A stretch of 64,000 bases of DNA, taken from positions 5,332,001 through 5,396,000 of the forward strand of contig NC_047071.1 of the NCBI RefSeq assembly GCF_902459465.1, in the 5' to 3' direction. Shown in pieces: positions 1 through 64,000 of the stretch. The stretch is from Asterias rubens (Eukaryota). Numbering within the stretch: position 1 is the first letter of the stretch; every line of letters begins with the position of its first letter. Below the pieces are notes generated by a model that saw nothing but the letters and a program-made list of their open reading frames with translations, was not told where the DNA came from and did no database searches. The translations under genes were made by a program, and so were the position numbers.

Positions 1-1290
1 GATGAATAAAAAAGTGCTGAGTTTGTCAAATACAAGACCAGCAAAGAGTTTTGCTTTTCAATATTAATAATTTCGTGTATTTTTAACAAAACTTGTTTAA
101 CCCATGAGCCGGGCATCGGCACTGTAATTACACATGATGCTCGTTTACTCTCTTCGCAAAAAGCCCTTTCAAAAAAAAAAAAACCTTACAACTTAGAGTA
201 AATTAGAACACTATTAACAAAACGCATTGTAGAGAACAAAATAAAGTGTGTTGAATGTAGTGTTGTTTATAAATTTCTGTAATATTTTAATTTCGTATCA
301 AATACACATTTCAGGACAGGTAAATACACCAACAAATTTTTTATAAAACTTATTTAATTCAAAGTACAGACAAAATTAGTTTAATATTATGATACTAAAT
401 TACACTGCATAAACTGGGTGTTAAAATTGATCCCATAATTTGGTATATTAATATAAAATACGGAAAGGAATAAAAGTTTACAATATAGGGTGTTAAAATA
501 ACACCAACTCAGTAACATTGGTGTTATTTTGACATCATGATATTAACGTTGATTCTCCTTTTGGTATCTATATGCCCCATCACCCATAGTGTCAAGTTAA
601 CACCACATTTTAGAACCTTCATTATGAAACTTACTGTAAACATAAATCTACATGGACCAATGTGAATGTTGTTTACATATAGTAACATTTTGGTATAGGC
701 CTACACAATTTTAGAGTGATTTTCAATCGGTTAGACCGGATAATTTAGGGGTAATAATTACATATACCACAGCATCAAATTTAAAGACCCGAAATTGTTT
801 GGCAGCTACAAAATTTCCCCCGTGTAGTTGATACAGGAAACCAACATTGGAGAGAATTAGCTCATTAACTGCTAATCCATCACAATGGAAAAAAAAACTC
901 AAATAGTCTCAAAATCCAATGCTTTTAAGAGATAACGATGTTTGCTTCCTGTTTTATTTTGTTATGAGAAATCAATTGGTCAGCACTAGGGTACCACAGT
1001 ACCATACATTTTATTTTGTGGGTATGCCATTGAAGATCGGCAAAGGAGGAATCCACCTTCATGCCAACACTAAACCCAATATTTCTGGAAGCGCAAAAAG
1101 TAACCATTCCAGACTTACCTCCGAATCCACCATGGTGTTTTTAGACCCCAATTGACGCTGCCACCCCTTAAAATCAAATATCCGTAGAAAATTACAACAG
1201 GTATGTGGAAGCCAACTATGCGCACACCATCACACAACAATAATATGCGCACACCATCACACAACAATACAATGCAACCATAGAGTTATT

Positions 1291-1494
1291 AGGGACTTTT
1301 CGTTTTCGACGACGGATGGTTCTGCGACGGTTGTTCAGCTAAACGTTGTCGTTTTCAGCACAACGAAGATTCATCCCAAGTACTGTCGTAGCAATTGAGG
1401 GACGACCGTCCTCAAAGCCGACGCATGCGCAGATGAGGCCAAATGTCATCTTTACCGTCGCAGAACCATCCGTCGTCGAAAACGAAAAGTCCCT
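1291..1494. mobile_element. MITE with ~41-bp terminal inverted repeats
   Basis: AGGGACTTTTCGTTTTCGACGACGGATGGTTCTGCGACGGT at the left is the perfect reverse complement of the right end, in AT-rich flanks. Confidence 0.8.
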
Positions 1495-1860
1495 ATTATT
1501 AGATGACTACAACGGGGTGTATACAAAAACCTAGGTGATTGATATGATTCGTAGATTGTAATAGCTGCTACAGAATGCCGAGGCCTTGGTCTTTCCGACC
1601 ACACACGCAGTTTGAGTGATGCGCGATAGCTTTTAATTGCTATTCTGTTGAAATTATTTCAACAACAAAACATCAGATTTTCAAGGCTGAATAGAGATTA
1701 TTTATACGGTGTGTTTGAAGAAGAAAAAAATACTTCAAGTTCATGGAACGATTTGAAAACAAAGTGGGTGACAATTGTTGGTTTATGGGGAGGAATAATT
1801 TTTAGAAAAAGAGAACAACTTAAACCAAAATCTTTACAAAATAGGGAGACCGTCAACATA

Positions 1861-1945
1861 GGGTTCGATAGCTCAGTTGGTAAAGAACTGGCACGCTAAT
1901 CTGGAGGTTGTTGGTTCGAGTCCCACTCTCTAGTAAATTTTCAGC
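1861..1945 (+). mobile_element. tRNA-derived SINE head
   Basis: A-box TAGCTCAGTTGGTA and B-box GGTTCGAGTCCC. Related 5'-truncated copy at 4020-4080 shares the post-B-box CTAGTAAATTT/CCAGTAAATTT. Confidence 0.65.
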
Positions 1946-2179
1946 TTTGAGTGCACACAATTTTGAAAGGTTTACATTTGATTCAGGGTGTTTGTTTACC
2001 ATTTACTTGTATTTTTTCCATTTGCAAGACAAAATATTAGAAATAACTGCCACTTGGTGGTTTTAAAAATCAAACTTTCTGCACTATGGAAGTGTTTGTT
2101 GACTAACACATTTCACTTGGTGATTATAGCATGTAACAACTTTACAATTTAAAGGTAAGACTTTATATTTACAAGTCCT

Positions 2180-3045
2180 AAGTTAAAGAAACCTTTTTCC
2201 CACAAATTACATACAGAAGTTATTTATAATAACAAAAGCTTTTCAAACTTAAAAGTGAATTTGTCCAAACAAAAACATTCTAAAGAACGAAACAGGCCAA
2301 ATTTATGGAAGAAAGTTTGAGGAAAAAATACCCCCCCCCCAAAAAAAAGGGGTTGAACAAAGAAGATTGACTAAAAAAATTAACACAAACAAGAAGTCGC
2401 CATGTCTCCTCATAAACTTTAAGTTACTTCGTTGGACTTCGTATAGCAGTTCTTGGAATACATAATTAAACAACAAGTGTAAACAATTATTTTTGTTTGA
2501 AACATAATGTATACATACAGTGGGTGGGAAACATTACAAATATAATACAAAATAATATTGTCCGTGTACTTTTAAAACATAGGTGTAAAAAAATAGATAT
2601 ATTATGAAATATAATAAGTTAAAGAAACCTTTTTCCCACAAATTACATACAGAAGTTATTTATAATAACAAAAGCTTTTTAAACTTAAAAGTGAATTTGT
2701 CCAAACAAAAACATTCTAAAGAACGAAACAGGCCAAATTTATGGAAGAAAGTTTGAGAAAAAATACCCCCCCCCCAAAAAAAAGGGGTTGAACAAAGAAG
2801 ATTAACTAAAAAAATTAACACAAACAAGAAGTCGCCATGTCTCCTCATAAACTTTAAGTTACTTCGTTGGACTTCGTATAGCAGTTCTTGGAATACATAA
2901 TTAAACAACAAGTGTAAACAATTATTTTTGTTTGAAACATAATGTATACATACAGTGGGTGGGAAACATTACAAATATAATACAAAATAATATTGTCCGG
3001 CGTACTTTTAAAACATAGGTGTAAAAAATTAGATATATAATGAAA
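2180..3045. repeat. Direct tandem duplication, ~436-bp unit x2
   Basis: AAGTTAAAGAAACCTTTTTCCCAC starts at 2180 and 2616, and the two units are near-identical. Confidence 0.9.
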
Positions 3046-3063
3046 GGAATAAAAAAACGTAGC

Positions 3064-3205
3064 GGGAGACTTTTGGGACGCTTGGTGGCAGCAGACTTAC
3101 CGGGTAAAATCCATTGTTTTCGGTAATGTGCGCATGCACAGAACTACGTTAACACTGGAAGATTACCTGGTAAGTCTGCTGCCACCTAGCGTTCCAAAGG
3201 CTCCC
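3064..3205. mobile_element. MITE-like inverted repeat
   Basis: GGGAGACTTTTGGGACGCTTGGTGGCAGCAGACTTACC pairs imperfectly with GGTAAGTCTGCTGCCACCTAGCGTTCCAAAGGCTCCC. Confidence 0.7.
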
Positions 3206-3571
3206 AATGATTGGCACATGAACGCACTCAGTGCAAAGATAAACAATCCACTGTGGCTACGGCTGCAATTGTAGTATTAGGATTAAGGCAGTGAGCTTGC
3301 CACAGCCCCAGCCAGACTATTCCACTCATTGACTCTTCAGACATGGCATCGTCTTGGTCATGTACCCCGTTCCAATTACAGTAATGATTGCTAACTTTCA
3401 TTACGCAAACATGGGACCAGACTATTAATTCGCCAAGCCTCAGTTTGGTTACAATGAGTTGGAATGGAGTAAAATCAAGATGGCCACACCGTGATGAAGG
3501 TCTATTAGTCTCAATCCTTCCAGTTCAAGTTGCCCACAGAAAAAGGCCATGTCTATATCTCTATAAAATGT

Positions 3572-3909
3572 CTATATTTTAGAGCGTGGACATTGCGGTA
3601 GCACCAGACCCTTAATAATGACATTCATCTCAAGTAAGATTGCAGGAACCACAAAGACAATATACAAAACAATAAACACAACACCATTCGCCTTGTTCAG
3701 CCTGAAAGAGCTGACTTTGATAAGTAGGAGTGCAGCAATCACAGTGATGAGCAGCATGCCGACGATCACCGTCAGGCCGTCGCTGTAGGTCTGTACAGGG
3801 CTGCCGCGGTGCACAAAGGTGGAGTGAAAGAACCACGGGAGCCCGAGACCCAGCAAGATATCAAAGATATTGCTGCCGATGGAGTGTGAGATTGCCATGT
3901 CACCGTAGC
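3572..3909 (-). CDS. SLC24A: NCKX last exon ([19 protein letters not shown]…PQCPRSKI*)
   Basis: Acceptor CCATAG. GDMA..GSNIFD motif. Stop at 3572. Confidence 0.93.
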
Positions 3910-4758
3910 CTATGGGAAGAAGTTCGAGAAAACTTGATACTCTTTAAAACTACAAAGAGACGTACATAAATGTATGCCGGAAATCGTGTCCCTTTTTTTT
4001 AATTTTTTTTTTTTTATATAGAACCGGTACGTTAATCCGGAGGTCGTTGGTTCAAGTCCCGCTCCAGTAAATTTGACTTTGTTCAAACCAAAACTATTTA
4101 AAATTTACCCATCCAGTTTCCCTTGTGGTTTATTTCTTGATATTGAAGGTGATCCCATGGGTGCCCCATCCTTGGTTGTATCGCTAACTTGGGTGGGTCC
4201 CTGTCTACACTACAGCTAATGGTTAATTGGTGAAATCTTTCTCTGTTCAAACCCAAACCCAACTGAATAAAACCTACCGTTTCTTGCTGCAATGACACTG
4301 AGAATAGTATCGGGCGTACTAGAGCCGGCTGCTAGTAGAGTAAGCCCCATCACTGCATCGGGCAATGAAAGCACATAACCTGGGAGATAATGTACACTAT
4401 TATTAGTCTGGAGAGCTTTGTCAATGTTGTGAACGTAGATGGCGGTGAGTTATTTAAAACAGGAGATGATATTTTGGATTTAGAAGAGAAGGGGGTCATT
4501 GTGCCTCATTATCGGTGCCCTATGGAGACCATGGATACAACAAAAGAAAGTGAAAAACAAAACAGCTCCATAGAGGAATACTATACAGATTTAGGAGATC
4601 CACAAGGCAATTTGTGTATCAAAGTCTATTTAAGGGAAACTGTTTAGTGCAGGAAAAAAGGAAAAAACGCTTTTAAAGAATGTTCCACAAGGATGTTTTT
4701 TTTTTTTTTTTTTAATAATGTGTGCGTTCTTGCATTAGAAGGCAAGTGAATGTGAGCA

Positions 4759-4798
<40 letters not shown>

Positions 4799-7700
4799 AT
4801 TGTTGTAGTAGAACTCACCAAGTATCGTCACCATCCACACTAACACATAAGTCACTAGACCGATCCAGACCAGGGCCAACACGAAGGTCAAAGGGTACCA
4901 TCTCTGCCATCGTTTCAGAGAACAATTGGGTATTGTTAAATAGAACATAAGGGAGGCAGGGAAGCTCATCACCCAGATGAATCGTTGCGGGCCTCCGGAC
5001 GGCAGGATGAAAGGCGACAGGGTGTTCTTTTCTTCTTCTCCTATGAAAGAAAGGGGAAAACACACATGTTAAATAAATTAGACCCGGAGTTGCCCAAGGA
5101 AGTATACAAGTTTAAAAACTGTCATTAAAAGATGTGTCTTCAACAAGCCCCCGTGTCAATGTTCTTTGTAACTTTTTTAAATGATTGTTAGCATAAAAAC
5201 TTACTTGATAACGAGCAATGGAAAGCTGTTGATAGTATAACACATTGTGAGAAACGGCTCCCTCTGGAGTTATACGTATTTTGATAAAAGAGGTTTGTTC
5301 TCACTCAAATAAAAGACTTCGGGCCTGAAACCTTTTTTAGGCATCATAAAGCACACAATGGTGTTTTTCATTATTCTCTCCCAACTTCGATGACCAATTG
5401 AGTCCAAATTGTTCACAGATTTGTGACTTTATGCATATGTTGGTGTGGGATACACAAAGTGAGAATATTGGTGTTTGACAACTATCAAAGTTGTCCAGTG
5501 CCTTTATAATCAAGACAATGTTTATAGTAATGATGTAAAAACAAGTAAGATTTGAAACTTTGCATGGTGGAAAAACGAAGGTTTGCGGTAACACCATGTA
5601 GTGATAATCTCTATTGAGTTGAGGTGGTTCTGAAAAAACCCGTATGTTTCAACTCGACGTTTCGATCAGTATGCCCTGATCGTCTTCTGGATAAAACAAA
5701 ACAGAGAAAGGGTTAAACGCCCTCATATTTGCTGCCTTAACAAAAGGGAAAGTAAACAACAATGGTCTGCATAGGGAAGTGCTAAAGGGAGTGCTTGCTA
5801 CACAAGGAACTTTGTGCACAAAGTCTTTGAGGGATGGTAACTACATGGACAAAGGAAAGAACAATATATGTCTCCTTATGTGGATGCAGAAACGGGAATG
5901 TTAGTTTCCCGGTTTGTCATCTACCTTCGCTTTCTGATGTGTTACCTTCCTGCCCGTCTGTCTCTTGGGAAGAGTTGATGTTCTCATAAGACGAGCCTAC
6001 TGCCGTCTCCTCGGTAGGTTTCTCGGTGGGTTTTTCTTTCACGATGTGTTGCTGCTCCTCTTCGTCTTCGTGTCTCGTAACACAAGCTGAAAATCTTTCG
6101 ACTTGTCGCTTGATCACTGGGTCGAAGTACAAGAAGACGAGGTAGGCTGCGTACACTAGGAGAAAAACCATGGACTCGTACCTATAGAGTGGGTAAAGGA
6201 CATTATTTTATATATAATCTAATCTTTGCGTTAGCGTATTAAAGGGGTTCAACTCGTAAAATACGGACATTTGCGCAAATAGTCACGACGTTAACAAGTA
6301 TTCACCCCTCTTATATTTCGTTAACAAAAATCACAGTTTGTACCCCAGGGATAAATAGCTCCTTTACTTACCAGTGGACTTCATTGTCTAGTATAACCAA
6401 TGCAAGGCAAAAAATGCATACACAGTACCACATGGAGTCACGAGCAAGCGGCCATTTTGTCAGGTAGACGGTCTGAAAGTAAAAAAAAAAAAAAAAAAAA
6501 ATGGACGAACAGACATCATCAATTCGATTATCAAATAAAGCTGTGTTTACTAAGTGTAACACACCTTTATAAAGTCAGATTGTTCGCTTTTTTGATGATT
6601 GTGTATCGCTGATTAAATATCATCCTACTAACATAATATCTGACATGCATACCATAATATCGTGGAGGTTGATGTCGAGACTTAGGCCGTGTCCGAAACG
6701 ACGACTTCGGCTACAGCTACGTCTAGATCAGCGCGTCTACCAGTGTTGAAGAATAGGCAGACGCGCGCGATCTAGCCGTAGCTGTAGCCGAAGTCGCCGT
6801 TTCGGACACGGCCTTACTACAACAGGACACTTCCACACACGTGTTTGACCAATACACTAGCGGATACCTATTATTGAATCATACACAACTAACTAATGAT
6901 CATGAGGGCCCAGCATGACAACAAAGAATAGACTAGTGAGGACTTGACTGTCCCGGTTGAAAAAATTTCCTCGGAGGGTAGGCCATACAACCACACGGTA
7001 TACATGTTTATAATTTGATATCTCCATTTTATAATTGGTGTTCGATTCGTGTCATGGTGTGTCCCCCTCTCCTGTTTTTCATCATTGTGTCCCACGAATC
7101 TCAGTAATTCTGCCAAGTGTTTCAAGTTCCTACATAACATGGACCTCTTTTTCTCATGAGGTTTCCTCTCCGTAGTAAGGCTTAAAAGCCGGGTAATATT
7201 TTTTTGTCAATGGTGATTGATATTATAAAGAAAGATACAAGCAAAATCACATGTGAAAGTTTCAGCTACATACAGTGTCGACTTGCTGAGAAACTTTGAA
7301 GCACGAAACTGTCGCGGTATGTTTGGAAGAAAAATTAGCGAGGCCGGTGACAGCGCCACCAACCGCATCTCTGGACACAGCATTCGATAATGGACACCAA
7401 TACTCAGAAATCTAAGAAACGATTCATGCCTAATTTTTATTTTTTATTCAAATGTGTCTGGGGTGAAACATATAAATCCAAACTAAATTACTTCGACAAT
7501 AATCCTTTCTCAGAATAGATTTGACTAACATCCACAGCTGCAGTGATTATAGCCTTATTTACAGTAATGACGTTTTGGAGTAGGCCCTAGGCCTATTTAA
7601 ATATATATGACGTTAAACCCATAGAGAAAGGACTTTGTGTGTACCTGCATCATACAGAATGAATCATACATTTTCCTTCACTTGAAATACTCGTTGTTTG

Positions 7701-10700
7701 GCATAGGCCTACCAGCACATGTTAAGTAAAGTGCACCTAGCCACCAAGTTCGTTCTAGGCGAGTTATTTCAATAGGGTTGGGCTACAATAATGTTTATAC
7801 TCGATGATGGCATTGCCACAATTAAGGTTTTCAGACATAAGGTTGTTTCGGACGCATACAAAAACCAACTTGTAATATCACATTGTTTTCGAAATACCGA
7901 CACATGCACAACGTGAATACAATTCAAATGAAGACAACAAGAAACCGTTATTTGAGACTGCACGATTGCACTTTGTTATACTGTAGGAAGAAAGGCACAC
8001 TCAAAACTTGGTCAGCTGTTTTTTGTTTACGGTAATTTAAATTTTCTGGTAATTATGATGTCATGTAAGTTGTCTCACATGACAGTATATCCTATAGATC
8101 AGGAAGTTCCCTGACAGGAAATGCACGGTCTATATTATAAGTATCATCAAACTAGTTTCCGGTTTATATTATTGCAATGAAACAGAAAATGACAATAGAA
8201 AGGCCACTATTTTGTTGTCGTAATCACGGCCCGCATTAAAATTCTCATCGAGCTAGTGTCCAGTTTTTCACACACACCTAAACAGAAAATACAAAAAGGG
8301 CTGGTCTTTGATCAATAAAGCAAGCCTGTAAAGCATCTTGTAATTTGACGTTCTTTCTTGGCGGTGTGATTTTCGGCACTGAGGGTTTTTCAAATGATCT
8401 CCGAGAAACTCAGTTATAATTTAACTGATGGCCATTTTCAAGATTAAGATATTGCAATAAGTAACGTTGGAGCCACCCACCTGTCCTGCTAGAAGGCCGC
8501 AAAGCCCCACCACACATAGGATGTTAAACACAGCTGAGCCGATCACTGTACCAACTCCAATGTTCCCTTTGGCGATGAACACCCCTATAACATGGTTTAT
8601 TGGAAAATGGTTTGATTGCTGTTATTACACCTTGCATGTCTGCCTGTCTGTCTATCTGTCTGTCTTAATGATCTTCCCATCAAAGGGAACTCGGCAAACT
8701 CCTAACAAGTAAAGGGGATATAAACACCAAGCTGGAAACAGCAAATATCTCATACAAACATTTGTTTAACGTCTAGGACTGACAATCACAAGGTTGTGGG
8801 TACGAATCATACCAAGCTAGTCACTCATTTAACAATGAATAAGATTTGTGTGCGAATCTATGGAAAAAATACAAACGCCTTATAAACATAATAAAATATT
8901 TTAACAGAAGTGTATAGTTATTTTAACATGATTCAACAACTAGGGCATTAACTGTGAAAACATAACTAAAAATATATTCACCAAAAATGGAAGTGAAAAG
9001 CTCTGGAGCCGATCCTCCAATGGCCATAAACGATGCACCAGCAACATCCTCCGATAGGTTAAGAGCTGAAGTTTAGTAAAATAGAAGAAGTAGAAAAATA
9101 AAAAATATAACAATTTCATTTAAGAGGCACTTTATTTGGTGCATGTCTTAAATACATCGGAGGACTTAGATACCATGCCCTCCATTGCCCTGGTCTTGGC
9201 CTCGCTGCCCCCTTCAAAGTGTCCCATAGACTTTAAGATTTTGTTATGGAAGATATTCCTGATTTGGTTCAGAGGCCACACAGCCCTTTGCAAAATGAAA
9301 ACGGCCTTGCCCGCTCACCAAATGACGACAGCCAAGGCATGTTGGTGACAACAATAATTATATTGGCATAATGATAACGATCTGCTTAATACTTCCTTTG
9401 AATCAAGGTATACGGACAACAAAATTGGGACAACAGACTCTGGAGACTGCCTATACATAAAGTCGTTAATAAAAACACACGAAAGAAAAAAAAAACCAAC
9501 CAACAATTTGTTTGAGTATTATTTGAAAAAAAAAAAAAACCTAGCAGGCCTGTTCTTAAAGGAAATCTGCACTCTGGTGACATTGTTTATAAAACAGTTG
9601 TTTAACCATTGTAATTCAGTGCAACACACCTTTAATTTTAAAGTAAACATCGAAACAGCCTGACAGTCTGTACATTGAACTGAATTCATCATGTACAGGA
9701 AAATCCACACAACTTCTCTTTATACCTCAAGGTCTCCTGTGACCTTATTGTTCTGTTACTAGGTCTTTTTAACCTCTGGGTGGACGTGGGTGCGGAACTC
9801 GCAGTTATTTTAGCGATGACCCAAATATTTTGTCAGGTACCCGGATAGGATTTCAAATTTGCAACATTAAATTTTCTGCAGTAAATATTAACAAGTGGAG
9901 CTTGCCTTTATAAAGCTTACGAATTGCCCTATCTTTCAAAGTGCCTTACTTTATTTAATATACTAACATTTTTGATTAAAAGAAATGAATTTTTAAATTT
10001 TTATTTTGATCTTTAATTTTTAGTCTGGTGCTCATTAGACTTTGGCTCATTGTACATTACCTGAACACAGTGTCTCTAGTGAAGGCATGAAGTAGCTATC
10101 ACACACCAACGCCAGGACACCAAACAAGTAGCAGACAACAGCAAAGTTGATGAGCAAACCGCCGTGACGCAACACGTCTAAGCTCATCACATTTGGCGGG
10201 AAGTTGTCGATGCTGGGCGGGGTGCAGTTGAAATCATATGACGGAGAGAGCGTGGCTGCTTTATGCGGGAACATAAAAATAATGTTAAAACAGGGTAGCT
10301 TGTTGCAAAGGAAAACAAATCTCGCTTGAAAATAGTTTTTTTTTTTCAATGTTCTTGTGTGTGTGCACAAACGAGGTATTTCTCGTATGCTATTAAATTT
10401 TGGTGTTCATTATTTGCATGCAGTGCAGTTGGTTCAAACCAACTTTTCCAGTTAAACAATTTACTTTAGTATAAAGCAAAATGTTAACGGAACATTATAG
10501 TACTCGGTAATGCTGCAAGCTATGCTTAATGTATATTTCGAAAATAGTTATAAATGAGACCAAACGCCGTTTGACAAATTACAATCATTGGGGGAGTTAG
10601 TTTAAAGGGAAGGTACACGTTTGGTAATATCTCAAAACAAATATTAACTTAAAAACTGACTTGGTAGTGAACATTGGAGAGCTGTTGATAGTATAAAACA

Positions 10701-12351
10701 TTGTGGGAAACGGCGCCCTCTGAAGTAGCATAAGTTTTGAAATGGAGGTAATTTCTCAATAAAATAATAAAAGACTTCTAGCTAGAAGTCTTTTATTCCT
10801 ATCTGAAAGCACACAAAATTCATCCAACAAGGATGTTTTTTTTTCTTCATAATTTTCTCTCAACTTCGATGATCGATTGAGCTCAAATTTTCACAGGGTT
10901 GTTATTTTACGCATATGTTGAGATGCACCTAGTGAGAACACTGGTCTTTGACAATTACCAATAGTGTACCTTCCCTTTAAGTCAGAGAATAAACAGACTC
11001 TAAAGTGTAGATTCGTGACTACAGTGTACTCGCCTTCGACAGGTACATTCTATCTAATCCACGAACAACAAAATGTCCTCATGACATTGAATTCTTGTGC
11101 ACTCAAGCACGGACACTAACATAGCCAGCTTTATGGTGTATGACCTTTTCACAATGAAACACCCTTGCATAATTATGGGTGCGTTCGTTTAGCTGGAAGT
11201 CTGGAATTCTTGTGCACTCGAGCACGGACACTAATATATCCAGCTTTTTAAAGTCACCATGTGACCCGAAAATGGCTTTTCATGGTGTATGACCTTTTCA
11301 CAATGAAACACCCTTGTATAATTATGGGTGCGTTCGTTTAGCTTCCCTGGGTCGACCCCAGTGTGTGGCGATTTTTTTTTCCAGGACAAACGTGGGTCCT
11401 TGATTTTTATTTTGCCACACACCGGGGTCGACGACCTAGGGAAGCTAAACGAACGCACACATTAATAGTTACAGGTGCCTGTTCCCTGCCACCACCCTCT
11501 CACCCAGTTTTACCCAAAAGGAATAATTTATATCGTCTTGAGTAAATTAGATTATAAAAGCCAAAATATATTACATATATTACGAATGAAGAAGTGGTTT
11601 ACCAGGATACGGAAATGTTTTAAAATACCTGTCCTGTATACATCCAGTCAACCTTTTTGACCTTAAATAAGGGAGATAAAGCGGCAGCCATGTTTGCTTC
11701 CACAGGACACCTTGGTCAATATTGTCATAGACCAGTAGTCTCACTCGGTGTACCCAAAAACACATGCATACAATCATAAATCAGTGAAAATGTGAACTCA
11801 ATATTGGTCGTCGAAGAAAGAAGGCACACTTGTTGCACAAATCTGTGCTTTTCGATACCTAAAAAAGCCTGAGTAATACAATAGTTGAGTAGGAAGTTAC
11901 CTTTTTCTGAAAAAAAAAAAAACTACGTTACTTCTTCAGAGTGGGGCCGTTTCTCACAATGTGTTATACTATCAGCAGCTCCCCATTGCTTTTTACAAAG
12001 AAGTTTTATGCTAACAGTTACTTTGAGTAATTTCCAAAAGTGTCCATGCCTTTAAGGACACACAAAATAGGACTTATATACAATAACATAACTCTTACCG
12101 ATTATTGGTCCAGTCGTTTGCAAGAGTCCAGTAGCGGCCTCACCGCCCACATCACGCCTCGAAACACGGCGCGTTCCCTGATCGTCTTTAGTCCCATCTG
12201 GTAGAACCGCACCAGTGTCCACGGACAATGTTATCAAAATAGCAGTCGCAGCCAGCAACAGTGCGAGACAACTTGCCGAGAAAGCCACCATGCCACATAC
12301 AGTTCTCCCCCGCCGTAGTCCACGGTACGGGGAGCCCCCGGTGGGAGTCAT
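3572..12351 (-). CDS. SLC24A: K+-dependent Na+/Ca2+ exchanger (NCKX/SLC24 family), 9 coding exons, 552 aa: join(12351-12099,10258-10061,9065-8982,8584-8481,6472-6372,6181-5925,5040-4819,4379-4278,3909-3572)
   Basis: All introns are GT..AG with matching phases (1,1,1,0,2,1,1,1), and the exons sum to 1659 nt = 552 aa + stop. Alpha-1 repeat [48 protein letters not shown] and alpha-2 repeat [47 protein letters not shown] are SLC24 signatures. Paralog number cannot be assigned without a phylogeny. Confidence 0.93.
4278..4379 (-). CDS. SLC24A: NCKX exon 8 ([33 protein letters not shown])
   Basis: 102 nt, read manually. Acceptor TCCCAG, donor CG|GTAGGT. Alpha-2 repeat. Confidence 0.92.
4759..4806. 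repeat. (TGT)n/(AAC)n microsatellite next to the exon 7 donor
   Basis: Direct reading. Confidence 0.9.
4819..5040 (-). CDS. SLC24A: NCKX exon 7 (…[18 protein letters not shown]…WMVTIL)
   Basis: Acceptor TCATAG, donor TG|GTGAGT. TIPxC and WMVTI motifs. Confidence 0.92.
5608..5692 (-). other. Degenerate copy of the hammerhead + histone-type stem-loop repeat
   Basis: Minus strand CAGAAGA-C-GATCAG-GGCATA-CTGATC-GAA-ACGT-C, then GGGTTTTTTCAGAACC (5641-5626) and AATAGAGA (5615-5608). Homologous to 23404-23498. Confidence 0.6.
5925..6181 (-). CDS. SLC24A: NCKX exon 6 ([15 protein letters not shown]… cytoplasmic loop)
   Basis: Acceptor CTATAG, donor AG|GTAGAT. Phase 2 in, phase 1 out. Confidence 0.88.
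6372..6472 (-). CDS. SLC24A: NCKX exon 5 ([16 protein letters not shown]…ILDNEVHW)
   Basis: Poly-T tract + TTTCAG acceptor, donor TG|GTAAGT. WPLxRD motif. Confidence 0.92.
6685..6813. mobile_element. PIF/Harbinger (Tourist-like) MITE
   Basis: TIRs GGCCGTGTCCGAAACG…CGTTTCGGACACGGCC with TTA on both sides (3-bp TWA target duplication). Confidence 0.75.
8481..8584 (-). CDS. SLC24A: NCKX exon 4 ([35 protein letters not shown])
   Basis: 104 nt, acceptor TTATAG, donor AG|[14 protein letters not shown] motif. Confidence 0.92.
8982..9065 (-). CDS. SLC24A: NCKX exon 3 ([27 protein letters not shown])
   Basis: 84 nt, read manually (below the ORF-track cutoff). Acceptor CTTCAG, donor TG|GTGAAT. First half of the alpha-1 repeat. 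Confidence 0.92.
10061..10258 (-). CDS. SLC24A: NCKX exon 2 (…[10 protein letters not shown]…[16 protein letters not shown])
   Basis: Typical NCKX CxxPxIxxFP and VCDxYF motifs. Acceptor could be 10258 or 10255 (NAGNAG). Donor AG|GTAATG. Confidence 0.88.
10606..10976. mobile_element. Kolobok-like MITE (TTAA TSD)
   Basis: TTAA|AGGGAAGGTACAC…GTGTACCTTCCCT|TTAA. RR..YY termini with TTAA duplication fit Kolobok rather than piggyBac. Body shared with many copies in the window. Confidence 0.75.
11326..11458. mobile_element. Small hairpin/MITE, preceded by a ~115-bp direct duplication (11090-11342)
   Basis: GTGCGTTCGTTTAGCTTCCCT..GGTCGACCCC…GGGGTCGAC..AGGGAAGCTAAACGAACGCAC. Confidence 0.65.
12099..12351 (-). 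CDS. SLC24A: NCKX coding exon 1 (MTPTGG...TTGPII; N-terminal hydrophobic segment)
   Basis: ATG at 12351 with an in-frame stop upstream (~12445). Donor CG|GTAAGA at 12099/12098. A probable acceptor TTTCAG at 12477-12476 implies an upstream non-coding exon. Confidence 0.75.
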
Positions 12352-13285
12352 GTTGTTGCTCTGGTGGGTTCGGGTTGTGTCACTACCGTAGTATATCCAG
12401 GGTGACGACTTCACTGTGATGCCAGATTGTCCAATAATGGCACACTAGGTGCTTCAACAGCCCCACCTCCTATAGCTGAAATAAATCAAAATCTACTGCA
12501 TAATTTCTTCCTGTGGGTGTGCATTTCTTTAACGCTCTATGTGTTTTTTGTTGTTTTTGTGATTTGACCCCGCTCTACTGGATCACAAGCGACCCGCTCA
12601 CAATCGACTGTGGATGTGAGACTCGCTCAAGTTTCAATTGGTTTAGTACGGTATACATGAGCGAATGAAGTCACGAAGTGTTCAAAGGGATGTGACGTTG
12701 TAGTTCGAGTGAAGTACGAGGTTTGAACCTGCAGTCAAGTTGTTGACAACTGTTAAAGCAGTTGTGGAAGTTATGAAAGAAGTAGCATGAAATGTCAAAG
12801 TGTTTTTTTGTGTGTATGTTTTTGTGTGTGTGTGGTTTTTTTTTGGGGGGGGGGGGGGGGGGGGGGGGAGAGCGGACAAAATGATCGCAGGGAGTGTTTT
12901 GTGTTATCATAGTCGTGAGTTAGAGGCCTTGAATAGGTTTGGTAAATGTCAAATACAAGTATTCTCACTTGTAGGCCTATCCCATTTTTAACAAACATGA
13001 GAGTCATATTGGTCAACAAATTGCAAGAGAATAATGAACGAAACATCACCGTTGTTGCATAACTCTGTGTGCTCTCATATGCAACACAAAAGGCTTTCAG
13101 CTGAGTCTATTATTATTATTATTCATTGAGTAAGACATTACCTCTTTCTCAAAAACTATGTTACTTTAGAGGGAGCCGTTTCTCACAAGTGTCGACAGCT
13201 CTCCATTGCTCGCCACCAATTACGTTTGTATGCTAACAATTATTTTGAGTAATATTATTTTTTTACCGATAGTGTCCATGCCTTT

Positions 13286-13658
13286 AGAGACAGTGGACAC
13301 TATTGGTAATTGTCAAAGACTAGTCTTCACAGTTGGTGTATCTCAACATATGCATAAAATAACAAACCTGTGAAAATTTGAGCCCAATCGGTCATCGAAG
13401 TTGCGAGATAATAATGAAAGAAAAATAACCCTTGTTACACGAAGTTGTGTGCGTTTAGATGGTTGATTTCGAGACCTAAATCTGAGGTCTCGAAATCAAA
13501 TTCGTGGAAAATTAATTCTTTCTCGAAAACTATGGCACTTCAGAGGGAGCTGTTTCTCACAATGTTTTATTCCATCAACCTCTCCCCATTACTCGTCCCC
13601 AAGAAAGGGTTTTATGCCAATAATTATTTTGAGTAATTACCATTAGTGTCCAGTGCCT
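13286..13658. mobile_element. Kolobok-like MITE (same family), abutting a partial copy at 13145-13283
   Basis: Ends ACAGTGGACACTATTGGTAAT…ATTACCATTAGTGTCCAGTGCCT|TTAA. Confidence 0.75.
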
Positions 13659-14117
13659 TTAACAACAGTTGTGGAAGTTGGACAGTCATTGCCTGAACAT
13701 CATGTGCACATACTTGTACGAAAGTAGCCCATTTTGTCATGATAAAGTCACCTAGAAGTGGTACTTTGGCACAATAAAGCTTTTATCACTTAAATATGTG
13801 TTTTGATGAGTGGAATATGAATAAACAGTTAACTAAGGTTCCAACAAATTAGTTTCCATTTTATTCACAAATTTTAAAGTTGCCCGACCACGAGAGTGTT
13901 TTACTGCACATGGCTTCAAAAGACGTCGGACCGGACCACTTCGCAAACTGACCCCATCTTTAGTTGTTTTGCTTCATCCAGCAGCAATCTGGTCGACATT
14001 GCCGGGAAAATGCAAGAAAACAATTTTGTTTCGAAACGTACAAACTCACGACTAGGACTTGCATGTACTTGCACGTACGTGTGTTCGATGTTCGATCGAG
14101 GAAAAGTCTGCCTCGAC

Positions 14118-14125
14118 TGACGTCA
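14118..14125. promoter_or_regulatory. Full CRE palindrome TGACGTCA in a GC-richer patch upstream of NCKX
   Basis: Motif only; function not demonstrable from sequence. Confidence 0.2.
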
Positions 14126-14794
14126 CAAAAGGGGTAGGCGGAGTCACCCCAACAACTTTATATATTTTTTATGAATTAACCAACCTTTCATTGAAATTCG
14201 GGTGGTGCAGGAAAAATAGTGAAAAACTGAAAAAGGAGAAAATACAACTAACAATAGTCAAGCAATAGATACACATGTTGTTACCGTATACCAATTATAC
14301 ATTGATACCTTACCACTCAATGCCTTAAATTCTATGTACACTGTATATGTAATAAAGGATATTCAATACACTATTTGAAGTTTGGGGGTGAGTGGGTCAA
14401 AACAATTTTTGGGGAAAAATCTACTACGAATTGACCATAAGTAAACATTGAGGCGACTCAATTCGATACTTAACCCATAATCGTGACCCAGTGGATGGAT
14501 GTTGAGAGAAACTTTAGCAACGTAAGTCGTAAGTTTTTATTAATAAAATAAAAATGCAAAAAGTATGTCAAATATATTAAATTTAAATGAAATTACTTTG
14601 CAATAAAAAAGTTCATTACAATAAAGTGTAGTTGTCCATGATAAACACAAAACACAAAAAATGAAAAAACAGCAGCAATGAATAAATCAAATTAAAAATG
14701 CTATGTAAAAACCAATAAAATAATAAAGGAGGTATACATTTTAGAATTTTGTTTTATTAATAGTATTCGGTTTCTCAAAATGCCGGTACCATCA

Positions 14795-14934
14795 GGGGTC
14801 GATTTCACAGAGAGTTAGGCCTAGTCCTAACTTAGGACATAGTTCTTGGAGATATAAGAAACGTATGGCTAGTCCTAAGTTAGGACGATTAACTCTTCCT
14901 AACCCGAGACAAGATCTTTGTGAAATCCACCCCA
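14795..14934. mobile_element. Short MITE
   Basis: GGGGTCGATTTCAC…GTGAAATCCACCCC termini, internal AGTCCTAACTTAGGAC repeats. Confidence 0.6.
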
Positions 14935-15197
14935 GCTTCAATAACTTGCATGGGCTAATTCCTTTTTAAATATCAAGTCGGTTTAGTAATTAGAACATAT
15001 TTCTTTACCGTTTTGCCAAAGCCAGTATTGGCATGATTGGCCCCGAAAAGGTTTTCTATATGACACCATTTTGACAAAAATGGTGTGCAGCTACAAAACC
15101 AGTATTGGCTCAAAGAGAGGTTTTCTGCCTGTTTTCCTGTTGATGGAACATTTTCAAAGCGTCTACCTTGCATCTTCAAAGCGTCTAACCAGCGAAT

Positions 15198-17513
15198 TTG
15201 GACTCTACGCCACCCATTTACATAGACAATACTGACATAGAACGTGAACTTATGGGCATAGACACTTCTAAAGCTTGTGGCCCAGACAACTTACCAGGCT
15301 TTATTTTGAAGTCATTTGCAACTATAATATGTAGCCCTTTGTCTTATCTTTTTAAAAGATCTCTATGTGAAGGTCAGTTTCCTGCATGTTGGAAAATTGC
15401 TAACATTGTCGCTATTCACAAATCCGGTAAAAAACAGAATGTAGCAAATTATAGACCAGTATCTTTGTTACCACTTGTTTCTAAAGTGTTTGAAAGGGTT
15501 TTGTGTACACAACTTGTACGTCATGTCCAGCCTGCTATCTCTGAACATCAGCATGGATTTGTACCTGGAAGGGATTGCACCACCAATCTTACTGCATTAT
15601 TACAGGAAGCTTATTCTGCAGTTGATCGGAGGGGGCAGCTGGACGTCATGTTCACTGACTTTTCGAAAGCTTTTGATCGGGTTGATCAAAAACTTCTTAT
15701 TCACAAACTTGCTTCATATCACATACATCCCCAATTACTAATTTTACTGCGTAATTATTTAAGTGAAAGGAAACATCGAGTAGTTGTTGATGGGGAATGC
15801 TCTAACTGGTATCCAGTTTTTTCAGGTGTACCTCAAGGTTCTGTACTTGGTCCGGTCTTATTTACATTGTTTATAAATGATTTGCCATCATGTCTCACAA
15901 ACAGATCTTTACTATTTGCAGATGATATGAAGGTTTTCCGTCAGGTTTTTAATGATTCCGATTGTGCTTCTTTACAGTATGATTTAGATAAAATACATTC
16001 CTGGTGTGCAACCTGGAAATTGCAACTTAACTTGAAGAAATGTTCTGTAATGAGTGTGACACTAAAAAAGAAGCCATGTTTGTTCAATTACACGATTTCT
16101 GATTGTATTTTAAACCGTGTTTCCACCCAGAAAGATCTTGGTATTTTTATAGATAGCAAACTTAATTTTGTTAGCCATGTTACTCATGTAGTGAAGAAAG
16201 TTAATCGCATGATTGGTCTAGTGTAGCGAAACTTCAGATGCTGTAAAAATGAACGTGTACTTCGAACCTTGTATTGTTCTCTTATTAGACCTCGATTGGA
16301 GCATTGTACTCTTGTTTTTAACTCAATTTCTCAATCACAATCTGACCGACTAGAAAGACTACAAAGGCGTTACTTGTTTTTTATGTACAAAGTTCTTCAC
16401 AACAACAATCAAGGTGATGTTACTTATTTGGAAATGTGTAAATTATTTAGCTTACCAACTCTTGCCCAGAGGAGAACAGTTAACGATTGCTTGTTCCTCT
16501 ACAAACATATCCACAGCAAGTATAAATTAACCACTGCTAATCCTTTCAGTTTTCATGTTCCAGAACGTCGTACTAGATCAGCTTCCAAGCACATCATGCA
16601 TGTTCCCATGAGCCGAGTTGATGTTACCAAAAAAGGGTTTGTTTCCAGAGTTTCGTCTTCATACAACCAGCTTCATGAATCATGCGATGTGTTTGGGGCT
16701 AAAACATTAAACTGTTTTCGCAGACAGCTAATTAAATTTGCTAAATAATATTTTTTATTTAATATTTAACTGTGAACATCTCATGTGCAGCTGCTGGTCA
16801 GTTGTAACTTCATCAAATTGCTTTGTAAATCTGAGTGTTTTTATTGTGTTTGTTTGTTCGTTGGGGTGTTTGTTGGTGTGTTTGTGTTTAAGTTGTTGTN
16901 NNNNNNNNNNNNNNNNNNNNNNNNNNNNNNNNNNNNNNNNNNNNNNNNNNNNNNNNNNNNNNNNNNNNNNNNNNNNNNNNNNNNNNNNNNNNNNNNNNNN
17001 NNNNNNNNNNNNNNNNNNNNNNNNNNNNNNNNNNNNNNNNNNNNNNNNNNNNNNNNNNNNNNNNNNNNNNNNNNNNNNNNNNNNNNNNNNNNNNNNNNNN
17101 NNNNNNNNNNNNNNNNNNNNNNNNNNNNNNNNNNNNNNNNNNNNNNNNNNNNNNNNNNNNNNNNNNNNNNNNNNNNNNNNNNNNNNNNNNNNGTGTGTTG
17201 TTCTGTTTGTGTATTCTTACTTCATGTGTTTGTTTTAATGTCCGATGTGTGTTTGTGTACTTGTTGGTATTCCCTGGTCTGTTTGATGTGGGTTTCGGTG
17301 TACTATTTTTGTCTACTTATAATAATGTTTTTATCAATGTTTAATTTTTAATGTTATATATTGTTGTATTTATATTGTATTTAAATTTATTTAAATTTAT
17401 ATTTATATTCATATTTAAATTTATATTTTTACATAGTTTTTAACGATTCCTGTAAGTGGCGGCTTTCCGCTGTTGGATATCAATAAATAAAAAAATAAAA
17501 TAAAATAAAATAA
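15198..17513 (+). mobile_element. 5'-truncated non-LTR retrotransposon (CR1/L2 group): RT domain plus C-terminal region, 3' UTR and (TAAAA)n tail
   Basis: RT motifs QHGF, DFSKAFD, GVPQGSVLGP, LFADD in 15198-16226. Same-frame continuation 16227-16748 (LYCSLIRPRLEHC) after a single TAG at 16224-16226. A-rich tail 17482-17513. The 3' UTR contains an N gap. Confidence 0.92.
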
Positions 17514-17514
17514 G

Positions 17515-17780
17515 TAGAGGTCAACATGGGGTCGCGGAAACTGGAACAAGTTTGAAATAGGTTGTATAGGTCTTGAGATCTGGTCCCAATTCAGGTTGAC
17601 CCGAAAATAGAGGTCAACATGGGGTCACGGTTTTCCAAAGTAAAAATTTAAAAGGAGTCTATAACTGAAACAAAAAATGAAGATTGATTGTGTAGTATAA
17701 CTGAAACAAAAAATGGGCCAACTTCCGGTTGACCCGGAAGAATACTTCTTGAGATATGGCGCTCTACTAAGATTTACTAA
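17515..17780. repeat. Dispersed repeat fragment, related copy at ~63260-63370
   Basis: Shared GAGGTCAAC(A/T)TG(G/A)GGTCACG…AGTCTATAACT…TACTTCTT(G/A)AGATATGG. Confidence 0.55.
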
Positions 17781-18333
17781 TTAAATATGCAAATGAAGAT
17801 CACAAGGTTAATTAATTAATAATTTAAAACAAAATTACGTTTAGAGTAAAGCTTATTTTCAAGCTTCAATTTTATATAAGATTTAACTCTTTTATCTTTA
17901 GACTTTATACACCCCCCCCCTAAATTCAGAACTTTATATAGTACTTTTTTCGCTTTGGATTCAATTAATACGTGCCTCTCCGTTTATTATAAGGAAATAT
18001 TTGTATAATACTTTACCTAGCCTTTTATAAAACGTGTTGAGTGCGTCCCGGTCTGTGTTTGTCCATCACATTCATGATGCACATAATATCTGTTTTCCAT
18101 CAAAACGGTTTTTGTGTGGTCATAATGTTCTCACCTCCGGGTCTGTTTACACAGGGCTATACTTGTGTGATTTCAGATTTCCCCTAACACACAAAACTAT
18201 CGGTAGAGACTCTTGTTCAAAAACATTTCCCTTCACTGAATATAAATATTTGTATTTCCCCGGCATACACCATTTCCGGAAGACGACAACCAATTGTGGG
18301 ACATAGATAACCCTTCCACACCCTCTCCTACCC

Positions 18334-18366
<33 letters not shown>

Positions 18367-18598
18367 CTTTTTAGAAAGAGCTGATTAATTTGATGTTTGT
18401 TGCGTTCCCCCTTACATAGTTATAAAATGGTACTAAAATGTTTGGCAAGTCAGTCAACCCGCTGGTGAGTGTAATTTATTCCTCCATGGTGGTGTGAACT
18501 AGAAAATAACAACAACTAATATCCACAATCTACACAATCATAGGTTTTGAAGTAGGCCTGCACCGACCGGACGCAAAATTCGGATATCCCAAAATCCC

Positions 18599-18720
18599 AT
18601 CACCGATCCCTAAAGTTGACTGATTGCAAAAAGCCACCTCCGATCCCTTAAGTTGACCGATTGCAAAAAGCCATCACCAATCCCTAAAGTTGACCGATTG
18701 CAAAAAGCCACCACCGATCA
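18599..18720. repeat. 37-bp minisatellite x3, with degenerate CCGATC motifs to ~18910
   Basis: Unit ATCACCGATCCCTAAAGTTGACCGATTGCAAAAAGCC. Confidence 0.8.
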
Positions 18721-21189
18721 CTAATCAACGGTCGTGAATATGCATGGCCGATCGCTATATACCATCACCGATCATGAATATGCATGACCGATCGCTAAAA
18801 TGGACCACCGATCGTGTTTTATCACCGCTCGCTAAAGTTAATCACCGATCGCATAGGACCACCACTGATGAACAATTGGATCACCGGTTGCAAAAGACCA
18901 TCACCGATGATTAAATGCCTCTTTGGCGTTCCATACTCTATGCGTTACTTATTAACATGTTATTATATTTCTGAATAATTACAACAGAAAACAATAAATT
19001 AATTACCTTATTTCATATTCCACCACCCACCAACAGCACACGTTGACACGGACTAATAACCTGACGTTCTTGTTGCTGCATGCTGCAGACGAGAGGGAAA
19101 GTTACGAACCGCGCGGGCGATATTTGCGCGACAGTGAAAATGACACGCTATTTTGCGAAAATGGTTTTTGAACAGTGTAAATAACTGTGCTGAATTGCAA
19201 TGCTGCGCGACCATCGCGCACTAAACAATATCGGCGCGAAACCGGCCTGACCCGGGGGGGGGGGGGGTGCGAGTGTGTTCTGGCTGTTCTGTTAATCGTC
19301 CTCACCGTACTGATTAATGACAGCACTGTTTACAGACTACCTCCAAGGTTACAAGCGGCGCCCATGTTTTCCAAAAGTTGAAACAGGAATTTATTCTGGT
19401 ATTAAATTTAATAATTCAGAAATTCAGAAATTCAAAATACACAATAATTCACAACCTCTTGATAGGGAGGAAGGGTCGGTGGCACTCGACCGAACGTTGT
19501 ACGAGTAAGTTCTGTATCAGGCGCTTGTATTGTGCCCGCCTTCGGAGCCAATTCAATTAGTATTTTTCTCACACATTAGTCGACCAATTTGTCATTGCTA
19601 TGTCAGACTTGTCATTTCATATTTTGGAGAGAAACAAATTAGTCAATCAGTACTCTGTATCAACTAATCTACGGACAAAATTAGAAATAACAAATTCGAA
19701 TTAGTCTTTAAAAAATATTGATTAGTAATTTCATTAGCTCAATTAGTAAAAGTGTTTCCTATTAGGTAGTTCGGATTGAAAAATTAGTCATGAATGGAAA
19801 GACTGATTTTTATTGCGTAGTTGACTAATTTTTTCTCCAAATTTACTACTAGATGTTTTCAGTGTATGGTGCCAGAGCTATTACAAGTTATGTTATTCAA
19901 GATGGCGTCGGCGGCCATTGTGAATATTGCGCAATAAAACAAAAGTTCCTATCACATTTCAGAGGTTCATAGGGGCTTATTTTCTTTTTAGATGGTTCCT
20001 GAAGTCAAATCCATCGAGAAAAAAAGGTAGCAAAAAAATTGCCACGGAATCCAAAGATATGACCCTACTATAAATACTATTCTTTTACTCATTTCCTAAA
20101 AACTATGCCATTTCAAGCAAAACTATTTCAAGGGAAGTTTTCTACTATGACCATCTTTGTACCATGTAAGTTTTGTGCAAATCTGTGAGCATTTATATTT
20201 TCATTGTTACCAATGTTGTACACACCCTTTAACCATATATAAAACAGTACAATTATTTGTCAGTAGTCAAAGTCCACTTGTGAAAGAAAGACATCATCAT
20301 GGCCAATCTAACATTATTAAACTGTGTAAGTTTTAACTGTATTTGATACGCTTTCAGTGCAAAATCTGTTAGCACCCCCAAAACGTGTGCAATGAGCATG
20401 TAATTCCAACATATGGTTCTGTATACTCAATTTCCATAATATTGCGTCTAAACTGTGTTAAATTAAACTTTTTAACAAACAAATTCCTCTATGGAATGTA
20501 CCTCTTAGAGTTATTGTTGGCAGCAATTGAAGTTGTGTTCAAGATTTTGCACTGAAAGGGCATACAAAATTACAGGTTTTCACGTAAAATTAGAGACTTG
20601 TGATACTTGTTTACTTTCATAATTGTTTCACTGTCGATAAATTTGACCTTAAATACCGCTTTATTAAAGTCCAGTCATCACGGTGTGTACTGTAGGTGGG
20701 ACTAATGGGTTGTTAAAACAACTTTTTAACTTTGCAAGTTGGGAAAAAAAATCTTTTGAAGTTTGTTTAATAATGTTAAACAATTTTTGAGATTCAGTAG
20801 TTATTCAGCAGATTGTTCTCAAAGGAACTGATGGTTAACAAAGTTGCTTCAGTTGGAGTTGTGTTGGATTTGCAATAAATTTACAGTGACTAATTATAAC
20901 AGAAGTGTGTAAAAGACTAATTATTGGTATTCTCAGACTAATTGAAAGACTAAAAAGTTGTGCTGCATGACTAATTAATTTTCTTGGATGACTAATTTAA
21001 TTTCGTGTATTACCAATCCCCAGATCAATTAGTCATTTTGAACCATTTTCAACTACAAACTATAATTTGTCATTTCAGTGTGTATTGTCTAATCTTTTGA
21101 TTGAGTGACCAATTAAAGATTAGTCAAATTAAACCATGTAAATGACTTTTTGTTTTTAGACAATTGACTAAGTGATGTTTTCAGTAAAC

Positions 21190-21506
21190 GTATGCATAAT
21201 ACTACATACCTGTGAAAATTTGAGCTCAATTGGTCGTCGAAGTTGGGAGGTATGAATGAAATAAAAAACACCCTTGTCACACGAAGTTGTGTGCTTTCAG
21301 ATGCTTGATTTCGAGACCTCAAATTCTAAACTTGAGGTCTCTAAATCAAATTCGTGGAAAATTACTTCTTTCTCAAAAACTACGTCACTTCAGAGGGAGC
21401 CATTTCTCACAATGTTTTATACTATCAACCTCTCCCCATTACTCGGAACCAAGTGAGGTTTTATGCTATTAATATTTTGAGTAATTACCAATAGTGTCCA
21501 CTGCCT
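21190..21506. mobile_element. Left-truncated Kolobok-like MITE
   Basis: Family body and right TIR ATTACCAATAGTGTCCACTGCCT|TTAA. Confidence 0.7.
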
Positions 21507-22365
21507 TTAAAAGAAATTGACCATGAATGGACCCCCAAGTAAACATTACGGCAATTCAAGTCAACACTTACCCGAACGCGTGGCTCAACTGAAGGAAATG
21601 GTTGAAGCAAAAGCGCGCCCTTGAACCAGTCTGGGCAGCATGCAGTTGGTTTCTGAACTCAACCAGAAGGGATAAAGCTTTATGAGTGAAATTTGTGCTA
21701 TGAATACATGCCCGTATAAGATCAATCACACGTGAGGACAAAAAATGAATACGATTAAATCTGTTCACTGATTGTACTTTTAAGGTGATATACAGGTTAG
21801 GTAGAGCTGACAGAACAACCACAGGCAGTGTTCATTAAAGTACAGTTTTCTCGAGTTAAGCTTCATTTCAGAGAAAAATATTTTGCCGAAATAAACTGTT
21901 CAAGTGTGAACTTCATTATTAGTAAGCTTTCAGCCAAAAATCTAACAATGGTATTTTCGGTACCCTTTATCAAAATTTGGTATTATACCTTTTAAAGGCA
22001 GCGCATACAGTATTCTATTTACGGGTGCCACCCGTATCCTACACCGACCCGCATGTTTATCACATCGATAATCAAAATGTTGATGCGATTTCAATTTCAA
22101 AGTAATGGAATTCCAATTTTTATTGGGCCTAGATTTCAGAAACGCATATAATTAACTAGCCAAAGTAGATTAATCTCTGTTCATAATGAAAAGGTAGTCT
22201 AGCAGTGTAAAAGCCATGCAGCTATAAATTTCTTCCAACCTACTGTTTTCCGTATATAAAAGGAAGTCGATTGTAGGTTTTGAAATTTTGCATGGTGGAA
22301 TAGGCCTAAAGTAAAACCAGTATTTGTCGAGTATAGTGTTGGTTCTGAAAAGAACCGGTGCTTAA

Positions 22366-23371
22366 AGGCAGTGCACACTATTGCATTGTCAAAGACTAGC
22401 CTTCACGGTTGGTGTATCTCAACATATGCATAAAGTAACTAACCTGGGAAAGGTTGAGGTCAATCGGTCGTCAAAGTTGCGAGATAATAATGAAAGAAGA
22501 AAACACCCTTGTCACACGAAATTGGAATTCCATTACTTTGAAATTGAAATCGCATCAACATTTTGATTATCGATGTGATAAACATGCGGGTCGGTGTAGG
22601 ATACGGGTGTCGCCCGTAAATAGACTGCTGTATGCGCTGCCTTTAAAAGGTATAATACCAAATATTGATAAAGGGTACCAAAAATACCGTTGTCAGATTT
22701 TTGGCTGAAAGCTTACTAATAATGAAGTTCACACTTGAACAGTTCATTTTGGCAAAATATTTTTCTCTGAAATGAAGCTTAACTCGAGAAAACTGTACTT
22801 CAAAACACAGCTGATTTCGGCTACAATGTGATCAATTTTCACGGTTTCACTCTTTTCTCTTGGATTTGGGGGTTGGTAATATTTGTTTTATTTGTCCAAT
22901 ATTCAAAGGTTTGTTATTTCATGTTTATTATTGGTCAGTGGTCACACAGTTAATGAACACTGCCTGTGGTTGTTCTGTCAGCTCTACCTAACCTGTATAT
23001 CACCTTAAAAGTACAATCAGTGAACAGATTTAATTGTATTCATTTTTTTTCCTCACGTGTGATTGATCTTATACGGGCATGTATTCATAGCACAAATTTC
23101 ACTCATAAAGCTTTATCCCTGCTGGTTGGGTTCAGAAACCAACTGCATGCTGCCCATACTGGTTCAAGGGCGCGCTTGTGCGTTTAGATGGTTGATTTCG
23201 AGACCTCAAGTTCTAAATCTGAGGTCTCGAAATCAAACTCGTGGAAAATTACTTCAGAGGGAGCCGTTTCTCACAATGTGTTGTACCATCAACCTCTCCC
23301 CATTGCTCGTCACCAGGAAAGGTTTTATGCTAATAATTATTTTGAGTAATTACCAATAGTGTCCACTGCCT
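22366..23371. mobile_element. Kolobok-like MITE carrying a ~660-bp insert (22521-23177) that is an inverted copy of 21611-22118
   Basis: TTAA|AGGCAGTGCACACTATTG…CAATAGTGTCCACTGCCT|TTAA. The body is interrupted at CACACGAA|…|GTGCGTTTAGATGG. Confidence 0.75.
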
Positions 23372-23403
23372 TTAACAACTCAACAGCAACAGCAACAGAG
23401 TCC

Positions 23404-23455
23404 AGAATTCTCCTGAAGACGATCAGAGCATACTGATCGAAACGTTGAGTCTTTT
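23404..23455 (+). ncRNA. Minimal type I hammerhead ribozyme motif (Penelope-like-element type)
   Basis: CTC-CTGAAGA(23413-19)-C-GATCAG/AGCATA/CTGATC-GAA-ACGT-T(23446)-GAG: core, 6-bp stem II, palindromic ACGT in place of helix III, short stem I. Confidence 0.7.
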
Positions 23456-23463
23456 TAAACACC

Positions 23464-23498
23464 GGTTCTTTTCAGAACCAATACTTACTCAAAAGAGA
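23464..23498 (+). promoter_or_regulatory. Histone-mRNA-type 3' stem-loop plus purine-rich downstream element in a non-histone repeat
   Basis: GGTTCT-TTTC-AGAACC (23464-23479), then AAAAGAGA at 23491-23498. An identical stem-loop lies on the minus strand at 22341-22356. Confidence 0.6.
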
Positions 23499-25574
23499 TA
23501 TTCACATGCTGTAATGGTAAAACAAGCGTTTTTAAGTCAAAATAAACAAAATTTAACCCATTTGTAAATACTGACTTTTTATGAACTGTCCTACTGTCAC
23601 GGTGGTATATCGTTTGTAAGAGGTAAGAGGTGAGCAGCTGAAGTAGACGGCACAAATTTGCAAAATAGTCACGACTATGGCTATCAAAACATAATGTTGG
23701 ATTAAATATACTGTTGGACAACAAGTGCAGTACGTCGCTATAGATTTTACCATAGAGTAAGGACAGAACAGTTTTAGATTTCGTAATGGTTGATCGTGGC
23801 TTTTATAGTCTACACGAAAGCCAATACATCTGTGGGGGCGTTTCGTGTGGCTGATGAAGAGGAATAACCTCGATCTCAGACTTGAAATCAAGTCTATACT
23901 TCATGTGTCGACCTACTAGGATTTTGACTTGTCTATAATAACAGTAAAATGTACCATGGAGGAATGTAATATTATAGTCCCTTGTTTATCACTGACGGAT
24001 ATGGCTGTTAAGTCATGTGATTGTGACTGTGAACAAAACAGAAGACATTGTGTTAAAGTTGTTTTGATTGAGTTGTGTGACCTATACAGTATATAATGAA
24101 AAGACGTCACTGCTACTTAAAGGGGACTTGAATACCACTAAATGCAACGGCAAATCAAACAAGATTTGGTATCCGTTTGCCATTTCAGAATAGTCATCTG
24201 AGAATTTTTTTAGATATTTTGTTAAGCCTAGCACAGTTAAAAATGAAATAAAGGTTTACTGGTAAGCTTTTTCCAGAGTAGGGGCATTGATGTCTGACTG
24301 TTGTCTTTTTCGTAGAAGTGTGCAAGTCGCCATAAAACTTTAAAAAAATTGATGCAGGGACATGCCAGGATGACTAAGATACAAACTGCATCTCTCTAGC
24401 ATTTTTAGTTCCAGAGTTATTCCAGAGCATTGCTGAAAGTTGTTAATTGTCCGGGCCTATTTTTTGTTGGTTGGGTTCCTGACTGCGCCGTGTGTTTGTA
24501 TACGTTGTATACACGCACAGTGTACGTCAATTTCTAATGGGTGCCTGCTCACGCCGTCGCATCTGGCCCCGCCTTAAAAATCGTCATAGCCCTTGAACAT
24601 GGCAATCCTGTGGTAGTAAAATTGTGAAGATTGATCATGATACTGGGATCGAAATTACCCGTTTTAAATTTTGTTTTTCAGCAATCAGCATGCTGCCATA
24701 TCAGTCGATGATGTCATCGTCAGCCAATCACCGTGCAGGAAAGCCATTTTGTCTATAGTTGACTTTTTCGTAATTTGAGATTTGGATTAACGGTGGAAAT
24801 CGCTGTATCCTGACTGAACTAGGTACGATCCGGTCTCGCTTTTAACATTTCCAGGTAGAATATGAAATAATCTATCCATACGTACTAATTGGGGACTGTT
24901 GCCGACATTCAATCAGAATGGGAACATTTTCCGTGTTTTTGTGACTTGTTTTCTCTGTTTTGAAGCAATTTTTTACGTACAAATTTCTCTTTTTAAAATT
25001 TGAGTTGCATCGATTGTTTTTATACATAACGATAGATATGCTCTTTGTTTCAATTTACTGGTAGATTATTTTGGTTGAGACTTTTCAGAAAAGGCTGAAA
25101 ATGACCGAATTCCAGAAGCCCTTTTGACTAATTAATATTCACATAGAGGTCACGCATAAAAAAACGATGCACATCCCCGCAGATAAATAACAAAGGAGAT
25201 TAGTGTACTGCGGGTAGACTGCTCTTTAGCAAATTTAGTTCCATTTATTCTATTGAAGAGTTTACTGAGTTTACTCCGGGGCCATTTTTTCCAGTGAATA
25301 TTTTTCTTTCTTTCTATTCGTCACAGTGCCGTGTGTTTGTTTAAACAATTATGTTTCCCTTGTATTATTGTATAAATAAAAGTTGTTATTTTGAACTGCC
25401 AGAGGCCAAGTTATGGAGCCCCTTGCGAATGTTGTGTAAAAACACACATTACAGATCTTACCTGATGTTCCGACATTTGCTGTGTTTCACTTTACGAGAT
25501 TGTTTAACGAAGTTTGGAATACATCCCAGATTAGGAAAATCAAGTTCAATATATCTCTCTCGCACTTCAATTAT

Positions 25575-51750: not shown

Positions 51751-52347
51751 CTACTTCTTTGGCTTGGTGGTCTTCTTCGGCTTTGCTGCTTTGGTGGCCT
51801 TCTTTGCCTTTGGCTTTGGACTCTTTGCGGCTTTGCTGGGCTTGGCGACTTTCTTTGATGGCTTGGCTGCTGTTTTCTTGGCTGCAACTTTCTTGGTGGG
51901 TGTCTTCTTGACGATTTTCTTTGGAGTCTTCTTCTTGGTTATCTTGGTTTTCTTGGCCTTCTCCTTCTTGGCTGCGGCTTTCTCTGCTTTCTTGGCTTTC
52001 ATCTCTGCTTTCTTTGCTTGATCCTTCTCTTTCTTGGCCTTGGCTCGTTCTTTGACCTTCTCCGCCTGTTCCTTGGCCTTGTCCTTTGCTGGGTCCAATT
52101 TGAATGAACCGGAAGCTCCCTTGCCCTTGGTCTGGATAAGAACTCCCTTCTGCACACCGGTATTGAGGGCTTTTCGGATGAAAACGGCCTGCCTGTCCAT
52201 GTCGACTTGGAATGTGTCCTTGATGTACTTTCTGATGGCTTGACTGGACGAACCGTTTTTCTCCTTCAGTGCCACGATAGCGGCAACCACCATCTTGATT
52301 GCTGGAGGGTGGGCCCGAACGGTTGCAGACTTTTTCACGGTAGCCAT
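51751..52347 (-). CDS. H1: Histone H1, copy 8
   Basis: Intact ORF. Confidence 0.95.
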
Positions 52348-53411
52348 GATGATAGAGAGAGATGATGCGAGGGAATCGTTTCGTAAGAAGCTTTACAGCG
52401 AGCAATACTGATGAGACCCACCGGACCGTCAGCCTTTTTCAAGGGTCACGGGTGGCTCTGAGCAGCCCCTGGGTCCATTCACGCTGCTCAATCAACCGGC
52501 GAGGCTCGGCGGTTCGCGTGGAGCTGGAATTTACTCCAATATTAGTGTGTTTCATTTTTCTTCTGATTTGCAAAATTCTTGTTTAAAATAGCATCGGACA
52601 ATTTCCCCATAACTGTAGATGTGTTGGTCAAGTTCTAACCTTTCCATGCATACAATTTTCTTTTACGAGGTCTCAATATCTAAGCCTGAAACGACCACTA
52701 TGAAATGACATTGTTTCCGATAGTGAAATTTTATTCATTTTTTTGTCGCATATAATGTTACATCGATTTATGTAACATGTGATTATTGCTTCAAATAATG
52801 ATGATGATCTTAGCAAGTCAATTAATCCAATCACGCAATAGTTGTTGTAAAATTGTCTTGCGACAATTTCGAGAAACAAACTCGTTTTTGTTATTTGGGC
52901 ATTATTGGTGCTTAAGGCAGTGGAGTCGCATGCAAGTTGATACATTCTTACTATTTCCGCCCTTCTGTGTACCCCCCCGTGTCTCTACTGCCCCCTTCAA
53001 AAAACAAACAAACAAACTAACAAACACCGCATAGTTATGTAAATTGGTACGTTTGTTTACATCAAATTCATCGTGTTTCGCCATTTTGTTTTGTTGCATA
53101 ATGCCCCCCCCTACATCACCGCTGCTTTTATGTAAGCTTGTGGGTTTGTTTTTATTAGATCCATCGTTTTTCGCCATTTTGTTTCTGTTACATAGTGTTT
53201 TTGATCAAACTAGTTACTTATTTATGTAATGTTTATGTATTTAATATTTTGGATGTATTTTTTTTATCGAAACAAATAAATTATCTGCCGATGTGATTAT
53301 TTAATTTTTCAATTATTTTTCCTAGACAAATGCAGGTGATAGTCTCTTTTTGTAAGTTGTGGCTCTGAAAAGAGCCGTTTGGTTTGGTTGATTGTCCCGG
53401 GTGGGAACTGA

Positions 53412-54008
53412 CTACTTCTTTGGCTTGGTGGTCTTCTTCGGCTTTGCTGCTTTGGTGGCCTTCTTTGCCTTTGGCTTTGGACTCTTTGCGGCTTTACTGG
53501 GCTTGGCGACTTTCTTTGATGGCTTGGCTGCTGTTTTCTTGGCTGCAACTTTCTTGGTGGGTGTCTTCTTGACGATTTTCTTTGGAGTCTTCTTCTTGGT
53601 TATCTTGGTTTTCTTGGCCTTCTCCTTCTTGGCTGCGGCTTTCTCTACTTTCTTGGCTTTCATCTCTGCTTTCTTTGCTTGATCCTTCTCTTTCTTGGCC
53701 TTGGCTCGTTCTTTGACCTTCTCCGCCTGTTCCTTGGCCTTGTCCTTTGCTGGGTCCAATTTGAATGAACCGGAAGCTCCCTTGCCCTTGGTCTGGATAA
53801 GAACTCCCTTCTGCACACCGGTATTGAGGGCTTTTCGGATGAAAACGGCCTGCCTGTCCATGTCGACTTGGAATGTGTCCTTGATGTACTTTCTGATGGC
53901 TTGACTGGACGAACCGTTTTTCTCCTTCAGTGCCACGATAGCGGCAACCACCATCTTGATTGCTGGAGGGTGGGCCCGAACGGTTGCAGACTTTTTCACG
54001 GTAGCCAT
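53412..54008 (-). CDS. H1: Histone H1, copy 9 (A121V)
   Basis: Intact ORF. Confidence 0.95.
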
Positions 54009-55073
54009 GATGATAGAGAGAGATGATGCGAGGGAATCGTTTCGTAAGAAGCTTTACAGCGAGCAACACTGATGAGACCCACCGGACCGTCAGCCTTTTT
54101 CAAGGGTCACGGGTGGCTCTGAGCAGCCCCTGGGTCCATTCACGCTGCTCAATCAACCGGCGAGGCTCGGCGGTTCGCGTGGAGCTGGAATTTACTCCAA
54201 TATTAGTGTGTTTCATTTTTCTTCTGATTTGCAAAATTCTTGTTTAAAATAGCATCGGACAATTTCTCCATAACTGTAGATGTGTTGGTCAAGTTCTAAC
54301 CTTTCCATGCATACAATTTTCTTTTACGAGGTCTCAATATCTAAGCCTGAAACGACCACTATGAAATGACATTGTTTCCGATAGTGAAATTTTATTCATT
54401 TTTTTGTCGCATATAATGTTACATCGATTTATGTAACATATGATTATTGCTTCAAATAATGATGATGATCTTAGCAAGTCAATTAATCCAATCACGCTAT
54501 AGTTGTTGTAAAATTGTCTTGCGACAATTTCGAGAAACAAACTCGTTTTTGTTATTTGGGCATTATTGGTGCTTAAGGCAGTGGAGTCGCATGCAAGTTG
54601 ATACATTCTTACTATTTCCGCCCTTCTGTGTACCCCCCCCCCCCCCGTGTCTCTACTGCCCCCCTTCAAAAAACAAACAAACAAACTAACAAACACCGCA
54701 TAGTTATGTAAATTGGTACGTTTGTTTACATCAAATTCATCGTGTTTCGACGTTTTGTTGCATAATGCCCCCCTACATCACCGCTGCTTTTGTGTAAACT
54801 TGTGGGTTTGTTTTTATTAGATCCATCGTTTTTCGCCATTTTGTTTCTGTTACATAGTGTTTTTGATCAAACTAGTTACTTATTTATGTAATGTTTATGT
54901 ATTTATTAGTTTGGATGTATTTTTTTTATCGAAACAAATAAATTATCTGCCGATGTGATTATTTAATTTTTCAATTATTTTTCCTAGACAAATGCAGGTG
55001 ATAGTCTCTTTTTGTAAGTTGTGGCTCTGAAAAGAGCCGTTTGGTTTGGTTGATTGTCCCGGGTGGGAACTGA

Positions 55074-55670
55074 CTACTTCTTTGGCTTGGTGGTCTTCTT
55101 CGGCTTTGCTGCTTTGGTGGCCTTCTTTGCCTTTGGCTTTGGACTCTTTGCGGCTTTGCTGGGCTTGGCGACTTTCTTTGATGGCTTGGCTGCTGTTTTC
55201 TTGGCTGCAACTTTCTTGGTGGGTGTCTTCTTGACGATTTTCTTTGGAGTCTTCTTCTTGGTTATCTTGGTTTTCTTGGCCTTCTCCTTCTTGGCTGCGG
55301 CTTTCTCTACTTTCTTGGCTTTCATCTCTGCTTTCTTTGCTTGATCCTTCTCTTTCTTGGCCTTGGCTCGTTCTTTGACCTTCTCCGCCTGTTCCTTGGC
55401 CTTGTCCTTTGCTGGGTCCAATTTGAATGAACCGGAAGCTCCATTGCCCTTGGTCTGGATAAGAACTCCCTTCTGCACACCGGTATTGAGGGCTTTTCGG
55501 ATGAAAACGGCCTGCCTGTCCATGTCGACTTGGAATGTGTCCTTGATGTACTTTCTGATGGCTTGACTGGACGAACCGTTTTTCTCCTTCAGTGCCACGA
55601 TAGCGGCAACCACCATCTTGATTGCTGGAGGGTGGGCCCGAACGGTTGCAGACTTTTTCACGGTAGCCAT
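55074..55670 (-). CDS. H1: Histone H1, copy 10 (K76N, A121V)
   Basis: Intact ORF. Confidence 0.95.
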
Positions 55671-56439
55671 GATGATAGAGAGAGATGATGCGAGGGAATC
55701 GTTTCGTAAGAAGCTTTACAGCGAGCAACACTGATGAGACCCACCGGACCGTCAGCCTTTTTCAAGGGTCACGGGTGGCTCTGAGCAGCCCCTGGGTCCA
55801 TTCACGCTGCTCAATCAACCGGCGAGGCTCGGCGGTTCGCGTGGAGCTGGAATTTACTCCAATATTAGTGTGTTTCATTTTTCTTCTGATTTGCAAAATT
55901 CTTGTTTAAAATAGCATCGGACAATTTCCCCATAACTGTAGATGTGTTGGTCAAGTTCTAACCTTTCCATGCATACAATTTTCTTTTACGAGGTCTCAAT
56001 ATCTAAGCCTGAAACGACCACTATGAAATGACATTGTTTCCGATAGTGAAATTGTATTCATTTTTTTGTCGCATATAATGTTACATCGATTTATGTAACA
56101 TATGATTATTGCTTCAAATAATGATGATGATCTTATCAAGTCAATTAATCCAATCACGCAATAGTTGTTGTAAAATTGTCTTGCGACAATTTCGAGAAAC
56201 AAACTCGTTTTTGTTATTTGGGCATTATTGGTGCTTAAGGCAGTGGAGTCGCACTAATATTTATGTATTTAATATTTTGGATGTATTTTTTTTATCGAAA
56301 CAAATAAATTATCTGCCGATGTGATTATTTAATTTTTCAATTATTTTTCCTAGACAAATGCAGGTAATAGTCTCTTTTTGTAAGTTGTGGCTCTGAAAAG
56401 AGCCGTTTGGTTTGGTTGATTGTCCCGGGTGGGAACTGA

Positions 56440-57036
56440 CTACTTCTTTGGCTTGGTGGTCTTCTTCGGCTTTGCTGCTTTGGTGGCCTTCTTTGCCTTT
56501 GGCTTTGGACTCTTTGCGGCTTTGCTGGGCTTGGCGACTTTCTTTGATGGCTTGGCTGCTGTTTTCTTGGCTGCAACTTTCTTGGTGGGTGTCTTCTTGA
56601 CGATTTTCTTTGGAGTCTTCTTCTTGGTTATCTTGGTTTTCTTGGCCTTCTCCTTCTTGGCTGCGGCTTTCTCTGCTTTCTTGGCTTTCATCTCTGCTTT
56701 CTTTGCTTGATCCTTCTCTTTCTTGGCCTTGGCTCGTTCTTTGACCTTCTCCGCCTGTTCCTTGGCCTTGTCCTTTGCTGGGTCCAATTTGAATGAACCG
56801 GAAGCTCCCTTGCCCTTGGTCTGGATAAGAACTCCCTTCTGCACACCGGTATTGAGGGCTTTTCGGATGAAAACGGCCTGCCTGTCCATGTCGACTTGGA
56901 ATGTGTCCTTGATGTACTTTCTGATGGCTTGACTGGACGAACCGTTTTTCTCCTTCAGTGCCACGAAAGCGGCAACCACCATCTTGATTGCTGGAGGGTG
57001 GGCCCGAACGGTTGCAGACTTTTTCACGGTAGCCAT
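56440..57036 (-). CDS. H1: Histone H1, copy 11 (I24F; 32-bp promoter deletion)
   Basis: Intact ORF; deletion junction TACTGATGA|CACGGG at 57103/57104. Confidence 0.92.
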
Positions 57037-58078
57037 GATGATAGAGAGAGATGATGCGAGGAAATCGTTTCGTAAGAAGCTTTACAGCGAGCAATACTGA
57101 TGACACGGGTGGCTCTGAGCAGCCCCTGGGTCCATTCACGCTGCTCAATCAACCGGCGAGGCTCGGCGGTTCGCGTGGAGCTGGAATTTACTCCAATATT
57201 AGTGTGTTTCATTTTTCTTCTGATTTGCAAAATTCTTGTTTAAAATAACATCGGACAATTTCCCCATAACTGTAGATGTGTTGGTCAAGTTCTAACCTTT
57301 CCATGCATACAATTTTCTTTTACGAGGTCTCAATATCTAAGCCTGAAACGACCACTATGAAATGACATTGTTTCCGATAGTGAAATTTTATTCATTTTTT
57401 TGTCGCATATAATGTTACATCGATTTATGTAACAAATGATTATTGCTTCAAATAATGATGATGATCTTAGCAAGTCAATTAATCCAATCACGCAATAGTT
57501 GTTGTAAAATTGTCTTGCGACAATTTCGAGAAACAAACTCGTTTTTGTTATTTGGGCATTATTGGTGCTTAAGGCAGTGGAGTCGCATGCAAGTTGATAC
57601 ATTCTTACTATTTCCGCCCTTCTGTGTACCCCCCCCCCCCCGTGTCTCTACTGCCCCCCTTCAGAAAACAAACAAACAAACTAACAAACACCGCATATTT
57701 ATGTAAATTGGTACGTTTGTTTACATCAAATTCATCGTGTTTCGCAATTTTGTTTTGTTGCATAATGCCCCCCCCCCCCTACATCACCGCTGCTTTTATG
57801 TAAGCTTGTGGGTTTGTTTTTATTAGATCCATCGTTTTTCGCCATTTTGTTTCTGTTACATAGTGTTTTTGATCAAACTAGTTACTTATTTATGTAATAT
57901 TTATGTATTTAATATTTTGGATGTATTTTTTTTATCGAAACAAATAAATTATCTGCCGATGTGATTATTTAATTTTTCAATTATTTTTGCTAGACAAATG
58001 CAGGTAATAGTCTCTTTTGTAAGTTGTGGCTCTGAAAAGAGCCGTTTGGTTTGGTTGATTGTCCCGGGTGGGAACTGA

Positions 58079-58677
58079 CTACTTCTTTGGCTTGGTGGTC
58101 ATCTTCGGCTTTGCTGCTTTGGTGGCCTTCTTTGCCTTTGGCTTTGGACTCTTTGCGGCTTTGCTGGGCTTGGCGACTTTCTTTGATGGCTTGGCTGCTG
58201 TTTTCTTGGCTGCAACTTTCTTGGTGGGTGTCTTCTTGACGATTTTCTTTGGAGTCTTCTTCTTGGTTATCTTGGTTTTCTTGGCCTTCTCCTTCTTGGC
58301 TGCGGCTTTCTCTGCTTTCTTGGCTTTCATCTCTGCTTTCTTTGCTTGATCCTTCTCTTTCTTGGCCTTGGCTCGTTCTTTGACCTTCTCCGCCTGTTCC
58401 TTGGCCTTGTCCTTTGCTGGGTCCAATTTGAATGAACCGGAAGCTCCCTTGCCCTTGGTCTGGATAAGAACTCCCTTCTGCACACCGGTATTGAGGGCTT
58501 TTCGGATGTGAAAACGGCCTGCCTGTCCATGTCGACTTGGAATGTGTCATTGATGTACTTTCTGATGGCTTGACTGGACGAACCGTTTTTTTCCTTCAGT
58601 GCCACGATAGCGGCAACCACCATCTTGATTGCTGGAGGGTGGGCCCGAACGGTTGCAGACTTTTTCACGGTAGCCAT
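58079..58677 (-). CDS. H1: Histone H1, copy 12, with an apparent 2-bp frameshift at ~58508 (pseudogene or sequencing error)
   Basis: 599 nt versus 597; CGGATGTGAAAACGG versus consensus CGGATGAAAACGG. Confidence 0.65.
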
Positions 58678-59740
58678 GATGATAGAGATAGATGATGCGA
58701 AGGGAATCGTTTCGTAAGAAGCTTTACAGCGAGCAATACTGATGAGACCCCACGGACCGTCAGCCTTTTTCAAGGGTCACGGGTGGCTCTGAGCAGCCCC
58801 TGGGTCCATTCACGCTGCTCAATCAACCGGCGAGACTCGGCGGTTCGCGTGGAGCTGGAATTTACTCCAATATTAGTGTGTTTCATTTTTCTTCTGATTT
58901 GCAAAATTCTTGTTTAAAATAGCATCGGACAATTTCCCCATAACTGTAGATGTGTTGGTCAAGTTCTAACCTTTCCATGCGTACAATTTTCTTTACGAGG
59001 TCTCAATATCTAAGCCTGAAACGACCACTATGAAATGACATTGTTTCCGATAGTGAAATTTTATTCATTTTTTGTCGCATATAATGTTACCTCGATTTAT
59101 GTAACATATGATTATTGTTTCAATAATGATGATGATCTTGAGCAAGTCAATTAATACCAGATCACGCAATAGTTGTTGTCAAATTGTCTTGCGACAATTT
59201 CGAGAAACCAACTCGTTTTTTGTTATTTGGGCATTTATGGTGCTTAAGGCAGTGGAGTCGCATGCAAGTTGATACATTCTTACTATTTCCGCCCTTCTGT
59301 GTACCCCCCCGTGTCTCTCTACTGCCCCCCTTCAGAAACAAACAAACAAACTAACAAACACCGCATAGTTATGTAAAATTGGTACGTTTGTTTACATCAA
59401 ATTCATCGTGTTTCGCCATTTTGTTTTGTTGCATATGCCCCCCTACATCAACCGCGCCTTTTTTGGTAAACTTGTGATTTTGTTTTTTATTAGATCCATC
59501 GTTTTTTCGCCATTTTGTTTCTGTACATAGTGTTTTTGATCAAACTAGTTACTTATTTATGTAATGTTATGTATTTAATATTTTGGATGTATTTTTTTTA
59601 TCGAAACAAATAAATTATCTGCCGATGTGATTATTTAATTTTCAATTATTTTTCCTAGACAAATGCAGGTAATAGTCTCTTTTGTAAGTTGTGGCGCGAA
59701 AGAGCCGTTGGTTTGGGTTGATTGTCCCGGTGGGAACTGA

Positions 59741-60234
59741 CTACTTCTTTGGCTTGGTGGTCTTCCTTCGGCTTTGCTGCTTTGGTGGCCTTCTTTGCCT
59801 GTTGGCTTGGGACTCTTTGCGCTTTGCTGGGCTTTGGCGACTTTCTTTGATGGCTTGGCTGCTGTTTTCTTGGCTGCAACTTTCTTGGTGGGTGTCTTCT
59901 TGACGATTTTCTTTGGAGTCTTCTTCTTGGTTATCTTGGTTTTCTTGGCCTTCTCCTTCTTGGCTGCGGCTTTCTCTGCTTTCTTGGCTTTCATCTCTGC
60001 TTTCTTTGCTTGATCCTTCTCTTTCTTGGCCTTGGCTCGTTCTTTGACCTTCTCCGCCTGTTCCTTGGCCTTGTCCTTTGCTGGGTCCAATTTGAATGAA
60101 CCGGAAGCTCCCTTGCCCTTGGTCTGGATAAGAACTCCCTTCTGCACACCGGTATTGAGGGCTTTTCGGATGAAAAATGAAAACGGCCTGCCTGTCCATG
60201 TCGACTTGGAATGTGTCCTTGATGTACTTTCTGA
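59741..60234 (-). CDS. H1: Histone H1, copy 13, partial, many indels, 5' end in the N gap
   Basis: Clear homology; low-quality sequence at the contig end. Confidence 0.6.
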
Positions 60235-60404
60235 NNNNNNNNNNNNNNNNNNNNNNNNNNNNNNNNNNNNNNNNNNNNNNNNNNNNNNNNNNNNNNNNNN
60301 NNNNNNNNNNNNNNNNNNNNNNNNNNNNNNNNNNCTACTTTGTTTGGGTAAATTTGTCTGTAGACTTTTAAACCAAACAATTTATTAACAATACTGGAAG
60401 TGTT

Positions 60405-60490
60405 GGGGCTGAGCGGTATGTAAGAGCACCGAATTCAAACTATAGTGTTTATGATAAGCAGAGGGTGGGTTCAAATCCCCAGCCATGACA
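60405..60490 (+). mobile_element. Possible tRNA-related SINE head
   Basis: GGGGCTGAGCGGT…GGTTCAAATCCC A/B-box-like motifs. Confidence 0.35.
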
Positions 60491-60872
60491 AGACACTGGA
60501 CGCTATTGGTAATTGTCAAAGACTAGTCTGCTCACTTGCTGTATCTCAACATATGCATAAAATAACAAACCTCTGAAAATTTGAGCTCAATTGGTCATCG
60601 AAGTTGAGATAAAAATGAGAAAAAGAAGAAAAAAAACACTGTCACACGAAATTGTGTGCTTTCAGATGCTTGATTTCAAGACCTCAAATTCCTAATGTTA
60701 GTTCTCAAAATTAAATTTGCGGAAAATTAATTCTTTCTCAAAAACTATGTCACTTCAGAGGGAGCCGTTTCTCACAATGTTTTATACTATCAACCTCTCC
60801 CCATTACTCATTACCAAGAAAGGTTTTACACTAATAATTATGTTGAGAAATTACCAATAGTGTCCACTGCCT
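60491..60872. mobile_element. Kolobok-like MITE
   Basis: Family body; right TIR ATTACCAATAGTGTCCACTGCCT|TTAA. Confidence 0.75.
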
Positions 60873-61581
60873 TTAAGCAAGACACTTAACCATTGCTTCA
60901 TCATTTGACGGCCAATTGGTCCTGTGTTTTGTGTAATGCACGAAAAAGAACCAAGTGCGCTTATCAAAAAGAGAAGGTGTTTGCCCTCGTGTTCCTGCCT
61001 GAGTTGGCAGCAGCACCACAGGACACTGTAAAACATCACATGGTGCTATGTTTAAGGAGTAGATCTCATTGTTCAAACACAGTTCGCACATACCTTGAAG
61101 AAAATACTGTATGATTAAGTGCTTTGAGTTGCCTTTGGATGTATATACTATTCTTACAGTTTCCACCATAAGTAAAAGTAACATACTCCTTACACTCATA
61201 AAACATTTCAATTATTAATGACACAATGTAAGACTTACTTACTTTAGCAAGGACTGTTTGAGGTGCTGCTTTCGCAGAGATTTGTCTGTAACTTTATGCC
61301 TCCTCTGCAAATGCTGGCTCATATACACTGTCCACACCCTGCAGAGGGGACATTTGCGCGTTTTTCTTGGCTGAACATAAAAGAAAAAAAACACAATAAA
61401 AAGACAAATGAATGAACAGACGCTAATCTATTTTTCTCAGAAAAAGAGCATGAAAAAGCTTGAGATCTCATCATTGCTAGAATTCGTAGTATCTTCAAAT
61501 TGAGTTTTAACTCCTTTTTTAAGAAATGAGCATAACAAATCACAGAAAAAAGGTTTGTCTCAGTGAGACTTTATTATTTAA

Positions 61582-61917
61582 AGGCAGTGGACACTATCGG
61601 TAATTACTCAAAATAATTATTGGCATAAAACCTCATTTGGTAACGAGTATTGGGGAGAGGTTGATAATTTTGAGAAAGAAGTTATTTTCCACGAATTTGA
61701 TTTCGAGACCTCAAGTTCAGAACTTGAGGTCTCGAAATCAAGCATCTGAAAGCAAACAACTTTGTGTCATATGGGTGTTTTTTACTTTCATTATTATCTC
61801 GCAACTTTGACGACCAATTGAGCTCAAATTTTCACAGGTTTGTTATTTAATACATATGTTGAGTCACACCAAGTGAGAAGACTGGTCTTTGACATTTACC
61901 AATAGTGTCCACTGTCT
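61582..61917. mobile_element. Kolobok-like MITE
   Basis: TTAA|AGGCAGTGGACACTAT…ATAGTGTCCACTGTCT|TCAA. Confidence 0.75.
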
Positions 61918-62498
61918 TCAAGCATTTTAAGCATGCATTTACGCATACCAGTTATTATCGTGACATGGTTTTATTCATCTTTCAGTTAATAATGTTTTTA
62001 TATGTATTATCTTGTACATTTACGGTGGATTTAACCATTTGTACCATTTTGTCAAGTAATCGTTATTATTTTCATATTATTGTATGTTTGTATATTCTCT
62101 AAATATTTTTATATGGAGTTGGTCTACTGTTGTAATTGCCTGTAAGGGATGATTAATTCTTTTTTAATTGAATTGAATTGAATAAGTAAATCACCTCAGC
62201 AAGTAATATTTTAATTATCATTATCTTCAACCCATTTACGATGGGTTGTGTGTCATCAACCAAATCCTTCAAGAGAGGCTCCAATCTTAGTTCCAGTTTG
62301 GGTACCAATTAATGTTTAACTAGCTAGAGTTCTCATCAAATGAAAAGACAAATTTTAGACCAAGGAGAAGTCTTTAATGTACAGTAAAAAGGAAGGCGAG
62401 GTGATTCACTAATTTTCCAGGCTGCTGAGTTTCACTTATGTCACCACCAAATAAAATACAAAATAAATAAAAATTCAAAATGATTATGTAATATTTAC

Positions 62499-63047
62499 AC
62501 TTTTTTGGATCCATCATCATCTTCTTCATCTCTATCCTCACGTCGATCCTCGTTGTCTCCATCATCTTCAAAGTCCTCGTCGTCTGCATCATCCTCGTCG
62601 TCTGCATCATCTTCATCGTCCTCGCCTGCATCATCTTCATAGTCCTCGTCTGCATCATCTTCATCGTCCTCGTCTGCATCATCTTCATAGTCCTTGTCGG
62701 CATCATCTTCATAGTCCTCGTCTGCATCATCTTCATAGTCCTCGTCACGATGATCTTGGTCGTCTGCATCATCTTCAAAGTCCTTGTCACGTCGATCCCT
62801 GTCGTCTCCATCATCTTCAAAGTCCTCGTCGTCTGCATCATCTTCATCGTCCTTGTCTGCATCATCTTCATAGTCCTTGTCACGTCGATCCCTGATGTCT
62901 GCATCATATTCATAGTCCTCGTCACGTCGATCCCTGTCGTCTGCATCATCTTCATAGTCCTCGTCACGTTGATCTTTGTCGTCCACATCATCATCAACAT
63001 CTTCCTCTTCCTTATCTACATGATCGTCATCCCCATCTTTCCTGGCA
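62499..63047 (-). CDS. Exon encoding a ~183-aa Asp/Glu-rich repeat (DEDYEDDA and DDRDRRDEDYEDDA units) of an unidentified gene
   Basis: Pyrimidine tract + CTCCAG acceptor at 63049-63048, in phase 2 with the upstream micro-exon. Ends either at donor GT|GTAAAT (62499) or at stop KKV* (62495). Confidence 0.6.
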
Positions 63048-63880
63048 CTGGAGAACAAAGGAGAAACTATAGGGTAAACTGTGGTAAAAACGCCCACCTG
63101 ACATGTTTCTACCTTAACTAAAAAATTACAAGATGAATTATTGAATGGGATTTATTTCTATTGAGTAGCCCTTGTATAAAAACTAATAATACAAAGGCTA
63201 TCTCCAATTCCAAAGGAGTCTCTTACCGAAAAAAGTTTGAAAATCGATTTTGTCCCACTTCGGGTAGATCCGGAAGTGGAGGTCAACTTGAGGTCACGTG
63301 TTTTCAAAATTAGTCTATAACTACAGTCTAAAAATCGAGTACTTCTTAAGATATGGTCCCACTTCCGGGTGAAAAATCTTGACGGTAGGTCGGAACAGCT
63401 AATAAAAATCTAGACGAAAACAAAACCTGTTTGACGGTAGGTCGGAACATCTTATAATAAAGACACTAACAAATCTGGAAGAAAATAACACCTATTCTGA
63501 TAGTAGGCCAGAACAGTTAAAAAATACTTATTTCGGTTACAGTATTTCCATCTTGGTTTTTTCCAGTCTCCCTTTTAATAATTTTTTGTTTTTCCAAACT
63601 TGATATTTTTTAGCAGGTTTGGGGTTTTAATGTGTGATGTGTGTTTGGGCTGCTCAAATAAAACAGACTGCTATTTCAACTGATCAATACAATGATAACC
63701 CATATGAGCTTTATCATCAAGAAATATTACACACTGATTTATTAGCGAATCACAAAAACGATTATGACAGGAGGGCAACTAATGAAGCATTCAGAACAAA
63801 CAAATATTAGATGATATTGGTAGTAAACTAATCTGTTGACCAAAAATAAGGTGAAGAAGATCATTCTAAATCTAAATTAC

Positions 63881-63928
63881 CTTTTCTCCTGCTCGTTGTG
63901 ATCAGTTGCCTCATCAGCAATAGGGGAG
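63881..63928 (-). CDS. 48-nt exon (SPIADEATDHNEQEK) of the same gene
   Basis: TTTGTTTAAG acceptor, AG|GTAATT donor, no stop in the phase 2 frame; splices in frame to 63047. Confidence 0.5.
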
Positions 63929-64000
63929 CTTAAACAAAATAATGAAAATGCATGTAAGAATTGCTTCCTTAGTAACTTAATATTGGTTTTTAAAGACTCT

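Follow-up and report, generated by a model that had tools for sequence, protein, structure and literature searches.

Fusion of a minimal hammerhead ribozyme and a histone-type stem-loop in the 3' module of a high-copy, probably Penelope-type retroposon family of the sea star Asterias rubens

The window analyzed here, a 64,000-nt stretch of the Asterias rubens genome, carries at 23404-23498 what we propose, with moderate confidence, to be the degraded 3' end module of one member of a Penelope-type retroposon family with many copies, whose histone-type hairpin appears to have been kept for binding and not for cleavage. We establish the anatomy of this family, its copy numbers and subfamilies, its two 3'-end classes and head-to-head pairs, the lack of a linked ORF, and its resemblance to real histone-type 3' ends, the nanos paralogs being the closest of those read. 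What appears to be new is the fixed fusion of a hammerhead with a histone stem-loop; hammerhead-bearing, Penelope-derived retroposons and the histone stem-loop were already known singly. The initial annotation, made from the sequence letters, had known of no description of the combination, and full-text searches of the available library found no paper that combines a Penelope-type hammerhead with a histone stem-loop.

All of the motifs noted earlier at 23404-23498 were present, base for base, on rereading. They belong to a retroposon copy at 23376..23511 (+), delimited by genome matches and a mapped end, which is 5'-truncated and dead and which falls into subfamily 1, with an intact CUGAAGA core; scored matches from a DNA search of the genome covered window positions 23390-23512 at 83-91% identity. 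The minimal type-I hammerhead (23410..23449, +) was recognized by motif reading, by folding and by descriptor features as in PMC4209133. It consists of the 5' strand of stem I (CTC, 23410-23412), the core CTGAAGA (23413-23419), an extra C after the core (23420), a 6-bp stem II (GATCAG at 23421-23426 and CTGATC at 23433-23438, with the loop AGCATA), the segment GAA-ACGT (23439-23445, in which GAAA occupies 23439-23442 and A-CG-U occupies 23442-23445), T17 at 23446, which places the predicted cut between 23446 and 23447, and GAG (23447-23449), all on the plus strand. A spacer of 17 nt, counted from the predicted cut, precedes the stem-loop. The histone-type stem-loop GGTTCT-TTTC-AGAACC (GGTTCTTTTCAGAACC) occupies 23464..23479 (+), and a purine box, AAAAGAGA, which resembles the histone downstream element, lies 11 nt after the stem at 23491..23498 (+). 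It is followed at 23499..23511 (+) by the start of a block common to all subfamilies (ACATGGTGTTACCGCAAACC in the consensus), which is cut off early in this copy, the 3' end falling inside the conserved ACATGGTGTTACC block. This AC-rich block was likened to the AC-rich stem-loop of the Penelope element described in PMC11167929, and it is the putative start site of Penelope-type reverse transcription. Both hairpins were present in the MFE fold, the z-score of the whole stretch being only -1.3.

The two related copies that had been flagged in the same window proved to be real. The one at 22341-22356 (-) lies within an inverted, 5'-truncated partner copy at 22273..22361 (-), which runs from the stem-loop to a long 3' end (..CAAAACCTAC) and has no hammerhead. 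Between this partner and the copy at 23376..23511 (+) lies a TTAA-inserting MITE of ~1 kb (22362..23375, no strand assigned), which is not a family member; it has terminal inverted repeats TTAAAGGCAGTG..., and its repeat ends recur in two other loci (L061 and L022). With the MITE taken out, the two family copies stand head-to-head. The other relative, at 5608-5692 (-), is part of a subfamily 2 copy at 5543..5695 (-), which has a CAGAAGA core (CCAGAAGA, U4 to A), a GUC cut triplet, an imperfect stem-loop (GGGTTTTTTCAGAACC) and a long 3' end. A genuine H1 histone stem-loop at 40733..40748 (-), one of twelve in an H1 tandem array (Rfam Histone3, 36.7 bits), served as the reference.

Minimal hammerheads of Penelope elements combine a long helix II with a very short helix I; a further base follows A9, G10.1 pairs with C11.1, and the 15.2-16.2 segment is palindromic (PMC4209133); in the same descriptor, this palindrome permits a dimeric ribozyme. 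The element carries the CUGANGA ... GAAA core, the extra nucleotide followed by a 6-bp helix II starting with G10.1-C11.1, and the palindromic A-CG-U in the place of a stable helix III. By all descriptor features, 23410-23449 is thus a minimal Penelope-type hammerhead, for which self-cleavage is predicted; in this respect the earlier reading, which had singled out the palindromic ACGU as typical of Penelope elements, stood in full. Rfam hammerhead models gave no match on 23404-23498 (E up to 10) or on five other copies (E up to 1), which is uninformative because these models require helix III, absent from minimal hammerheads by design. Among the Rfam models that the initial annotation had pointed to, only Histone3 responded, with 29.8 bits (E 8.5e-7 on 301 nt), below its gathering score of 34. 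The core is not preserved throughout the family, since it reads CAGAAGA in the dominant subfamily 2 (794 exact copies). A change at core position U4 should cripple hammerhead catalysis, as is known from hammerhead mutagenesis.

The hairpin at 23464-23479 fits the metazoan GGYYYU/ARRRCC pattern with its 6-bp stem and UUUC loop. For comparison with its Histone3 score, the twelve H1 genes of the window scored 35-36.7 bits and other family copies 20-28.5 bits. The flanks of this stem-loop are CACC and AATAC in place of the A-rich 5' and ACCCA-type 3' flanks; subfamilies 1 and 2 have the 5' flank CCACC, and subfamily 3 has CCAAACC. The purine box at 23491..23498 lies 11 nt past the stem; the family consensus and H1 both have 10 nt there. 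The comparison of 23464-23498 with the H1 3' end of the window, as made in the initial annotation, was accurate, and the stem, loop and box repeat the histone-type 3' signal, the box at the same offset as in H1. In the dominant subfamily 2, the purine box is degenerate (TTAGAGA). An Rfam U7 search of the genome was silent and its controls were equally silent, so that it is uninformative on pairing with AAAAGAGA.

The earlier statement that the fusion of hammerhead and stem-loop is a family feature was confirmed by thousands of genome copies, with 0 control matches. About 2,000 candidates came up at first look when the genome was searched at the DNA level. The ribozyme 31-mer, allowing up to 2 mismatches, had 2,071 genome matches; the 16-mer GGTTCTTTTCAGAACC had 2,857 exact genome copies; the canonical GGCTCTTNTCAGAGCC had 1,438 matches; and GAAACGT followed after 12-18 nt by GGCTCTTNTC was found at 817 genome sites, the reversed control giving 0 in each case. 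At these 817 sites, the 3' end of the hammerhead is joined to a canonical GGCTCTT stem-loop. Such counts are far beyond chance. Set against the 34 places in the genome that matched the Pfam Histone family, the 2,857 variant and at least 817 canonical hammerhead-linked hairpins imply that most histone-type hairpins here are transposon-borne. A consensus built from 27 copies retains the hammerhead, the stem-loop, the purine box 10 nt past the stem and then the ACATGGTGTTACCGCAAACC block, and every motif of the earlier reading, including the TTTC-loop stem and the purine-rich element, thus survived at the level of the family.

Three subfamilies were distinguished. Subfamily 1, which includes the copy at 23376..23511, has the CUGAAGA core and a GUU cut triplet, and only 59 exact 31-mers; subfamily 2, with CAGAAGA and a GUC triplet, has 794, from which we concluded that subfamily 2 is younger and more successful. 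In subfamily 3, GAAACGTC|GAGACCAAACC is joined straight to the canonical GGCTCTTTTC..., and helix II, as read from one decayed copy, has GACTAG/CTAGTC for GATCAG/CTGATC, a fully compensated exchange; of the canonical stem-loop sites, only 20 come after a helix II of the subfamily 1 and 2 type. Marine metagenomes, Asterias amurensis and contigs from another assembly also contain copies of subfamilies 1 and 2. The subfamily 1 copies of the other assembly retain the purine box, and words of subfamily 2 recur in sequencing runs, both RNA and DNA, that bear the labels of several organisms.

The linked Penelope RT/GIY-YIG ORF that the initial annotation had suggested looking for did not emerge: tblastn with Penelope proteins found no such ORF in the window, in 9 metagenome contigs or in 60 genome loci, among them 30 family copies taken with 1.5 kb of upstream sequence. 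The family copies are short and ORF-less and have no RT and GIY-YIG upstream of the tail, as an autonomous Penelope-like element would. The genome itself holds many Penelope-like elements, whose GIY-YIG matches lie in unbroken frames 921 or 931 aa long. The resident 921-aa Penelope protein, which has hundreds of relatives, contains RVT_1, DUF8422, HTH_animal and GIY-YIG, and its 3' UTR has a terminal minimal hammerhead (palindromic AGCU) and then about 30 nt, without a stem-loop. A second Penelope family (Asterias amurensis, L091) also has a hammerhead near the 3' end and no stem-loop, and both families examined end about 25-30 nt past the hammerhead. The L091 element was considered as a carrier of the stem-loop and rejected, the nearby stem-loop copies being separate insertions.

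The way in which the copies are inserted is nevertheless that of Penelope elements. Their 5' ends are variable owing to 5' truncation, and about a third of the copies have an inverted truncated partner just upstream. The 3' ends of 31 copies fell mainly at 60-74 nt (11/31) or at 95-101 nt (16/31) from the stem-loop start, two classes 30-40 nt apart, like the alternative 3' ends of Penelope (PMC11167929). In the Penelope element of that study, the RT initiates inside the RNA, at two neighbouring positions of an AC-rich stem-loop that lies about 85-92 nt past the hammerhead cut (Frangieh et al. 2024, PMC11167929), and these two starts explain the optional 30-40 bp tail of genomic copies; hammerhead mutants of the element still insert in vitro (PMC11167929). 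As judged from the mapped copies, the 3'-end geometry of the stem-loop family is the same. No tRNA heads were found in long copies, and a 5' walk from these copies ended up among nested foldbacks and tandem repeats of 116 bp, with no full-length element defined. The copies are mostly dispersed singles or inverted pairs, with one direct pair 1,027 nt apart (L013), and RNA reads placed on a subfamily 2 copy contained a few 'goes back' joints. Given the Penelope-like insertion signatures and no linked ORF, we classed the family as a non-autonomous Penelope-type retroposon. It would probably be mobilized in trans by Penelope elements, no autonomous element with a stem-loop tail having been found in the loci and contigs searched.

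The initial annotation had further suggested that the element uses the replication-dependent histone pathway to form its 3' ends. This proposal ran counter to the evidence from the copies, every one of which holds the purine box and 50-85 nt beyond, having inherited the downstream element up to 85 nt past the stem; RNA reads of a related species also run through the site. A transcript cut 4-5 nt past the stem would lack the purine box and everything beyond it, so that the inherited box argues against 3'-end formation at this point; since the copies inherit sequence past the would-be cut, the RNAs that were reverse-transcribed would not have been cut there. Of three lines against 3'-end formation, this inherited downstream sequence appears the strongest, and we regard it as strong. 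RNA ends 4-5 nt past the stem, with the downstream part absent, were seen neither among the retro-copies nor in the reads of a related species. Raw reads from four 2026 RNA-seq runs of this species, possibly poly(A)-selected and without a histone control, were placed on a subfamily 2 copy with a decayed purine box (5,000-8,000 reads per run). The reads were equal on both strands and crossed the stem-loop and the purine box; more than 90% of them carried CAGAAGA. The table of molecule starts and ends was empty for this copy, and ends did not pile up at its hammerhead cut site, where the core is mutated. The read-through in this other species thus gives the 3'-end model no support and does not refute it either. 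The locus 23376..23511 itself was in no RNA run searched.

Conservation within the module was uneven. Between the consensuses of subfamilies 1 and 2, differences were found at 2/42 positions of the hammerhead, 4/12 of the spacer, 0/16 of the stem-loop, 9/25 of the post-stem segment and 0/19 of the AC-rich block. The stem-loop (0/16) thus differed from its adjoining spacer and post-stem segment (13/37) with a Fisher p of 0.005 in a comparison of two hand-assembled consensuses, and the excess conservation over flanks on which the earlier reading depended was observed. At the third position of the stem, C-G is found in subfamily 3 as well as in H1 and nanos; subfamilies 1 and 2 have U-A, and two metagenome copies have U.G. 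This path of C-G, U.G and U-A is compensatory and keeps the pyrimidine-purine orientation of the histone consensus, and 54/54 stem cells were paired across nine sequences. The covariation test that had been suggested for the stem gave one compensatory pair, with a weak statistic, since 61/500 shuffles reached it with these hand-picked nine. The hairpin persists although both ribozyme core and purine box can be lost, a pattern that points to a bound structure and not to a cleavage signal. The hairpin is probably a protein-binding element, and SLBP comes to mind first, given that its stem and loop, and in subfamily 3 also its flank, match those of real histone messages; a Penelope protein would be the main alternative as its binder.

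With regard to the origin of the module, the start of its tail, GAAACGTYGAG..TTAAC, is similar to the short tail of the Asterias amurensis Penelope element over the whole length of the latter, and the histone-type piece therefore looks as if it had been added beyond an ancestral 3' end. Similar endings were found in two nanos paralogs (contig 3), which end about 100 nt past the zinc-finger domain with ..ACACC-GGCTCTTCTCAGAGCC-AACACATATTCAAAAAAGAGAT.. and share 60/70 positions over the same 70-nt 3' end. Over 70 nt, the subfamily 1 module was identical at 56/70 positions to one nanos 3' end and at 48/70 to H1. In post-stem alignments of subfamily 1, none of 5,000 shuffles reached the score obtained with nanos, and 51/5,000 reached that obtained with H1; for subfamily 2, the post-stem region was not significantly similar to nanos or H1. 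Upstream of the stem-loop, the likeness between the element and nanos was not significant (about 1,600-1,800 of 5,000 shuffles), and only the stem-loop and the post-stem part are taken to count towards it. Within a comparison set of nanos and H1, the alignments place the module closer to the nanos than to the H1 3' ends.

We proposed the following course of events for this family. The module is ordered as minimal hammerhead, 11-17 nt, histone-type stem-loop, AC-rich block and an optional tail of 30-40 nt, with a purine box 10 nt downstream of the stem-loop in subfamily 1. A resident Penelope-like RT/endonuclease would copy the RNAs of the family in trans, reverse transcription beginning internally, at the AC-rich block or at the tail end; with an internal start, the RNA that serves as template would pass the stem-loop without being cut. 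The histone-type segment may have been captured from the 3' flank of a host gene, just past the ancestral Penelope tail, and its stem-loop would have been retained for binding a protein, most likely SLBP. Once bound, it could act as an internal element in stability, storage, or cell-cycle or germline coupling, and ribozyme cleavage would be dispensable for the spread of the family.

Other explanations of the hairpin are conceivable, of which a role for the Penelope machinery deserves most attention, even if we consider it unlikely. The hairpin would then be a recognition or positioning element for the Penelope RT/endonuclease, its histone likeness coming from the capture only and SLBP being uninvolved. 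Its position between the hammerhead and the inferred RT start, its conservation along with helix II and the AC-rich block, and the start of a known Penelope RT in a stem-loop region downstream of the hammerhead (PMC11167929) would all agree with such a role. However, the resident autonomous Penelope tails that we examined have no such hairpin, the sites at which the RT starts are another 45-85 nt downstream, and the compensatory change keeps the pyrimidine-purine order, with an unaltered UUUC loop, as required by SLBP and not by a hairpin of any other kind. Alternatively, the histone-type segment might be a neutral passenger, a fragment of host 3' flank from a single read-through, which only appears conserved as the subfamilies are young. 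Although 3' flanks are known to be picked up by retroelements, and although the decay of the purine box in subfamily 2, the weak covariation statistic and the RNA data without processing are in line with a passenger, the subfamily differences flank the stem-loop yet spare it (0/16 vs 13/37), and the fusion persists in three subfamilies with differing spacers and helix II and in the data of several species; we therefore judge this possibility distinctly unlikely.

The remaining rival is the use of the histone pathway itself, in which SLBP and U7 snRNP would cut 4-5 nt past the stem and leave a poly(A)-less RNA ending in the stem-loop. This seems to us very improbable, despite a stem and loop that fit the histone consensus exactly, a AAAAGAGA offset that is the same as in H1, the purine box retained in subfamily 1 copies of another assembly, the canonical stem-loop of subfamily 3, which has an A-rich flank, and the nanos paralogs with like endings, which suggest that RNAs other than those of histones use this pathway in sea stars. 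On the other side, all copies hold the purine box and up to 85 nt past the stem, the purine run has decayed in the dominant and younger subfamily 2, reads of a related species cross the stem without a pile-up of ends, and the Rfam Histone3 score is under the gathering score; the Rfam U7 search was silent, as were its controls. A bolder version of the reading of a hairpin retained for binding on an uncut RNA, which version we think improbable, is that the SLBP-binding hairpin of histone-type, nanos-like messages was adopted as a passport, SLBP loading the RNAs of the element into the maternal or S-phase storage of histone mRNA. If this were true, new insertions would become heritable via the storage pathway, more than 3,600 consensus SLBP sites would be scattered and could titrate SLBP, and the element could donate histone-type endings to host genes, for example to the nanos paralogs.

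Compared with known systems, the family shares with the hammerheads of Penelope-like elements (PMC4209133, PMC11167929) the core, the extra nucleotide, the helices and the palindrome, as well as the position of the hammerhead, about 95-130 nt ahead of where the copies end, and with the elements themselves the two 3' ends, the inverted partial partners and the 5' truncation. It differs from them in that no RT/GIY-YIG ORF is attached and in that a histone-type stem-loop and purine box, mentioned in neither paper, are present between the hammerhead and the 3' end. As a short, ORF-less, hammerhead-bearing and high-copy element, it also resembles the non-LTR retrozymes of animals (PMC7229834; preprint doi 10.64898/2026.07.22.740005), which are thought to be mobilized by Penelope and which a 2026 preprint derives from Penelope terminal repeats (doi 10.64898/2026.07.22.740005). 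In contrast, retrozymes form tandem units that give circular RNA through an active type-I hammerhead (PMC7229834), whereas the stem-loop family consists mostly of single or inverted copies and has a broken hammerhead core in its dominant subfamily; the word histone is absent from PMC7229834 and from the preprint of Li, Clavereau and Pollet (2026), as it is from the key papers on Penelope hammerheads. Retroelements have also been connected with the machinery of histone 3'-end formation in the case of human HERV1/LTR12, which carries U7-complementary motifs (PMC11417402). There, however, U7 pairing represses LTR transcripts, with no SLBP stem-loop or ribozyme described (PMC11417402).

The module is like the histone pre-mRNA 3' signal in its 6-bp GGYYYU/ARRRCC stem, UUUC loop and H1-like box offset, and in subfamily 3 the canonical GGCUCUUUUCAGAGCC stands beside a flank rich in A. 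Unlike that signal, the stem-loop is internal to the copied RNA, the 5' flank of subfamilies 1 and 2 is CCACC, the Rfam score is below gathering, the purine run has decayed in subfamily 2, and no RNA ends were seen at the site. Retroposons are known to capture the 3' sequences of hosts or partners, as in 3' transduction and in SINEs that share LINE tails. The family would be a further instance, with a short, putatively host-derived 3' segment fixed in its tail; it differs in that the captured piece is a specialized signal for RNA processing and protein binding and bears signs of selection.

Subfamily 2 spread after the loss of U4 and after the decay of the purine box, which indicates that neither ribozyme cleavage nor the purine box is needed for spread; with the hairpin retained throughout, this spread amounts to a natural experiment. 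Sea-star oocytes and embryos are a classic system for the histone-mRNA 3' pathway. If SLBP binds these hairpins, a mobile element would have gained access to a pathway believed to serve histone messages only. The likeness of the module to the 3' ends of the nanos paralogs raises the question of whether transposons and germline genes have exchanged their signals for RNA endings.

A genome-wide pattern search revealed a third subfamily of the retroposon family, in which the canonical histone stem-loop, GGCTCTTTTCAGAGCC, is directly fused to a hammerhead 3' end (GAAACGTC|GAGACCAAACC), and this junction was present at 817 exact sites. Canonical stem-loops numbered 1,438 in the genome, compared with 34 Pfam Histone places. 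A single decayed minus-strand copy of subfamily 3 is present in the locus L010, at ~700-800 in plus-strand coordinates.

The combination of a histone-type stem-loop and a purine box was also observed in two nanos paralogs of contig 3 (L108:1351-1374 and L109:1351-1374, both on the minus strand), where it forms the gene ending ~100 nt past the zinc-finger domain. Compared with the flanks of these paralogs, the retroposon module was identical at 56 of 70 positions, versus 48 of 70 when compared with H1, the histone genes of the window. No stem-loop was found in the contig 10 nanos gene (L107), and its 3' UTR is ordinary. The resident 921-aa Penelope-like element retains dozens of uninterrupted ORFs (L062-L090). 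Its 3' end, downstream of the ORF, is ...CCCTATTCATT (e.g., L079, L082, and L086), and is often immediately followed by a variable microsatellite or by tandem repeats of 18-30 nt.

The region at window 22362-23375 is a TTAA-inserting MITE of ~1 kb, with inverted ends (TTAAAGGCAGTG.../...CACTGCCTTTAA), TTAA on both sides, and nested inverted repeats of 230-285 nt both within and surrounding the element; the same MITE is present in L061 and beside the retroposon-family copy of L022. The H1 tandem array (window 40694-60388, minus strand) comprises ~12 genes with a period of ~1.66 kb, each bearing a stem-loop that matches the Rfam model; truncations or broken reading frames affect several units (e.g., 43689-44156 and 58-60 kb), and N gaps occur in this region at ~60.1 kb. 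Two plus-strand 5S rRNA matches (28515-28631 and 29604-29720; 64 and 58 bits, respectively) have an unpaired terminal helix, which the Rfam alignment flags as non-canonical, and both matches probably represent repeat modules derived from 5S rRNA rather than working genes. Two neighboring plus-strand ORFs of 342 and 159 aa at 15198-16748, which are followed by an N gap, contain reverse-transcriptase motifs of the non-LTR retrotransposon type and are unrelated to the hammerhead and stem-loop combination. In addition, a distinct repeat (5444-5513) adjoins the subfamily 2 copy, and RNA reads of a related species also reached several-hundred-fold coverage there.

Two RNA runs of this related species (X27 and X28) were aligned to window 5430-5830. 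In both runs, a single dominant transcript containing subfamily 2 was observed, and the loose-end consensus showed an agreement of 0.98-0.99 across >1,200 reads. A transcript variant without 5579-5645 was also present. In the related species, a highly expressed host transcript includes a subfamily 2 copy.
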